Of a stretch of DNA of 64,000 nt, positions 1 to 64,000 are shown in pieces; position 1 is the first letter of the stretch, and every line of letters begins with the position of its first letter. This DNA comes from a virus: the IMG/VR virus record IMGVR_UViG_3300034061_002572, positions 58,644-122,643 of that record; one strand, given 5' to 3'. A program made the position numbers and the translations under genes. The notes beneath the pieces were generated by a model. It ran no database searches, was not told where the DNA came from, and saw nothing but the letters and a program-made list of their open reading frames with translations.

Positions 1-2884
1 CTACATATTCTGGAACATCTTGTAATGAATCATAAAGATAAAAACCATTCTCCATTCTAAATCTGCGTAATTGATTAGGATCAGGTTTGTAGAATAATCT
101 ATAAAAACCATGAGAAATCAATTGCAATGCATACTGTCTAAATGGTAGGAATGCATATATTACATCTAATGTAAGACCAACACCTTCAGAAAAATAATAC
201 AACCATTGCTGTACACCACCAAGTACAGATAATGCTGGAGGAAGTTGTTGTGATCCTGTAAGCTCACTTTGATAAATTATTGCATTATAAGTAGCTCTTG
301 CAGTTAGCGAATCTTTATTATGTTTCTTAAATATATCTGCAACATCATTTTGTCCTGTTAGGGAATCTATAAAAAATTGACCAGTAGCAAAAGCACTTTG
401 CCAATCAATATTCCATGCAGTATTAGCATTTGCTACATCAATCCCTGCTTGGTTATTTGTATTATCAACATTGTTTGTAGTATTCAATGTACCAGATGTA
501 CCAGATGTTCCTGATACAGTTGCAGGATAAACTCCTGGAATTAATGTTCCTGGAGTCATTGTAAGACTTTGATCTTGTTCAATCTCATGTTGGCCTGTAT
601 AACCTCCTTGCGGATAGTTAATTTGTTTCTTACCACCAGTTGATAATAATGCATTTATAAGACCACCTATTATCATATAAAATAAAGCTCCGTCTGATAC
701 TAATTTATTTGTTGGATGTTTGTCAGGTTGAATAAATTTTGTAGCAGCAGTTCCTTTTAGATAACCATAAAGTTTTAATTCTGTAGTTGATAAGTTAGGA
801 TTTCTAAAACTTGTATCAGGTGATGTAAATGTAACTAACTCTAAAGGTATGTTTTGATTTAATACATTATCATTATTATCAACCTTCTTTATAAATGCAT
901 CATTATATAAGTAATTATGATCTCCAGGATTTGTCAATGTGTTTCCTGGAGGGATGATACAGTTGTATGGATGATTTGGATATAATCCTACTTTACCTTG
1001 ACCACCTGAACTTCCAAGAATATTATAGTCCTTAAGATTATTTATCATTCCTTTTGCAAGAATGCTTTTATTACCTTTTCTTGTACCTCTTAAAATTTCA
1101 TAACCTACAATATTAGTTAAATCTTTTCCTGCTTCATCTTTAGGAAGAATAATATTACTAAATCTTACTCCCATTATAATAATAGAATTTGTAATACCTA
1201 GATTAGTTTCGAAATGTGGAGATAACTCATTATCAGGAAACTTGTGATGTCTTATATATTGACCACATAGATCATAATAAAGTACAGGTTGTGTAAGATC
1301 TGGAAGCGGAACACCAGTCCAACAATTAGCAGATGAGTTCCAAACTTCTTCTTTATTGTCTGGATACTGTAATGAAGACTGCCAGTAAGCCATATCTCCA
1401 TATGCTCTAAATATACCACCGTCAGGTAATACTGTTCCTGGAGTTCCAGAAACACTTGCTGTATTAAATGTTTCAAATACCATAGTATCTCCTGGCAAAC
1501 TATCTCCATTAGTATAAGGAGCAGTTTCTAATAATGTTGTTGAAGTTCCAGGAATCTTAAAGTTTCTTGGTCCCCGTCCGGGAATATGATATGATGCAGA
1601 CTTATCTCCTGTATTGTAAACCCATCTAATAAAGAAACAGTAAACTTCATCTCTTAGATAACTAGTATTGGAACCACCCTTAATATAATAATCTTCGGGA
1701 TACTCTACAGCAACCCACTCTGTCTTAATTAAGTTTGCTAATGGTTGATAATTAAAATCAAACTTGGATGTTGGTCCTATTCTTAATAAATAGTTATTTA
1801 CATCTACCATTTGATCTGATCTCTCATAAACTGGATTCTGTTCTCTTAAAGATAAAGAAGTTACAGCAGGTAGAGTTTCTTGTATCTGATCAATAAATAT
1901 TTCAGTGAGTCTTGTTGAATAGTATCCAAATTGTTTTATAGATGTTTGTTCATCTATAATTCTAACAATTACAAGTTCAAACTCATCAAAGTTTTCTTGA
2001 TCCGCTTCTATTCTAACTAATAATGAGCCTTCTCTATCTCTTTCATTATATATAGGTTGGACATTACTTGGTGAATAATAATTAGTTACTCTATTGTTTT
2101 TAATACTATATGCTACTTGAGCATAGTAAGAACCATTTTGTAATGTTCCACTTCCTGCAGCAATTTCTAATGATACACAAGGTGTATGTACTATTCTAGC
2201 TAATAATAAAGCATTGCATTCTAATTTATTGTCATCTTCACAAATATTACAATTACCATTAGTTACAGTACATATTTGTTCCCATTGTACACCAGGCCAC
2301 AAGATTCTGTTACTTGAATTATCTATATACCAGTTAATGGTACTTGGAGAACCACTACCTTGCCAGGTATATACATTAGGATTTGGCCATAACTTTGGAT
2401 CTCCTATATTTAAATATTTATCCGGATTCAAACCATCTGCCCAATAGACTTGCCAAGAACAATCTTCTTTTAATCTAGATGCTCCAGATATAAGATTATA
2501 CTTATTAAATTTTAAACAATTTTTATCTTGAACTATAATTCTATATAAACAACTATCTTCATCAAATAATCCTATCTCTGACCAGAAAGGTCTATCTAAG
2601 GTATCATATGAAACAGTAAAGACAACCCATTTATCACTAAAAAGATGAATTATACCTATAATATGTTTACTCACTCCAGGAAGTAATTCACCAGCTTTAA
2701 TACATAATTGATTTGATGCCTCATTAGATAATGTAGATATGTCACCTTCAATAGTATTGTTAACTACATTTCGGGCATGTGTCCACATACCTTCATCTAT
2801 GAAACTTGCATCATAATCTTTGTTAAGTCCTTTGGTTAAAGAATTAAGTTTATTGTTATTTGATTCTTGTGTTTCCTTTGCCAT
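1..2884 (-). CDS. crAss-like tail stabilization/muzzle protein (3' end outside window)
   Basis: ATG at 2884 (MAKETQESNNNKLNSLTKGLNKDYDASFIDEGMWTHARN...). The frame appears open to the window edge, so it is absent from the ORF track. Motifs KGLNKD, VYWADGLNP.KYLNI and SYLRDEVYCFFIRWVY, and position next to ring-protein genes. Confidence 0.75.
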   Translation of the reverse strand, partial: MAKETQESNNNKLNSLTKGLNKDYDASFIDEGMWTHARNVVNNTIEGDISTLSNEASNQLCIKAGELLPGVSKHIIGIIHLFSDKWVVFTVSYDTLDRPFWSEIGLFDEDSCLYRIIVQDKNCLKFNKYNLISGASRLKEDCSWQVYWADGLNPDKYLNIGDPKLWPNPNVYTWQGSGSPSTINWYIDNSSNRILWPGVQWEQICTVTNGNCNICEDDNKLECNALLLARIVHTPCVSLEIAAGSGTLQNGSYYAQVAYSIKNNRVTNYYSPSNVQPIYNERDREGSLLVRIEADQENFDEFELVIVRIIDEQTSIKQFGYYSTRLTEIFIDQIQETLPAVTSLSLREQNPVYERSDQMVDVNNYLLRIGPTSKFDFNYQPLANLIKTEWVAVEYPEDYYIKGGSNTSYLRDEVYCFFIRWVYNTGDKSASYHIPGRGPRNFKIPGTSTTLLETAPYTNGDSLPGDTMVFETFNTASVSGTPGTVLPDGGIFRAYGDMAYWQSSLQYPDNKEEVWNSSANCWTGVPLPDLTQPVLYYDLCGQYIRHHKFPDNELSPHFETNLGITNSIIIMGVRFSNIILPKDEAGKDLTNIVGYEILRGTRKGNKSILAKGMINNLKDYNILGSSGGQGKVGLYPNHPYNCIIPPGNTLTNPGDHNYLYNDAFIKKVDNNDNVLNQNIPLELVTFTSPDTSFRNPNLSTTELKLYGYLKGTAATKFIQPDKHPTNKLVSDGALFYMIIGGLINALLSTGGKKQINYPQGGYTGQHEIEQDQSLTMTPGTLIPGVYPATVSGTSGTSGTLNTTNNVDNTNNQAGIDVANANTAWNIDWQSAFATGQFFIDSLTGQNDVADIFKKHNKDSLTARATYNAIIYQSELTGSQQLPPALSVLGGVQQWLYYFSEGVGLTLDVIYAFLPFRQYALQLISHGFYRLFYKPDPNQLRRFRMENGFYLYDSLQDVPEYV

Positions 2885-2886
2885 AA

Positions 2887-3930
2887 CTATACAATTCTAT
2901 TACTTACCGCTCTTCTATAATATTGATTGTTAGGTAAATGAGATTTAAACATATCATAGTATTTTGCATACTGTGATTTTCTATTAGTCCACCAGAGTTT
3001 CTCCATTTCTTTGAAATTAGGTGTATTAACTAAACTTAATGCATTGTTTCTTGCTGCTTTGTATTCAGGAACAATAATCTGTAATCTCTGCGCTACATCT
3101 TCACCATTTAAGGCAAGGTTTTCAATTATTCTTTTCTTTAAAGCATACTCATAGTATTCATTAAGTAATGCATGATCAGGAACAAGTAATTGTCCTTGTT
3201 CATCTTCTAATTCTCCTTGATAGTTTAAATAAACTTTACCTGTTTCAAATGTTGTAAATAAATAGCCTCCTTTTATCCATCCTTCATTATAAGTATTGTA
3301 ATATAGATTAGGACATTCGCATTCTATATTCTGACTTGATTTCATTCTTAAAGGAAGTAAAGTTTTATAGATTCTAGTAAGTCCTGGGTTAATTACTTGG
3401 ACAAGTTCATACTTTTCTCCTTTACAATTCATAAATACTCTTGGAGGAATACATGTGTCACCATATGGATTATTAGGATCATATGATGTAGGTATAGGAT
3501 CTACTATAGGATGATTAAGATCGCAAGCTGCAGTTTTATTACATGGATTAGAATTACATGTTCTACAATTAACTGTAATAGGAGCACAAGTATCTACTGT
3601 ACTTGGAAATTCCTTATATGGAATTTCTTGTATATTTGTTCCTCCTTGCATTCCTCCATATCCAACTCTTTCTTCAAACTCTCCACAAATCATTCCGTAA
3701 TTCCATACATAAAAATCATCTGGTAATTTTACTTTATTATGACATACTTCAACAATAACTTCTTTGGTTTGATTTAATCTAAGACCCAACTCATAGTTTA
3801 GTTTTCTTACCAACTTAATAAGTTGTTGAGGCTCTATCATATTTTCTAGAGCAAATGTATTTAAGTCAATAGTAACATCTTCCAGCAACTGGTCAAAGGT
3901 TCTGTATTTAAGAGTATAATTAAAATCCAT
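2887..3930 (-). CDS. Tail tubular/ring protein
   Basis: 347 aa; KVKLPDDF and GKVYLNYQG..EDEQGQLLVPD motifs typical of crAss-like ring proteins; next to the muzzle gene. Confidence 0.6.
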   Translation of the reverse strand: MDFNYTLKYRTFDQLLEDVTIDLNTFALENMIEPQQLIKLVRKLNYELGLRLNQTKEVIVEVCHNKVKLPDDFYVWNYGMICGEFEERVGYGGMQGGTNIQEIPYKEFPSTVDTCAPITVNCRTCNSNPCNKTAACDLNHPIVDPIPTSYDPNNPYGDTCIPPRVFMNCKGEKYELVQVINPGLTRIYKTLLPLRMKSSQNIECECPNLYYNTYNEGWIKGGYLFTTFETGKVYLNYQGELEDEQGQLLVPDHALLNEYYEYALKKRIIENLALNGEDVAQRLQIIVPEYKAARNNALSLVNTPNFKEMEKLWWTNRKSQYAKYYDMFKSHLPNNQYYRRAVSNRIV

Positions 3931-4592
3931 TATCTTAAGTTATTTTGGCTATCATCTGCACCATCAGATGGTATATTGATTGCCATGGTTAATTCTTTAA
4001 CAACAAATTGTTCAACTTCAGAAAACAAATATTCAGGAATATTTAATGGTTGATCTTGTTGAATTTGACAAGGATCCGTATCACAGTTTTCAGTATTGTT
4101 TTCAAATATTGCTTCTATTCTTACGGCATCCCAATCAATATTTGGAGCATACAAGTATCCATTAAGATACCAGAAGTAAGGTCTTTTATTATATTTAAAA
4201 GTTGTTGACTTACTAATAGATATCCAAGTTCCCGGATCTGTTCTAAACATTTCAATAGAACCATCTATTGAAGATACAGTACGAATAATAGGTCCAAACA
4301 TTCCATTTAAAATACTAGGAAGTTTATCCTTTGATCTTTTAAAATAACATTCTGAATATACACCTACACAACCGGCTTCTATTTTATCAACATCAATAAG
4401 TTCTACGTATGGTAAAACTTGAAAGATTTGACTCATCTTCATTAGTCTAAACTGATTGTCTTCTCTTTTAATTAATGTTTGAGAATACTTCATCAAGGAA
4501 AAGTAAATAGTCCGGTCTGTTAAAAACGGATCTTCCTTTACAGCTTTTAAAGTATTCCTCACTCTTGATATTGCTTCACCTATTGTTGTCAT
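3930..4592 (-). CDS. Putative tail ring protein
   Basis: 220 aa; YFWYLNGYLY...VRIEAIFEN...DQPLNIPEYL pattern; synteny. Confidence 0.55.
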   Translation of the reverse strand: MTTIGEAISRVRNTLKAVKEDPFLTDRTIYFSLMKYSQTLIKREDNQFRLMKMSQIFQVLPYVELIDVDKIEAGCVGVYSECYFKRSKDKLPSILNGMFGPIIRTVSSIDGSIEMFRTDPGTWISISKSTTFKYNKRPYFWYLNGYLYAPNIDWDAVRIEAIFENNTENCDTDPCQIQQDQPLNIPEYLFSEVEQFVVKELTMAINIPSDGADDSQNNLR

Positions 4593-5170
4593 AAGTCAAA
4601 TTCATTATATGTAGTCAAAGACTTTTTAGTCTCATACTCAGCTCTATTTTTATAGTAACCTTTACTATATGTTGTATTTAATTTTTTTGTAGAATCTATA
4701 GCAACATACATATTCCAATTTTCTGCATATGACTTTGCTACACTTCTTTTAAATTCTCTGCATGCTACAAAACTCCAAAATTCTCTATTCTTTATTTTGT
4801 GTTTTGGAGCAAAATTGGTAAAAAAGATTTTGGCCAGTTTACCATCTGTGTCAAAATTATTATTAGTAACAGTTACTCCATACTTTAGTGACTTTGCAAA
4901 ATCAACATTTCTTTTTTTACTTTGCTCGCAACTTCCTATAAATAACCAACCTATTTGATCAGGTAATTGAATCCCATCTCTGTTGTCAATTACATTCTGA
5001 TACACTGCTGTATTAAAGGTTTTTATAATAGTCTTTATCACAGCTTTATCCAGGTTTTTATATTCTGGATAACTTAATTTAAATTTATCAAAGAACTCTT
5101 GATTTAAAATACTGTGTACTTCAGGCCTAAATCTAGGTGCTTTTACGTCTGGTTTTTTAAATTCCTTCAT
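4589..5170 (-). CDS. IHF/HU-like protein of the crAss-like tail module
   Basis: 193 aa basic protein; helical N-terminus then GIQLPDQIGWLFI and WSFVACREFKR; synteny. Confidence 0.45.
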   Translation of the reverse strand: MKEFKKPDVKAPRFRPEVHSILNQEFFDKFKLSYPEYKNLDKAVIKTIIKTFNTAVYQNVIDNRDGIQLPDQIGWLFIGSCEQSKKRNVDFAKSLKYGVTVTNNNFDTDGKLAKIFFTNFAPKHKIKNREFWSFVACREFKRSVAKSYAENWNMYVAIDSTKKLNTTYSKGYYKNRAEYETKKSLTTYNEFDL

Positions 5171-5172
5171 AT

Positions 5173-5207
5173 TAATATACTAAAAATAAATGACTTTAAC
5201 AAATGTA
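5173..5207 (-). promoter_or_regulatory. Tandem promoters: late-type TTTTAGTATATTA and host-type TACATTTG
   Basis: Recurrent phage motif at 5173-5185; Bacteroidota TAnnTTTG box at 5200-5207. Confidence 0.5.
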
Positions 5208-5210
5208 AGT

Positions 5211-5243
5211 AAAAAACAAAACCCCCACAAGTGTGAGGGCTTT
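5211..5243 (-). terminator. Intrinsic terminator
   Basis: GC-rich hairpin followed by a U-tract on the minus strand. Confidence 0.7.
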
Positions 5244-5296
5244 GCTGTTGTTGTCACAGAAACCAACAAACCTGCAACATTTTTTTGTATTTTAAT

Positions 5297-5881
5297 TTAA
5301 GCTGGAACTTCATAAAGCTTTCCCCATGTTTCAATTGAAGCTATAACAAGTGTATTACCTGTACAGTCAATAACAATACCTTTGTCTAGTATTCTATCTA
5401 ATATTTCTGCTTTAGATGAAGGATCAACAGTTTGTAAATTAAATGCAGATGAAATACAGTCAGCAAGTATACACAAATAAGAAGAACCACTTCCATCTAA
5501 ACCAATAGCACCTGTTTCAACAATACCTTTATCTAGTAGATTATTAATCTGTGCTCCACTAAGATTTAATTCTGAAATCATTTGTGCATAGCAATTTTCA
5601 AAACTAGGATTGTCACATGGATCAGGATAAGCTGGTCGTCCTTCTTGGGTTTCAGTAAACTTTAAATACGTTTCTATAGATGCTTTAATATTATAACAAC
5701 ACTCAAGTTCATAACTGATTATTTCTGCATATTTATTAAATGTTTCAACTGAGGCCAAAACATACCGGCCACATGGAGGACAACAAAAATTATCAGGTAT
5801 AGAACTAACTGAACCTTCATCTAATATTACATCAACAATAGCTGCTACAGAATTAGAAGGACTGGTATGAAATACAGGCAT
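5297..5881 (-). CDS. Cys-rich hypothetical virion protein with internal duplication
   Basis: 194 aa; LLDKGIV/ILDKGIV and VLASVETF/VIASIETW repeats. Confidence 0.6.
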   Translation of the reverse strand: MPVFHTSPSNSVAAIVDVILDEGSVSSIPDNFCCPPCGRYVLASVETFNKYAEIISYELECCYNIKASIETYLKFTETQEGRPAYPDPCDNPSFENCYAQMISELNLSGAQINNLLDKGIVETGAIGLDGSGSSYLCILADCISSAFNLQTVDPSSKAEILDRILDKGIVIDCTGNTLVIASIETWGKLYEVPA

Positions 5882-5913
5882 ATTTTATAGTTTTAATTAT
5901 TATCATTATTATA

Positions 5914-6684
5914 TTAGGCTGGTACTTCGCATCCATCATTTACCACAAATGATGTAAATGGTGACTGTAAAGATGAGTATGTACCTGCTGGACAACCGAT
6001 AGGTCCTGATAGGACAGCTTTAGCATTAGAAGAATTACCTAACTCAAGACTTAAATACCACTTGCTTTGAACATCATTATACCACAAATAGTATGTGTCA
6101 CCGTCAACTTCTATTTCATAACTGAAAGTTGAATTGAATAAACCTGTAGGATCATATTGTTCAGGATCTGCCTCAGGAGTAGAGTTAATAGATATACAAT
6201 AACAACTTGCATTACAAGATCCTTCAATAGCTATGTTAAATAGATACTGAATAGGATTAACACCACAACCAGTACATGGTATACAATATTTAGGTTCACT
6301 ACAATCTGTAGTTACTCCACAGGGACTTTCAAATTTTTCTGCATCCTCACATTCTGCTAGTGTAGCAAATTCTCCACTTGTGTTATCTAATTGAACACAG
6401 TCACAACCTTCTGCTTTCCAACTTATTGATGGAGGAGGAGGAGGGGTTTGACAAAAATAATTAATCAATTGATTTAGTGCATCTGACATGTTTGTATTTG
6501 TATCTACTATAACATCGTCTCCACATACTATAGGATCACCTGTATATACTACACATTGTGCATCAAATACTTCTGAACATGGTTCCGGTGTAATGCATCC
6601 TTCTGGTGTAGGACACGGTGCCGGAGTTGTAAGAGCTTTGTCTTCACATCCACAATTTTTACATTTATTTTTTATTGTTGCCAT
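5914..6684 (-). CDS. Cys-rich putative tail-associated protein
   Basis: 256 aa; FDAQCVVYTGDPIVC resembles the N-terminal domain of 6695 and 9265. Confidence 0.6.
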   Translation of the reverse strand: MATIKNKCKNCGCEDKALTTPAPCPTPEGCITPEPCSEVFDAQCVVYTGDPIVCGDDVIVDTNTNMSDALNQLINYFCQTPPPPPSISWKAEGCDCVQLDNTSGEFATLAECEDAEKFESPCGVTTDCSEPKYCIPCTGCGVNPIQYLFNIAIEGSCNASCYCISINSTPEADPEQYDPTGLFNSTFSYEIEVDGDTYYLWYNDVQSKWYLSLELGNSSNAKAVLSGPIGCPAGTYSSLQSPFTSFVVNDGCEVPA

Positions 6685-6694
6685 TATAAATATT

Positions 6695-8404
6695 TTAAGG
6701 AGCTACACATGGATTAGGTGTTGGTATGACTGCGGCACATGGATTAATAAATGCTCTCATACCATCTAGTCTAATTATAAATCCTCCCATTTGATCAGCT
6801 CTACCACAGTTTTGACTAAATGCCCAAGTATCTGCTACAGCAGTAATCTCAGGAGAATATGTTCCTGCTGAAGCTGCATTATAATTTGAAGGTGCTACTG
6901 GTGTAAATGTTGGAACATTTTCTCCGGCAATCGGATTACTTATCAAGTGTCTACCAATTCCACTATATTCCCAACCAGAAATATTAGATGTATAAGACTC
7001 ATCAAAAATAGGACCTTCCCAAGATAAAACACCTGTACTTGAAATTGATAGATTTCCTAGTGTGTGAAGAACTGCATTCTTATTACCAGTTGTTCTTACT
7101 GTTCTAAAAGCAATTATTCTTGTACCTCCACCAACTGTATATGCACCATCAAAAGTTTGTGCTGGAGCAAGGATACCTGTTGGAATAACTGAGTTACCTA
7201 AATTAAAATTAAAACCGATACCCACATTTCCAGGAGCCCATGCAGCACCGTTGTATGTAATTATTTCACAAGAATCATCGTCATTGAAAGATTGAACTGT
7301 ATTAAATGTATTACCATATTGTAATGGAATATAATCATCTGAATCTGTTGACATATTTATATTACCACCTCCTCCAGAATTTGCATTACCCATTGGAACA
7401 ACAGCATATCCTCTAAAATGAACTTCATTTCCAATTCTTCTACACTGTGGTCTATTAGGATTAGCATTCATAAATTTAAAACCAATTAAATTAATCCATC
7501 CTGTATCTTGAACTGTAGCTGTTAAAGTTCCTGAAGTATATGTTAAATTTACAGTGGTTGTGTCTGCAACTGTAATTCCTATATCTAAATTATCTACATA
7601 GTTAAACATATCACATAATACAACCCATATATTATTTATCGCATCTGCAACTGAATTGTAATTAGCATCTTTTATCCAATCGGGATTTGTACCATATGAT
7701 GTTCCTGTTGATAATTGCAGTGTTCCATCTGAAATACACTTTTGAGCTACAGCAGCTAATAATTCAGTTGTTGTACCAGTTGCTACATAAAATGGGCACC
7801 ACACAGTGTTTAAGAATGTACTTACTAAAGTATCAACAGATACTTGAGTTCCAATACCATACGGACCTATTTGACATGTTAAAGTAATTTTAGGTAATTC
7901 ATAAACCGGTAAATCATTAATTTGTTCTTGTAAGTCATTTGTTATATTAACAAGATTTGCTATAGAAACATCTATAAGTTGAATTTCAGAAATTATATTA
8001 CAAATTTTACTAGCAATCATCTGTACATAATCTAATAATTGCATAGTAGTTTGAGTACCTTGTACAAAGCATGGAGCCACAGATACAACACAATCAGGGC
8101 ATCCTGCAGAACCTCCTGTACCAGGGTCAATTTCATTTTGCTCACATATTTTATTAATTAGTAAGTCCATAAGAGCTTTAAAATCTTCAGGAGGATTGTC
8201 TCCTATAGATAAACAAGCAAGATCATAATTACTAACATTTGTTTGATCTAATAGATCACATAGTTCTTGAGCTAATTTTGCAATTATTTCAGAAACAGAA
8301 TCACCAGCACAAAGTTTTATACATGGAATATCTGGTCCCTGCCAAATTACACAATTGCTTGATATTGGACTACATGTTTTATTATCTATGTTTAGTGGTT
8401 TCAT
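6695..8404 (-). CDS. Putative tail fibre/spike with Cys-rich N-terminal adaptor
   Basis: 569 aa; Cys-rich N-domain, coiled coil, DTGWINL...PQCRRIGNEVHFRG fibre-tip-like motif. Confidence 0.6.
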   Translation of the reverse strand: MKPLNIDNKTCSPISSNCVIWQGPDIPCIKLCAGDSVSEIIAKLAQELCDLLDQTNVSNYDLACLSIGDNPPEDFKALMDLLINKICEQNEIDPGTGGSAGCPDCVVSVAPCFVQGTQTTMQLLDYVQMIASKICNIISEIQLIDVSIANLVNITNDLQEQINDLPVYELPKITLTCQIGPYGIGTQVSVDTLVSTFLNTVWCPFYVATGTTTELLAAVAQKCISDGTLQLSTGTSYGTNPDWIKDANYNSVADAINNIWVVLCDMFNYVDNLDIGITVADTTTVNLTYTSGTLTATVQDTGWINLIGFKFMNANPNRPQCRRIGNEVHFRGYAVVPMGNANSGGGGNINMSTDSDDYIPLQYGNTFNTVQSFNDDDSCEIITYNGAAWAPGNVGIGFNFNLGNSVIPTGILAPAQTFDGAYTVGGGTRIIAFRTVRTTGNKNAVLHTLGNLSISSTGVLSWEGPIFDESYTSNISGWEYSGIGRHLISNPIAGENVPTFTPVAPSNYNAASAGTYSPEITAVADTWAFSQNCGRADQMGGFIIRLDGMRAFINPCAAVIPTPNPCVAP

Positions 8405-8417
8405 ATGTTCTATTATA

Positions 8418-8431
8418 TAATATACTAAAAA
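8418..8431 (-). promoter_or_regulatory. Late-type promoter motif TTTTTAGTATATTA
   Basis: Recurrent motif just upstream of the start at 8404. Confidence 0.5.
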
Positions 8432-8451
8432 TATTTAAGAATTGCAACATA

Positions 8452-9255
8452 TCAGCAAGAAAGTACAATACCTAATGTGTTTAAAGCAGATACAACTTGT
8501 GCCATATAGTATGCTGGAGTTGATCCAGCTGTTACATCTAGCTGATAAGTAAAGTTAGTACCGACATAATCACTAACATTAAATGGTGGTGTATATACTC
8601 CGGTATCAACAAATGTTGCTTCTGTTAATCCTCTAAATCCAGGATATGAACCAGGACCTGTATTAACTCTAAATGCACAACTTTTTAATGTATACGTAAA
8701 AGATGCAAGATTTGCTCTTAATGTAGAAATATCAGCATCGTATTCTGGAGTTTTAATTGCATTATTAAATGGTTGACCAATACCACCATAACCATATTCA
8801 TTTGATTCATCAGCAAAAGTTAAATTAATAACTTGATTTACAGTTGTATCAACTGTTCTATTAAAGTTTCTTTCTGTAGCAAAACATCTTACAAATCTTT
8901 CATTATAATCCCAAGATGGAGCATTAGACATATTTAAAACTTTTACTCTTTCATTATAAAGTACAGGATCATTATTGTAAATAGGTAATAAACATGTTTG
9001 AAGTAATGTAGATCGCATAGTTTGTAATGGTGGTAATGTAGAATTCATTGATCCAGAGTTATCAAACCAAATGTTAATTTCTGTATTGCTTGATATAATA
9101 TTACATATTACTTGACACCACTGACTTCCATCCCAATATCGTACTGCACAATCATGAGGGTTCAGTAATTGCCAACCTGAAGGAGTTTTTATATTAACAT
9201 TACAGTCACATATATCTACCCAGTTTGCACCATTAAAAATTTGATACCTACTCAT
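8452..9255 (-). CDS. Putative tail protein with vWA-like domain
   Basis: 267 aa; INIWFDNSGSM MIDAS-like DxSxS motif. Confidence 0.45.
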   Translation of the reverse strand: MSRYQIFNGANWVDICDCNVNIKTPSGWQLLNPHDCAVRYWDGSQWCQVICNIISSNTEINIWFDNSGSMNSTLPPLQTMRSTLLQTCLLPIYNNDPVLYNERVKVLNMSNAPSWDYNERFVRCFATERNFNRTVDTTVNQVINLTFADESNEYGYGGIGQPFNNAIKTPEYDADISTLRANLASFTYTLKSCAFRVNTGPGSYPGFRGLTEATFVDTGVYTPPFNVSDYVGTNFTYQLDVTAGSTPAYYMAQVVSALNTLGIVLSC

Positions 9256-9264
9256 ATAATAATT

Positions 9265-9753
9265 TTATGCAGGAGGACATGATTCAATCCAAATATCACC
9301 AGCTTTAATTTGATTGTTTCCTGAAATATAGTTTACACCAAAACCTTGAACTGTTCCGTATAAAGTATTAAAGTCAGTAAGTGTTGGCTCAGTTGATTGT
9401 ACAAATACAGCCACACCTCTTCCAGAATAACCATTTGTTCCGTTTGTACCTGGAGTTCCCGTTACTCCTGGTGGTCCTTCTATTACTTGAATTGAACATA
9501 TTTTATTAATAAGTAATTGTATTAGCTCTTGTGTGTTAGCTGGAACGCGACCTGTAGTAAGACATGTAAGATCATATGAACCAGGATCTAAAGAATCTAA
9601 TAGATTACATAATTCTGTTGCTAATGCAGCTACTACATCAGATATTGTATCCCCATTGCATAACTTAATACAAGGTATGTCAGGACCTTGCCATACTATA
9701 CAGTTTGAAGATATTGGAGAACAAGGTTTAGTGTCTAAATTTAAAGGTTTCAT
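9265..9753 (-). CDS. Short collagen-like fibre; N-terminus paralogous to 6695
   Basis: MKPLNLDTKPCSPISSNC N-terminus; GPPGVTGTPGTNGTNG Gly-X-Y repeats. Confidence 0.65.
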   Translation of the reverse strand: MKPLNLDTKPCSPISSNCIVWQGPDIPCIKLCNGDTISDVVAALATELCNLLDSLDPGSYDLTCLTTGRVPANTQELIQLLINKICSIQVIEGPPGVTGTPGTNGTNGYSGRGVAVFVQSTEPTLTDFNTLYGTVQGFGVNYISGNNQIKAGDIWIESCPPA

Positions 9754-9756
9754 ATT

Positions 9757-11499
9757 TTATATATTAGTGCTGCAAGATTTTAATGTTGTGTTGCATCCGC
9801 ATCCACATGTTGATGTATTATCACAGCAAGACTGAACAGGTGTACACTCATAATCAGGGTCCGTTGCTCCTTGTAAATCTGCTAGTTCTTTTTTTATAAT
9901 CCACTTCTCTCCGGCATCAACATCTGGACAACAGTTGCTTATACCGTATCTTTTTTCAAGAACTATCTTATAAAATATCTCTGATGATTTACATGCGTAC
10001 TTTTCATATTTTTCTGGATCACATGAAGGAACTGAATAACCAGGTTTAATTTTTCTTTTACTTCTATCTAATGGACAATAGTAACTATCACTTTCTTCAT
10101 TTACTAAACAGTCTCCAAATGTTTGAAGAGAATCAGTTTCAGGCCAAGTTACCTTCCATTGCTTAACACATCTTTTAGAACTAGATGTATTTGGTTCCAA
10201 AGTAAATTCAATTTCTTCGTCATTACAATCTATATATTCATATGTTTTTGCTGTAGTTGCAAAATTTGTAATTTTATTGCATATACAGTCTGCTTGTGGA
10301 TTACATTCTGGACAAGTGTCATACTCATTTGTAACAAGAATAGAAATTGGATTTACAGGTTCTCTTGTTGTACCATCAATTTCAAAACAAGTTTTATAAC
10401 CTTTGATTTTTATAATTTTTCCTAGATATTCAAATATATCTGTATCAGTATATATTATATTATTTGGACTATTACAATCTACTAATTTATAATATGTTTT
10501 TTTACAATCCTTACAATTTTTAAACACAAAGTCAATTACTATAGGTTGTGTTGAAGGCGGTATATAATTTATTTCACTTACAGTCCAGCAATCACCACAA
10601 TCTAACTGTACTGTTTTACTAACATACTCTGAAAAATCTTCAGTACTGTATTTAGAAATATATTGATTATCACAACTTGTAAATTTATAAGCAATAATTG
10701 GAAGACAGCTTGGGCAATCATTAAAACTTTCAGAAACAGTAACAGCCACAGCACACTCACAATTTTCATATAATGCTTCTATTTCCCAACAACCATCATT
10801 ACCAGTAATCTTTATTATTTTTTCATTTTGGTAATTATCAAATAATGCTGAACTATACGAAACAACAAGTTCTTGTTCTGTTTTACAATTTATTAATTTA
10901 AAACATACTGGAACTGGAGGTGGAACAGGACATTCTTCACAACTTGCTACAGAAGTAAGAGCTGTTACTTCTTGCCATTCAAGTTTAATATCATCCTCAT
11001 CTGGATCAGGATTAGCTAACTCAAAATATGCACACCCTTCCCAAATAGGAGTAGAAAGTTCGGTAAATAGTTCTGTAATACCATCCTCTACATAATCTTC
11101 AAATAATCCAGCAGGACCGGGTTCTCCATTATTTTGAATATAAACATTTTCACCACCTATTGTAATAGGAAGATTATTAGAACAATTTTTTAAAATATAA
11201 TAGTCTGGATCACATGACAGACAGCTTTCAGCCATGGGTAATGGTGTAGGTGTTATTATCCAATTATAAAATGCTGGAGGAATAAACCCTACACTTGTTA
11301 TATTAAAACAACCTGTAATAGGAGAACCTAAACCATCTACAGTAATTTGTGTTACTATTAGATCTTCATAATATGAAGGAGGAAAATCAGGTGGAACAAA
11401 AGGAGGTAAATACCGTATATATAGTATCTGTCCAGAAACCTCATAAGGAAGACCTGTTTTACAATCATTAAGAGTATACCAAAGTGGTTGAGTAGCCAT
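9757..11499 (-). CDS. Cys-rich repeat virion protein
   Basis: 580 aa; about five repeats beginning Y/F-x-L-x-x-C and ending C-x-x-C. Confidence 0.6.
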   Translation of the reverse strand: MATQPLWYTLNDCKTGLPYEVSGQILYIRYLPPFVPPDFPPSYYEDLIVTQITVDGLGSPITGCFNITSVGFIPPAFYNWIITPTPLPMAESCLSCDPDYYILKNCSNNLPITIGGENVYIQNNGEPGPAGLFEDYVEDGITELFTELSTPIWEGCAYFELANPDPDEDDIKLEWQEVTALTSVASCEECPVPPPVPVCFKLINCKTEQELVVSYSSALFDNYQNEKIIKITGNDGCWEIEALYENCECAVAVTVSESFNDCPSCLPIIAYKFTSCDNQYISKYSTEDFSEYVSKTVQLDCGDCWTVSEINYIPPSTQPIVIDFVFKNCKDCKKTYYKLVDCNSPNNIIYTDTDIFEYLGKIIKIKGYKTCFEIDGTTREPVNPISILVTNEYDTCPECNPQADCICNKITNFATTAKTYEYIDCNDEEIEFTLEPNTSSSKRCVKQWKVTWPETDSLQTFGDCLVNEESDSYYCPLDRSKRKIKPGYSVPSCDPEKYEKYACKSSEIFYKIVLEKRYGISNCCPDVDAGEKWIIKKELADLQGATDPDYECTPVQSCCDNTSTCGCGCNTTLKSCSTNI

Positions 11500-11714
11500 T
11501 AGGTAGTAAATTTATTTAAGTTTTTATATCTTTCCTTACCCCATAGGTTAAGTTTGTTACCTGTTACAGTTTTCTTTGGAGTAACTGTCTCAGTTTCTTT
11601 AGTTGTCTTTACTGGTTTATTTACACAATTAGTACAAGCACTTTTACCATCTGATGTTGTTCTTCTCTGACATCCGCAAGTAATTTTTGATCCACAGTTT
11701 GGACATTTTGACAT
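11499..11714 (-). CDS. Small basic Cys-rich (Zn-binding?) protein
   Basis: 71 aa; CPNC...CGC...CTNC; AAACCAACAAAT upstream of the ATG. Confidence 0.6.
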   Translation of the reverse strand: MSKCPNCGSKITCGCQRRTTSDGKSACTNCVNKPVKTTKETETVTPKKTVTGNKLNLWGKERYKNLNKFTT

Positions 11715-11733
11715 ATTTGTTGGTTTTAAAAGT

Positions 11734-12300
11734 TTAACAATTTGTACAAGACATTTTATTTAAAAGCTTTAATGCATAATTATATAAGCTCATTCCTTTT
11801 TGTGGCTCATGACAAAACTCTACTTTTGACTTAGCAGCATCAAGAAACATTTTTATAAGTCTTAGTTCCTCAAGAATTTTTTTAACTTTTGCCGGAGGAT
11901 CACATGCATTAGCATCTACATCACACAATATCTTATAATATTTATTCATTGCTTGAGTCACTCTCATATAGTTATACTCTACATACACTTGATCATTAGG
12001 AGATACACTATACTTAATGACATATATTCCATCTGGAATATCTAAATACTGGGTTTCACAATTAGTACTTTGTAATTTTAAATCACAAGCTGTTAATGTT
12101 ATATGACCATTATCAACAAAATCATCCATTACATCACCTTCAATCTGAACTGAATAATTAAATCCAGGTACTGTTATATTTAGTGTAGGACAAGATATTG
12201 GTAACAAAGGGTTCATAGCATAAACACTTGTATCAAATATCTTCATGATACATGAGTTCATTACAAACGGAACCTCTAAACTTAATACATGATTTGCCAT
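11734..12300 (-). CDS. Putative tail hub/structural protein
   Basis: 188 aa; DIPDGIYVIKYSVSPN motif seen in crAss-like structural proteins. Confidence 0.5.
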   Translation of the reverse strand: MANHVLSLEVPFVMNSCIMKIFDTSVYAMNPLLPISCPTLNITVPGFNYSVQIEGDVMDDFVDNGHITLTACDLKLQSTNCETQYLDIPDGIYVIKYSVSPNDQVYVEYNYMRVTQAMNKYYKILCDVDANACDPPAKVKKILEELRLIKMFLDAAKSKVEFCHEPQKGMSLYNYALKLLNKMSCTNC

Positions 12301-12311
12301 AATGAAATAAT

Positions 12312-12346
12312 AAAAAAGGGGAGGAGTATGAAACTCAGCTCCCCTT
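12312..12346 (-). terminator. Intrinsic terminator
   Basis: AAGGGGAG...CTCCCCTT inverted repeat with A-tract on the plus strand. Confidence 0.7.
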
Positions 12347-12367
12347 AATTTGTTTTATTTTATAAAA

Positions 12368-13648
12368 TTAAACTGCAGGGCAATTATTACAACCAGGGTA
12401 ATTATAAGTTGGTTCACACGCAGTAACACAACTTTCTTCTTCTAATTCTACACAGTCAGACCCAGTACTTGATAACCAACCATTAACAAAATTTTGAAAT
12501 TCAACTATTTCACCATCAGTGATGATCTCTAATAAGTATTGATCATTGTCAAATGTACTAGTTGGGTTATTGAAACGTGGAACATTATGTAACAAATAGT
12601 ATCTTGTATACAAGTTGTTACGGTTAATGTAATCAAACACACTGTATCCTTGTGTAATCTCACGAATCCTGAAATCACTGTGGAAGAAGTTTTGTCTGTA
12701 TTGTTCAGATAAGATTAGATCTCTTGCGACTGATTCTCCAAGACCCATAGCTTGTCTACCTTCACATTCTTTAACAACACATAGTTGATTAAATAAACAT
12801 GGATCACCATTAAGATCAACTTCAGAAGCATAGATTCTAACTGGCTCAACTTCATAGAAGTCAGTCAATTGGAATGTACAGTTTTCAAATTTAGTGTCTA
12901 CATAAGCACCAACTAATACTAAACCTGCACATTCGCCTTCTTCATATCCTTCAGATACATAGTTGTCCCAAGTATCACCACCATTAACTGCTAACCAAGC
13001 CGCATCTGTTCCTGGTGCGTACCATCTATCACCAGCTTGATCAATTACAATTGGTAACAAGAATGGAGAGATAACCGGGTATCTTACAATTGCTTCAGCC
13101 CATTGAATAAAAATTAAAGTTGAGTCAATTTCTACTGGAGCAATTGCACCTTCTGGACAACATCCTCCATATGCAGAAGCAATAATATATGAGTTGTGGT
13201 TAAGTAATCTTAAAGCAGGAGAACCTTTAACATCAACACGTAATGTGTAAGTCTCACCACAGTAGAATTTTTTACAACAACCAGGGTTTTCATCCGTGTA
13301 TGCTGTACTACCTAAATGAACTATTTCATTTTGTGGTTGACATGGATCTACACGGTAGAATTTGTTAACGTACTTAGGGTTAATTGTTTTAGACTTGTTA
13401 GACTCTAGATACCCTCCGTGGAAAGGACCAATTTTGTCTTTTTGATAAATAGAACCAGATGCTAACACTAAAGGACATGTTGCTCCAGCATCTGAAGGTA
13501 TAATTTCCCAAGTTTTTGCATCCACAAATGCAAACTGCCCACCTTCTAGGATATTACCTGGAGTACCTAGTTTACCAGATAAGCCTTCCGGATTAAATCC
13601 TGCAGTACCTACAAAGGTCTTTTGAAAAGCGTGATTAAAATAAGCCAT
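12368..13648 (-). CDS. Putative structural protein (auxiliary capsid/tail)
   Basis: 426 aa; own late-type promoter and terminator; lies in the structural module. Confidence 0.5.
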   Translation of the reverse strand: MAYFNHAFQKTFVGTAGFNPEGLSGKLGTPGNILEGGQFAFVDAKTWEIIPSDAGATCPLVLASGSIYQKDKIGPFHGGYLESNKSKTINPKYVNKFYRVDPCQPQNEIVHLGSTAYTDENPGCCKKFYCGETYTLRVDVKGSPALRLLNHNSYIIASAYGGCCPEGAIAPVEIDSTLIFIQWAEAIVRYPVISPFLLPIVIDQAGDRWYAPGTDAAWLAVNGGDTWDNYVSEGYEEGECAGLVLVGAYVDTKFENCTFQLTDFYEVEPVRIYASEVDLNGDPCLFNQLCVVKECEGRQAMGLGESVARDLILSEQYRQNFFHSDFRIREITQGYSVFDYINRNNLYTRYYLLHNVPRFNNPTSTFDNDQYLLEIITDGEIVEFQNFVNGWLSSTGSDCVELEEESCVTACEPTYNYPGCNNCPAV

Positions 13649-13713
13649 TGTTTTTTGTTTTAGTTAATAAATAAATATAGTATAATATAATAAAAGTTTT
13701 TTAATTATCCAAA

Positions 13714-14166
13714 TTATTTTAAGAAAAGTAATTTGTATTTAATAGAATTAATTGTAGACTTGATAGTATCTAGATCATTTACTATTTCTGAGTATGGCAT
13801 TTTAGCTTGTAACTTGTTTACCATTTCATAGATTTCTCTAATGTAATCTAAACTTTCTTGTACTGAGTTAAGTGTTCTTGGAGCTACTTCAGAGTAAGTA
13901 AGTAACTTCTCTGTTGCTCCTTGGTATCCTTCTGCTAAATCATCAGCATGTCCGGGTAATGCATCATATAACTCATTAAGAGCTTTGTGAGCTGCATATG
14001 ATCCAGTACCAGTTACTTTAAGATGTAGTTTGTGAATACTGGTTGCAGCATTCATAAGTTCAGATACACATGCTGCTGTCATAGTATCTACAGAGCCTCC
14101 CGCAGGAGCACTAGAGGATAAAGCACTAGTTGCAGCATCTCTTTTTAACATTCTAGGTTTTTCCAT
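13714..14166 (-). CDS. Dps/ferritin-like protein
   Basis: HKLHL.VTG.GSYAAHKALNELYD...ADDLAEGYQG Dps-type ferroxidase pattern; ends IKYKLLFLK. Confidence 0.75.
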   Translation of the reverse strand: MEKPRMLKRDAATSALSSSAPAGGSVDTMTAACVSELMNAATSIHKLHLKVTGTGSYAAHKALNELYDALPGHADDLAEGYQGATEKLLTYSEVAPRTLNSVQESLDYIREIYEMVNKLQAKMPYSEIVNDLDTIKSTINSIKYKLLFLK

Positions 14167-14171
14167 TTTTA

Positions 14172-14870
14172 TTAGTTATTACGTTCAGCTCCTTCTGTAC
14201 CTCTAGAGAATTGGTTTCCAGACTCAATATCTCCAGCAAGTATACTCACAGCCTCATCTATTATTAATTCTATTATATCATCTTTAAATTCAGACTCTAC
14301 TTCTGCAGGAGATGCTACACCAGTATAAGGATCTACACAACCTTGGATTTGAATTTTAATTGGCTGTCTATAATATATAAGGTCAGCGGTTTGTATCTCA
14401 AATTCTCCGTTAGTATAAATGTTGACTCCATTACCTTTTAATGTAGCAAATGTTTCTGCCCATTCAAAGTTAGGTTGCTTAGCTTTATCTCTTAGAAGTT
14501 GATTTAAGTTTCCTTCCTCTGCCAAATACACAGTCATTCTTCTTTTATCACAACATCCTTTGTTGGCAAATACATCTACTCTTTTCCATTGAAGGTATTC
14601 TGCAGGGATAGTTCCTCTGTAGTAATATTCTTTATTCTGGATAGGAAGAGTAACTGTAGTTAATAAAGCTTGTAAATCATCTTTTCTCCGGGTAGATTGT
14701 TCATCACCTTCTTTAACTTGATTAATGCCATGAAGCTGTCTCCGGGTCCATTCAACCTGAGCTTTATTAAAAGCCTCCACAACTTGCCAGCATTCTATAT
14801 TATCATAGTCTTGGCTGTCAAGCTTATTGATTCTTTGTTTTAACTTTATGGTAATAGTACTATTAAGCAT
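14172..14870 (-). CDS. Putative tail ring/connector protein
   Basis: 232 aa; FNKAQ...GDEQSTRRKDDLQ.LL...YYRQP...IELIIDEAV crAss-like ring pattern. Confidence 0.6.
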   Translation of the reverse strand: MLNSTITIKLKQRINKLDSQDYDNIECWQVVEAFNKAQVEWTRRQLHGINQVKEGDEQSTRRKDDLQALLTTVTLPIQNKEYYYRGTIPAEYLQWKRVDVFANKGCCDKRRMTVYLAEEGNLNQLLRDKAKQPNFEWAETFATLKGNGVNIYTNGEFEIQTADLIYYRQPIKIQIQGCVDPYTGVASPAEVESEFKDDIIELIIDEAVSILAGDIESGNQFSRGTEGAERNN

Positions 14871-14873
14871 GTC

Positions 14874-15296
14874 TTATTTCTTTTTGGTTTTTATAGAACC
14901 GCCTTTTTTATGTTTTTTATTTTTAGCTACTTCAGCTTCATAAGATTTTCTAGCTGGATTACTCATATCTCTATATCCAGAATGATCACCTCTTCTAGAA
15001 GTCATAGCATCTTTTCTATATGGATTTGCAGTACCTGAATCACCAAAATCTTGACCATAAGTAAGCTCATAAGCTTTTTTAAGTAATGGTTTATTTTCTG
15101 TAATTTTATTTGCCGCCCCCATCATTGTTGCACTTGTATCAGCAGCAGTTGCTCCTTTAGTTGTCATGTATGATTGGAAAGGGGTTTTAGTTCCACCTGG
15201 CTGAAACTTCTTCATTGACTTCTTTACAACACTTTGTCTAGCTTCATTAGCTTTTCTAAAGAATGTAACTGGATTTTCTTTATTAGTCTTTTTCAT
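14874..15296 (-). CDS. Small Lys-rich protein with KxxxGG motifs
   Basis: ATG at 15296; KKFQPGG and KHKKGG. Confidence 0.7.
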   Translation of the reverse strand: MKKTNKENPVTFFRKANEARQSVVKKSMKKFQPGGTKTPFQSYMTTKGATAADTSATMMGAANKITENKPLLKKAYELTYGQDFGDSGTANPYRKDAMTSRRGDHSGYRDMSNPARKSYEAEVAKNKKHKKGGSIKTKKK

Positions 15297-15297
15297 C

Positions 15298-15666
15298 TTA
15301 TCTGTTTTTAGCAATTTTCTTAAAAGTCTTAGCAAGAGCTTTAGCTCTACCTGTACAACCTGGTTTAGTTATTGGAGTACATTTACCGGCAGTACCTCTT
15401 CTCTTTATAGAAGCTGTAGCTTTCTGTATCCATTTCTTATCAGTAGCCCCTCCTTTTTTTGCCTGATATAATTTAGGTTCTGCTTTAGGCTCTTCTTTTA
15501 TAATAGATGGTTTGTTAACTCCCCGAAGAACTCCTTTTAAAGTTCTTGTTTCTTTAACTTTTTCATCTTCACCATACTTTTTGGTAATTTTAGTTTTATA
15601 ATTACCATCTGGAGAATAATACTTTAACTTGGCTTCTTTTGGATTTTTAGGTTTCTTAGTTGCCAT
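15298..15666 (-). CDS. Small Lys-rich protein
   Basis: 122 aa; QAKKGG followed by a KKWIQKA module. Confidence 0.7.
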   Translation of the reverse strand: MATKKPKNPKEAKLKYYSPDGNYKTKITKKYGEDEKVKETRTLKGVLRGVNKPSIIKEEPKAEPKLYQAKKGGATDKKWIQKATASIKRRGTAGKCTPITKPGCTGRAKALAKTFKKIAKNR

Positions 15667-15668
15667 GA

Positions 15669-16283
15669 TTATTTCTTTTTAACAGAACCACCTTTTTTCT
15701 TAATAACTCCACGGCCTTTAAGAATATCTGCCTTAGTTACTTTACCATCACCTGTAAGATCTGGGAAACCACCTTTTTGAAACTTAGTTCTTGCAGGTTC
15801 TCTCTTACCTATAGCTGTATAACCTTGAGCTTCGGCAGATCTAATTTTACCTGGATAACCTCTTTGTACATTTACAGAAGCACCAAATTTAGCTTTTGAA
15901 GTTTCTGCAGCTTTTTTCTTTTCTTTTTCTTTCTTAGCTTTTCTAGCTTTAACTTTATCAGCAATTGCTTTTCCTGCAATACCTAAAGCTCCTAATATAC
16001 CTGCACCAACTCCTAATTTAGCACTTCTTGTAGAAAGAGGTCCTTTATTGACTGAAGTCATTTCTTGACATCCTTGTATTGTCCAATAATATCCTGGAGG
16101 ACAACCTTTAGATTTAGCTGAACCACCTTTTTTTAGGATTCGGCCTTGTTCAGATCTTGGGTTATTAGAATATCTTGGCATACCAACTAATCCAGTTGAT
16201 CCACCATCTGCTATTTTTTTTATTTTTTTTACAGATCCTCCGGCTTTCATTTTGCCACCACATCCAGTTTTACAAGTTTTCAT
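15669..16283 (-). CDS. Lys-rich protein with several GG motifs, a hydrophobic segment and an EF-hand-like loop
   Basis: 204 aa; KMKAGG, KIADGG, LKKGG, KFQKGG; FPDLTGDGKVTKADIL. Confidence 0.7.
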   Translation of the reverse strand: MKTCKTGCGGKMKAGGSVKKIKKIADGGSTGLVGMPRYSNNPRSEQGRILKKGGSAKSKGCPPGYYWTIQGCQEMTSVNKGPLSTRSAKLGVGAGILGALGIAGKAIADKVKARKAKKEKEKKKAAETSKAKFGASVNVQRGYPGKIRSAEAQGYTAIGKREPARTKFQKGGFPDLTGDGKVTKADILKGRGVIKKKGGSVKKK

Positions 16284-16295
16284 TTTATATATATT

Positions 16296-16577
16296 TTAAC
16301 AGTTCCATTTTCTTAAAGACTTATTGATCCTTGAGTTAGGATCATTAGCTGTCTTAGAGCTTGTTAGTTTTTTCTTCATACCTGACATTCTACTACAGAA
16401 GCTTTTTCTTCTTTTAGCAGATTTGCTATCAGGATCAAGCTTAGAAGGTTTTGTAGTTACAGCTGTCTTAAGTTTACTACCAGGATTAGCTTTTCTATAA
16501 CTAGCTACTCCTTTAGCATTAAGACCACCTGTCTTATTTTTACCTTCAGATCTTGTCCAAGCAGGTGACTTTGCCAT
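16296..16577 (-). CDS. Small basic phage protein (DUF6321-like)
   Basis: MAKSPAWTRSEGKNKTGGLNAKG...RRKSFCSRM...SLRKWNC; family recognised from memory. Confidence 0.65.
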   Translation of the reverse strand: MAKSPAWTRSEGKNKTGGLNAKGVASYRKANPGSKLKTAVTTKPSKLDPDSKSAKRRKSFCSRMSGMKKKLTSSKTANDPNSRINKSLRKWNC

Positions 16578-16897
16578 TATCCTTTCTTTTTAGTAGTTGT
16601 TTTCTTAATAGGAAAACCATTTTTATCATAACCTGGTTTTCCTTTTTTAGATTGTCTATTAATATCTTTACCAGCTTGTTTAGCTCTTTTAAAAGCTTGG
16701 TCAGAGTATTTTGGAGAATTCATATTACGTGCAGCTGACTCATAAGCTTCACGTTCAACTTTTGTATAATAAGCAGTACTATCTGCTGGAGGTTTTACAG
16801 ACATACCTTTTTGAGCTTTTGGTAAACTCTTAGGTTTTTTACCAGCTTTCTTCATTGAGATAGCTATTGCTGCTTGTTGTGCTTTACTTTTTGCCAT
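16577..16897 (-). CDS. Small Lys-rich protein
   Basis: 106 aa; KAQQAAIAISMKKAGK and KAQKG. Confidence 0.7.
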   Translation of the reverse strand: MAKSKAQQAAIAISMKKAGKKPKSLPKAQKGMSVKPPADSTAYYTKVEREAYESAARNMNSPKYSDQAFKRAKQAGKDINRQSKKGKPGYDKNGFPIKKTTTKKKG

Positions 16898-17150
16898 TAC
16901 CTTTTCCTTTATATTTATAATCCGGGTTATCCTTATGCCATTTCTTTGTAGCGGCTACTCCTTGTTTAACAGTCTTAGCTCTACCTTTTGCAGTAAGATC
17001 TATTGTATCCCACTGACCTTTATCTTTGGTAGGATGGTTGACCATTATGTGGCCAACCTTTCCTTCTCCTTTCTTAGTAGTCTTTTTGTATACTACATGC
17101 TTTTCACCACCGGCAGTAACTTTTACTTTCTTAGTCTTTGCCTGTGCCAT
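16884..17150 (-). CDS. Small Lys-rich protein
   Basis: 88 aa; overlaps the next gene. Confidence 0.7.
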   Translation of the reverse strand: MAQAKTKKVKVTAGGEKHVVYKKTTKKGEGKVGHIMVNHPTKDKGQWDTIDLTAKGRAKTVKQGVAATKKWHKDNPDYKYKGKGNGKK

Positions 17151-17152
17151 GA

Positions 17153-17395
17153 TTAAATCTTTTTACCAGCAGCAATGCTGTTAAATTCTTTTGCCTTTTC
17201 AGCAGCCATCTTTTTTACATCATTCATAAGCTTAGCATTCTTCTGAATCTCAGCAGCTCTTTGTAATGTAGACATAGCAGATTCAATTTCCCACTTTCTC
17301 ATGTCTGCTTTGCTACCACCTAAAATAGAAATACCAACTGAAGAAGATTTCTTAGCTGGTGTTGATTTTCTAGTTGTTGTTTTTTTAATTGCCAT
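17153..17395 (-). CDS. Small basic protein
   Basis: 80 aa; KWEIESAMSTLQRAAEI helix. Confidence 0.7.
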   Translation of the reverse strand: MAIKKTTTRKSTPAKKSSSVGISILGGSKADMRKWEIESAMSTLQRAAEIQKNAKLMNDVKKMAAEKAKEFNSIAAGKKI

Positions 17396-17928
17396 TATTT
17401 TCTTTTTTTAGTTTTTACAACTCCACCTCTTTTTTGTTTACTAAAAATAGGACCTGGTTTAGAATAGTTACTTGTTCCAAAATAAGTACCATCACCTCCT
17501 GGTGCAAAACCTTTTTCTCTTTTAAATCTATTAACTTCTTTATTTTTATCAATTGCCTTACTATAGGTAGCCTCAGCTTTATCATATAAAGCATCGGCTT
17601 TTGCTTTATTTGAATTAACAACTTTTTGGGATCTTTGTAATTGATTAACAGCTTTTCTATTAGTTATATTTCTATCAATTCTTTTTCCAGCTAAAGAAAC
17701 TTTATCAGAAAAAGATGGTTTAGTAGAAGATGATGTGCTTGTAGATGGTTTAGAAGTTTTTGGTTGCATTTCTTCATCATACTTATCTTTTAATTTTTTC
17801 CATCTATTCAAATTTGTATTAGGATTAGCCATTTTTTTTGCAATCCTATCTGCTTTGTTAGATCTAGCTGGTACAGTAATACCACTTTGTGCTTTAACTA
17901 ATTTTTTAACTGGTTTCTTAGCTTTCAT
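17395..17928 (-). CDS. Lys-rich protein with KAQSG/KQKRGG motifs
   Basis: ATG at 17928, just after the upstream stop. Confidence 0.7.
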   Translation of the reverse strand: MKAKKPVKKLVKAQSGITVPARSNKADRIAKKMANPNTNLNRWKKLKDKYDEEMQPKTSKPSTSTSSSTKPSFSDKVSLAGKRIDRNITNRKAVNQLQRSQKVVNSNKAKADALYDKAEATYSKAIDKNKEVNRFKREKGFAPGGDGTYFGTSNYSKPGPIFSKQKRGGVVKTKKRK

Positions 17929-17929
17929 C

Positions 17930-18268
17930 TTATACATTTTTAACTCTTCTTCCCATTCCTACTCTAGACTTCTCAGCCTTTTTAGCAGCTAGTTTAGATG
18001 GAGTTAGTTCATACTTAGTTTTTGGTGTATCCTTAGATACCTTTCTTGTAGGCCGGCAGTATTCATTTTTACCACCGGCTCCACAAGGTTTTCCTGATTT
18101 AGTATCTTGCCACTTTTCTGCTTGCCATCTTTTGAGTTCAGAACCTTTTTTGGTTTTTCTCACAGTACCTGATCCTTTTCTACATTTAGCAATTGCTTGA
18201 GAAGCCCTTGCTGAAGGAAACACAGCATACTGTGCTTTTACTCTATGATAGCATGCATCTTTTGGCAT
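17930..18268 (-). CDS. Small basic protein (DUF5872-like)
   Basis: DACYHRVKAQY.VFPSA...LKRWQAEKW...YCRP.RKVSKDTPKT; family recognised from memory. Confidence 0.65.
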   Translation of the reverse strand: MPKDACYHRVKAQYAVFPSARASQAIAKCRKGSGTVRKTKKGSELKRWQAEKWQDTKSGKPCGAGGKNEYCRPTRKVSKDTPKTKYELTPSKLAAKKAEKSRVGMGRRVKNV

Positions 18269-18271
18269 AAC

Positions 18272-18631
18272 TTATCCTCTTCCAGGTGTAGCTTTTTTAG
18301 GAGCTTTACTTCTTGGTTTAGAAGGTTTCTTAGCTGTGTTAGAAGCAGCAGCTTTAGGATTAACACCTGATTTAACACCTTTACTACCAGCAACTTTACC
18401 TGCTTGTATTTTAGCATTAGGATTAACCATTCCACCAGTTTTGTATTTTACTCCAATCTTTTTTCTATCTTCTGCAGACAACTGTGCTACTTGTTTCTTA
18501 TACTTAGGATCATTTGGATTTTTTGGACAACCTTCTCCTCGGCATTTAGCATCCGGATAAAATGCACCTTTGCTACTTACAGAAGGTCCATTAGATAGTC
18601 CACCTTTTTGCATTTTTTTCATTGTTTTCAT
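18272..18631 (-). CDS. Small Lys-rich protein with KxxxGG motifs
   Basis: 119 aa; KMQKGG and KYKTGG. Confidence 0.7.
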   Translation of the reverse strand: MKTMKKMQKGGLSNGPSVSSKGAFYPDAKCRGEGCPKNPNDPKYKKQVAQLSAEDRKKIGVKYKTGGMVNPNAKIQAGKVAGSKGVKSGVNPKAAASNTAKKPSKPRSKAPKKATPGRG

Positions 18632-18643
18632 TTTATTTTAAAT

Positions 18644-19660
18644 TTAAGAATTCCAAAATTTCTCACAGCTGTTGTTAAGATCTTTCAGAATGTCCTCATT
18701 TAAAGGGTTCTTCAAGAATTCTACAACATCTGAAACATTTCTTCCAAGTAAGCCACTTGACTTAGTATGGTAGATAAATCCATCTGCCTTATTTATAATA
18801 TACTTAAAAAATACGGAATCACGAACAATTGATTTAATTTTTAGTGTTTCCATATCCATATTTGCTGTTTCCATAAAGGATTTTGCAGCTCTTTCTTTGT
18901 TGGTCTCTCCACCTTCACCATTGATATATCTATCCATATTCTCATAAATAATATCCAACGGTGTAGATTTTTTATATTGTGTACTATTTATATCTACAAC
19001 TTTTGCAATGTAAAATAACTTAGTACTGTTTTTGTCAAATAATTTCTGAAGTTCAGAAAGTGCTTTGTTACGCATTTTCTTATACTCAGTTCTAACCATT
19101 ACTGTTTCTTCTTCTTTGTCTAAGTAAAACTTAGGAGGAACAGCTTTTGATCTAGCATCATCATAACTCTTAGCTACAATTGAAAATCCTCCAGCTTCAA
19201 TAGCATAAAGTTTAACTCTGTCAAATGGGTCTTTAGGATCCAAGTACAAAGGTTCATTACCACATGATATGCTTATCTTATTCCAAAAGTCAGCATTATC
19301 TGGTTTAAGTAATTTTACTTTATTCCAGAACTGTGGGTCATCTACCTCTATATAATTAGCTGCAAGCTCTCTTTCTAATTCTGCAACTGCAGTTCTTATT
19401 TGAAAGATTCTTGCTTCTTTCTCATCTTTAGGGAGATGATTAATCTCCGGTGAGAATTCATTTAGTCCTGTGATGTATCTTATTACACCATTTACTTCTA
19501 AACAAGCTAGTTGTTCATTGTGTGTAACTCCATCAAATAGAGTCATACCATATTCTTCTAATCCCATGTTAGAAGTTCTACTGTCAAAGAACGGTCTGAT
19601 AGCAATTGCCGTCTTTCTTACTGAGCCCTTACCGGTCTCAACCATTGTGAAATTTTCCAT
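18644..19660 (-). CDS. Conserved crAss-like protein downstream of MCP (gene-75-like)
   Basis: 338 aa; syntenic position; ends LLGRNVSDVVEFLKNPLNEDIL. Confidence 0.55.
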   Translation of the reverse strand: MENFTMVETGKGSVRKTAIAIRPFFDSRTSNMGLEEYGMTLFDGVTHNEQLACLEVNGVIRYITGLNEFSPEINHLPKDEKEARIFQIRTAVAELERELAANYIEVDDPQFWNKVKLLKPDNADFWNKISISCGNEPLYLDPKDPFDRVKLYAIEAGGFSIVAKSYDDARSKAVPPKFYLDKEEETVMVRTEYKKMRNKALSELQKLFDKNSTKLFYIAKVVDINSTQYKKSTPLDIIYENMDRYINGEGGETNKERAAKSFMETANMDMETLKIKSIVRDSVFFKYIINKADGFIYHTKSSGLLGRNVSDVVEFLKNPLNEDILKDLNNSCEKFWNS

Positions 19661-19705
19661 TGTTGTTGGTTTTTATTTGTTGGTTAAATTTAATACTTTT
19701 TAATT

Positions 19706-19739
19706 AAAAAAGGGAGGAGTTTCCCCCTCCCCGTTTTTT
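19706..19739 (-). terminator. Intrinsic terminator after MCP (possibly bidirectional)
   Basis: AAAAAAGGGAGG...CCTCCCCGTTTTT. Confidence 0.7.
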
Positions 19740-19751
19740 ATAGTGTCCTGG

Positions 19752-21371
19752 TTAGAATGATCCACCAGTAATTGGATTTCTCATAACAATCTTAAGGACT
19801 TTAGTTGGATCCTTAACCCAGATAGCTGGCATTGTTTGAGACATCATAACACGGTACCCATTAAATTGTCCAGAAGACTGGAATCCTTGTGTACGTCCCA
19901 TGTAGTCCATAGTACCATTTTGATACCACCATTTAAGTTGGTTGTCCCAAGACAATTTCAACAAGAAGATGTTATCATTTGTATTATCAGTAATGTCAAA
20001 GATAATAAAGCTATAAGAGCTTAATGGGAAACCATCAATGATTGGGTTCTCAATGTCATTTGTATGAATATTGTCAAATGCTGGGTTAAGAACAAACTTA
20101 ACATTCGCCAAGAATGGGATTACATATGAAGTATATGCAAATCCAAAGTTCAAGTCCATACCTTTACCAGTGATAGCACCAATATCAGCAGCCTGAATCA
20201 AAAGACCTGAAGATACTGCTTCTCTTTTGATAGCTTCATTTACCATACGCATACCACCCATACCTGTTTGTACAACTAGGCTACGTTTTGGATCTGGACC
20301 TTGGAACTCAACCTTACCATTGAAGAAGTTGTAGATTTCTCCACGGAACAAATCAAGTGTAAAGTTATTTTTATTGTATACTCTTTTAAAAGAGTTATCC
20401 AACTGTTTCCAAAGACCTACAGACAATCTTACATCATCTGGACCATCTTGACGAACTCTACCTCCATGTCCCCACATTAAGTAAGTCTCAATGTCAGTAG
20501 CAATTTTGCTCAAGTGAGCAGCTTCCATTGTAGTCAAGAAAGTTCTAGATAAATCACCATTATCAAATGCACGTTTAACTTTATCTTTTCCAAGAACTTT
20601 AACCATATCATCTAATGATGTGATAGATGGATCAATGTTTTGGTCAAATGTTCTCCAGATCTCAGTTACAGGAACTGTACCATCTGCATTCATTCCACCT
20701 TTAATCATCAAGTCAGCACGGCTAGAGATTGAATAGTGAACATGAGCTTCAGCACCACCAACAAAGTTATAGAACTCACGGAATCCTGTTCTTGTTTGGA
20801 TGTCAGAAAATCTTTCACCATATTCTCCACGGGCAGAACCTTTACGGAAAACTTTAGTACCGTTAGCCAAGTACTTGTTATCTAAATATTTGTAGTTGTC
20901 ATTGTCTACTAATTGTACTGTATAGATATATCCATCTCCTAAAGGAAGGATATCTTCTGAAGGTACAATGTACAATTCAGCCCCATTATATTTGTCATAA
21001 GTGATGATGTCACCATGACCAAATTCTCTACGGCTTAATTTAATGCGGAATGTAGTTCCATCCACACCTTTAAAGTTATTGTCTGGTTCAATATCCTCAA
21101 TGATGTAAGGTAAGTCTACAGACACAGGAGTCTGCCACTTATACTCACCACGAGCATTATCAACCATAATTACATTCTTGCCACCAAATGAAGACATTTG
21201 ATAAAGCGGCATTTCAACTTTCTGAGCCATAGCCCATAAGTCAACTGGGCCTAAGTCCATAGGCTCAGCATCTTTCAGCATGTTAACCAAGTGGTAAGAA
21301 TCCACATGGGAACTTGCGTTGTAAGCGGTATCCCGGAGGAATATACCATTGTTTAAAACTGGAGTTGCCAT
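19752..21371 (-). CDS. Major capsid protein (crAss-like)
   Basis: 539 aa; TerL-portal-acidic protein-MCP order; YLMWG...GLWKQL, VVQTGMGG, C-terminal IWVKDPTK. Confidence 0.8.
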   Translation of the reverse strand: MATPVLNNGIFLRDTAYNASSHVDSYHLVNMLKDAEPMDLGPVDLWAMAQKVEMPLYQMSSFGGKNVIMVDNARGEYKWQTPVSVDLPYIIEDIEPDNNFKGVDGTTFRIKLSRREFGHGDIITYDKYNGAELYIVPSEDILPLGDGYIYTVQLVDNDNYKYLDNKYLANGTKVFRKGSARGEYGERFSDIQTRTGFREFYNFVGGAEAHVHYSISSRADLMIKGGMNADGTVPVTEIWRTFDQNIDPSITSLDDMVKVLGKDKVKRAFDNGDLSRTFLTTMEAAHLSKIATDIETYLMWGHGGRVRQDGPDDVRLSVGLWKQLDNSFKRVYNKNNFTLDLFRGEIYNFFNGKVEFQGPDPKRSLVVQTGMGGMRMVNEAIKREAVSSGLLIQAADIGAITGKGMDLNFGFAYTSYVIPFLANVKFVLNPAFDNIHTNDIENPIIDGFPLSSYSFIIFDITDNTNDNIFLLKLSWDNQLKWWYQNGTMDYMGRTQGFQSSGQFNGYRVMMSQTMPAIWVKDPTKVLKIVMRNPITGGSF

Positions 21372-21398
21372 TTTTATATGTATTTAAATTGTTACTAA

Positions 21399-22664
21399 TT
21401 AAAATCTCTTGAACATGTTAGGTCTTGAGATTGTCTTTTGTGTTGATCTTTGAGGAGAAGCTGTTCTTCTAGTTTCTTCCTCTTCAGATGTTGAAGATGC
21501 AAGTTTTCTTGACTCTTCAGTTTTTAATTGTCTTACTACTTTCTCAGTAGCTGCTTTAGATCCCTGCTCTCTTACTTTGTTTTTGTATCCATCTGGATCT
21601 GCAAGTAACCAAAGAGCTTCAGCAATAAGATCATGTCTTGGTTCTACAAACTGATATTTTTCTATCAAGTGTCCAAACAAGTTTGTAGGTTTACCAGAAA
21701 TTGAAGGGTAGTTAGGTTGAACTAATCCGGAGTATAACATACTCTGCATTTTTTTGTCAAGTTTTACACCTCCTAGTTCTCCAGCAGATAGAGTGTTGAA
21801 TACATTATCTGTATATGCTTTAGCTTGTTTTGCCTGCATTTCTTTTTTCTGCTCTTGTTCTGCTAGTTGTCTTGCAACAATTTCTTCTTGCATTCTATCT
21901 AACTTTGGTTTGAATTGGTTAGCTTTTTGTTCTAACTTATTCATGTCTACCCAGTCATTGATTTCTTCTTCAATTTCTTCAGGTGTTCCAAAGTTTGTAG
22001 CATAAAGATATTGTCTTGCAATTTCTGCTTGATCATACTCATCAGCCGGATCTAGTTCTCTTATTTCCTCAACATGGGCTAAGGTTCTAAATAAGCCTTT
22101 AAGATCTTGTCCGCCATCTGCTACATATTTAGCAGCATATTGGAGTTCTTCAGGAAGAGATTGAAAAAACTCTTTTGGAGTATTTTCTCTAATTGCATTT
22201 TCTCTTTCTTGAAAGTTAGCTTCAAATAGTTCTCTAAAATCTTTTGTTGTATACTCCTCTAAAGGTTTATCGTCATCAAAAGGAATTAGAGTACCTTCCT
22301 CAATCATTTTAGTTGCTAACTCAGCAAGACCTGATTTATCAACTTTTGGTCTTCCTTTATTGCCAGCATCTTCTTCTTGAGAAATTAAGCCATCAAGTTC
22401 AGCTATTGTTTCTTCAACTTCTGCTTTTTTTTCTGCTTCCTCTTTCTTTTCAGTAGGAGTAGCAGTATTGTCAAGGAACGTAGTGTCTACATTTTCTTTA
22501 GAAAACATAGACTTTGGTTTTTCTTCTGTCTTACCATCTTCAGGAAGCATTACACTTTCTGCACCCGGCATTCCAAAGATCTCATCAATATTAACTTCAA
22601 CTTGCTCTACCTTTGTAGTATCAAGTACCTGGGTTTCCCCAGTTGCTTTGTTGGTTTCTTCCAT
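21399..22664 (-). CDS. Acidic putative scaffold/structural protein (gene-77-like)
   Basis: ATG at 22664 preceded by AAAACCAACAACA; Glu-rich coiled coil between portal and MCP. Confidence 0.6.
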   Translation of the reverse strand: MEETNKATGETQVLDTTKVEQVEVNIDEIFGMPGAESVMLPEDGKTEEKPKSMFSKENVDTTFLDNTATPTEKKEEAEKKAEVEETIAELDGLISQEEDAGNKGRPKVDKSGLAELATKMIEEGTLIPFDDDKPLEEYTTKDFRELFEANFQERENAIRENTPKEFFQSLPEELQYAAKYVADGGQDLKGLFRTLAHVEEIRELDPADEYDQAEIARQYLYATNFGTPEEIEEEINDWVDMNKLEQKANQFKPKLDRMQEEIVARQLAEQEQKKEMQAKQAKAYTDNVFNTLSAGELGGVKLDKKMQSMLYSGLVQPNYPSISGKPTNLFGHLIEKYQFVEPRHDLIAEALWLLADPDGYKNKVREQGSKAATEKVVRQLKTEESRKLASSTSEEEETRRTASPQRSTQKTISRPNMFKRF

Positions 22665-22751
22665 TGTTGTTGGTTTTTGGTTATACATTAATATAATAAT
22701 AAATTTTAAAAATTTAAAGCTTTATAATTCTTTTTATCTACTATATAGCTA

Positions 22752-25502
22752 TTAATCTTTCTTTTTATTATTTTGTTTTTGATCAAACTTGTTTTTATTT
22801 ACTTGAGCTATCTGTAATTGTTTATCTGCAATATCTCTTTGAGCTTGAATTTTTTCTCTTTCAATATTGTTTTTCTCTCTATCAATAGTCATTCTATTTG
22901 AATCTTTTTCTCTCTGAAGATTAGTTTGTTCTTGATATTGTTCCGTAGCTCTTATTTCTTTCATAGCATCCGCATAGTCAGACATTTGGTTTTCATTAAC
23001 ATCAACTGCAGCACCATATCCAGCAGCTCTAATTTCAGCCACTGTGATATTATTCTGAAGTTGTTTATCTTGTCTTTCAGCTTCCGCCTGAATTTGCATT
23101 TGTTTTTGTTTCTCCTGAGATTGAAGTTGTTCAGTTTGCATTTGTTGTTGAGATTGCATCTCTTGTTCCTTCATTTGTTTTTGCTTATCTTCAGAAGCCT
23201 TAAGAACAGTATTAAGTTGTGCAATAGAGTCAGACTGAATAATTTGACCAAGATCATAAATACTAGCACCTGCTGTATTATTTGACATAGCCAATTGTTT
23301 AAGTTGTTCAAGAATAGCTCTATGATTTGCTGTAGTACTGCAGAATATATTTAGATCCCTTAATAAAAGTTCTGTTCCATTAACTTGGAAGTTTACTTTT
23401 TCATCTGCAGAAGTTACATATGTTAGTCTTGCAGAAGGATTAGTTGAATGATAATACTGAGCTAAGTCAGTTCTCATTTGATGGACTCTTGGCATTAAAT
23501 AATCACAGTGCTGAATAAAGAATACTTCTGTTTGTGCATAAGAAGCAGATGTTGCTTGTTCTACACCTGTTGCAGTTAATTGAGATAACTGCTGACCCAT
23601 TCTTTGAGGATTTAATCCTATCACTTCAAATGCTTGAGATTTAAAATGATTAGCTAACTGAATCCTAGACATTAATCTTTCTGTTTGAGAAAGATCTAGT
23701 TTTTGGAAATGCTGGAAGTTTAATGCATTTTCAGTGTTAGTAATACTAGTGTCTAATGGAAGCATTTGGAAATTCTTCATAGCAACATATGCTTTTGCTA
23801 AATTTCCTTTTCCCCAATCTTCACCTAGTGAATGTCGTGGAAGAGTGTTCTGATCTAACATGATAATTGTACCAAGTTCATCAACTAAGATGTCTGCAAT
23901 CTGATTGTTAACTATGTTGTATCCAATCTGATATGGCTTCATTAAGTCAATTAATGCTGTTGACTTGGTATTTCTATCTGAAAATACAGCACCTTCTACT
24001 GGTAACTTACAGCCATAAAGAGTACTATCTCCTTTGAACTGAAATTTTAAAGGTCCTAAATTATTTTTTTCAATTCCTAAGTATATTGGAGAAAAACCTC
24101 CTGGATTATTCATTCCCCAAAATGAAGGAATATTAGGTCCAATTTTTACACCACCCCATGTTTCATTAATCCAGATCCAATCTATATGTTCTCCATACAC
24201 TAAAGTGTCTTTAGTTTTATTTTTAAAGAGTCTGTTATCATAGATAGGTTTATCTGTCACTACATATTCTTCTGATACTATTTCAGTGGTTACTTCACCT
24301 AGATCAGTGATTTTAGTTAAGTGTCCTACTTTCTTTTGTGATTTCCAATATACAGTTGATACTCTTAGTAAATATGCTGTACCTTGATCATAGTAGTCTT
24401 CACTTTCTGCAATTATTTGAGATACTATATCTGCACCATCTAATACAGTTCCGGACATAGCTGAAGTATACTGTCTGTATGCAAGAGATGGCATATTAAC
24501 ATTCCATTCATGAGACTTAGTTCCATCATAGAATGAACCATCATTTTGTAATCCTCCGATTGTATATCCAGCAGATCTAATAGGATATACATTTTCTAAA
24601 GCCTCAAGTTGTTCTTGTGTCATTAGATATCCATATTTATCTATTACATCTGACACAGTCATCATATCTGTTTTACCTACCCAGTTACCTTGAGAGATAT
24701 ATCTTACATCTGGAGACTTATGATAAAATGTCAATGCAGGATTCCAAAGTTCAATTTCATAATCATCTTCCATCATCTTAAAGTGCCAGAATTCTCTGTC
24801 TGTAATAAGCATATCACGGAATCCTCTTTCCTCTAACTCATCCATTCTAAACCTTTCAACATCAACTCTATGCTGATGAGCAGCCCATTGTTCTGTCATT
24901 GATTGGTAGTCTTTCTTAAAAAACTTTTCAATCTCAGGAAGAGTTTTTAGTTTATCAGGAGAAGTTTCTTGCTGAAACTCTGGACTTTCAGGATCCATAC
25001 CCTGAGCAACTAAGGCTTGTGTAATTTTCATTTGAGCATCTGAAAGAAGAACTTCTTCTACCATCTTTCTTTTTTGCTCAAGCATTTCATTATATGAAAA
25101 GTCATCAACTGCTCTATATGTAAGTTTTGTAGATCTTTTAGCAAATTCACCTACTAGAACATTAATAACATTTGGAATGATCGGATAAAATTTTAGTTCA
25201 AGTGCTGATACATCTTCTTTAGTTAATATTTCAACTATATCTCTATAATCATTATCATCCTCAACTATATAATCTGTCTTATCAATAATACCTTTTGCTA
25301 GTTTATAATTTTTCATTATTCTTCTAGCATTTCTTCTTAATTGTTTTAGACCTTGCCACTCTAACCAGTCTAAGTTCCAAGCAGCCCATTGTTGATCTTT
25401 TTCTTTTTTAGGAAGAAACTGTAAAGGTTGAGTTATACTACCGATTCTATTTTGAGTAGACTTGGCTCCTTTCTTTGCTTGAATAGCATTTATAATTTGC
25501 AT
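22752..25502 (-). CDS. Portal protein
   Basis: 916 aa after TerL; FYPIIPNVINVLVGE, LIDLMKPYQIGYNIVNNQI; C-terminal Gln-rich coiled coil. Confidence 0.85.
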   Translation of the reverse strand: MQIINAIQAKKGAKSTQNRIGSITQPLQFLPKKEKDQQWAAWNLDWLEWQGLKQLRRNARRIMKNYKLAKGIIDKTDYIVEDDNDYRDIVEILTKEDVSALELKFYPIIPNVINVLVGEFAKRSTKLTYRAVDDFSYNEMLEQKRKMVEEVLLSDAQMKITQALVAQGMDPESPEFQQETSPDKLKTLPEIEKFFKKDYQSMTEQWAAHQHRVDVERFRMDELEERGFRDMLITDREFWHFKMMEDDYEIELWNPALTFYHKSPDVRYISQGNWVGKTDMMTVSDVIDKYGYLMTQEQLEALENVYPIRSAGYTIGGLQNDGSFYDGTKSHEWNVNMPSLAYRQYTSAMSGTVLDGADIVSQIIAESEDYYDQGTAYLLRVSTVYWKSQKKVGHLTKITDLGEVTTEIVSEEYVVTDKPIYDNRLFKNKTKDTLVYGEHIDWIWINETWGGVKIGPNIPSFWGMNNPGGFSPIYLGIEKNNLGPLKFQFKGDSTLYGCKLPVEGAVFSDRNTKSTALIDLMKPYQIGYNIVNNQIADILVDELGTIIMLDQNTLPRHSLGEDWGKGNLAKAYVAMKNFQMLPLDTSITNTENALNFQHFQKLDLSQTERLMSRIQLANHFKSQAFEVIGLNPQRMGQQLSQLTATGVEQATSASYAQTEVFFIQHCDYLMPRVHQMRTDLAQYYHSTNPSARLTYVTSADEKVNFQVNGTELLLRDLNIFCSTTANHRAILEQLKQLAMSNNTAGASIYDLGQIIQSDSIAQLNTVLKASEDKQKQMKEQEMQSQQQMQTEQLQSQEKQKQMQIQAEAERQDKQLQNNITVAEIRAAGYGAAVDVNENQMSDYADAMKEIRATEQYQEQTNLQREKDSNRMTIDREKNNIEREKIQAQRDIADKQLQIAQVNKNKFDQKQNNKKKD

Positions 25503-25508
25503 AATGTA

Positions 25509-27710
25509 TTACTTTAAGTTTTTAAATGGTGATTTCTTAAATGATTGACCATTTGCAAGTTGCCCTCTTCCAACATGACGGAAAGGGCTTCTATTTAATT
25601 TAAACAAATTTTCTGACTTTTGCAAGTTTTTAGCTGCATCATCCATGATTGTTCTTCTTGAATATCCTCTGTTTGATTGTTGAATTTTCATAAATGCAAC
25701 CAGTGCACAGAATGAAACTAATCTATCCACGTTAACTCCATCTGCATATGCTCTCATTTCTTTGAGTAACATAGGATCTGGAATTCTTTCTATGCCATAC
25801 TTGGTTCTTACAATAGTACCGTCAGGTTTTGTTTCAACATCTAATTCTTCTTTAGTGTATTCAATTGCGTAACTTAAGAGATGAGACTTAAATAATGTTC
25901 CGGTATTTTTCCATCCATATTCCTGAAAAACATTTGCATTTGCTCCTAAATCTTTTAGGAACATAATCTGACTTTTTGGAACTAAGTACTTTTGTTTTTT
26001 TCTGGAGATCATGTATTGAATGAATAGAGATATGTTGTTCTCTATCACCGTCCATGCATTATACCATTCTATTATTAGCTCAAGTCTCTGATGTGTTTTA
26101 TTAATATCATCAAATCTACCACACCATGCAGCTACAATTTTATCTGGTTCAATGTATGTTTCAGTTTCTGTACCTGTTACTTTAGTTACTTCTATTGGAG
26201 CTTTCATTACATAGATAGAACATAATGATTCTGAAGTAGTTGTCTTACCTTCTGATACAGGGTCGATAGAAGCATAATACTGCCCAAATGCAGGATCTGG
26301 AATCGGTCTTTCCCATACCACTAACACACCTGTTTTATCTTCGGTACTTTTAGTAACTGGAAATTCCATAATAGGTCTTTTACTTGAAGCTTTTACAGTA
26401 GGTTTACCATCAGCATCTGTAGATATGTCTAAAAACTCATAGGCATACTCTTTATCTTCTATTCTTCTTTCTTGAGCTCCAACTAAATGAGATGGAAATA
26501 CAGATACAGTTCTATGATCAAATGCTTCTTTAATATTTCTTGGATGCTGTGATATCCTTAATTGGTAAGTTTCAGGATCCAGTTCTTTTTTCCAAGTTTC
26601 AAATTGTTTGTCTAAAGCTTCTAGAGCTTCTTTTATAAGAGAGTTGCCATACTTATCTATGTATGGTGGCATAGACCATTGTTCCGGAATAAATAATCCT
26701 GATAATCCTCTGGTACCTTTCTCATCTAATAAGTCTGTTTCTACGGCATATATATCACTATCTAATGGTTTAAGTATCATTTTTCTTAGTGGTTCACACT
26801 GTGATAAATCACCTACTGATCCTGCAGCAATAAACATTCCTGTAGTAATAAGTCCTGATCTCATTGCAGGTCTCATATACTCATATGTCTGATCCATCTT
26901 TGGGGCAATTCCAGCCTCTTCATGGAAGAAGTATTTAACTGGACCCCCGACACCATTTGTAGGATCTTTCTCAAATGACATTCCTTGCATAGTACCCTTT
27001 AGACCCACTTCTGTTTTTCTATCACCTTTTCTTACTTCAATCTTTTGCTGCCACATTAAGACTTTGTCTGGAGACATTGGACGGTACCATGCAGTATGCT
27101 CATTAAGGAAGGCAGCATATTCCGATAAGAACTTCCAAGAACCTTTCTCATTAATATAGTCTTTAAGACTAGCACCCATTTTCAAAGTAACTCCTGGTTC
27201 AAACCATAACTGATTAAGTAGTTTAGATATATGAAAGTATGAAGATGCAATCTGACGTTTCTTTAAAATAGCTACATGTTTGTAGTTTAATTCAGCAAGT
27301 AGTTCATATAATGCCATATGATACTGAGCATCCCTAATTTTAGCAAAGTCAAACTTTTGTTGTTCCTTATCAAAGATTGGTAAAAAGTTTAACCACATAT
27401 AATAATCCCTGGTAAGATACCATTTCTTATTTCCATTTATGTAGAATACACCTTTTCTACATTTAGTTTTCTGATCATCCCAATAAGCTATAAAATCTTT
27501 AGATTTAAATGGAGCTGTACAGTAAACATTTTTAGTTCTAAATGCTGTAGCTTGTTCATTAAATAAATAAGAAGTGTCATCAAAGTCATATTTACCTGGT
27601 TCAGTAAATATATCTGCTATTGCTCTAGAAAACTCTTCTCTAGAATCATAAGATACAGTAGTCCATGTACCATTATCCCAACAAGGTATATCTTGAAAAA
27701 TTTCACTCAT
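25509..27710 (-). CDS. terL: Terminase large subunit
   Basis: 733 aa; Walker A-like LKKRQIASS, Walker B FFHEEAG, nuclease YYASIDPV, IENN and NVDRLVS motifs. Confidence 0.92.
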   Translation of the reverse strand: MSEIFQDIPCWDNGTWTTVSYDSREEFSRAIADIFTEPGKYDFDDTSYLFNEQATAFRTKNVYCTAPFKSKDFIAYWDDQKTKCRKGVFYINGNKKWYLTRDYYMWLNFLPIFDKEQQKFDFAKIRDAQYHMALYELLAELNYKHVAILKKRQIASSYFHISKLLNQLWFEPGVTLKMGASLKDYINEKGSWKFLSEYAAFLNEHTAWYRPMSPDKVLMWQQKIEVRKGDRKTEVGLKGTMQGMSFEKDPTNGVGGPVKYFFHEEAGIAPKMDQTYEYMRPAMRSGLITTGMFIAAGSVGDLSQCEPLRKMILKPLDSDIYAVETDLLDEKGTRGLSGLFIPEQWSMPPYIDKYGNSLIKEALEALDKQFETWKKELDPETYQLRISQHPRNIKEAFDHRTVSVFPSHLVGAQERRIEDKEYAYEFLDISTDADGKPTVKASSKRPIMEFPVTKSTEDKTGVLVVWERPIPDPAFGQYYASIDPVSEGKTTTSESLCSIYVMKAPIEVTKVTGTETETYIEPDKIVAAWCGRFDDINKTHQRLELIIEWYNAWTVIENNISLFIQYMISRKKQKYLVPKSQIMFLKDLGANANVFQEYGWKNTGTLFKSHLLSYAIEYTKEELDVETKPDGTIVRTKYGIERIPDPMLLKEMRAYADGVNVDRLVSFCALVAFMKIQQSNRGYSRRTIMDDAAKNLQKSENLFKLNRSPFRHVGRGQLANGQSFKKSPFKNLK

Positions 27711-27712
27711 CT

Positions 27713-28228
27713 TTATTGATCATATGCCATACCTATTCCTCCGCGCACTTTACTAGATTGTTCTTCTTGTAAGTCTTTATAAACTCCTTTAAATGAGGCT
27801 CTTATCTGGTCAAAATTCTTTGCGGCTGCAACAAGTGAATTAATATTACCATCTCTTCCTGCAGTAATTGTTGTAGTCTCCATATATTTTGCTAATCTGT
27901 CTAACATAGATGCAATACCTTTATACGCTCTAGATGTAGGTGTTTCATACATTCTTTCACAAAACCTTAATGCATCAAATATAGTTTTGTCTTCAGTAGA
28001 GAATTCAGCTTCTATTTCTCTTATAATTAACATTTCTTTTTCAGCTTCCGGAGTATGAAAGAAAGGATTCATATCTGGATTAGGACAAGTCATATAGAAT
28101 AAGTACTGATATATCTTTAGATAATCATCCGGATATTCATCCATAACATCTTTAAGAGCTTTCAGTGTATAACAATGTTCTGTAGGAATAACAGTATTGT
28201 TTTGTACATCAAATAGTTTTATAAGCAT
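27713..28228 (-). CDS. Conserved protein upstream of TerL (possible terminase small subunit)
   Basis: ATG at 28228; helical protein ending KVRGG; position. Confidence 0.45.
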   Translation of the reverse strand: MLIKLFDVQNNTVIPTEHCYTLKALKDVMDEYPDDYLKIYQYLFYMTCPNPDMNPFFHTPEAEKEMLIIREIEAEFSTEDKTIFDALRFCERMYETPTSRAYKGIASMLDRLAKYMETTTITAGRDGNINSLVAAAKNFDQIRASFKGVYKDLQEEQSSKVRGGIGMAYDQ

Positions 28229-28229
28229 T

Positions 28230-29060
28230 TTACTTCTTTTTAATTTTATCTTTATTATCACGCAAGTAATGCATAATAGCCATAACTTCATCAATTAAAT
28301 AAGGTACCTGAATTGGTATAACTTCTTTTACTATTGGTTCTCCATTTTTATCTAGTTTGCTTATTGGATATCCCCAGTCATCTTCTTTTTCTACTTCAAA
28401 TGTAATATGATGTATATAAATATTTCCAGCTTTTAATTTAGGATTATGCTTTAGTATAATATACATATAAATACTGAGCTGTAATGCATAATGATAAAAG
28501 TTACAGTCATCTAATGTGTCTACTGGAAATACCATTTTTTCTGATTGACCTTCCCAGTTTATATAAGATTCTTTTTTAATCTCTTTGTTAGTTTTGTAGT
28601 CAATGATATTTACTTTACCATTGACTACTTCTACTAAATCTGATTGTCCACAGATACCAACTGATCTAAGATAGACCATATGTTCTGGATACACGCCTGG
28701 TTCTAATTTTTGAGAAGGAGCAATTTTAACTCCATCTTTTAATTCTACTGGAGAAAATATAGGAACCGTAACACCCTCTCTTTCTATTGATGCTAAAGAA
28801 CATAAATCAGCTTCTCTCTGATTATGATACCAAGTACCTAACATAAGAGATCTGTCAGATTCATTGGTCCAAATCTGTTGAATAATTTCAGGACTAACTC
28901 CGGACCACTTAGACTTTTTAGATTTGGAAACTTTCTCAGCAACTTTCTTTGCATCAAAAGGTTTTTTAAAATGGGAAACAAGTGTTGTCACACTTATCCA
29001 GTCTATAGCTTCTCCATCTATACTGGAGTAACTATGATTATCTGCATTAAACTTTATCAT
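28230..29060 (-). CDS. PD-(D/E)XK (RecB/Cas4-like) nuclease
   Basis: SVTTLV, GTWYH, ICGQSDLV, IIDYKTN and YALQLSIY motifs. Confidence 0.85.
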   Translation of the reverse strand: MIKFNADNHSYSSIDGEAIDWISVTTLVSHFKKPFDAKKVAEKVSKSKKSKWSGVSPEIIQQIWTNESDRSLMLGTWYHNQREADLCSLASIEREGVTVPIFSPVELKDGVKIAPSQKLEPGVYPEHMVYLRSVGICGQSDLVEVVNGKVNIIDYKTNKEIKKESYINWEGQSEKMVFPVDTLDDCNFYHYALQLSIYMYIILKHNPKLKAGNIYIHHITFEVEKEDDWGYPISKLDKNGEPIVKEVIPIQVPYLIDEVMAIMHYLRDNKDKIKKK

Positions 29061-29359
29061 AACTTTTCCAATTCTTCTTCTTGATCTTCTGTAGCTATAG
29101 CATCCCATTTACCTAATGGGCACTCTGATGATAATGATCTGGTTTTAAATGCTAATGAACATCCACACTCAGCACAACAAGGCTGTGTTTTCTTTACAGC
29201 ACACTCTTTACCTTTAGTATCTAAGTGTTCACAGTCATCACAGATATCATGTCTCATCCGTGCTATGTCTTCTACAAACTCATCTCTAATAATAGAGTTT
29301 TTAATTCCTTCCAGGATTCCTTTTCTATTCTCCCAGATTGTTTTCAGTACTGCTCTCAT
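29057..29359 (-). CDS. Cys-rich Zn-finger-like protein
   Basis: ICDDC...C...CCAECGC...SECPLGKW. Confidence 0.65.
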   Translation of the reverse strand: MRAVLKTIWENRKGILEGIKNSIIRDEFVEDIARMRHDICDDCEHLDTKGKECAVKKTQPCCAECGCSLAFKTRSLSSECPLGKWDAIATEDQEEELEKL

Positions 29360-29714
29360 CTTTATTTCTTTTAAATTCTAATTTTCTTATTTCTTCTAAA
29401 CTTATTTTGTGCTCAAGTTCAATTAATAAAGAAAGCTTATTCTCAATCATCTTTCTATTATAATATGCACCATAGGTAGATGTATCATGGTTTTCTAAAC
29501 TCTTAGTGTATTTTGGAATTGATTTTCTTACTAATCCACTTTTTGCAACAAAATGTCCAAGACCTTCTACATTAATCCTTGGATGTGCTAGACTGCTCAA
29601 AGTTTTTCTTAACTCCCCATAATAAAATTCAACAATATCTTGAATCATATTTGGATTTTCATTTAACTGCTCTGCTAAATCTTTGTATAGACTACTGGAC
29701 TTCTTCGGTATCAT
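29325..29714 (-). CDS. HU/IHF-like DNA-binding protein
   Basis: Two helices followed by RINVEGLGHF. Confidence 0.55.
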   Translation of the reverse strand: MIPKKSSSLYKDLAEQLNENPNMIQDIVEFYYGELRKTLSSLAHPRINVEGLGHFVAKSGLVRKSIPKYTKSLENHDTSTYGAYYNRKMIENKLSLLIELEHKISLEEIRKLEFKRNKDESSTENNLGE

Positions 29715-30072
29715 TCCCTAAAATTTTATAGTCTAATAGTAAGGTTCCTTCAGTTTGAATTTGTAGGGTGGGATTTAGTAATATTTGTTTTTTGTTTTCT
29801 GAGTCTTTAACTACTAATCCACTTTTTTCAGCTTTATTAATACAATTTCTAACTGTTTGAGGAGATTTAAATATCCAGTCTTCTTCTGAAGATGCATCAT
29901 AACAAAAATGAGTAAGTTCAATTGGTTGATTGAAACTTAATAACGTTAAACAGTTAAGATCAGATTCACTCACTGTAATACGGTTAATATAACAGTGAGT
30001 TAAAATCTGAAATTTCACTACATCCCACTTTGGCATTCTAATACGTTTCTGTACTTGATTGACAAGGGCCAT
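29692..30072 (-). CDS. Putative winged-helix DNA-binding protein
   Basis: SPQTVRNCINKAEKSGLVVKD...ILLNP wHTH-like pattern. Confidence 0.5.
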   Translation of the reverse strand: MALVNQVQKRIRMPKWDVVKFQILTHCYINRITVSESDLNCLTLLSFNQPIELTHFCYDASSEEDWIFKSPQTVRNCINKAEKSGLVVKDSENKKQILLNPTLQIQTEGTLLLDYKILGNDTEEVQ

Positions 30073-30075
30073 GTC

Positions 30076-30381
30076 TTATGATTTTTTTAACTTTCTCTCC
30101 TTTGGTGCATTTAGAGATTCTGTTTCTTGTTCAACTTCTGAGTCATCTTCATTTTGTCCATGCTCTGATTGAGATTGCATAAGCATACCAAATTGTACTT
30201 GGATGCTTGCTCTTTTAAATCTTACCTCATCTATTTTAGCCAATATACTTTCATACTCATATTGTGCATTTAAATAAGGTAATGAGTCCGTGTAAAAAGA
30301 AAGCATTTCTTCTTTTCTTTTTGCTAACTCTTCTGGAGACAATTGCTCCATTTCATCTGTTTGTTGGTTTAAATTTTCCAT
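30076..30381 (-). CDS. Hypothetical coiled-coil protein
   Basis: ATG at 30381, downstream of a TATATTTG box. Confidence 0.65.
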   Translation of the reverse strand: MENLNQQTDEMEQLSPEELAKRKEEMLSFYTDSLPYLNAQYEYESILAKIDEVRFKRASIQVQFGMLMQSQSEHGQNEDDSEVEQETESLNAPKERKLKKS

Positions 30382-30402
30382 TTTATATATTTTAAGTTTA
30401 GA

Positions 30403-30410
30403 CAAATATA
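30403..30410 (-). promoter_or_regulatory. Bacteroidota-type -7 box TATATTTG
   Basis: Matches TAnnTTTG; heads the packaging operon. Confidence 0.6.
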
Positions 30411-30442
30411 CAATAAAAGTTTAAACTAGATATATTTAAAAT

Positions 30443-30471
30443 AAAAAATCCAGGCATAGAAAATACCTGGA
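30443..30471 (-). terminator. Intrinsic terminator
   Basis: AAAAAATCCAGGCAT...ATACCTGGA. Confidence 0.6.
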
Positions 30472-30490
30472 GCACTTAAATTAGTATGTA

Positions 30491-30802
30491 TTATTTTTTT
30501 CTAGCTACAGCTCCGCCCTTTTTCTGTTTATTGAGATTTTCAAAACCTTTATAGGCAGCTATCCCAGTACCAATGCTTGCTAATGTACCAAGAAAACCTA
30601 CACCAGCTTGTTCTACAGCTTTACCTATTTTTTTAAAAGTTTTTCTACAAGATTTTTTAAATCTATCACCAGGACCACATTGTTCAGTAGCACCACCAGC
30701 GGCATAACTTTTCATTGGTCTAATCATTGATTTAGCTCCACCTTTTTGCATTGACTTACAAAATGCTGTAGCATCTGTAACTCCTTTTAGTCCATGTTTC
30801 AT
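30491..30802 (-). CDS. Basic protein with GG motifs and a hydrophobic segment
   Basis: 103 aa; SMQKGG, SYAAGG, KQKKGG. Confidence 0.7.
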   Translation of the reverse strand: MKHGLKGVTDATAFCKSMQKGGAKSMIRPMKSYAAGGATEQCGPGDRFKKSCRKTFKKIGKAVEQAGVGFLGTLASIGTGIAAYKGFENLNKQKKGGAVARKK

Positions 30803-30803
30803 G

Positions 30804-30962
30804 TTATCTATTTTTTATAGTAAAATTTAAAATAGTAAGAAGGTAAAATTCTCTAGATAAATCTAGCTCTAATGTAAATACATCTAATGTTGAGATTCTT
30901 AATCTTAGCATTAGTTTATCCCATTGTTTGCGGGAACCTTTCCAGTTATTTCTAAACTTCAT
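30804..30962 (-). CDS. Small hypothetical protein (52 aa, not in ORF track)
   Basis: MKFRNNWKGSRKQWDKLMLRLRISTLDVF...TIKNR; TAATG coupling to the upstream gene. Confidence 0.6.
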   Translation of the reverse strand: MKFRNNWKGSRKQWDKLMLRLRISTLDVFTLELDLSREFYLLTILNFTIKNR

Positions 30963-31270
30963 TACTTCTTGTTTCTTTTAGCTAAATGTTTAAGTATCCA
31001 ACGGCTAAATGTAGTACCTATTGTTTTCAATGCTTTGTTATCAGCATCTACTGTAACTTTAGAACCTTCAGCAGTTTTTTCTACTGTAACATCTAATTTA
31101 GGAGTATCAATAGTTACATGTTGTTCTGTTTCTGTAGCATGTACTTCTACATCTACTTTTGGAGTGTCTATAACTACATCCAAATTTTTCTTTTCTTTTC
31201 TAACGTAAGCTCTTTTAGTTTTTGTTTTTACTTCTAGCTCTACATTAACTTGTTTTTTCTTTCTTCCCAT
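30962..31270 (-). CDS. Hypothetical protein with DTPK(V/L)DV repeats
   Basis: 102 aa; late-type motif at 31291-31298. Confidence 0.65.
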   Translation of the reverse strand: MGRKKKQVNVELEVKTKTKRAYVRKEKKNLDVVIDTPKVDVEVHATETEQHVTIDTPKLDVTVEKTAEGSKVTVDADNKALKTIGTTFSRWILKHLAKRNKK

Positions 31271-31297
31271 TGTTAAAAGTTTTAGTTAATTAATATA

Positions 31298-31765
31298 CTA
31301 TGACCCTATCTCAAAATGCATCCAGTCATAATTCTTTTCTCTACCCAGGCTAATAAAGCCATGTTTGTAAAATATGTCTATCATCTGTTTATACTCAGGT
31401 CTTGCAAACCTAGCAGTCTTAGATGTTTCTTTTAAAGTGTTTCTGGCAGGATCTAAATCAATAGCAATTCCCCAAGAGTGTTTACTCCAAGCTGAACCAC
31501 CTCTCATTTTACGGAAATTAAAACAACCACCAAAAAGATCTATTCCTAATTCTTTAATTTTGGGTAAACCATAAGTTGCAAGGATATCTTTAAATACAGC
31601 CTCAAACTTATCAGCAACTAATCTATGACATCTTAGTCTAGTGACTGTTGTATCTAAATCCCAAGCTAATCTCATTGGGTAAGGCAGATTAACAGTAACA
31701 AGATATGCGGCTCCAGTTTCAGTTGGAGTTCCGTACTTCTTAATTGTCTGAGTTGTTGTCAACAT
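31298..31765 (-). CDS. Endolysin, peptidase M15 family
   Basis: [23 protein letters not shown]...DWMHFE zinc-ligand motifs. Confidence 0.9.
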
Positions 31766-31988
31766 CTTCTTCTGTATTTGTTGGTTGGTCAATTGTCAGT
31801 TGGGATAATGTAGCAGCTACTGTTCCTGCTGTTACTACATATCCAGCTGCTGTGACTAATGCTGCTGGTAAAGTTACTGGAGCTGCAATAATTACTCCTG
31901 CTACTGCTCCGGCAACTATTGCTATTCTTTGCACCTTTTTCCAAAAGCTAGGGGTTGGTGCATCCCATCTTTGTTTTAATTGCTTCAT
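31740..31988 (-). CDS. Putative holin
   Basis: 82 aa; two TM segments, PTPSFWKKV; adjacent to the endolysin. Confidence 0.6.
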
Positions 31989-32284
31989 TTATTTAGTATA
32001 AATTGCTTCACTGCATCTGACAGTTCACTTACATTTTTTGCTAGATTTTTTATTTCTAGTTGAGTAAGCTCTTGGATAGCTTGGTATTTTAATTCTGAGC
32101 TCTGTTGAACTAGTTCTATTTTACCTTTAAGTTTTCCTAATTCTTCAGCTCTTTTTTGATCAGTTTGCATTAAAAGCTCTATGTCTTTTCTTGCATCCAA
32201 ATATGCTGTTCTTAAAAAAAATCCGAAAATAGTTAATATTGTTCCGGATATAAAAAGTATTAAAGTTAAAACCCAAGTTTCCAT
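31985..32284 (-). CDS. Membrane protein with coiled coil (holin/lysis-associated)
   Basis: N-terminal TM segment followed by a coiled coil; lysis cassette. Confidence 0.5.
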   Translation of the reverse strand: METWVLTLILFISGTILTIFGFFLRTAYLDARKDIELLMQTDQKRAEELGKLKGKIELVQQSSELKYQAIQELTQLEIKNLAKNVSELSDAVKQFILNK

Positions 32285-32345
32285 ACTGCACAAATAAATA
32301 ATTACACTATAATATACAAAAAAATTTTGATATAAGTATAATTAC

Positions 32346-32657
32346 TTAGTTTAAATCTATAACAACTTCATAACCTTGTTGCTCATAAGCTATCTTAGCA
32401 TATTTATGAGCTGTCTCTAAAGATTGAACTTCACCTTCTTCAAGGTTAGATTTATAATTTCCAATAGGAACATCAGTATAAAGTATTTTACCTTCTGCAA
32501 ATGTCTCTGCATTAGCAAATGTTGCTACTTCACCTTCAATAGTGTTTCCTGGGAAATCACCTAAGAATCTAATTCTACCATAAACCTCTGGTAATTCAAT
32601 ACCTGTCCCTGAGATTGTAATCTTTTTTTCTTCTGTTGCTTTAATTAAAATTGCCAT
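32346..32657 (-). CDS. Hypothetical protein (tail-fibre accessory)
   Basis: 103 aa; last gene of the fibre operon. Confidence 0.55.
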   Translation of the reverse strand: MAILIKATEEKKITISGTGIELPEVYGRIRFLGDFPGNTIEGEVATFANAETFAEGKILYTDVPIGNYKSNLEEGEVQSLETAHKYAKIAYEQQGYEVVIDLN

Positions 32658-32685
32658 TGTTTTATTTTTTTTGCTAAATTAATAA

Positions 32686-32931
32686 TTAATTTTCAAAAGG
32701 TAGTGGTTGAGTTGTTACTTCAAATTTTGTTGGATCTCCTAATACTACTTTTAAACTTTCATCAAAAGTAATGTAATAAAAAATAGGATTGTCTAAAGTT
32801 GCTATTTGATAATCTGTCCAATTTTGTGTTACATCATCAGGTGCAATTGGAATACCATAATATGTATCACAAGTTTCTCTTGCATTAATAGCATCCTGTT
32901 CTGTAGTGTATTTGTATCCTGTTACTTCCAT
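32686..32931 (-). CDS. Small acidic protein (possible fibre assembly chaperone)
   Basis: 81 aa; follows the fibre genes. Confidence 0.5.
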   Translation of the reverse strand: MEVTGYKYTTEQDAINARETCDTYYGIPIAPDDVTQNWTDYQIATLDNPIFYYITFDESLKVVLGDPTKFEVTTQPLPFEN

Positions 32932-32936
32932 TGTAT

Positions 32937-33191
32937 TTAATTTTCAAAAAGTGGTGGTGTTGGTTTTGGTATATATTCAATCAATGGCAAATCTTTAACC
33001 CACATGAAATCAGGATTAACACATTGCTCCATTTCTTCAATTGATGTTATCCAATTGTCATTGACATCTTGTATAGAATTAAAATAAGAATCAGGTGCAT
33101 ACAATTGACCGAACATTTGGTCTTTTTGTACCTCTGTCAGTAAACCCACATAGGTTAACTTTTGTTCTGTTGTTAAATCTGTTAGTTTCAT
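32937..33191 (-). CDS. Small acidic protein (possible fibre assembly chaperone)
   Basis: 84 aa; YFNSIQDVNDNW...WVKDLPLIEY. Confidence 0.5.
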   Translation of the reverse strand: MKLTDLTTEQKLTYVGLLTEVQKDQMFGQLYAPDSYFNSIQDVNDNWITSIEEMEQCVNPDFMWVKDLPLIEYIPKPTPPLFEN

Positions 33192-34774
33192 ATTTGTCTA
33201 CCTAAAGTTGTTTGAAATGCTTGTACAGCTGTATAAAGATTACCGCTTTCAGTATTTGTCAATCCGTCTCCTATAAATGCAAAAGCTAATTGTTGTTTAC
33301 AATAAAATGCAGCAGTTAAATTATCTCCTTGATTCCTTGCTCCAAAGAAAAAATTCTTTCCACTTTCTATACCTCCAGCAGTTGTTCTTGTTCCTAAACT
33401 AACTCCAGCTCTATATGCTTGCCAATCTGAAGAACTTCTTCTTGTCAACATTAGTAATGATGTTGTAGGATTAGCCGTATAAGTTAAAGTGTTTCCAGCA
33501 TCACCTGAAATAAAATTACCACCTGATATAAAATTTTGAATAAGTGTACTAAATCCAGCCCCTGAAAAAACACCATAAGCCTGAGTTCCCGTTGTATCAT
33601 TTGTTCTTGAATAAATACCAAATGAATGTGAGTTGACACTAATGTCTGTAACGGTTTTACAAAAACTATCAGCCCAACAATCTAATCCATTAGGAGTTGC
33701 TCCATTACTTGTATGTAGCCATCCGCCACTAAAAAATAACCTGTATGCCACATCCAAGTCGCGTGGGTCTTTAAGATTGAATTTGTGAGTAGTAGCCGTA
33801 CCACCCACAAAAGGATATAAAGCTTTCATTTTTGACCAAATACCATAACCTTTCAAGTCAACTACCAATGTATTAATAGCCGCTTGTTGTGTTGGGTCTG
33901 TTATTGCAGCCGCTGTTATGAATGCTTGAGCATCTGGGTCAAAAACGTATATTGAATAAAATGTATTTATATTGCTTTCAATTCCTGTTCTATTTGTACT
34001 TTGATTGGAGTTATAGAATACAATTTCCTGTATGTGTCCATGGCAATAATCAGAAATGTAACGCCCAATTCTATTTATTTCAAGTCTTAAAACAAGAGAA
34101 GTAAACGATGAAGCTATTGTATTATTATTTTTAAACATTGACATTGTTCCTGAATTATTTAATCCAGTTAATAATAATTGTGCAGTTGTTGTATCTGTTG
34201 AAGAACTGGATTGAAATCCACTTGCATTTGCTTGTAAATAATAGATATTATTAAACCATAATGTAAAAACATAAGGACTTCCAGCAGGTGTATCTGATGA
34301 ACCTAAACTAATTAATCTTCTACTACTTGCATCACGTTTACCAACAAATGAATTATAATTAGAAGTATTATAATTAATAGTTGTGGTTAAATTAAACGAA
34401 TTTGTTGTACCGTTAAAAGATAAAGAGGGTTTAGAATTAATTTTATTAACTACTCCGCTTGTTACTATTTGAGGTTGAAAACCTGCTGTTGTTTGAACAC
34501 CATTATTTGCATTACCGCTTTGATCATACCATGTTGTTACAAATCCATTTCCAGAACCACAAAATGAAAGCAAAGCTGCTTCATCTAAAACATTATTTAC
34601 AAATCCTATATCTTGAGTTGTATTATCACTTGAACGTCTTACTTGAATTGCTGCTCCTGTATAAGCTGTTCTTAGTTTTCTAAGTGAATAAGCAACCGAT
34701 GCATTTGGGAATAAGTCCAAAAGTAAATTACCACTTATCTTTGGCATCATTGATATTAAACTATAGTAACTCAT
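33188..34774 (-). CDS. Two-domain lectin/LamG-like receptor-binding protein
   Basis: AYSLRKL...VRRSSDN...GFVTTWYDQSGN (arabinofuranosidase-B-like lectin fold) plus a DPDAQAFITAA...AFQTTLGRQ domain. Confidence 0.65.
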   Translation of the reverse strand: MSYYSLISMMPKISGNLLLDLFPNASVAYSLRKLRTAYTGAAIQVRRSSDNTTQDIGFVNNVLDEAALLSFCGSGNGFVTTWYDQSGNANNGVQTTAGFQPQIVTSGVVNKINSKPSLSFNGTTNSFNLTTTINYNTSNYNSFVGKRDASSRRLISLGSSDTPAGSPYVFTLWFNNIYYLQANASGFQSSSSTDTTTAQLLLTGLNNSGTMSMFKNNNTIASSFTSLVLRLEINRIGRYISDYCHGHIQEIVFYNSNQSTNRTGIESNINTFYSIYVFDPDAQAFITAAAITDPTQQAAINTLVVDLKGYGIWSKMKALYPFVGGTATTHKFNLKDPRDLDVAYRLFFSGGWLHTSNGATPNGLDCWADSFCKTVTDISVNSHSFGIYSRTNDTTGTQAYGVFSGAGFSTLIQNFISGGNFISGDAGNTLTYTANPTTSLLMLTRRSSSDWQAYRAGVSLGTRTTAGGIESGKNFFFGARNQGDNLTAAFYCKQQLAFAFIGDGLTNTESGNLYTAVQAFQTTLGRQI

Positions 34775-34775
34775 A

Positions 34776-36275
34776 TTATGCTTCTGTTGTTACACCAATT
34801 GCATCCCATCTACTATCATCAGAATTGTAAATCAATCCAACATAAGTAGTTTTACCTGCTGTTGTAGTAGTAGGTAAAGTCACTCCTATTGCTCTATATC
34901 CACCAGTTCCTGATGTCCAAGTAATAGTTTGTGCTGAACCATTATCTTTAATTCTTATTACTAAGTCTTTTCCATCTATAGCTGTTCCTGTTGGAGCTGC
35001 TAATGTTAAAGCTGCTGCTTGAGCTGTAATTTTTACTAAATCATTAGCAAAAGTTGGAGTTACTGTTGCAGCAGAAGCAACTGATTGTACTGCTGGAGCT
35101 ATTGTTGATGTAGCTAAAACCCCTAAGTTGGTAAGAGCATCTGCAATACCTTGCGGAGTTGTAACAGCTGTATTTTGATACAACTTAATAATAGAACCAT
35201 TCTCTGTTCTAAAATGTGGTGCTGCATTATTAGTTGTTGCGTCTGCTGAATATTGTTGGAATGAATCCGTTATGTTTAAAGATGGAACATTAGGATGATT
35301 TCTAACAACAAGTGTATTTCCACCATTACCCATAAATGTATCAGTTCCATACGTTCCAGTTCCATTTGCAAATATATATGCTTGTTGCCCAAGTAAACCT
35401 AATGAACCATTAGCTCTGATAAGTGTTGAAGAATTATCACTATTAAAGTGAGTCATAAACACATCATCTGACCCAAAATTATTACCATTATTTCCTTTTT
35501 TACCTAAGTAAATTGAACGTGCCCCCGAATAAGTTGTGTTACCACCTGTATTTCCAATAACAATTGTATCAGTTCCTGATGTTCTTGCTCTGTCTCCAAT
35601 AGCAATCCCACCAACTGAATTTACTAGAGTACTAAAACCAATAGAAATACCAAATGATGCTGATGCTCCAGCTGTTGCAATATTTCCAATTGCTGTGTTA
35701 TAATAAGTTGCATTAGTAATTGAGGCTCCTTGGCCAAATGCAATAGAACCAATTGCAGTTGGTGAATATCTAATTATTGAATCAGTTGTTCCTGCAATAT
35801 ATATAATGTTTTGGTTGTTAGATTGAGCCTGTGGAATATACATTTCACCATTACCTCTAATACTAAATATATCAGCCGTATCAAGACTATTCTTAACTCT
35901 AAATGCTATGTCATTAGTTGTTCCACCTGGGGCTATTGTTCTAAGTGATACACCTGAATTAGCACCTGCGCCTAACTGTAAGATATTAGTAGCGTTGTCA
36001 AAAGTAAATCTATCTGATTGTTGAACAACTCCTCCAGCTTGAAAGAATACTCTACTATCTACTCCTGATGAAGTAGTAGAACCTACTGTTATTCCTCCTT
36101 CTGCACTAAATATTTCTTGGACAACTCCTGAACTATTTTTATAACGGATTAATCCATCTGTAAGATCTTTAAAATAAGTAGAGTTTGGTACACTGCTCCA
36201 ATCAGCTGATGAATCAGTTATATAAGTAAATGTTATACCATTACTATTTCTTACTGCACTTTGAGTTACTGCCAT
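34776..36275 (-). CDS. Tail fibre protein
   Basis: 499 aa; YadA-head-like IAIG repeats; C-terminal LPTTTTAGKTTYVGLIYN...WD. Confidence 0.65.
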   Translation of the reverse strand: MAVTQSAVRNSNGITFTYITDSSADWSSVPNSTYFKDLTDGLIRYKNSSGVVQEIFSAEGGITVGSTTSSGVDSRVFFQAGGVVQQSDRFTFDNATNILQLGAGANSGVSLRTIAPGGTTNDIAFRVKNSLDTADIFSIRGNGEMYIPQAQSNNQNIIYIAGTTDSIIRYSPTAIGSIAFGQGASITNATYYNTAIGNIATAGASASFGISIGFSTLVNSVGGIAIGDRARTSGTDTIVIGNTGGNTTYSGARSIYLGKKGNNGNNFGSDDVFMTHFNSDNSSTLIRANGSLGLLGQQAYIFANGTGTYGTDTFMGNGGNTLVVRNHPNVPSLNITDSFQQYSADATTNNAAPHFRTENGSIIKLYQNTAVTTPQGIADALTNLGVLATSTIAPAVQSVASAATVTPTFANDLVKITAQAAALTLAAPTGTAIDGKDLVIRIKDNGSAQTITWTSGTGGYRAIGVTLPTTTTAGKTTYVGLIYNSDDSRWDAIGVTTEA

Positions 36276-36292
36276 TTTTTTTAATTTATAAA

Positions 36293-39169
36293 TTATTCAA
36301 TATCTACATCTTCTATAATTGTACCCAGTACAGATTGACTTAATGTATACATTGCAGGACAAAGCCCTGTTCCATTTAGATTTGTAGTGGCAGGAATAGT
36401 AAATACCAATCCAGCAGTGTCCATTTCTGTATAAAAATAAGTGTCTGTACCAGGAATATCTTGAGAAGCTGTTATATCTAATGTTGCTGAAGCATTTATT
36501 AATGTTACCATTCTTTGAGCTAATAAAGCAGTTGTATTATAAACGGCAGTATTAGACTCTGTAAATGTTTCATTTCCACCAGTTCCGTCATTAAGGGTTA
36601 TACTTGTAGAAGCAACTGCGGTTACATCCCATTTCATTTTTAGTTTTTTAGCAGCTAAAGTTCCTCCATTAGATATTAAATTGGTATTCATTCCTCCTGA
36701 ATAAACTTTAAGTGCTAATCCTGCAGCAGTTGTTCTAATCGGAGTTACATTACTAATATTAGATATTAAAGTACCTCCATTAATAATTACCTTGCCTGAA
36801 TTAAACTCAATTGGTGAAGCAAATAAAGATGTATAACTTGTTAAACCTAATGAAGCAGGAAAATTAACTCTGATTGTACCATTTAAAAATAAAGTACCTC
36901 CGTTAACTCTTATACCATAATATCTTGTTTGTGCATAACTAGCACCGCCATATTCATAATCACCATTTATGATAAGTGTACCTCCTGTTAAGTCTGACGC
37001 AGCAGACATATCATCATTTGTCCAATTTCCATTTAAAGTTACAATTCCACCTGAAATAGCAAAACCACTTGTCGGATCTTGGTTTTGCATTAATAAAGTT
37101 ACTTTACCTCCAGATACAGTTATTAATGCTGATGTAGAATTATCTTGTGTTCCTGCATAATTAGTATTTACTTCTCCATTTATAATATTTATTCTGCCAA
37201 CTTGACCGCCATCTAAAAACATTCTTCCAGCTAAACTATAACAGTACCCGTTTAAATTAATTTTGCCTGATGCTGCTACATAACTAGCATTTATGCCTGT
37301 AATATAAGAAGTTGTTAATGTTGCCATAGAATCTAAACCATTATAACTTAATCCGAATGTTAATGTTGCTGACTTTATGTAATTTACATTTATATTTATT
37401 ATATTGTTTGTTGACATTGCTATACAATGAGTATTTATAGCAGTCGTTTCAATTAAATATCCATTAACATTTAGATTACAATTTGAAAAATGACCTGCTG
37501 CACCTCCTGCCGAACCTGCAAATACTACACCAGCTGTTGAACTCATTGAGTGCATTTCAATTGATATACGAGAACTATCAATATTAATAACTGCCCCAGC
37601 AGTTGAAGATGCATTTTTAAAGTCAAGATAACATTTTGTAGCTGACCTAATATCAAAGATTACAGAACTTGTTGATGTTGTAAGTTCATTTGCTTGAAAA
37701 ACAATATTAAATGAAGAAGATGTTACATATAAAATACTTGCTGCATTTGTTGTTTTATTAAAATTACCATAACCATATACACTAAAACCTGTTGTAAAAG
37801 AGGATACTCTAAACATATCTCCTGCGGTTGATTTATTTATAGTACATCCAGGTGAGAAATAATATGAAACACCGTCCTTGGCTAAACCTTCTGTTGCAGT
37901 TGTTGTAACAGTGTAAGTACCTGGATAAACATAAATTAAATCTCCGTTAGTAGATGCAGCTTGTGCTGCTTCGAGAGTAAGATATGGATTAGAAATACTA
38001 CCAATAATTGCCGTTCCATCATTACCAGTTGTTGCAACAAATAAGATTTTTCCCAATGAAACTGATGGTATTATTGCCCACGTCCCGTCACCTCTTAAAT
38101 ATTTAGCTAAATCATTTGGAGCTTTAGGAACAAAACCATGTTTAGTGATACTTACATCATTAGTTGTAATATCACTTGTAGATAAATTAGCATCTGTTAC
38201 AGTATATGTTCTATCTGCTGATAAATCTTGTGTATTTCCATTTATTGTAATATTTCTTGATGTTGGAACACCACCTAAACCTGATAATGTATAGTTAGGG
38301 ATATTTAAGACATTAGCTATAAATGTTGCTGCTCCAGATGATGTAAGTGTAGTTAATGTTATTGGATCTTGTTTTCCGTTAAACAAAGCAAAATCTGCAG
38401 AATCTAAATAACCATCTACCAAAGCTGTAGCTTGAGATATACTAATAGCTGGTGCTGTACCTCCTGAAGAAGCTATGGGAGGTGTTCCTGTTACATTAGT
38501 TACTGCTCCGGTTGGTATTGTTTGATTAAGAGTTGTTAAACCTACTGAATAATTTGTAGAACCCTCTGTATAAAATGTAATTGAGTTAGTAGTAGAATCT
38601 GTATTAGTTACTTTAACTTTAACTACTATTCTATCTGTTGTTAATACAGTTGATGCAGGAAATACACCATCCGTAAGAATCATAGTTGGTGAACCTGTAA
38701 GTGATGATGTAGAAAGTTGATCTGTTGTTAATAACAATGTCTCTACTCCCGCCAAATTTCTTTTATATACTTCAGTAAATATATCCCATGTATCACTTAA
38801 TGTTCCTGAAAAATGTAAGTAAAAAGACCATAATCCTCCAGGAATGTTTGTAGTACCTGGAACACCAGTAGCTGTTTGAAAAGATTGAATTGTTGCTGTT
38901 GTACCTGATGCTACTGAAGTTACAATAGTTTGTTCAGCCGCACTTGTAGGTATAGAAGAAAACTCTTTATATGGTGTTTGATTTACGGTTTGATTTAAAT
39001 AATATGTAGTAGTACCAGATCCTCCTGTAATATTTACTGTAACATCATTATTTGTTGAACTAGCAATTACACCAGAACCCGTAAAATTTATACTATTTAC
39101 ATCAGAAGTGATTAATACATTTTCTTCTTTGATGCTAATCTTTTTCTTAATATTAATATCTGTACTCAT
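36293..39169 (-). CDS. Tail spike/fibre with beta-helix
   Basis: 958 aa; FVATTGNDGTA..GSISNPYLTLEAA...GDLIYVYPGTY pectate-lyase-like entry motif. Confidence 0.7.
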   Translation of the reverse strand: MSTDINIKKKISIKEENVLITSDVNSINFTGSGVIASSTNNDVTVNITGGSGTTTYYLNQTVNQTPYKEFSSIPTSAAEQTIVTSVASGTTATIQSFQTATGVPGTTNIPGGLWSFYLHFSGTLSDTWDIFTEVYKRNLAGVETLLLTTDQLSTSSLTGSPTMILTDGVFPASTVLTTDRIVVKVKVTNTDSTTNSITFYTEGSTNYSVGLTTLNQTIPTGAVTNVTGTPPIASSGGTAPAISISQATALVDGYLDSADFALFNGKQDPITLTTLTSSGAATFIANVLNIPNYTLSGLGGVPTSRNITINGNTQDLSADRTYTVTDANLSTSDITTNDVSITKHGFVPKAPNDLAKYLRGDGTWAIIPSVSLGKILFVATTGNDGTAIIGSISNPYLTLEAAQAASTNGDLIYVYPGTYTVTTTATEGLAKDGVSYYFSPGCTINKSTAGDMFRVSSFTTGFSVYGYGNFNKTTNAASILYVTSSSFNIVFQANELTTSTSSVIFDIRSATKCYLDFKNASSTAGAVINIDSSRISIEMHSMSSTAGVVFAGSAGGAAGHFSNCNLNVNGYLIETTAINTHCIAMSTNNIININVNYIKSATLTFGLSYNGLDSMATLTTSYITGINASYVAASGKINLNGYCYSLAGRMFLDGGQVGRINIINGEVNTNYAGTQDNSTSALITVSGGKVTLLMQNQDPTSGFAISGGIVTLNGNWTNDDMSAASDLTGGTLIINGDYEYGGASYAQTRYYGIRVNGGTLFLNGTIRVNFPASLGLTSYTSLFASPIEFNSGKVIINGGTLISNISNVTPIRTTAAGLALKVYSGGMNTNLISNGGTLAAKKLKMKWDVTAVASTSITLNDGTGGNETFTESNTAVYNTTALLAQRMVTLINASATLDITASQDIPGTDTYFYTEMDTAGLVFTIPATTNLNGTGLCPAMYTLSQSVLGTIIEDVDIE

Positions 39170-39181
39170 CTTGTATTATTT

Positions 39182-41314
39182 TTAATAGAATGCATTCCAA
39201 GTAGTCCCATTATAACCATAATGTTTATTTAGTGTTACGTCATAAACAATTAAACCAGCTGCCGGAGTAGCTATTGCATTTCTTTGAACTGAAGTCATTC
39301 TTGGTGGAAGGAAACCTTGAGTAGTTGAATCAACTTGCAATCTTGCACTTGCGTTTGGAGTTGCAGTACCGACAGCAACACTCCCGCTGGTTGATCCAAA
39401 AACAACATCTCCAGTAGTTGTTTCTATTGCTCTATGAGTAACTCCAGTCGTTGAGGTTAATGTTGGATGGTAATATAAACCTCTTATTGTACTTGTTCCA
39501 CCAGTTACATTAATAGTTGGATTAATGGTTAACATTCTTGTGTCAGTTGTACTTCCAGTAGCGTGTGAAATACCGTTTGCAATTCTTACAAGATTACGAG
39601 TAGCATTTGCTGTATTATAAACATTTAAAGCAGATAAGGAAATTGCATTTGTTGCATCTCTACCACCAGCAATATTTAATTCACTAAGATTACTAAAAGC
39701 ATACCAAGTATTAAATAAAACACTACCATTTTCTTGAACTCTAAATCTTTCTGTTGTAGTATTCCAAACACTAAATGAAGTTCCGCTTCCACCTAAGTTA
39801 GAAACAATCCTTTCAGCACCTGCAACATCTAAAGCAACAGTTGGACTTGTTATACCAATACCAACCCTACCACTTGTTGATCCAAAAATAACATCACCTC
39901 TTACAGTTTCAATAGCTCTATGTGTACCAGTATATGTTACTGAAGATGGGTTATAATAAAAACCTCTTGCTACTCCTGCATAGGTACCGCTATGGTTAAC
40001 TGAATTAGTTATGACAATAGAAGAATAATCAGTTGCTCCAGAAGTAGCTGTTTGTAGTGATGTTACATTAAACCCGACTTGATCAACTGTAGAAGTTACT
40101 GAAATTCTTCTTGCTGCAATAATTGCTTGTTCAGTATTAATTACGTTAGTTGGACCAAATGTAAAAACATTTCCTATTCCACCTGGAGATGTTGTTCTTA
40201 TTCTCCAACTATTAGCAGCAAGAGTTTCAAAAACAAGCGCACTTATAGAAACAGGGTTAGACATTCTGATATTTCCATTAACATCTAATGTAGTTGTAGG
40301 AGTTGCATTATTAATACCTAACCGGTTATTAGTATTATCCCAAAATAAATTAGGGCTTTGACTTAATTGGTTTGCTGTGTTTTGAAAAAGTATTCTGCCT
40401 GATGTTCCACTAAATAGTGGTGTTGAGTTAATAGTTAAATTAGAAAGTTTATTATTAAAAGTAGTCCAATCAGCAGAACTTAAAGCTCCTCTGTTAGTAG
40501 CAGAAGCTGTTGGAAGATTGAGGGTATGTGTATTACCTACAGAACTAATACCAAAGTTAGTACCAGAGGTTCCTGTTCCTAAAAATTGTACTTGATCCGT
40601 AAGACCATTTAATGCTGTTAAACCTGTAGTGAATGTAGTTACTATTTGACAAAGAGTATTTCCTTGTGTATTTAAAGTAATAGTGTTACCACTAGTAATT
40701 ACATACACTCTAAATGCTAATCTATCCGTTAATGTTAGTACTGTTTGAGGAACAGCTAATGTAGTTGTATATAAATCAAGAGTTGTACCACCTGTGATTT
40801 CTTTAGAATTAGAAGATGAACTTGCAATTAATGTAAAGGCTGTTCCATCATATTTATAAAGCTCAACGTAAAATCTTGGATTACCTGTATTAGTTGAAGC
40901 TGCAAAATATAAACTACAATTCCAGTTACCAGATGGTATTAATAATTTATTAGGATCTCCAACATCTGTAATAAAAGATGCAATATATCCATCCGCAACT
41001 ATACTAAAAGTAGCTGGAGAACCAACTACTGCAGTTTTACTTGCTTGATAATATGTGTTACCTGCAAAGATTCCCTGGTTTGTTCCACCGTTAAGATAAT
41101 AATTTACAGAAGCTCCTCCTCCAGTTGTACTTGGAAAACTTGCTAGTGATCCATCACCTCTTACATATTCAGATACTGAACCTGCTCCTGTAACAGCTAA
41201 TGTTCCAGAAGATGTTACAGGATTACCTGAAACATTAAAAGCAGACGGCATTGTTAAATCTACACTTGTAACACTACCACTGCTTCCAGAACTAATATTT
41301 ATTTCTGTACTCAT
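39182..41314 (-). CDS. Tail fibre protein
   Basis: 710 aa; WDNTNNRLGI and VGIGITSP repeats; C-terminal GFLPPRMT..QRNAIATPAAGLIVYD. Confidence 0.7.
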   Translation of the reverse strand: MSTEINISSGSSGSVTSVDLTMPSAFNVSGNPVTSSGTLAVTGAGSVSEYVRGDGSLASFPSTTGGGASVNYYLNGGTNQGIFAGNTYYQASKTAVVGSPATFSIVADGYIASFITDVGDPNKLLIPSGNWNCSLYFAASTNTGNPRFYVELYKYDGTAFTLIASSSSNSKEITGGTTLDLYTTTLAVPQTVLTLTDRLAFRVYVITSGNTITLNTQGNTLCQIVTTFTTGLTALNGLTDQVQFLGTGTSGTNFGISSVGNTHTLNLPTASATNRGALSSADWTTFNNKLSNLTINSTPLFSGTSGRILFQNTANQLSQSPNLFWDNTNNRLGINNATPTTTLDVNGNIRMSNPVSISALVFETLAANSWRIRTTSPGGIGNVFTFGPTNVINTEQAIIAARRISVTSTVDQVGFNVTSLQTATSGATDYSSIVITNSVNHSGTYAGVARGFYYNPSSVTYTGTHRAIETVRGDVIFGSTSGRVGIGITSPTVALDVAGAERIVSNLGGSGTSFSVWNTTTERFRVQENGSVLFNTWYAFSNLSELNIAGGRDATNAISLSALNVYNTANATRNLVRIANGISHATGSTTDTRMLTINPTINVTGGTSTIRGLYYHPTLTSTTGVTHRAIETTTGDVVFGSTSGSVAVGTATPNASARLQVDSTTQGFLPPRMTSVQRNAIATPAAGLIVYDVTLNKHYGYNGTTWNAFY

Positions 41315-41323
41315 TATTAAATT

Positions 41324-42574
41324 TTATCTGCTTACTTCTTCCCAGTCTACTGAAACATAAGAACCTAAAACTCCACCAATTGCATCAATTGCCATTTCAA
41401 CTACTAGTTCAAAAGCTGTTCCTGTAAAAGTGTTTCTTTCCAATTGAGTTGAGAATAAAGCTTCTTTTAATATATTAATACTTGGAGAACCTTGATTGGA
41501 GGAATTAACATATCCTTGCGCTAATACTCTACCACCTGTAACAGATGCTCCTGTAAGGTTATATTCTACAGATGAATCTGCACTTGCCGGATTCCAAGAT
41601 CCACCTGTTATAGTAGCTCCATTTACAACTCTCCATGCATAATTTTTACCGTTACCTAATCCTAATATAGATATTGCTGTAACTATAACTACAGCATCTA
41701 ATGTAGTAGCTTTAAGTCTAATTCCTACAGATGGATAATAAGTTCCTGCTACAGCAAATGTCATAGGAGCAGTAATAGAAGTTCCAACTGCTAGCTGTGC
41801 ACCTCTTAACTCATAACCTCCTTCTGATATAACAGTAGAACAAACTTGTTTTAATGTACTTGGATTAGCTGTCAATCCTGTATTAGAAATCTCATATCTT
41901 AAAGGTAATGAAGCTGTGGTAATATAAGTAGAAGCTATTAAGTTAGCATGATTAAATCTATGGCATACTATAAAAATACCATCAATAACAAATCCTAGTC
42001 TTACAGTTCCTTCTCCTAACCACTCAATATCCATAAAAAGAATCTGAGCTTTTGTTATATCAAGAGTTACTCCAGATGGACCATTACCATCTAATACATC
42101 TGCATTCCAAGCAGCTTGATTTACAATGCTTTCAGTTACTATTCCTGTTACTACACTTCTTTCTACAAAGCTTAATGTGGAATTATTTAGCTGAAGATAT
42201 AAACCATTTTCTGTTCCAAAATAACCTACTCTTTGTCTAAGATTATTTTGAGCAGGAGCCATTACAAATGTATTAAACACAAGTAATGACTTACCTGGTT
42301 GATAAGAAAATACTTTTGCTGTTTCTCTAAGGGCTTGAGACCCATTAGCAGTAGTTACATTTAAATTTACTAAACCTTCATTTGCACTAAAAATAGCAGT
42401 TCCTCCAATAGTTGTAGCTGTATTCCAAAGACCATTATCTTTATATCTATGAGAAGAATCAAATAATGTCAATGGAGAAGATACTCTTATTCTACCAAAT
42501 GCATCAGCCAACATTGGATCATTAACCAATATTGATTGATTAGAATTACTAGAAGTAGATACTATAGTACTCAT
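41324..42574 (-). CDS. Putative virion lectin-like protein
   Basis: 416 aa; DAFGRIRVS, FSYQPGKS and DIEWLG.G.VR.GF phage family motifs. Confidence 0.5.
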   Translation of the reverse strand: MSTIVSTSSNSNQSILVNDPMLADAFGRIRVSSPLTLFDSSHRYKDNGLWNTATTIGGTAIFSANEGLVNLNVTTANGSQALRETAKVFSYQPGKSLLVFNTFVMAPAQNNLRQRVGYFGTENGLYLQLNNSTLSFVERSVVTGIVTESIVNQAAWNADVLDGNGPSGVTLDITKAQILFMDIEWLGEGTVRLGFVIDGIFIVCHRFNHANLIASTYITTASLPLRYEISNTGLTANPSTLKQVCSTVISEGGYELRGAQLAVGTSITAPMTFAVAGTYYPSVGIRLKATTLDAVVIVTAISILGLGNGKNYAWRVVNGATITGGSWNPASADSSVEYNLTGASVTGGRVLAQGYVNSSNQGSPSINILKEALFSTQLERNTFTGTAFELVVEMAIDAIGGVLGSYVSVDWEEVSR

Positions 42575-43059
42575 TATGTAAGAGTAATGATAATTAACTC
42601 AGCACCAGCTGTTGATGTACTATATGTTATTCCACTTAATGTATTATTGATAGCTCCAGCATCAAAGTTTAATGTTTCACCCGACTTCAATGTAATACCT
42701 CCAACAGTAGCATCTGCTGTTCCAACACTTGCAAAAGATACTGAATATGCTCCAGCAGCAATAATACCTGGTCCAGGGCTAGCTGAAGATGGTCTTAAAA
42801 ATGTAGGAGTTCTTTCTACTCCGGTGCCGCCTACAACAGTAACTTGACTATTTGTTAAATGTACATTTAGTGAATCTATACCATCATCATCAGTAGTACT
42901 TAATGCTGTACCATCTGCACAAATTGATACTGAATCTTCTACACAAGTTAATGGAGCTGAGGTAGCATCAGCTATTGCTTGCAATCCTTGAAGCATTTTC
43001 CATTGCCAAGGAAAGTTATTACCTTGGTTTCCTGTATCTTTTAAATTTCCTATTGACAT
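42574..43059 (-). CDS. Hypothetical virion protein
   Basis: 161 aa; downstream of a late-type motif at 43084. Confidence 0.55.
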   Translation of the reverse strand: MSIGNLKDTGNQGNNFPWQWKMLQGLQAIADATSAPLTCVEDSVSICADGTALSTTDDDGIDSLNVHLTNSQVTVVGGTGVERTPTFLRPSSASPGPGIIAAGAYSVSFASVGTADATVGGITLKSGETLNFDAGAINNTLSGITYSTSTAGAELIIITLT

Positions 43060-43118
43060 AATAATGAGATTATAGTATATCTTTAATATACAAAAAAATA
43101 TTCAGATAAACAAATTAA

Positions 43119-43952
43119 TTATGCAGACAGAGTGAGTTGTATGTTTTCTTTTGCTAGCCTTAATGTTACTTTATCTTCAGTAAGTTTTTCTCTTTTGCAT
43201 TGCGCTAATAAATGTGTATAACCTAATTTTTCTGCTAGCTTATCATCTATAGTTTCTGTATGAGGATCAGTATCATCATAATGTGTTAGTAATCCAACAC
43301 TGTAATTATAGTAATCACATAGACATCCTACATATTGTTGTTCATATGTTAAACAAGATAGTAAACCTGTATCAGGATAACCATTGTATTGCTTTAAATA
43401 TTCAACATGCTTTACTGAAGCTTCCCACCATTCATCTAAAAAATTCAGTTTATTAAAACCTAATAACCCACAGTTATAAGCCCGTAAGACTTCAGTATCA
43501 TACCACTCTGGTTTCTGTTTATAATTAGCAGCATCAAAATGCATCATATCATGATAAAAAGGCCAATTCTTTCTTTCAGAAGATTGGAATACAGCATCTT
43601 TACTTAAAAAAGAATCAGGTAGTTTTTTAAATAAAATGACATCATTATCAATATGAATAAAAGGTTTATCTTGGATTTTACATGCATAGATTTTACCTAA
43701 AGACCAGTCCCGTACTGAAGTATCTTTTAATGCTTCTTCAAGTTCTGTACTAATAGAGTCAAAGGTTAAACCATATTTTTCTATAAGTTTTTTTCCTTTG
43801 ATGTCAGTTATAAAATGTATTTCTTTAAACCACTTTTTAGAATAATGTAAAGACAATGCAAAACATTCCATTAAAGCTTTTTCAGAATTAAAACCAACAT
43901 ATCCTTGTGTCATTGGTTTTGTCCACAAAGAATATATAGCTCTTTCTATCAT
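43119..43952 (-). CDS. Glycosyltransferase-like protein (DUF6734-like)
   Basis: WSLGKIYA...PFIHIDNDV (DxD), YNCGLLG, YEQ, GYTHL. Confidence 0.55.
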   Translation of the reverse strand: MIERAIYSLWTKPMTQGYVGFNSEKALMECFALSLHYSKKWFKEIHFITDIKGKKLIEKYGLTFDSISTELEEALKDTSVRDWSLGKIYACKIQDKPFIHIDNDVILFKKLPDSFLSKDAVFQSSERKNWPFYHDMMHFDAANYKQKPEWYDTEVLRAYNCGLLGFNKLNFLDEWWEASVKHVEYLKQYNGYPDTGLLSCLTYEQQYVGCLCDYYNYSVGLLTHYDDTDPHTETIDDKLAEKLGYTHLLAQCKREKLTEDKVTLRLAKENIQLTLSA

Positions 43953-43953
43953 A

Positions 43954-45447
43954 CTATAAGTTATTTACTCCAATACCTCCTGAACCTGAATAATAATAAG
44001 ACTGTGGTTGGTATTCTAATATTTCTACATACACACTAGAATCTGGTGAACCTAGTAAATCACTGTAGTTATTTAAAGGTTCTATTGTTAATGCTCCGGT
44101 AGAATCTATTGTTACTGGAAAGAAATCTATGTTAGTTTCTGCTGTAACAGCTCTTTTAACTATTAGATTTTTCTGAAACAATGTTGGTATAGAATTATCA
44201 TAATCACTTACATCATATCCTGGAGTGAGTTTAATGTGTGTTGGATACCAAGGCCTTGCTGTAGCCAATTTAGCTTCATAATAAACATTTGTACCATCAA
44301 GTTTAGATAACCAATAAACATCTGTTCCTAATGAATTTTCTAAAACATCTGTGTAAATTATTTCAACAGTTTCTGGAAGATATGGTGCAATATCACTAGA
44401 ATTAAGATCTAGTCTATAAACGGCCCATGCACCTTCTCCAACATTACCTTTTGCCTCCCAAGTACTATTTGATGAATCACCCCCAGGTAGTATTGAAGCA
44501 TTAAATATAGCATCTGTATTATTGTAAAGAGTTTCTCTTAAGTTTTGAGCTAACCAGATTTGTGTACCTATTTTAACTGTTACATATACAGTACCATCAT
44601 TACCTGTATATGGATCAAGTGAACTGGTATCTGAAGTATCTCCATCAGTAAGAAGAAGTTCACTAGCTGTTGCTTCTCTTACTAAACGTACTGAATACCC
44701 TAGTGATTTTGTTGCAAAAATTTCTTCAGTTGAAAAAGAGAAGTTTAATCCTATAGCTTTGGCTAGTGACCCTGGGTTTGTACTACTCCAAAATATACCT
44801 CTGCTACCTATGGAAATGAATGGTCCAAATGTAAGTCTTAAGCCACCACCTACTGCATTAAAGTTATAATCATCAGTTCCTCCACCATTATATAACCATC
44901 CGTAATATACAGGAGGATTTCCATCTAGGTTACTTTTTAATTTTCCACCTGCTACACTACTTCCACCAGCAAATGTTGTTAATGTATTCCAATCTGTATC
45001 ACTAGGTGCTCTCCATTGATTAGGTGCAACAAGTCCGGTGCCACCATCTGGATTTGCTAATCCTCTTGCATCACCCACTGCATACCAGTTATAAAGAAAA
45101 CCATATCCTGGCCAGTCTATTTCACCAGCAGTTAACTTAGCTCTATAAGCTTTGTATGGTATTTCTGGTTTTAATGTTATTGTGGCATTCGGACTTGATC
45201 CGGAAACTGTTACTAAAGAACTTGGTCCTATTTGAATACTATTTGACAATATTCCATTAACTAAGATTTCACTAGTTCCACCGCCACCAATTTGAGTAGC
45301 AAGATCATTATAGGAAATAGCTACAGTAGTATACTTATCATCTCTAGGTTCAGTTCTAATTCCTACCGGAACTAGAGCATTATCTGGTACAGATGTTACT
45401 ATTCTTCTCTTGCTTGCTATCCAGCTTATAAAATTTAAAATGTCCAT
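43954..45447 (-). CDS. Virion protein with a circularly permuted FISUMP-like domain
   Basis: YGFLYNWYAV...AGGKLKS...FWSST...GYSVRLVRE precedes TVKIGTQIWLAQNLRET. Confidence 0.7.
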   Translation of the reverse strand: MDILNFISWIASKRRIVTSVPDNALVPVGIRTEPRDDKYTTVAISYNDLATQIGGGGTSEILVNGILSNSIQIGPSSLVTVSGSSPNATITLKPEIPYKAYRAKLTAGEIDWPGYGFLYNWYAVGDARGLANPDGGTGLVAPNQWRAPSDTDWNTLTTFAGGSSVAGGKLKSNLDGNPPVYYGWLYNGGGTDDYNFNAVGGGLRLTFGPFISIGSRGIFWSSTNPGSLAKAIGLNFSFSTEEIFATKSLGYSVRLVREATASELLLTDGDTSDTSSLDPYTGNDGTVYVTVKIGTQIWLAQNLRETLYNNTDAIFNASILPGGDSSNSTWEAKGNVGEGAWAVYRLDLNSSDIAPYLPETVEIIYTDVLENSLGTDVYWLSKLDGTNVYYEAKLATARPWYPTHIKLTPGYDVSDYDNSIPTLFQKNLIVKRAVTAETNIDFFPVTIDSTGALTIEPLNNYSDLLGSPDSSVYVEILEYQPQSYYYSGSGGIGVNNL

Positions 45448-45455
45448 TGTGTTTA

Positions 45456-46007
45456 TTAATTAATTGTGTATAGTTCATAGTAAACATACAATGCTCCGGT
45501 CCAGTTATTAACACCAGCTAATGTAGGGTTAGCATTATAAAGATTAAACTCTAATCCAGTTGCAATACCAGTAGATATTAAGTATGGAATAGCATTATCA
45601 GTTATAGTGTTTTTATAGTATACAGAATACTGTACATATATATTATCTCTGTTAGCTATAGTAAGATCTAGATCTGGATTATCAATTATAAAGGATACTG
45701 AACTAGCAAAAGCTATATCAGGAGTTAAAAGAACAGATGATCCCATACCTAGAATATCAATAATACCACGTGGAGTATCTACTGTTACAACACTAGTAGC
45801 TGTAATATCTAATTCATAATGTTTAGTATTAGCCGTGCATCCAGATTGTGTTGCATCAGCAAGAGTCATTGCATATGATTGATAACCATCACCGCGTTGA
45901 GTAAAAGGTACTTCAGCACCAAGTACTACTAAATCTGTGTTAGCATTATTTGCTTTTGTTTTGATTAGTTGCTGTGATTTTAAATACAGCCAGTTTAAAA
46001 TATCCAT
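45456..46007 (-). CDS. Hypothetical virion protein; N-terminus similar to 43954
   Basis: Shared MDILN(W/F)...R.D.Y..A N-terminal segment. Confidence 0.6.
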   Translation of the reverse strand: MDILNWLYLKSQQLIKTKANNANTDLVVLGAEVPFTQRGDGYQSYAMTLADATQSGCTANTKHYELDITATSVVTVDTPRGIIDILGMGSSVLLTPDIAFASSVSFIIDNPDLDLTIANRDNIYVQYSVYYKNTITDNAIPYLISTGIATGLEFNLYNANPTLAGVNNWTGALYVYYELYTIN

Positions 46008-46027
46008 TTTATATTAAGTTTAAGAGA

Positions 46028-46462
46028 TTAAGCTGCAGGAATCCAATCAAAAAATACCTGATTTGGATTTTGACAGTTTCCTACTAACAAGTTTGTATCA
46101 ATAATCACTTCAAGTGTAGAAGGACCTGTTAACAACCATGTATATCCAGGATAGTTAAAATTGGTAGTTAACCAATCAAGTAATTCTGTATAAGTGACTA
46201 TTGTAGCTGGAGGAATATTAAACACACCATGTTTTAAATCAAGGTATGGTGGACCATCTAAACATCTAGTTACAAGAAATACACCACCAACAACACCAGT
46301 TAGTGGTAGTTCAATATCTGCAACAACTAATTGTACTGTTCCTTCACCATTTTCACAAATTTCATTTTTTAAAGCTTGGATAGGTTTATTTCCAAACTGA
46401 TATGTTTGCCACCCAAATTTTGGATTTTTTAGGATGGGGTTTTTATATTCCGGCATGCTCAT
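46028..46462 (-). CDS. Hypothetical protein
   Basis: 144 aa; late-type motif at 46490. Confidence 0.6.
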   Translation of the reverse strand: MSMPEYKNPILKNPKFGWQTYQFGNKPIQALKNEICENGEGTVQLVVADIELPLTGVVGGVFLVTRCLDGPPYLDLKHGVFNIPPATIVTYTELLDWLTTNFNYPGYTWLLTGPSTLEVIIDTNLLVGNCQNPNQVFFDWIPAA

Positions 46463-46512
46463 GATTATTATTTTTATAATTATACACTATAATATACTAA
46501 AAATATTTGAAT

Positions 46513-46545
46513 AAAAAAAATCCCCGGAGAAATTTCCAGGGATTT
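46513..46545 (-). terminator. Intrinsic terminator
   Basis: A-tract plus ATCCCCGGA...TCCAGGGAT. Confidence 0.7.
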
Positions 46546-46591
46546 AACATTCTAGCATAATGTATAAATTAATCGTATAAGGGAGAAAACA

Positions 46592-46789
46592 CTAGAATAT
46601 AATTTTACCAAGTAGGATAGATAAAGCTATAATAATTCCAATGATTAGGTTAGATATTTGTCTACCCATTGGATCATCTTCATAATAGTTCTGCATTTTG
46701 TTCAATATAGGCTTACTAAATACATTAACCAGATACCATAGTACCACTATGAATCCAAATATTACAAGTATACCTAATGCTTTAAACAT
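46592..46789 (-). CDS. Small two-TM membrane protein
   Basis: 65 aa; TATATTTG box 4 nt upstream of the ATG (near-leaderless). Confidence 0.6.
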   Translation of the reverse strand: MFKALGILVIFGFIVVLWYLVNVFSKPILNKMQNYYEDDPMGRQISNLIIGIIIALSILLGKIIF

Positions 46790-46811
46790 AAGACAAATAT
46801 ATAAAGAATTT

Positions 46812-47150
46812 TTATTTATCCAAACTTTCTATTCTTTTTTTAAGATAAACCATGGCTTTTTCAAGATCTTCTTTATATCTACTAGAATCTTTTTTACCGG
46901 CCCGGGCAACATATTTAATAACATTACCCAAGTAGAAGTCTTTATCTAAACCCCATTCTTCAAGAACCCGGAATACTTCATATGGATTATCTTTACCACC
47001 ATAATATCCAGGTCTAGGACCTTCATCTAGTCTAACTATTCTATTTGTAAGATCTTTGGGATATCCATTAATATAAGAAAGTCTATCAGTAATTCCACTT
47101 GCCATATAGGTGTAAGGAGAAGCTGGAGTATTTTTCTTTTCATTGCTCAT
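46812..47150 (-). CDS. DUF3310 / T7 gp1.7-like nucleotide kinase
   Basis: YYGG...YE...FYLGNVIKYVARAGKK...EDLEKA.VYL. Confidence 0.8.
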   Translation of the reverse strand: MSNEKKNTPASPYTYMASGITDRLSYINGYPKDLTNRIVRLDEGPRPGYYGGKDNPYEVFRVLEEWGLDKDFYLGNVIKYVARAGKKDSSRYKEDLEKAMVYLKKRIESLDK

Positions 47151-47152
47151 AT

Positions 47153-47446
47153 CTACCAGATTATGATAACATCTCCTTCATTAAGTACAAGTTTGATTTC
47201 TCCATTGATATCTATCCGCTCAACTTGTTCCAAATTAAGAGCTGATGTACGGACATATACTTGGTCTCCAACTTTTACTTCTTCTACTTTATCCCCTACA
47301 GCATATACAGTAAGTTTATTCCATAGCTTGGCTGCTTCCTGCATCATAGCTTCTTCATCTTTTGCTGATAGCTCAATAGCTGACTTCTTTCTTTGTGGAA
47401 CATCTAGTAAGATAGTTCTACCTCTTAGTGATTTAAATGCTGACAT
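47153..47446 (-). CDS. groES: GroES-like co-chaperonin
   Basis: 97 aa; SLRGRTILL...VYAVGDKVEEVKVGDQVY...LVLNEGDVI Cpn10 pattern. Confidence 0.7.
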   Translation of the reverse strand: MSAFKSLRGRTILLDVPQRKKSAIELSAKDEEAMMQEAAKLWNKLTVYAVGDKVEEVKVGDQVYVRTSALNLEQVERIDINGEIKLVLNEGDVIIIW

Positions 47447-47733
47447 TATTTATTCTTTAGTGTTATTACTTTTACTACTGACATTTGAGCATTTAGGATT
47501 TCCCCCAGAGCATGGTCAAATAACAAACTTTTTAGGGGCCCTCTCTCAGCTTCATAATCTTTCTTTAAGATTTCAGCCATTTCTGCTGCTAATAACTTTA
47601 CTTTAGTTACTGTAGTGTCATCCAAATTATCTGGATCTAATCCTACTAACTGATGACCAAAAGGAACAATCTTGTGTTCATGGATTTCAGGAGCATTTTC
47701 TGGTACATTGTACACTGGTTTTTCTTTACTCAT
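47446..47733 (-). CDS. Acb2/Tad1-like helical-hairpin protein (candidate nucleotide-signal sponge)
   Basis: FGHQLVGL...VTKVKLLAAEMAEIL...HALGEILNAQMSVVKVIT. Confidence 0.5.
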   Translation of the reverse strand: MSKEKPVYNVPENAPEIHEHKIVPFGHQLVGLDPDNLDDTTVTKVKLLAAEMAEILKKDYEAERGPLKSLLFDHALGEILNAQMSVVKVITLKNK

Positions 47734-47752
47734 TGTATTTGGTTTTAATTTA

Positions 47753-48061
47753 TTACGCATCATACTTTTGTTTTGTGTTTATAGGTTTATTTTCTTTTTC
47801 TTCTTCAATAGGAGCCCCCTCAATAAGGTTATACTTGATTCTTTCTAATAAACCTATAAGAGCTAGATTATCATATGCATCTTCTGCAACTCTTACTTCT
47901 ATTCCGTCTGGTTTTTCTATAATAGACACTAATAATTTATCTGACATATTTAATAATTTATTTAATTCATCATAGAGCTCCCGGGCACGTAGATTATCCA
48001 TGCCGGCATCTCTAACATCTTCAGTTAACTTTCTCCACAACAACTTTTGCTGGGCAGTCAT
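47753..48061 (-). CDS. Hypothetical protein
   Basis: ATG at 48061 (alternative start 47947); ALIGLLERIKYNL. Confidence 0.55.
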   Translation of the reverse strand: MTAQQKLLWRKLTEDVRDAGMDNLRARELYDELNKLLNMSDKLLVSIIEKPDGIEVRVAEDAYDNLALIGLLERIKYNLIEGAPIEEEKENKPINTKQKYDA

Positions 48062-48139
48062 AGTCAAATAAATAATTAGGGAGTGTTGCTCTCATAGTTT
48101 GTTGGTAACACAAATATATAAACTATTTTGATTTAAACT

Positions 48140-48200
48140 AAAAACCCCAGAAAATTTTTCTAGGGTCTTCAGTACTACCATTAAAAATTAAATTATGAAC
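48140..48200 (-). ncRNA. Candidate ~60-nt small RNA
   Basis: TATATTTG box at 48205-48212 and terminator at 48140-48167, with no ORF between them. Confidence 0.4.
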
Positions 48201-48216
48201 ACTACAAATATACAAC

Positions 48217-48414
48217 TTATTTTATATCTCTGCCAAATGTCAAATTATTTTTTGCGCGGATGTCTTTATGAGTAAACTGCCAGAACTCACCAGTAGATGT
48301 TATTATCACAGTATAGATAGTATCAGTCTCATACCCGTAGTCAGTAACAAGCCAAATAACCCCCGGACCTTTAGGTGTATTAACCTCTATTCTATTATGG
48401 GGCTCATACATCAT
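48217..48414 (-). CDS. Small hypothetical phage protein
   Basis: 65 aa; V.TPKG.G..WLV.DYG.E..T...TGEFW family pattern. Confidence 0.65.
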   Translation of the reverse strand: MMYEPHNRIEVNTPKGPGVIWLVTDYGYETDTIYTVIITSTGEFWQFTHKDIRAKNNLTFGRDIK

Positions 48415-49078
48415 ATCCTGTAATGTTTATGTTTTCATCTCTTGCAACAAGAGTCTTGTACAACTCCACATCAGTTGACCATTCTTTACCTGTCCAAAAT
48501 TCAAACCCAGAATAGTTAGCTTTATATTCACAGCACTTCTCATATCCACCTAAGAGATACACATACTCACAGTTCAAAAGTTTTGCAGTTTTACATTCCA
48601 TCATCTGAGCTATGGTACCCAGAGAAAGTTTAGGATCTTTATAGTCCCAGATAAACTCATAAGCTACAAATTGTTTGTTAAACACCCTGTACAAACTAAT
48701 ACCTATTAATAAATCTGTGTGATATTCAATAACATTACAATCCTTAAAACTAGCTAGATTAATATCTCTCTTAAATCCATGATATTTACAGTACTTATCA
48801 TACAACTCTTCATACTGTTCTAGATTAGCCAGTACATCTCCGTGCTCTATGGTAACATACTTAGATAACTTCTTTGTAGTTTTAGCTGGCTTGTATTCAT
48901 TAAGATCTAATCTAACACTTCGGAGGTTATACCAATAATCCTCCCATAATATCCAACCTTCTTTTATTACATCCTCCTCAGATTCATTTGGTTCTAGTAC
49001 ACCATAAGGATTTGAGAATATAAAATCCATATGTTTAATCTTACCAAACCCAGTAATATGATCAAAGTATACTTTCAT
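48404..49078 (-). CDS. ATE/Bpt-like aminoacyl-tRNA-protein transferase
   Basis: ATG at 49078; RSVRLDL..YKP.KT.KKL, YEELYDKYC..H, WDY.DPKLSLGT, YVYL, YKANY.GFE resemble the ATE/Bpt C-terminal domain. Confidence 0.7.
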   Translation of the reverse strand: MKVYFDHITGFGKIKHMDFIFSNPYGVLEPNESEEDVIKEGWILWEDYWYNLRSVRLDLNEYKPAKTTKKLSKYVTIEHGDVLANLEQYEELYDKYCKYHGFKRDINLASFKDCNVIEYHTDLLIGISLYRVFNKQFVAYEFIWDYKDPKLSLGTIAQMMECKTAKLLNCEYVYLLGGYEKCCEYKANYSGFEFWTGKEWSTDVELYKTLVARDENINITGYDV

Positions 49079-49091
49079 AGAGTAAAGATAT

Positions 49092-49310
49092 AAAAAACCC
49101 GGGTAGTAATTCTTGATCAGAGAAACTTTCCCGGGGGTGTTACTAGTTATACATGTTGGTACCATGCTTTCCCAATAACCAAAAAGACCAGATATAGTGA
49201 GCAGATCTTACGGTATGCTGTCTGGTACTTAACCTATAGTTACTAACTACAGGGGAGGTATTCTATAGCAACAGTATCACCATAGGATTCCGTTAACAAG
49301 TAACGGTGGG
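49092..49310 (-). ncRNA. Candidate ~215-nt structured ncRNA
   Basis: TATATTTG box at 49316-49323, five consecutive hairpins, terminator at 49092-49137. Confidence 0.5.
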
Positions 49311-49326
49311 GTATGCAAATATAAAC

Positions 49327-49356
49327 AAAAAACCCCGGACTGTAGCTTCCAGGATT
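49327..49356 (-). terminator. Intrinsic terminator of a tiny unit driven by TATGTTTG (49395-49402)
   Basis: AAAAAACCCCGGA...TCCAGGAT. Confidence 0.55.
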
Positions 49357-49546
49357 TAATGATAATTTAAAAGTATAACTCAAAAAAGTTAATACAAACA
49401 TAAGTTTTTCTACGGCATATAGAAAAACAATATTTAGTAGTTTGTTAGGGTCCACTACTAATACACCCCCCGGCCCTCACCCGCAAGGTGGGTACCCCCC
49501 ATAAAATTCTGACTGTATGGCACTGTTCAGCTGTACTTGCAAGAAA

Positions 49547-49581
49547 TTTTTCCTGCGGAAAAAAGTTTTATTTTTTAACTG
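49547..49581 (+). promoter_or_regulatory. Hairpin promoter candidate 1
   Basis: TTTTTCC-TGC-GGAAAAA (template loop C-GCA-G) followed by TATTTTTTAACT. Confidence 0.5.
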
Positions 49582-49606
49582 ATTTTAAATTCTAAAAAAT
49601 AAAGTT

Positions 49607-49750
49607 ATGATATCAACTACATCAGTTCAGTCTATCAAAGGTGTTCTATGTCTTGTGCAAACAATCGTTTACAAGAGTGGCAAGAAAGTTAAAAGGATAT
49701 TAGATCCTAATACCAAAATGCCAATTGACATTATAGAAGTGAAGGCTTAG
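49607..49750 (+). CDS. First early ORF, 47 aa (not in ORF track)
   Basis: MISTTSVQSIKGVLCLVQTIVYKSGKKVKRILDPNTKMPIDIIEVKA; lies between hairpin 1 and a terminator. Confidence 0.55.
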   Translation: MISTTSVQSIKGVLCLVQTIVYKSGKKVKRILDPNTKMPIDIIEVKA

Positions 49751-49764
49751 GCCTTCTTTCTTTT
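49741..49764 (+). terminator. Intrinsic terminator
   Basis: GAAGGC-TTAG-GCCTTC-TTTCTTTT. Confidence 0.7.
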
Positions 49765-49800
49765 GTCCTTCGGACCGCTTTTTATTTTATTTTTTCACTA
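49765..49800 (+). promoter_or_regulatory. Hairpin promoter candidate 2
   Basis: GTCC-TTC-GGAC-CGCTTT...TATTTTTTCACTA (template loop C-GAA-G). Confidence 0.65.
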
Positions 49801-49825
49801 AAATGGAACTTTAAATCTTTATAAA

Positions 49826-50089
49826 ATGTCAGTATTTACAAAAACACAGTCTATCGGGGTATTTGCACAAATGAATGGAATCGGCAAAATTGACCTTGTA
49901 ACAAATCCTCACAATGGGAAAACATTTGGTGTTTCAGACACAGGTGTAACATTCAGGGTTTCTAATGACGTTCAGAAACTCACAGCAGATTTGTCTGTAT
50001 CTTGGTTCACACCAAATGACGGTGATGCATCCTGGATGATTCATCCTACTGGGCAGAGTAATGTTCAGTCCTCTCTGTCCTTTGCATAA
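49826..50089 (+). CDS. Early protein, paralog A
   Basis: 87 aa; V.NPH.GK.F and SW..P.DG..SWMIH pattern reminiscent of crAss-like early proteins. Confidence 0.75.
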   Translation: MSVFTKTQSIGVFAQMNGIGKIDLVTNPHNGKTFGVSDTGVTFRVSNDVQKLTADLSVSWFTPNDGDASWMIHPTGQSNVQSSLSFA

Positions 50090-50101
50090 GGGCACAGAAA
50101 G

Positions 50102-50134
50102 AAAAGAATATCCACTTAGGTGGTATTCTTTTTT
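50102..50134 (+). terminator. Intrinsic terminator
   Basis: AAAAGAATA.CCAC-TTAG-GTGG-TATTCTTTTTT. Confidence 0.7.
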
Positions 50135-50208
50135 AGGTACTAAGCCTCGAGAGTTCTACTGTTCCAATGAGGATAGTTGATCTGAGATATCTACAGTGTG
50201 TTTCCTCT

Positions 50209-50242
50209 GTGCTGCGCACCGCTTTAAATTATTTTTCCACTA
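50209..50242 (+). promoter_or_regulatory. Hairpin promoter candidate 3
   Basis: GTGC-TGC-GCAC-CGCTTT-AAAT-TATTTTTCCACTA. Confidence 0.7.
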
Positions 50243-50284
50243 AATTTAGTTATTAATTGTTTTACTTAAATCCTAAAAGAGCTT

Positions 50285-50560
50285 ATGAGCACATTTAGCA
50301 AAACTCAAAACATCGGTGTGTTTGCACAGATGAATGGTATCAACAAGATTGATATTGTGACTAATCCTCACACAGGTAAGAACTTCGGTGTGTCTGACAC
50401 TGGACTTACTTTCCGTGTAAGTGAGAAAGTAGATACATTGACAAGAGATTTGTCAGTGAGTTACTTCACTCCTGCAGACGGGGAGCCTTCTTGGATGATT
50501 CATCCAACAGGGGAGTCTAATGTGCAGAGCACATTGGCATTTGCACCTGCTTCCAAGTAA
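50285..50560 (+). CDS. Early protein, paralog B
   Basis: 91 aa; 67/87 identical to paralog A in a manual ungapped alignment. Confidence 0.75.
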   Translation: MSTFSKTQNIGVFAQMNGINKIDIVTNPHTGKNFGVSDTGLTFRVSEKVDTLTRDLSVSYFTPADGEPSWMIHPTGESNVQSTLAFAPASK

Positions 50561-50607
50561 TTGGGAGTGGGTAGCAATACCTGCAGATTTTATTGGTTAA
50601 AGATTGA

Positions 50608-50636
50608 AACCCTAGGAGACTAGGGTTATTTTTTTT
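50608..50636 (+). terminator. Intrinsic terminator
   Basis: AACCCTAG-GAGA-CTAGGGTT-ATTTTTTTT. Confidence 0.8.
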
Positions 50637-50650
50637 ATATAATATCTCTT

Positions 50651-50684
50651 GCACTGCGTGCCGCTTTGGTCTATTTTTCCACTA
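50651..50684 (+). promoter_or_regulatory. Hairpin promoter candidate 4
   Basis: GCAC-TGC-GTGC-CGCTTT-GGTC-TATTTTTCCACTA. Confidence 0.7.
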
Positions 50685-51099
50685 GCAGGGATTATGTTTA
50701 TTATAGACAAATCTTGTAAATGTTGTAGATTTTATAGTTATTATACACATGGTGCATACTCTACTAGGAGTGCATTGATACTTTGTATACATTAATGGTG
50801 TGCTACAGAGTGTTAGTTTAATAGTGAGTATTTAACTATCCACAATTCTATAACCTCTATAACTGCTGTATTTCCTCTATATATTAAGTTTATATAATAG
50901 AATTAATATAGCTAACACAAGATTCCTCTAGTCACTTTGTTTATACTATACTATACTATCTACAATATTTAGAAGAGATGTACAGTCAGAGTATCCGGGA
51001 TTTCCAGTCACACACCAATATGGCATTAGGAATAAACCAGTCTGGTACCCGTCAAAGACCATAATTCAAACTCAAGCAAACCTTAAACACAAATAAAAC

Positions 51100-51321
51100 A
51101 TGATTACAAAAGCAGTATTCATTTGGTTATTACTTACAGGACAAGTAGAATACCAACAGAACGGAGGAGATGGCCGGAAACAATATGCACTGTTCTTTGA
51201 AGATGGAACAGTAGTAGACTATGCTTATAAAGCAGAAATACTAGAGTATATAGAAACCGGAACATTTGAATATGATGATACTTTGGATGACAAAGTAACA
51301 GATGCACATAAGGGGAAGTAA
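51100..51321 (+). CDS. Hypothetical early protein
   Basis: 73 aa; followed by the hairpin AAGGGGAA-GTAA-TTCCCCTT. Confidence 0.65.
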   Translation: MITKAVFIWLLLTGQVEYQQNGGDGRKQYALFFEDGTVVDYAYKAEILEYIETGTFEYDDTLDDKVTDAHKGK

Positions 51322-51331
51322 TTCCCCTTTA

Positions 51332-51446
51332 TACTCTCATCCAAGCAGGTAAGGATATGCTACTAGTAGATTTCGTCAATCTATTACTGTGGGCACTTAA
51401 TGGAATGACTACATCCTCAAGGGTTGCAACCTTGTGAGAGTACTAA
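51332..51446 (+). ncRNA. tRNA-like multi-stem RNA element
   Basis: 8-bp closing stem, D-arm-like TCC-AAGCAGGTAA-GGA, T-arm-like CAAGG-GTTGCAA-CCTTG. Confidence 0.45.
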
Positions 51447-51475
51447 TTAAATTATTAACCCTTAAACTTATACTT

Positions 51476-51739
51476 ATGGAAACTATTTACTGGACTATGA
51501 AGAATGGTCAGAAGATTAATGTTGATACTATGGACATTAATCACCTCCGGAATACTCTCAAGATGCTTATTAGAGCCAAGAGAGCATCAACTACACCTAA
51601 GCCTAAGTTTCAGGTGCACGGTGAGATTGCTAGTGAGTTTGCTGATATGGCAAGACTCTATGCAATTAATCCTGAACTGACTTGTACTTGTGATGAAGTA
51701 CATGTGTGTCAGCAATGTTATGAATTAGATATTAAATAA
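51476..51739 (+). CDS. Hypothetical protein
   Basis: YWTMKNGQKINVDTMDINHLRNTLKML family motif; C-terminal Cys cluster. Confidence 0.65.
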   Translation: METIYWTMKNGQKINVDTMDINHLRNTLKMLIRAKRASTTPKPKFQVHGEIASEFADMARLYAINPELTCTCDEVHVCQQCYELDIK

Positions 51740-51817
51740 AACTCTGACTATGGAAATTCTGATTATTACAGTATTGTTAATGCTGTTATTTTATTCACAA
51801 ATTAAACTAAACCAAAA

Positions 51818-51991
51818 ATGAAAAATCTGATTTTATCTTTTGTAGTAACTATGATTACTTCAATGGCAGTATTTGCCATATTATTATTCTCCCTGATTGA
51901 TATTATGGGAGAAAGTATCATTATCATTGCTTGTATTGCTTCTGTAATAACTATAGTTGTGACAGATAGATTTATGAAAAATGGAAGGTGA
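51818..51991 (+). CDS. Small two-TM membrane protein (57 aa, not in track)
   Basis: MKNLILSFVVTMITSMAVF...; overlaps its neighbours; a 23-aa hydrophobic ORF (51750-51821) precedes it. Confidence 0.5.
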   Translation: MKNLILSFVVTMITSMAVFAILLFSLIDIMGESIIIIACIASVITIVVTDRFMKNGR

Positions 51992-52739
51992 TATTACATT
52001 CCTATGGGGTCAGGATAGATATAGTGAGTATGTCACTGTAGTAAATGCTGACCCTGAGTATCAAAGACTTGTGTTTTACAGTAGAAAAATAGGAGATGTA
52101 AACTATGCAACAAGAAAGATAACTGATACTCATGTATACTGGTCTGTTAGTCAAAAGACTCCGCACTTTTACAATAACAAACTATTCTATAAGCATCAGA
52201 ATACCAGTGGTATTACTTATGACAGAAAATCTAAGAAACTAAAAGTCTGGTTTGGTCAACACATTAGATCATTTGATAATGATATCATTAAAGATATAGC
52301 AGAATATTTTAATGCTGAGTGGTATTTAGAAATTGAACATAGTATTAAATCATTAGTAAACAATACCATATTTAACCATATAATTAATGGAAAGATTAAT
52401 TGTTTAGAAGAAATATGTATTGCCTATCTTAAAACATCACCGTATAAAAATAGAGATATAGATATAAATCTTTTTTGTGATGTATTTAAAAATACTGATG
52501 CTTCACCAAAAGGTTTTTCACAATGGTTTGTTATTGCTAAAGATTGTAATGATTTACTTAATCATTTACAGAAACATGGTTTTGCAACTTATCAACTTGA
52601 ACATGTAATTAATAAATCTAGTGCATTAAATAGAAAGATTGATTTTAGTAAGAAACCTAATAATATATTAGATTTTTGTGAAAAGTATCAGAATGAAATT
52701 AAAAATCAAATAATTATTTATGAAGCTATTCAAGATTAG
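51981..52739 (+). CDS. Hypothetical protein
   Basis: 252 aa ORF. Confidence 0.65.
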   Translation: MEGDITFLWGQDRYSEYVTVVNADPEYQRLVFYSRKIGDVNYATRKITDTHVYWSVSQKTPHFYNNKLFYKHQNTSGITYDRKSKKLKVWFGQHIRSFDNDIIKDIAEYFNAEWYLEIEHSIKSLVNNTIFNHIINGKINCLEEICIAYLKTSPYKNRDIDINLFCDVFKNTDASPKGFSQWFVIAKDCNDLLNHLQKHGFATYQLEHVINKSSALNRKIDFSKKPNNILDFCEKYQNEIKNQIIIYEAIQD

Positions 52740-52799
52740 CCCTTTACAGTAGGAGGTGAAACTGTTTTTATTATTTACCGGTCAGTAAAAAAATAAACC

Positions 52800-53039
52800 A
52801 TGGGATTAAGAAAATTATTAGAAGAAAAAGAAAGCTTGGAAGATGAATTGTATATGTTACACCATGCAGAACTTCCTCCGGCAGTTTATAAACAAACTAG
52901 ACATGACATTGAATACAGGTTAGCTTGTTTAGAAGAACAAATAGAGTTTGAAGAAAGGTTCAGACCATTTAGAATTACACTCATAGTAGCTTCAGTTATT
53001 ATGATGGGTATTATGTTGTATGCACTTATTAATCTTTAA
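52800..53039 (+). CDS. Coiled-coil protein with C-terminal TM segment
   Basis: 79 aa. Confidence 0.65.
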   Translation: MGLRKLLEEKESLEDELYMLHHAELPPAVYKQTRHDIEYRLACLEEQIEFEERFRPFRITLIVASVIMMGIMLYALINL

Positions 53040-53050
53040 ATCAGAATAGA

Positions 53051-53446
53051 ATGGAAAAAGAATTTGTAAATTATGATCTAAGTTTAAGGATGAAGACTCT
53101 TGGGTTCAATGAACCTTGTTTTGGATATTATTTAGAAACAAAAGAATGGACACCAGCAAGTTATTCAAGAGAAGGAACAGTTTATCCATCTAATAGTAAT
53201 TTACTATCTGATTGGGTAGCTGCACCAACATTCTCACAAACATTTAGATGGTTTAGAGATAAGTATAATTTAGATTCATGCCTAAAACCAGAAATCATAA
53301 GTGGTAAAAAAAGTTATGACTTTTACATTTGGATTGATAATAATGAAGATTTAGAATTTGGTGTGACTAAAATATCAACTTACGAAGAAGCAGAACTTAT
53401 TTGTCTTGAAAAACTAATTGAAATTGTAGAACAAAAAGAAAAATAA
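53051..53446 (+). CDS. Hypothetical phage protein
   Basis: EKEFV.Y.L...MK.LGF.EPC...APT.SQ.FRWFR...TYEEAEL.CL.KLIEIV family pattern. Confidence 0.7.
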   Translation: MEKEFVNYDLSLRMKTLGFNEPCFGYYLETKEWTPASYSREGTVYPSNSNLLSDWVAAPTFSQTFRWFRDKYNLDSCLKPEIISGKKSYDFYIWIDNNEDLEFGVTKISTYEEAELICLEKLIEIVEQKEK

Positions 53447-53447
53447 T

Positions 53448-53993
53448 ATGGCAAGAATAGCAAAAACAGTAAAAAATGACTTAAGCACTCTTAAGCAGAG
53501 TTGTGTAGGTAAAAAGATGAAAGGTTTTAAGTTTGCTGATACAGCTAAGCAGGTTTATGTTACTGATATGAATAAGTTTATTGGTCAAGTAGGTAAAATT
53601 AAAGAGTATTATGAGGACAGTGATGAGTTTGCGGTTCAGTTTAAAGATAGTATCTGGTATTATCCAGCAACTAAAGCTCTGAAACATATTGTAGAAGAAC
53701 CAAAAGTATCTGATGAAGACTTAATAGATGTCAAACAAATAGTAGATGATGCTTATGTAGCTATGCTTAAAGAGGAAATAGAAGATCTATCAGCTAAATT
53801 AGACCAAGCTTACAAAGAACAAGAACAAATGCTTGATGAGTTAAAACAATGGATTAATGCATTTCCTGGTGCCTTTACTAAACTTATAGAACATGTAGGA
53901 CAAATTACTGAGGAAGATATTACTTATCACACTGGTATAGTTCTTAGAGTTATGGAGCACAAGTTTGGTTATAAATCTAAAACAGAAGAGTAA
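53448..53993 (+). CDS. Hypothetical protein
   Basis: 181 aa. Confidence 0.65.
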   Translation: MARIAKTVKNDLSTLKQSCVGKKMKGFKFADTAKQVYVTDMNKFIGQVGKIKEYYEDSDEFAVQFKDSIWYYPATKALKHIVEEPKVSDEDLIDVKQIVDDAYVAMLKEEIEDLSAKLDQAYKEQEQMLDELKQWINAFPGAFTKLIEHVGQITEEDITYHTGIVLRVMEHKFGYKSKTEE

Positions 53994-54018
53994 ATTATTA
54001 ATTAAAAACAAAAACAAA

Positions 54019-54483
54019 ATGAAAACAGTTAAATTTTTAGTATTAAGCCTAGTATTGGCTTCAGTTATGACATCTTGCTCAGAGAATTACTCTAATGGTG
54101 AGAGAATTGGTATGTTAACCAAGTTTTCCAAAAAGGGGTTAATTTGGGATTCCTGGGAAGGAACATTAAACACTACTCAAACAGGTATGAATTCAGCAGA
54201 ATCATTTCAGTTTTCAGTAGATAATGATGTAAATGACCCAGTAACTATTAGTAAATTAGACTCTGCTGCTAGCAAAGGTTGGAAGATTAAAATTAAGTAT
54301 CACCAAACATTTGGTTGGAATTGGTTTAATAACCGGGGTGAAACTAATTTCTTTGTCAATGAAGTAGAAGTACTTGACAGAGATCCAATTGGTAATATGT
54401 TTGGTGGACAGTCTAATAAACCCATAGGAGGTAAAGTAGTAGACACTATTTATGTTGTGATAGATAAGTCACAGCTTAAATAA
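54019..54483 (+). CDS. Lipoprotein
   Basis: MKTVKFLVLSLVLASVMTSC lipobox; YSNGERIG..TKFSKKG..W.SWEG. Confidence 0.7.
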   Translation: MKTVKFLVLSLVLASVMTSCSENYSNGERIGMLTKFSKKGLIWDSWEGTLNTTQTGMNSAESFQFSVDNDVNDPVTISKLDSAASKGWKIKIKYHQTFGWNWFNNRGETNFFVNEVEVLDRDPIGNMFGGQSNKPIGGKVVDTIYVVIDKSQLK

Positions 54484-54525
54484 CCAAGTTGCGTGCACCT
54501 ATAGCCGTATTAGACAGATAAAAGG

Positions 54526-54864
54526 TGTAATAGTCTGTCTTATTTATTAACTTTTAAACTAAAACAAAATGGCACAAATTAATTTTAAAGTAACAACATG
54601 GGAAGTAGCATATATTCCTGATGAACTTGTAGATATTGTTAAAAAAGGTATTGAAGATGGTACAATTACTTCTTCTATGGATCTTTTTGATATACCTGAA
54701 TTAGAAGAAATTGATTTTGACCTTCAGCTTTCAGATGATGGACTAGATCAATTATCTGTAGAAAAAAACAATGGAGAATATACAATTGAATTAAGAACAG
54801 ATGAAGAATATGAGTTAATTACAACTAATCTTAATTCTAATAAATAATGTAATAGTCTGTCTTA
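54526..54864. repeat. 17-bp direct repeats TGTAATAGTCTGTCTTA (54526-54542 and 54848-54864) flanking one gene
   Basis: Exact repeat read directly from the sequence. Confidence 0.85.
54569..54847 (+). CDS. Acidic hypothetical protein
   Basis: 92 aa; lies between the direct repeats. Confidence 0.65.
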   Translation: MAQINFKVTTWEVAYIPDELVDIVKKGIEDGTITSSMDLFDIPELEEIDFDLQLSDDGLDQLSVEKNNGEYTIELRTDEEYELITTNLNSNK

Positions 54865-54866
54865 AA

Positions 54867-54956
54867 ACATGTAAACCTAAGTACCCATACAGCAGTGAGA
54901 TGGGCTAAGTTATATACAATTCCTCGGAGCTGGGAGTAGAATGCTTAGGAACGTGT
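54867..54956 (+). ncRNA. Candidate three-way-junction RNA element
   Basis: ACATGT/ACGTGT, CCTAAGTA/TGCTTAGG, CCCAT/ATGGG and ATTCCT/GGGAGT stems. Confidence 0.4.
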
Positions 54957-54977
54957 CTTTTATTAACTAAAAAATGT

Positions 54978-55307
54978 ATGATTATGAAATGGTTCAGGAA
55001 ATTATTTAAAAAAAAGAGTTATCCACAGGATAATAAGTTTAAACTATGTATTATTGATGAGAAATCAGATTTAATACATGAGGTATTGGGTATTACAGAA
55101 GAAAGATGCCGGGAATTAACTAAGTTATGCCTTGAAGCATATGATGCTACTGATGCAAAAACTGAGTCATATTCTATGATTGTAGACAAATGTACACATG
55201 TCAATGAAGTTGTAATGGGCATTCAGATATTTGAAAAAATATGCTGTGAAAGAGCTAAGAAAAGAAGTTTAAGAAATTTAATGGATAATTTATTTGGCAA
55301 TGAATGA
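54978..55307 (+). CDS. Hypothetical protein
   Basis: 109 aa. Confidence 0.65.
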   Translation: MIMKWFRKLFKKKSYPQDNKFKLCIIDEKSDLIHEVLGITEERCRELTKLCLEAYDATDAKTESYSMIVDKCTHVNEVVMGIQIFEKICCERAKKRSLRNLMDNLFGNE

Positions 55308-55512
55308 TTTAATTACTTCTGTTCTTGGGATGGATCTCAAGGCAGACATTAGAGATATTAATGGTGATATTATACCAACTGGTTGTAAAAGAACTGTTCA
55401 TCCTGTAGAAAGAGTAAGTATTAAACTCCGGATGCTAGATAAAAGATTCTTTACACACTATAATGAAGCTCTGTTAAATAAAATTATTAATTACAGAAGA
55501 TTAAATGACTAG
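55300..55512 (+). CDS. Hypothetical protein
   Basis: 70 aa; overlaps the upstream gene. Confidence 0.6.
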   Translation: MNDLITSVLGMDLKADIRDINGDIIPTGCKRTVHPVERVSIKLRMLDKRFFTHYNEALLNKIINYRRLND

Positions 55513-55514
55513 TT

Positions 55515-55934
55515 ATGAAGATATCTGTAAATTATGAAGATACTGATGTAGCAAAAGCATTAGGAACTATTATTTATCATCCAAACAAAGATGAATTTGT
55601 TAAGTTATTAACTCCAATACTATGTGGTAGTAGTGACGCAACAAACTATTTCTTTAAGTTATTGATTGGTGATACACTTCCGGAAGTTATCCCTAATGGC
55701 ACTTTATGTAAAATTAAAGTAGACAGATTAGGTTATTCTAGTAACAAAGATGAGATTAGAAAGAAGTTTGCTGATGATGAAGATAAGGTACTTGTTACTG
55801 TCAAAGAATTTAGAGGATATCATGAGTATTCTCAGTATCATATTGAGTATGGGAATGTTTTATCAGATAGTATTGTAGAGAAAGATACTACTTATGTGAG
55901 TGCTAAAGAACTGGAAGTTATTGAAGAGTTTTAA
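55515..55934 (+). CDS. Hypothetical protein
   Basis: 139 aa. Confidence 0.65.
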   Translation: MKISVNYEDTDVAKALGTIIYHPNKDEFVKLLTPILCGSSDATNYFFKLLIGDTLPEVIPNGTLCKIKVDRLGYSSNKDEIRKKFADDEDKVLVTVKEFRGYHEYSQYHIEYGNVLSDSIVEKDTTYVSAKELEVIEEF

Positions 55935-55976
55935 GATAGTATATCTGTGGATATGCTTTTCCTGACCAAATGACAC

Positions 55977-56000
55977 GGGGAGTAGTAATGCTCCCCTTTT
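55977..56000 (+). terminator. Intrinsic terminator
   Basis: GGGGAGTA-GTAA-TGCTCCCC-TTTT. Confidence 0.7.
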
Positions 56001-56080
56001 CATTGTTAGCCATATAGTATAATAATTTATAAAGCACTATCATATGTTTACTATTTAATAGTTTACATTTACTAAACTTT

Positions 56081-56365
56081 ATGAATTTAAACATGCTGTA
56101 TCAATTACCTAATGGAAAGGTAATATTTCTAACCATAGACCAGTTCTTAGATCTTACAGATGAAGATATACAATATCTTATGTCAATAGATGCTGGCGAA
56201 CATACAGTAAGTCCCTTTACAGATTCCGCAGTAGTAGCCAATACTAAAGAAAAATATTATGATTTTGATTATTATGTAGATGATGAGATTGATATCAACA
56301 ATATTGTTTCTGATGATATACCATTTGATGATATTATAGATCTCAATGATTCCTTAGAAGAATAA
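56081..56365 (+). CDS. Highly acidic hypothetical protein
   Basis: LYQLPNGKVI.LTIDQFLDLTDEDIQYL; Asp-rich tail. Confidence 0.65.
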   Translation: MNLNMLYQLPNGKVIFLTIDQFLDLTDEDIQYLMSIDAGEHTVSPFTDSAVVANTKEKYYDFDYYVDDEIDINNIVSDDIPFDDIIDLNDSLEE

Positions 56366-56405
56366 GGAGTTCAAAAATTATATTCACACACCAAATCAAA
56401 TTTTT

Positions 56406-56870
56406 ATGGACGGTAAAACAATTGTGTTAGGCAATGACACAGGAGGGGTAATTCATACCTCAAAAAATGACGAATATGGATATATTCGTGTAGAACAAGA
56501 AAGAAGTTTATTTGACAGCAAAGGTTTCTTAAGAAGAAAATCTATATCAGCTTTAATACCTGGTACTATAGAAGATCTTACAAAAGCAGGTTTTTATAAA
56601 GGTCAGATTCTTCCGGGTAAGATTATTATTGTGGAACAAACTGAACCATTTAATAAAATAAGGCCGGACCTAGATCTTAAAGTTGCTGGTCAAACAGGGA
56701 TAATCTGTATGAAAGATGGCAAAAAGATTTATAGAAAACACTTTTATACAGTGTTTACTGATGCAGAAGATGAAATGATTATGCACAGTAATGGTGAAGA
56801 CATTAGTGAAGCCTACTTGGCAGAAAAGAAAACTACTGCTGTTCAACCGAATACAGAGTTTGACTTATAA
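56406..56870 (+). CDS. Conserved crAss-like protein, possibly ssDNA-binding
   Basis: Beta-rich; GYIRVEQ and LPGKIIIVE; acidic/aromatic C-terminus EFDL. Function is a guess. Confidence 0.4.
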   Translation: MDGKTIVLGNDTGGVIHTSKNDEYGYIRVEQERSLFDSKGFLRRKSISALIPGTIEDLTKAGFYKGQILPGKIIIVEQTEPFNKIRPDLDLKVAGQTGIICMKDGKKIYRKHFYTVFTDAEDEMIMHSNGEDISEAYLAEKKTTAVQPNTEFDL

Positions 56871-56945
56871 TTTTTTGTTTTAATGGTTGATAATAGGGGG
56901 CAGTGGTGTCCCCTTTTTTATTATTTATTTTTAATTGTATATGTT

Positions 56946-57452
56946 ATGGAAAAGCAAAACAGAAATCAAAAGTATCAATTTTCAGGTAAGTTATCTGAAT
57001 ATCAGTTTAAGAATCAAAGACCTACTGTCATGCAGTATGAGACTGATCGTTATTCTCAGTATCAAAACTATCTCTATAAGAGAGCATTATATGGTTTAGA
57101 TTCTCTTACTGAAAAAGAAATAGCTACAATGTGTAGCAAAAAGAAACAAAGAATAATTAATGTTTATAAAAGAGCTCAGCTTACACTTAATAAGTTTAAG
57201 CAACAAGTTACTATTCAGTATACCAACTTTATATTCAAAACATTATTCCCAAAATCTCCGATCACAGACTTCTTACTAGCTGATACTGAGATAGATGAAA
57301 AGTTTAAGAATACTCTAACTTTTAAAGAGTTAGGTATCAATAAAGAGCAAATTATTAGTATCTTTATAGCGGAAGGTATACTACCTAAAAACTTTTTAAG
57401 TTTAAAAGAAGCACCGGTCAGTCTACCTCAGCTTAAAAATCAAAAAGTATGA
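56946..57452 (+). CDS. Hypothetical protein
   Basis: ATG at 56946, after a terminator-like hairpin at 56894-56919. Confidence 0.65.
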   Translation: MEKQNRNQKYQFSGKLSEYQFKNQRPTVMQYETDRYSQYQNYLYKRALYGLDSLTEKEIATMCSKKKQRIINVYKRAQLTLNKFKQQVTIQYTNFIFKTLFPKSPITDFLLADTEIDEKFKNTLTFKELGINKEQIISIFIAEGILPKNFLSLKEAPVSLPQLKNQKV

Positions 57453-57781
57453 AAACATTTTATGACAAAAGAGGTGGTCTGGAACCTGGATATAGATCTA
57501 GCATAGACACCGTACAAGGAAGAGTTATTTGGAAAACAAAAACTCATTGGCTTATTTATGTACCTAAAGATGATTATTATCATTCAGGTATGAGTTGGCT
57601 ACATAATGAAGACAGATATCACACAACCTTAATTGGATTTATTGTTATTCCAAAAGGTGTTGTGGTACATAGCTGTTATCTGGCTACAGGATTCTGGGAT
57701 GGTCTTAAAGCTTTATTTAGAAGTGGTAAGACTCCTGCCGTAACTAAGTCAAAAGGTGAGTTTCCTGAAGAACTATTATGA
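57449..57781 (+). CDS. Hypothetical protein
   Basis: 110 aa; ATGA coupling. Confidence 0.6.
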   Translation: MKTFYDKRGGLEPGYRSSIDTVQGRVIWKTKTHWLIYVPKDDYYHSGMSWLHNEDRYHTTLIGFIVIPKGVVVHSCYLATGFWDGLKALFRSGKTPAVTKSKGEFPEELL

Positions 57782-58182
57782 AACTTAAAATCTGTGATGG
57801 CTGTCAGAAAGAGACAGTCATCTGGAAAAACCATGAGGGATTCAAATACTGTAAATATTGCTGGAGTTGCCAAAAAGCCATTAATAGTGACAGTACACAG
57901 AAACCAACTGACTATAAAATCCCTCAGGTTTCTTCTAAACGGAAGAAAAAGGATGCAGAGTACAGTAAACTCAGAGAAAGATTTCTAACAGATAACCCTT
58001 TGTGTATGGTTGAGGTGAACGGATGTGGTCATGGTGCCACTGATGTTCACCATACATACGCAGGAGCTAACAGAGATGCTTTTTATTTGGTTCAGAGTAC
58101 ATGGAAAGCGGTTTGTAGAAACTGTCATGATTGGATTCATTCTCATCCAGAAGAAGCGAGAATAATGAATTGGTTAAAATAA
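57778..58182 (+). CDS. HNH endonuclease-like protein with N-terminal Zn finger
   Basis: CDGC...CKYC; C...C...ATDVHH...VCRNCHDWIH. Confidence 0.75.
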   Translation: MKLKICDGCQKETVIWKNHEGFKYCKYCWSCQKAINSDSTQKPTDYKIPQVSSKRKKKDAEYSKLRERFLTDNPLCMVEVNGCGHGATDVHHTYAGANRDAFYLVQSTWKAVCRNCHDWIHSHPEEARIMNWLK

Positions 58183-58187
58183 AATTT

Positions 58188-58484
58188 ATGAATAAATTAG
58201 AAGTAAATAAAAAAATAGCACTGTTTAATGGTGATATTACCAGTATGTCTGATGAAAAGGACATGTCTGAATTAAACTATACTGAGTCTTGGGATAAATT
58301 AATTCCTGTATATCAGAAGTTATGTCAAAAATCTAAAGAATTATATGACAAGAAAAATGTAGATGGGTTTCTCTATATTAATCATTGTATTGAAAATGAT
58401 TTAGATTTAAAAGCATCCTCTGAATTACATTTTGCTATTGCCCTGGTCAGTGTTATTGATGAATACTATTGCGAAATTAAATAA
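58188..58484 (+). CDS. Hypothetical protein
   Basis: NKKIALF...LNY..SWDKLIPV family pattern. Confidence 0.6.
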   Translation: MNKLEVNKKIALFNGDITSMSDEKDMSELNYTESWDKLIPVYQKLCQKSKELYDKKNVDGFLYINHCIENDLDLKASSELHFAIALVSVIDEYYCEIK

Positions 58485-58485
58485 T

Positions 58486-59577
58486 ATGAAAAGAGAAGAA
58501 ATACAAGAAGAAGCTTTGAAAGCAACACTTGGTTTAGCAAGATGTGGATTAGGACTTGCAACAGGAGTTGGTAAAACTCTTGTTGGACTTCTTCACATAG
58601 AGAGAAATTATTCTCCACTAATTAATATTTTAGTTGTAGCTCCTAAGGTATCAATATTTGGTTCTTGGCGGTATGAAGCACAGAAGTTTGGAAAAGAGAA
58701 GTTACTTGACAATGTTGTATTTACAACTTATCTAAGTTTAAGTAAACATGATCCTAGAGAATATGATATTGTCTATTTAGATGAGTGTCATAGTTTATTG
58801 GATAGTCATAGACCTTTTCTTGAAAACTTTCAGGGTAAAATCTTAGGATTAACCGGTACTCCACCCAAATACAAGAGCTCAGAGAAAGGTAGAATGGTTT
58901 CTGAGTTTTGTCCTATTGTTTATACATTCATTACTGATGAAGCCGTAGAGAATAAAATACTCAATGACTATCATATTATAGTTCATGAGCTCCAGTTAGA
59001 CACAAGAAAGAACTTTCCTGTATCTACAAAGTCAGGAACCTTTATGTCTTCTGAAAGACAAAACTATGGTTATTGGTGTAATAGAATAGACAATGGTCAA
59101 GGTCCTGCACATATTACTAGAGTTATGAGAATGAAAGCAATGCAAGAGTATCCGAGTAAAGTTCAGTATGCAAAAGCACTTATGGAAAGCATTAAAACTA
59201 AATGCATCATATTTGCAAATACTCAAGATCAATCGGACTCTATATGCTCTCATAGTTACCATAGTAATAATCCACAATCTGAAAGTAATCTTACAGCATT
59301 TAAAGATGGTAGTATTCAGCGGTTATCTTGTGTGCTCCAGCTTAATGAAGGTGTAAACATACCAAATCTAAAACAGGGTATTATCTTACATGCCTATGGT
59401 AATGAAAGAAAAGCCAGTCAAAGAATTGGTAGATTACTACGGTTAAATCCAGATGATAAAGCTATTGTCCATATCTTATGTTATATGGATACAATAGATG
59501 AGAAATGGGTTAAAGAAGCCTTAGAAGGTTTTGACCAGACTAAAATTACCTGGAAAGATTTTAATATCTCCTTATAA
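58486..59577 (+). CDS. Superfamily 2 (DExH, ResIII-like) helicase
   Basis: ATGVGKT, DECH, LGLTGTP, LNEGVNIP, QRIGRLLR. Confidence 0.9.
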   Translation: MKREEIQEEALKATLGLARCGLGLATGVGKTLVGLLHIERNYSPLINILVVAPKVSIFGSWRYEAQKFGKEKLLDNVVFTTYLSLSKHDPREYDIVYLDECHSLLDSHRPFLENFQGKILGLTGTPPKYKSSEKGRMVSEFCPIVYTFITDEAVENKILNDYHIIVHELQLDTRKNFPVSTKSGTFMSSERQNYGYWCNRIDNGQGPAHITRVMRMKAMQEYPSKVQYAKALMESIKTKCIIFANTQDQSDSICSHSYHSNNPQSESNLTAFKDGSIQRLSCVLQLNEGVNIPNLKQGIILHAYGNERKASQRIGRLLRLNPDDKAIVHILCYMDTIDEKWVKEALEGFDQTKITWKDFNISL

Positions 59578-59594
59578 TTACTTATATTAGATAT

Positions 59595-59855
59595 ATGGAA
59601 ATAACAAATTCATACAAACTACTAATGTATAATGATGACATCCATTCCTTTCCATATATAATGGCATGTCTAATTAGATTTTGTGAACAAGAACCATTAC
59701 AGGCTGAGCAATGTGCTCTTATAGCCCATAATAAAGGTAAATGTTCTGTTAAATCTGGAGATTTTATTGATTTACTAGAAATACATAATAACTTTGAAAG
59801 AGTAAATGTAAAAACAGAAATTGTTGCACATGAAAGTTATATGCATAAACAATAG
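59595..59855 (+). CDS. clpS: ClpS-like N-degron adaptor
   Basis: LLMYNDDIHSF..I..CL..FC.....QAEQCALIAH.KGKC.VK.G; Bacteroidota-type ClpS pattern. Confidence 0.85.
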   Translation: MEITNSYKLLMYNDDIHSFPYIMACLIRFCEQEPLQAEQCALIAHNKGKCSVKSGDFIDLLEIHNNFERVNVKTEIVAHESYMHKQ

Positions 59856-60090
59856 TAATAAGCCTCTTGAAATCCCTGATAGTCAGTGGATTGAATTAGG
59901 TCAAATATACACAGTAACACAAATTATAGCATTAGCTCTCCAACCAGGAAAGACTGGCTTCTTACTTAAAGAGGTCAGTCTATCTCCGGAGTGTTTTCCT
60001 TATGAATTTTACAGCTCAGATAGATTTGCTCAAGTAGTAAGTCTTGAAGAAGAAGCTGTAGAAGTACAGGAAGAAGAGTTTGCTATTTAA
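59830..60090 (+). CDS. Hypothetical protein
   Basis: MKVICIN...WIELGQIYTV...YSSDRF. Confidence 0.6.
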   Translation: MKVICINNSNKPLEIPDSQWIELGQIYTVTQIIALALQPGKTGFLLKEVSLSPECFPYEFYSSDRFAQVVSLEEEAVEVQEEEFAI

Positions 60091-60104
60091 CTAAAACTTT
60101 TATT

Positions 60105-60287
60105 ATGAAAAATGAGATTGGACTTGCTACCCTTTCAATAATTCTTTGGTTGTATTTTATTGCTTCACAAATTTGTATGATATATTTTTGGCATGAATGG
60201 TGTCAAGATCACGGTTTTCTAAACAGTCTTATTATTGGACCTATTGTATCTGAGATAAAAGGCTTATTGTTTCCTTTTTTTATGTAG
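60105..60287 (+). CDS. Small membrane protein
   Basis: 60 aa, hydrophobic. Confidence 0.55.
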   Translation: MKNEIGLATLSIILWLYFIASQICMIYFWHEWCQDHGFLNSLIIGPIVSEIKGLLFPFFM

Positions 60288-60290
60288 CCT

Positions 60291-60725
60291 ATGGAAGATT
60301 ACAGCAAAGATGATGTTGTGAAAGCTTTAAACAGTATAGAAAAAACCTCCCGTAAGAGAGTTCTTGTAGATCAAAGAAGTTACTTAATAGGTATTTTATA
60401 TGAAAAGTTTAAAGTAACTGAGAAAGGAATTGCTGATCTTATTGGAGTAAAAAGAACTAAGGTAAATTATGCTAGAAGATTACCTATACAGTTTAAAGAT
60501 GACAAAATGTATAAACAAAATATTTATGTTTATGCACAGATGTTCCCATATGATTTTAGTGAAAGCCATGCTGTAAAATCTGGCAGAAATTTAACTGTAG
60601 CTGTTACATTGGAGCCTAAACTAGAAAAAAAGTTAAATAAAATAAGAAAACTGCTTGGGCATGATCATATGAGAACAACCATTAAATATTTAGTTGATAA
60701 ATCAATAAAGCTATGGGAAGAATGA
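60291..60725 (+). CDS. HTH DNA-binding protein (DnaA-C-terminal-like HTH; possible RHH tail)
   Basis: RKRVLVDQR...TEKGIADLIGVKRTKVNYA. Confidence 0.5.
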   Translation: MEDYSKDDVVKALNSIEKTSRKRVLVDQRSYLIGILYEKFKVTEKGIADLIGVKRTKVNYARRLPIQFKDDKMYKQNIYVYAQMFPYDFSESHAVKSGRNLTVAVTLEPKLEKKLNKIRKLLGHDHMRTTIKYLVDKSIKLWEE

Positions 60726-60973
60726 AAGAAATATGTATTGCAATTATGAATGCAAATGAAGGAATACCAGAAGGTATGACTATAGCAGATGTTGCTAGAA
60801 TGAAAGAATTAGAAATTTATAATTGGGAAGAGTATGAAAGAGAACAAGAGAAAAGTAGATTACAATATCTTGAATCAGAAAATTCAGGAGAGACTAGCAA
60901 GATGGAACAAGTTGCAAAAAAGTTTTCTCCCTATTACGGAGAAACCAGAGAAGAAAAAGGGGGTGAACAATGA
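60713..60973 (+). CDS. Hypothetical protein
   Basis: 86 aa; MGRMKE start. Confidence 0.6.
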   Translation: MGRMKEICIAIMNANEGIPEGMTIADVARMKELEIYNWEEYEREQEKSRLQYLESENSGETSKMEQVAKKFSPYYGETREEKGGEQ

Positions 60974-61191
60974 AGAGGGGGACTAAAACATGGAAACTAA
61001 AAAGTATGGTGGTTATAGATGTATTAGCAGTTATTGTTGTTACAGGTATTGTTACATATGTAAGTATTAGTTATCCTGGTATTTGGAATTGGATTTTGTT
61101 ATTAATTCTTTCATTTGTTAATTACTTATTCTTTGACAGCATGTTTAAACTTATTGAAAGAATCCATAGAAGAAAGAATAGAACTTTGTAA
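60970..61191 (+). CDS. Two-TM membrane protein
   Basis: 73 aa. Confidence 0.55.
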   Translation: MKRGTKTWKLKSMVVIDVLAVIVVTGIVTYVSISYPGIWNWILLLILSFVNYLFFDSMFKLIERIHRRKNRTL

Positions 61192-61202
61192 ACTTAAAAA
61201 TT

Positions 61203-61616
61203 ATGAAAAAATTATTTTTATTATTAGTGTTGTCAGTAAGTACAGCACATTCACAAATTGTTGTAAAAGAATCAACAAAAGATAGTACAGTATGGTATAG
61301 TAAACTTACGGGTTTACCTAAACTAACTCATTTTTATGATGCTGAAAAGAACTGGTATACATTGTATTACAAGAATCTTGATTATCAGTATATTACTGAT
61401 ATTGATTATATACATTTAGATTCAAAAGAAAATACAATAGAATTCTTTAATATCTTGAAGCAAGCTTTAGTAGACAAGAAAGAGTTAACTTTTGAGTTAG
61501 ATGGAAAAACTTGGTTTTTAAAGACAGGGTCTAATATGGCAATTATGTCTAGCTCCGGTACTAGTTTCTATCTTACTAATAAAAACTTAGATAAAATACT
61601 TGAAGCATTACAATAA
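61203..61616 (+). CDS. Secreted protein with signal peptide
   Basis: MKKLFLLLVLSVSTAHS-Q, the Bacteroidota N-terminal Gln pattern. Confidence 0.65.
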   Translation: MKKLFLLLVLSVSTAHSQIVVKESTKDSTVWYSKLTGLPKLTHFYDAEKNWYTLYYKNLDYQYITDIDYIHLDSKENTIEFFNILKQALVDKKELTFELDGKTWFLKTGSNMAIMSSSGTSFYLTNKNLDKILEALQ

Positions 61617-61811
61617 GTGAAACATTTTCTAAAATATCTAGTGGTATGGATAAGCCAAAACTTATCTGTACCATTTTGGATGGTGGGTCATGTTCACTTG
61701 ATGTCCAATATCTATGAGGACATTCATGAAATAATAGCATCATTTGGTATGAATATACTAGTTGCTATTGGATTTATTATTGATTATTTAGAACAAAAAA
61801 AGAAACTATGA
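61617..61811 (+). CDS. Small membrane protein
   Basis: 64 aa; GTG start. Confidence 0.55.
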   Translation: MKHFLKYLVVWISQNLSVPFWMVGHVHLMSNIYEDIHEIIASFGMNILVAIGFIIDYLEQKKKL

Positions 61812-62032
61812 AAACAGCAGTAGAATGGTTGGTTGAAGAATTAACCAAACAAAATATGTTTATGCATTTATTTGCTAAAGAAATTGAACAAGCCAAAGAA
61901 ATGGAGAAAGACAATGTATGTGATGCTTGGGATGACGGATACGATAAAGGAATGAGAGATAGAATTGAAAAAATATCAAATCCAGTTGGCAACGCAGAAC
62001 AATACTACAACGAAACCTTTAAATCAGAATAG
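61808..62032 (+). CDS. Hypothetical phage protein
   Basis: KTAVEWL...EQAKEMEK...AEQYYNETFKSE family. Confidence 0.7.
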   Translation: MKTAVEWLVEELTKQNMFMHLFAKEIEQAKEMEKDNVCDAWDDGYDKGMRDRIEKISNPVGNAEQYYNETFKSE

Positions 62033-62033
62033 A

Positions 62034-62324
62034 ATGGGATTTAGAATAAAACATATTCCTTCCGGATTGTATTATATAAGACAAAAGAATAAAGAAATTA
62101 ATCTAGGTTCTGCAGGTACATTATTTGACACAGAAGAAAAGTGTTACTTTACATTAAAAGCAAATGGTTTTGCTCCTACAATAGGAATGCTAGAAGGTAG
62201 TCCTAATCATGCAAAAATTGAAAGTATTTATAACTTTTATAAGCATAAATCTGATGATGTTTATACTTATGCAAATACATTACCAGAAGAATGGATTGTT
62301 GAACCTGTAAATAAAGAAGAATGA
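62034..62324 (+). CDS. Hypothetical protein
   Basis: ATG at 62034; FRIKHIPSGLYY...PEEWIVE. Confidence 0.6.
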   Translation: MGFRIKHIPSGLYYIRQKNKEINLGSAGTLFDTEEKCYFTLKANGFAPTIGMLEGSPNHAKIESIYNFYKHKSDDVYTYANTLPEEWIVEPVNKEE

Positions 62325-62415
62325 CACTATTAATTATTATTGTTGCTTCAGTTGTTATAGCTGGGGTAATAATTTTTTCAATGCGAGAAGATGAAGATAA
62401 CAATTGGGATGACTA

Positions 62416-62637
62416 ATGGAAGTAATTATTAAATTTTCAGATGAAGATGCCGCAGAAGATGCTAAAACAGCATTAGACGGCTGGAAATGGAGACACTGTG
62501 TATGGGAAATTGATCAAGAACTTAGGAATACACTTAAGTATGTTGAGAAATTACCCGCAGAAGTAGAACAAGCCTACCTTGCACTAAGAGATAAAATCCG
62601 GGAGATTGTATCAGATAATAACCTAACAATGGAATAA
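62416..62637 (+). CDS. Hypothetical phage protein
   Basis: 73 aa; preceded by a coupled 31-aa TM ORF at 62321-62416. Confidence 0.65.
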   Translation: MEVIIKFSDEDAAEDAKTALDGWKWRHCVWEIDQELRNTLKYVEKLPAEVEQAYLALRDKIREIVSDNNLTME

Positions 62638-62638
62638 T

Positions 62639-62968
62639 ATGAATTTTAAAACAACAATTTGTGTACTTACACCAGAAGGATATTTTGAAGAAGATGGTAT
62701 AACTATAGATTTACCTGTTGTACTTCAAGAAGGTACAGTATTAAGATTAACTCAAGATCAATTACTACTTCTTGAAGCAAAAGCTAAAGCTTCAAAAAAT
62801 AAAAATGAATATCTCACATATTGGAATGATAAAGGTGATGAATACAAAAGTAGGGATATAAATGACTTATTTTTTTGTGATCATATTTATGTTTTATATG
62901 TAAATTATTATACTTATGATAATAGTGTATTAATAGTATTACATTTTGATAGATCCCTTAATATTTAA
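62639..62968 (+). CDS. Hypothetical protein
   Basis: 109 aa. Confidence 0.6.
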   Translation: MNFKTTICVLTPEGYFEEDGITIDLPVVLQEGTVLRLTQDQLLLLEAKAKASKNKNEYLTYWNDKGDEYKSRDINDLFFCDHIYVLYVNYYTYDNSVLIVLHFDRSLNI

Positions 62969-62979
62969 ATCAGAATAGT

Positions 62980-63852
62980 ATGTCTTTAGTAGAAAAAGTT
63001 ACTAGGAAGTCTATGATCATTAGACCTTCCGGAAGATCAACGGACTTTATCAGTCCATCTTTTATACATGGCTGTGCATACCAATGCACATATTGTTACA
63101 TGAAGAGACACAAACCGGAAGGATGGTCTATTGCTACAAACACTTTAGATATCCTGACAGAGATTAATTCACATGCATTTTTTGCAACAGTAGATAAACC
63201 TAATCAAACACATCCTGATTACATTACTTATGACATTGGATGTAATACTGATGTAGCTTTACATGCTAAAGATATGAATTGGAAAAGAATATTTGAGTTT
63301 TTCCGGGATCATCCACTTGCTATGGGTTCATTTGCTACTAAGTATGTAAATAAGGATCTTTTAGATTTTAATCCAGAGGGTAAGATTAGAATAAGGTTTA
63401 GTCTTATGCCGGAAAAGTGGAGAAAGATTCTTGAACCTAATACAAGTGAGATTAATTTAAGATTAAATGCAGTACCTAGATTTCTTGATGCTGGATATGA
63501 AGTTCATTTAAATTTTAGTCCGGTCATAGTTCATGATCTTTGGCTTACAGAGTATGAATTTTTATTTGATTTAGTTAGTAAACATGCTAATATAAATAGA
63601 TGGGATACTAATGCAGTTAAAGCTGAAGTAATATTCTTGACTCATAATGAAGAAAAACATAAATATAATCTAGCACAGAGACTCACAGGTGAGCATCTGT
63701 TATGGGTACCTAAAATACAGGAAAGGAAAGTATCACAGTATGGTGGAGAAAACATTAGGTATGAACATAATAGAAAAGCTGATTATATCAAACAGTTTGT
63801 TAAGCTTCATGATGAGATAATTCCTTGGAATACAATAAGATATATTTTTTAA
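62980..63852 (+). CDS. Spore photoproduct lyase (SplB)-like radical SAM protein
   Basis: GCAYQCTYCY CxxxCxxC; YDIGCNTD, SFATKYVN, RIRFSL, AGYEV.LNFSPV. Confidence 0.8.
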   Translation: MSLVEKVTRKSMIIRPSGRSTDFISPSFIHGCAYQCTYCYMKRHKPEGWSIATNTLDILTEINSHAFFATVDKPNQTHPDYITYDIGCNTDVALHAKDMNWKRIFEFFRDHPLAMGSFATKYVNKDLLDFNPEGKIRIRFSLMPEKWRKILEPNTSEINLRLNAVPRFLDAGYEVHLNFSPVIVHDLWLTEYEFLFDLVSKHANINRWDTNAVKAEVIFLTHNEEKHKYNLAQRLTGEHLLWVPKIQERKVSQYGGENIRYEHNRKADYIKQFVKLHDEIIPWNTIRYIF

Positions 63853-63854
63853 TT

Positions 63855-64000
63855 ATGATTAAAATATTAGAACCAAATATTCAAACACTTGTACATAATA
63901 TCTGTCTTGAGCATTCTGAAGTATGCAAAGCAGCAGATAGTAATATGGGATATCTATGGTATATGTTTACACATGGGTCAAAGGCCGGGCAATACAAACC
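63855..64000 (+). CDS. Hypothetical protein (runs off the window)
   Basis: ATG at 63855; frame open to the window end. Confidence 0.5.
   Translation, partial: MIKILEPNIQTLVHNICLEHSEVCKAADSNMGYLWYMFTHGSKAGQYK

Follow-up and report, generated by a model that had tools for sequence, protein, structure and literature searches.

The analyzed window takes up the right end (64 kb) of an IMG/VR virus record of 122,643 bp (CheckV completeness 100%). The virus is a lake phage of Bacteroidota, distantly crAss-like, and the window carries its genes for the portal, the large terminase and the major head protein. The terminase shows far matches to crAss-like and Flavobacterium phages (≤25% identity), and the host assignment used below is based on these distant matches and on one phage-like contig binned in a Chitinophagaceae MAG. 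A search for tRNA genes across the whole phage genome gave none. A sequence-only reading had proposed that this phage carries both halves of an N-degron pathway, a transferase as writer and ClpS as reader, and both ORFs lie exactly where it had placed them (Table 1). The layout that it described, about 10 kb apart and on opposite strands, was also recovered, with a separation of 10.5 kb and with the two genes in different transcription blocks. The transferase heads a six-gene minus-strand unit, in which it is followed by genes for the 65-aa partner, two unknown proteins, a GroES-like protein and a DUF3310 protein; the start of this unit is marked by the upstream terminator-like hairpin, a consensus match only. 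In the pattern scan of the region for a stem followed by a T run, seven such sites were found against 2.2 expected, all of which are likewise consensus matches only.

Table 1 Features of the transferase and ClpS loci in the 64-kb window.
Feature	Position	Strand	Remarks
65-aa all-beta partner protein ORF	48217..48414	−	11-nt overlap with the transferase gene end
ATE1/Bpt-like aminoacyl-tRNA-dependent transferase (putative), 224 aa	48404..49078	−	Without Cys cluster; virus-restricted clade
Terminator-like hairpin	46518..46545	−	11-pair stem, then T run; ends the six-gene minus-strand unit
Terminator-like hairpin upstream of the cassette	49330..49357	−	10-pair stem, then T run
ClpS core without N-terminal extension, 86 aa	59595..59855	+	Plus-strand block, directly after the helicase gene

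For the transferase, the ORF at 48404–49165 (minus strand) would give 253 aa. However, the start at 49078 assumed previously is correct, because almost all homologues in a list of 120 measure 217–234 aa and align from Met30. The C-terminal ATE/Bpt motifs noticed in the protein correspond to a match to Pfam ATE_C (PF04377) above the cut-off (31.5 bits against 25, E = 3.1e-7, residues 130–223), which was also obtained for 34 of 40 family members. The lack of the N-terminal Cys cluster was confirmed as well: ATE_N (PF04376), the domain with the four-cysteine cluster, matched 0 of the 40 members, and all four Bpt cysteines are absent in the HHalign alignment, where a gap, non-Cys residues and a conserved Trp stand opposite those of CSYL and CxxCxxC. 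This alignment to eight canonical Bpt proteins nevertheless covers the full length (probability 97.2%, E = 8.7e-11), and the N-terminal half is homologous to Bpt, with only moderate alignment confidence in this part. Comparison of the family profile with the PDB returned ATE1 structures at E = 1e-8. Using the AF2 model (pLDDT 94.3) as Foldseek query, ATE1 accounted for nine of the top ten rows (best E = 1.8e-8, TMq 0.62), and the next neighbors were aminoacyl-phosphatidylglycerol synthases and FemX (E = 5e-7 to 1e-5). All seven NCBIfam Bpt equivalog models remained far below their cut-offs (21–30 bits against 170–358; best score 30.3 bits against 252). By its sequence, the gene product belongs with the ATE/Bpt-like aminoacyl-tRNA transferases but has no Cys cluster, and transfer to protein N-termini is putative for it.

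The transferase family is virus-restricted, with nearly all of its occurrences on viral contigs. Of 599 IMG/VR pattern hits, 532 or more encode a relative, and only seven loci were found in 185,579 species (one genome each), all of them on MAG contigs and the best of them on a phage-like contig of 117.9 kb. Among 1.84 billion proteins, only 160 representatives reach E = 1e-3. A homologue of the 65-aa ORF is located directly downstream of the transferase gene in all 45 loci with room for it; the partner is present in 6/6 genomes with the transferase and in 0/5 without it. The two genes form an obligate two-gene cassette. In the alignment of the partner the mean column identity is 76%, its AF2 model (pLDDT 63.1) shows five strands, and searches against Pfam and PHROG gave no match. 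The cassette moves between phage lineages, because it is also present in a genome whose terminase is only 25% identical to that of the window (G017) and in one without any terminase match (G020).

The ClpS call was equally borne out, since the ORF matches Pfam ClpS (PF02617; 49.6 bits, cut-off 23, E = 3.5e-13) and keeps the YNDD and QAEQCA..AH.KG motifs; NCBIfam ClpS models gave 20–23 bits against cut-offs of 107–149. The phage protein shares the core fold family with E. coli ClpS (1MBU/3O2B), and its profile positions 5–52 align to E. coli residues 26–75. In this alignment, Asn13, Asp14 and His45 are equivalent to N34, D35 and H66, which we take to be the residues binding the alpha-amino group of the N-degron. 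Asn13 and Asp14 are invariant in 28/28 rows, and His45 is found in the window protein and most rows. The EQAEQCA motif is common to this protein and the ClpS of Chitinophagaceae, as is a Phe at the position of M40. The only database matches were three uncultured phage records of 635–642 kb (43–47% identity).

The phage ClpS differs from E. coli ClpS, which has a 25-residue extension, in that only 4 residues precede the position of core residue 26. A longer N-terminus would not fit, because the helicase ORF extends to 59577, 18 nt ahead of the ATG. This 84–86-aa form is conserved across 27 aligned phage sequences (out of 154 relatives found), in which the conserved Asn occupies position 13–14. 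In contrast, 28/28 parsed cellular ClpS proteins of the candidate host family keep a long tail, with the same Asn at 27–61 (median 33.5) and an N-terminal end about 20 residues longer than in the phage protein (~20–25 against 4). According to the parts of PMC8666677 that deal with the extension, the tail of E. coli ClpS has to reach 6 residues for ClpA to be bound tightly, 9 for ssrA substrates to be blocked and 14 for delivery; these rules, for which PMC9663308 is a further source, were measured with E. coli ClpA, and the ClpC/ClpA-like partner of the candidate host may differ. By E. coli rules, a tail-less ClpS would bind destabilizing N-termini but not pass them to the unfoldase. Because the tail is too short for delivery by these rules, it is more likely that the phage ClpS shields N-termini or competes with host ClpS rather than driving degradation, and the delivery step of the proposed N-degron pathway would lack the extension on which E. 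coli ClpS depends.

Alternatively, the short-tailed protein might act as a working adaptor that retargets host ClpC/ClpA-ClpP to phage-chosen N-termini. This was proposed for the ClpS of jumbo phages (in a review, PMC7824862; Agrobacterium phage Atu_ph07 gp708, PMC6102473), which is likewise phage-borne without a phage ClpA and is interpreted, in the sections of these articles concerned with it, as a means of using host ClpAP (Iyer et al. 2021, PMC7824862; PMC6102473). The present ClpS, by comparison, resides in a 123-kb crAss-like phage, and we found no discussion of the missing N-terminal extension in the corresponding sections of the two articles. Conservation of the short form together with the N-degron-binding residues would agree with a working adaptor. 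Moreover, the candidate host partner is an 862-aa ClpC/ClpA-like protein scoring below the NCBIfam ClpA and ClpB cut-offs, and not E. coli ClpA, so the extension rule may not transfer. Against this stand a tail that falls short of the lengths for both delivery and tight complex formation in E. coli, and the long tail kept by the cellular proteins. Furthermore, ClpS is present in 37/41 genomes of the candidate host family and, therefore, the phage copy is not needed merely as a supply of adaptor. Overall, we regard this alternative as rather unlikely.

Next, the residues of the transferase were mapped via profile and HHalign alignments onto the klAte1 numbering of PMC9351520, with counts over 40 family members. 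The equivalent of catalytic Lys304 (Lys186) is Lys in 40/40, and that of catalytic Tyr303 is Tyr in 32 and Trp in 7 (39/40 together). The catalytic Tyr-Lys pair and the ATE1-type fold of the model indicate that the protein keeps the chemistry of tRNA-dependent aminoacyl transfer. As the phage has no tRNA gene of its own, the amino acid would most likely come from an aminoacyl-tRNA of the host. Regarding its identity, the equivalent of Glu277 (Glu161) is Glu in 38/40 members; from what PMC9351520 states on this pocket, Glu277 binds arginine in ATE1, and the Leu-transferring Bpt has Gln there. The conserved Glu at the arginine-pocket position suggests that Arg or another basic residue is the donor. 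Yet with Ala139, Ala157 and Val173 the donor pocket of the window protein is like that of Bpt (Ala, Ala, Leu) and unlike that of ATE1 at three of its four positions, and a hydrophobic donor such as Leu may be considered on this basis. Since the family keeps the ATE1-type Glu where Bpt has Gln, a Leu product readable by ClpS is not predicted.

On the acceptor side, Arg80 of the klAte1 GFRRSG motif selects acidic (Asp/Glu) N-termini, as described in the relevant part of PMC9351520. At the Arg80/Arg81 positions, Arg or Lys occurs in 0/40 members, which have Leu, Ile, Ala, Pro and similar residues instead, and the motif is replaced by GW and hydrophobic residues. With the acidic-end-selecting arginine gone, the acceptor amine is probably not an Asp/Glu N-terminus, which speaks against the writer step of the N-degron pathway as it had been envisaged. 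Two arginines are invariant in the family, R53 and R56, and R53, which lacks a Bpt counterpart, could stand in for Arg80.

By profile and fold, the closest relatives of the transferase are the eukaryotic ATE1 enzymes (K. lactis 7WFX/7WG1, S. cerevisiae 7TIF/8E3S, human 8TZV), with which the family has the catalytic Tyr-Lys and the Trp260, Tyr173 and Glu277 equivalents in common. Unlike ATE1, however, the phage protein is less than half the size (224 against ~500 aa), has neither the Cys cluster nor the Arg80/Arg81 acceptor pocket, does not conserve the His178 position and is accompanied by an obligate small partner gene. Bacterial Bpt, the Asp/Glu leucyltransferase (ATE_N and ATE_C; PRK01305 models), is about as long and aligns collinearly from end to end, but differs in its four cysteines, its GFRRSG motif and the donor-pocket Gln. 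The target of the phage enzyme might be a protein or peptide amine other than an Asp/Glu N-terminus, and the strict linkage of the two genes suggests that the 65-aa partner supplies, or itself is, the element selecting this acceptor.

A further possibility is that the cassette modifies a non-protein acceptor, such as a DNA base (the target of phage Mu Mom, which uses Gly-tRNA), an envelope precursor or a lipid (by analogy with FemX and MprF) or a small molecule handled by the partner. The appearance of aminoacyl-phosphatidylglycerol synthases and FemX directly after ATE1 among the fold neighbors points in this direction, as does the combined loss of the N-terminus-selecting arginine and the Cys cluster. 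A different partner is tied to the transferase in other phage lineages, a protein of 150–180 aa with a conserved His-Glu-x-x-Glu-Lys motif (10/17 loci), which would fit a short pathway. Mom (PDB 8BV8) is, like the present enzyme, a phage-encoded member of the GNAT superfamily. The portion of PMC13219725 covering Mom describes a single-GNAT dimer whose donor is host aminoacyl-tRNA and which acts with Gly-tRNA on adenine in dsDNA, which shows that targets other than proteins occur among tRNA-dependent transferases of phages; its authors stress that the substrates of such an enzyme are not predictable from structure. Mom-type enzymes are defined by the single-GNAT Mom fold with Arg111, Ser124 and a DNA-binding cleft. 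The window transferase gave no sequence match to Mom, which is also absent among the Foldseek rows listed. ATE1 is clearly its closest relative by both sequence and fold, the Bpt alignment extends beyond the catalytic GNAT half, and searches with the 65-aa partner returned no enzyme-like family. Altogether, we consider a non-protein acceptor unlikely.

Finally, we compared the occurrence of the two genes in related genomes. Among the records of at least 84% completeness, seven carry both genes, three only ClpS and four only the transferase; three records of lower completeness and a 117.9-kb MAG contig likewise carry both. Joint occurrence is seen in G000, G001, G003, G007, G008, G014, G015, G016 and G022 and in contig C153 of G011. 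Each gene, however, also stands alone in complete relatives, ClpS in G006, G009 and G012 and the transferase in G017, G018 and G020, and ClpS is present in only 1/16 contigs with distant transferase homologues. Co-occurrence across relatives, which the sequence-only reading had named as a check, thus holds insofar as the genes are often together, but they are not gained and lost together, which largely corresponds to the outcome that it had listed as contradicting a shared pathway. A coupled writer-reader pairing is not supported by these data.

On balance, the transferase and ClpS probably represent two independent accessory modules rather than a coupled N-degron writer and reader. The first would be a mobile cassette consisting of a virus-restricted, cysteine-free ATE1/Bpt relative and its obligate beta-rich partner, translated from a reading frame overlapping the transferase gene. 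The second would be a ClpS core of the Bacteroidota type that keeps the residues gripping the alpha-amino group of the N-degron. That the transferase marks host proteins or cleavage products with a destabilizing N-terminal residue, and that the phage ClpS reads this mark and delivers them to host Clp protease, is improbable: both gene families are really present and frequently shared, the degron-binding residues and three Bpt-like pocket positions are kept, and Clp ATPases and a cellular ClpS are available in the candidate host family, but the solitary occurrences, the separate transcription blocks, the missing acidic-acceptor arginine, the ATE1-type Glu and the short ClpS tail all argue against it. 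Given their frequent co-occurrence, the two modules may still cooperate facultatively in some of these phages.

Both proteins of the sequence-only reading are present as it described them, and the evidence establishes their family identity. The transferase ORF lies on the minus strand where it had been placed, within a longer frame of 253 aa whose residues 130-223 match Pfam ATE_C (31.5 bits, gathering score 25, E 3.1e-7). Among 243 candidates, 122 proteins were related at E <=1e-3, and since nearly all of the 120 relatives listed have a length of 217-234 aa and begin their alignment at Met30 of the long frame, the true start is at 49078, as had been proposed. In the PDB, the family profile retrieved the solved ATE1 structures (E 1e-8 to 2e-8), and no other entry scored below E 0.1. 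We aligned 40 diverse members, and the AF2 model based on them reached a mean pLDDT of 94.3 and a pTM of 0.89; in a Foldseek search of the PDB, ATE1 filled nine of the ten top rows (best E 1.8e-8, TMq 0.62), followed by aminoacyl-phosphatidylglycerol synthase/MprF domains and FemX. Against Pfam, 34 of these 40 members contain ATE_C, three Acetyltransf_6 and none ATE_N. As a reference, we used eight canonical Bpt proteins from Burkholderiales, where ATE_N was present in 24 of 26 genomes searched. HHalign placed phage residues 1-204 on Bpt residues 1-240 (probability 97.2%, E 8.7e-11), so that the transferase is a full-length, collinear relative of Bpt and not its catalytic half alone. The seven NCBIfam Bpt equivalog models gave it 21-30 bits, against cut-offs of 170-358. 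For ClpS, the Pfam model matched residues 5-57 (49.6 bits, gathering score 23, E 3.5e-13) and 154 relatives, mostly of 84 aa, were found.

Coordinates of the features discussed (L, loci, and G, genomes, of other records; all others in the window)
Feature	Position	Strand	Remark
Transferase	48404-49078	-	224 aa
Transferase, long frame	48404-49165	-
65-aa partner	48217-48414	-
97-aa ORF	47153-47446	-
87-aa ORF	49826-50089	+
91-aa ORF	50285-50560	+
HNH endonuclease-like ORF	57778-58182	+
ClpS	59595-59855	+	86 aa
150-180-aa partner	L389:6915-7439; L390:6934-8181; L391:6849-8057		seven more loci; several T4-like
RimI-like GNAT gene	L388:5711-6148; L389:5808-6248		two more loci; Pfam Acetyltransf_1
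ClpS of a distant transferase contig	G098:C1:82979-83215

The source record (122,643 bp, CheckV 100% complete), of which the window covers bases 58644-122643 with a G+C content of about 32%, encodes portal, large terminase and major head genes according to PHROGs. Among deposited phages, its terminase matched only crAss-like phages and those of Flavobacterium, Bacteroides and Azobacteroides, with identities of at most 25%, and IMG/VR holds more than 600 terminase relatives, mostly located on fragments among the matches listed. Neither megablast of 18 kb of the window nor tblastn of the transferase gave a match in 50,697 phage records, and in PHROGs neither the transferase nor ClpS nor the 65-aa protein has a family. 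Among cellular genomes, the transferase finds its best match on a 117,852-bp contig that was binned in a Chitinophagaceae MAG; based on that one contig, we treat the Chitinophagaceae as a candidate host family only. A search of 1.84 billion representative proteins yielded only 160 transferase matches at E <=1e-3, 86 at 1e-10 and 12 at 1e-30. Using one short peptide pattern for two scans, we found that a relative is encoded by at least 532 of the 599 matches in IMG/VR, and that one genome each of 185,579 cellular species holds only seven loci, all on MAG contigs. Members are found almost exclusively on viral contigs, and in lake and marine phages the clade numbers hundreds. A literature search by title and abstract, confined to the main part of open-access papers, returned no paper on a phage ATE/Bpt-like transferase or arginyltransferase.

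In the sequence-only reading, the transferase wrote an N-degron that ClpS read and delivered to the host Clp protease. The gene distribution speaks against such a coupled pair: each gene occurs alone in relatives, and ClpS was present in only one of 16 contigs (46-151 kb) with distant transferase homologues, and in none of the four that are at least 85% complete. The Pfam ClpS model picks up the phage ClpS in relatives; a search with the phage ClpS profile at E 0.1, run without a positive control, gave no match in G017, G018, G020, G002 and G107. The transferase is thereby independent of ClpS, and all that is left of the writer-reader model is facultative cooperation in phages holding both genes. 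A complete viral mark-and-destroy kit is an attractive but unsupported reading, which we correct here.

Presence of transferase and ClpS in related phage records (CheckV completeness in brackets; plain counts from an ascertained sample, as records were reached through one of the two genes)
Genes	Records
Both, at least 84% complete	G000 (100%), G001 (99%), G003 (100%), G007 (97%), G014 (86%), G015 (87%), G016 (84%)
Both, other records	G008 (75%), G022 (40%), contig C153 of G011
ClpS only	G006 (98%), G009 (100%), G012 (100%), G010 (74%)
Transferase only, complete	G017 (100%), G018 (100%), G020 (100%)
Transferase only, less complete	G002 (90%; gene at the extreme end of its linear contig), G019 (56%), G021 (45%), G004 (28%), G005 (47%)
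Neither	G013 (62%)

The gene to which the transferase is strictly linked encodes the 65-aa protein, whose ORF overlaps the transferase stop by 11 nt. Using tblastn on 46 IMG/VR loci, we found its homologue directly downstream of the transferase in all 45 loci that leave 200 nt or more for it; the remaining locus has no such room and was left out of the count. Across loci the partner is 56-94% identical, above the 36-76% of the transferase. It is present in six of six genomes with the transferase (G001, G003, G007, G017, G018, G020) and in none of five without (G006, G009, G012, G010, G013). Both genes were also found in G017 (124,113 bp, complete with terminal repeats; cassette identity 58-64%), whose terminase is only 25% identical to that of the window, and in G020 (64,149 bp, complete; 69-78%), which has no match to this terminase, yet they are missing from G006 and G012, whose terminases are 87% and 81% identical to it. 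These contrasts indicate that phage lineages exchange the cassette as a unit, by horizontal transfer. The 65-aa partner and this evidence of movement are the points specific to the window. The 65-aa protein belongs to no Pfam family, and its AF2 model shows five strands at low confidence (pLDDT 63.1) and matched nothing in the PDB with Foldseek at E <=0.001; in the ESM Atlas it falls within viral hypothetical clusters only. A sigma-70 promoter scan of 46500-50700 gave 22 sites against 19.2 expected, which is chance level.

Several further ORFs were recorded in this region. The minus-strand unit of the cassette includes a 97-aa ORF with a weak match to a phage GroES co-chaperonin (phrog_3188, E 9.2e-5) and none in Pfam. 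The plus-strand block is headed by adjacent 87- and 91-aa ORFs that are clear paralogues, the former without a Pfam match, and immediately before the helicase-ClpS pair, on its upstream side, is an HNH endonuclease-like ORF (phrog_2323, E 3.3e-12).

In other phages, the gene following the transferase is often a different one. We compared 17 loci, among them 16 contigs that carry distant homologues and in several cases are T4-like: in ten, the next gene encodes a 150-180-aa protein unrelated to the 65-aa type, with the motifs DIPYxxGYS..DGKTxYxDRH, HExxEK and YQxAH, whereas five carry the 65-aa type and two neither. HHalign of the 65-aa family against the 150-180-aa family of T4-like phages gave a probability of 1%, and the two are therefore unrelated. 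The core of the longer partner has no Pfam match, its long form shows one marginal NTP_transf_2 match below cut-off, and a C-terminal extension in three loci corresponds to phrog_36119, a family without assigned function, as its sole match. In four of the 17 loci, a RimI-like GNAT acetyltransferase (E 1e-16 to 1e-11) directly adjoins the ATE-like gene.

We related the transferase to Kluyveromyces lactis ATE1 (klAte1, PDB 7WFX), with residue numbers from our own profile-to-PDB and HHalign alignments; the 7WFX chain runs 4 ahead of the klAte1 numbering used in PMC9351520. The equivalent of catalytic Lys304 is Lys186 in 40/40 members, and the positions of Tyr303 (Tyr in 32, Trp in 7), Trp260 (Trp in 35) and Tyr173 (Tyr in 36) are largely kept. 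The Cys cluster and the acceptor arginine are lost. At the positions of the four Bpt cysteines, the phage family has a gap, residues other than Cys and a conserved Trp (38/40). Charge reversal of klAte1 Arg80, the first Arg of GFRRSG, abolished arginylation, and the authors assign this residue to the acidic N-terminal residue (PMC9351520). In the phage family, GFRRSG is replaced by GW with Leu, Ile, Ala and the like after it, and none of the 40 members has Arg or Lys either here or one position further on. The donor pocket comprises Ser255, Ser273, Glu277 and Tyr289 in klAte1 and Ala, Ala, Gln and Leu in Bpt (same source). The phage family shows Ser (26/40), Ser (23/40), Glu (38/40) and Leu or Val (25/40), and the window transferase Ala, Ala, Glu and Val. 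Judged by these alignments, a basic donor is favoured by the conserved Glu but not by the remaining pocket residues of the window transferase. Neither a tRNA gene as dedicated donor, in the window or the rest of the phage genome, nor an L/F-transferase Aat (PF03588) in that genome, as a possible further step of a cascade, was found.

This is a clade without the known target-selecting parts, tied to small lineage-specific partner genes, so that its target is probably not yet described. The cassette would work as one unit, with a host aminoacyl-tRNA as donor and an acceptor other than an acidic N-terminus. Transfer to a non-protein acceptor is a serious alternative. The tRNA-dependent aminoacyl transferases are few, and their known classes differ in their targets, all of them important: protein N-termini, peptidoglycan, lipids and now DNA. 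For the last, Mom of phage Mu glycylates DNA from Gly-tRNA (PMC13219725).

ClpS has an intact binding core. Profile positions 5-52 align to E. coli ClpS residues 26-75, which makes Asn13, Asp14 and His45 the equivalents of N34, D35 and H66, the residues that we take to grip the alpha-amino group of an N-degron. In an alignment of 27 phage ClpS with that of the candidate host MAG, every row has Asn13 and Asp14, and most have His45. The phage core also resembles ClpS of the candidate host family in its EQAEQCA motif and in having Phe where E. coli has M40. It is preceded by only 4 residues, and the upstream helicase ORF, which extends to 59577, rules out a longer form. Of 30 ClpS loci in the candidate host family, 28 could be parsed; counted from the first ATG, their conserved Asn is residue 27-61 (median 33.5), compared with 13-14 in phage ClpS. 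According to two studies (PMC8666677; PMC9663308), the E. coli extension comprises residues 2-25 and its length counts, not its sequence: residues 20-25 are required for a strong ClpA complex, 17-25 to block ssrA substrates and 12-25 as the minimum for N-degron delivery. We infer that the tail-less phage ClpS binds N-degrons without delivering them. A complex prediction of phage ClpS with the N-domain of the MAG ClpC/ClpA-like protein scored 0.32, against 0.64 for one unrelated-protein control, and so does not bear on binding either way. The phage genome encodes no Clp N-domain protein (PF02861); the candidate host MAG has a ClpB and this 862-aa ClpC/ClpA-like protein, and ClpS occurs in 37/41 genomes of the family. 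A phage-borne ClpS has been published before for jumbo phages (PMC7824862; PMC6102473), and our literature search returned no paper joining ClpS with "phage-encoded". The ClpS of G098, the single distant transferase contig with this gene, covers Pfam positions 1-79 (78 bits) in a 105-aa open frame, fuller than the 84-86-aa phage form.

A phage strategy that counters the N-degron pathway instead of driving degradation, with a tail-less ClpS and, separately, a tRNA-dependent tagging cassette of a new, virus-only class, is a joint reading that we consider unlikely as a whole. ClpS, expressed from the early block, would cap destabilising N-termini and keep them from host ClpS-ClpC/ClpA-ClpP; these could be new ends of processed phage proteins or products of host defence proteases. 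In the cassette, the 65-aa subunit would choose the target and the transferase would add a basic amino acid. If true, both would be undescribed phage routes to edit host proteostasis. The tail-less ClpS also makes it possible to test, in a natural system, whether the bacterial N-degron pathway can be shut down or diverted by a phage.

ATE_C proteins were also found in five of the 41 candidate-host-family genomes. These cellular proteins of Chitinophagaceae (loci L255-L259) likewise miss the Bpt Cys cluster, have GWYRM in place of GFRRSG and carry Lys or Thr at the ATE1 Glu277 position. L257, the only one scanned, reached 68.7 bits, far under the NCBIfam Bpt cut-off of 170. They may represent an undescribed Bacteroidota branch of the ATE1/Bpt family.
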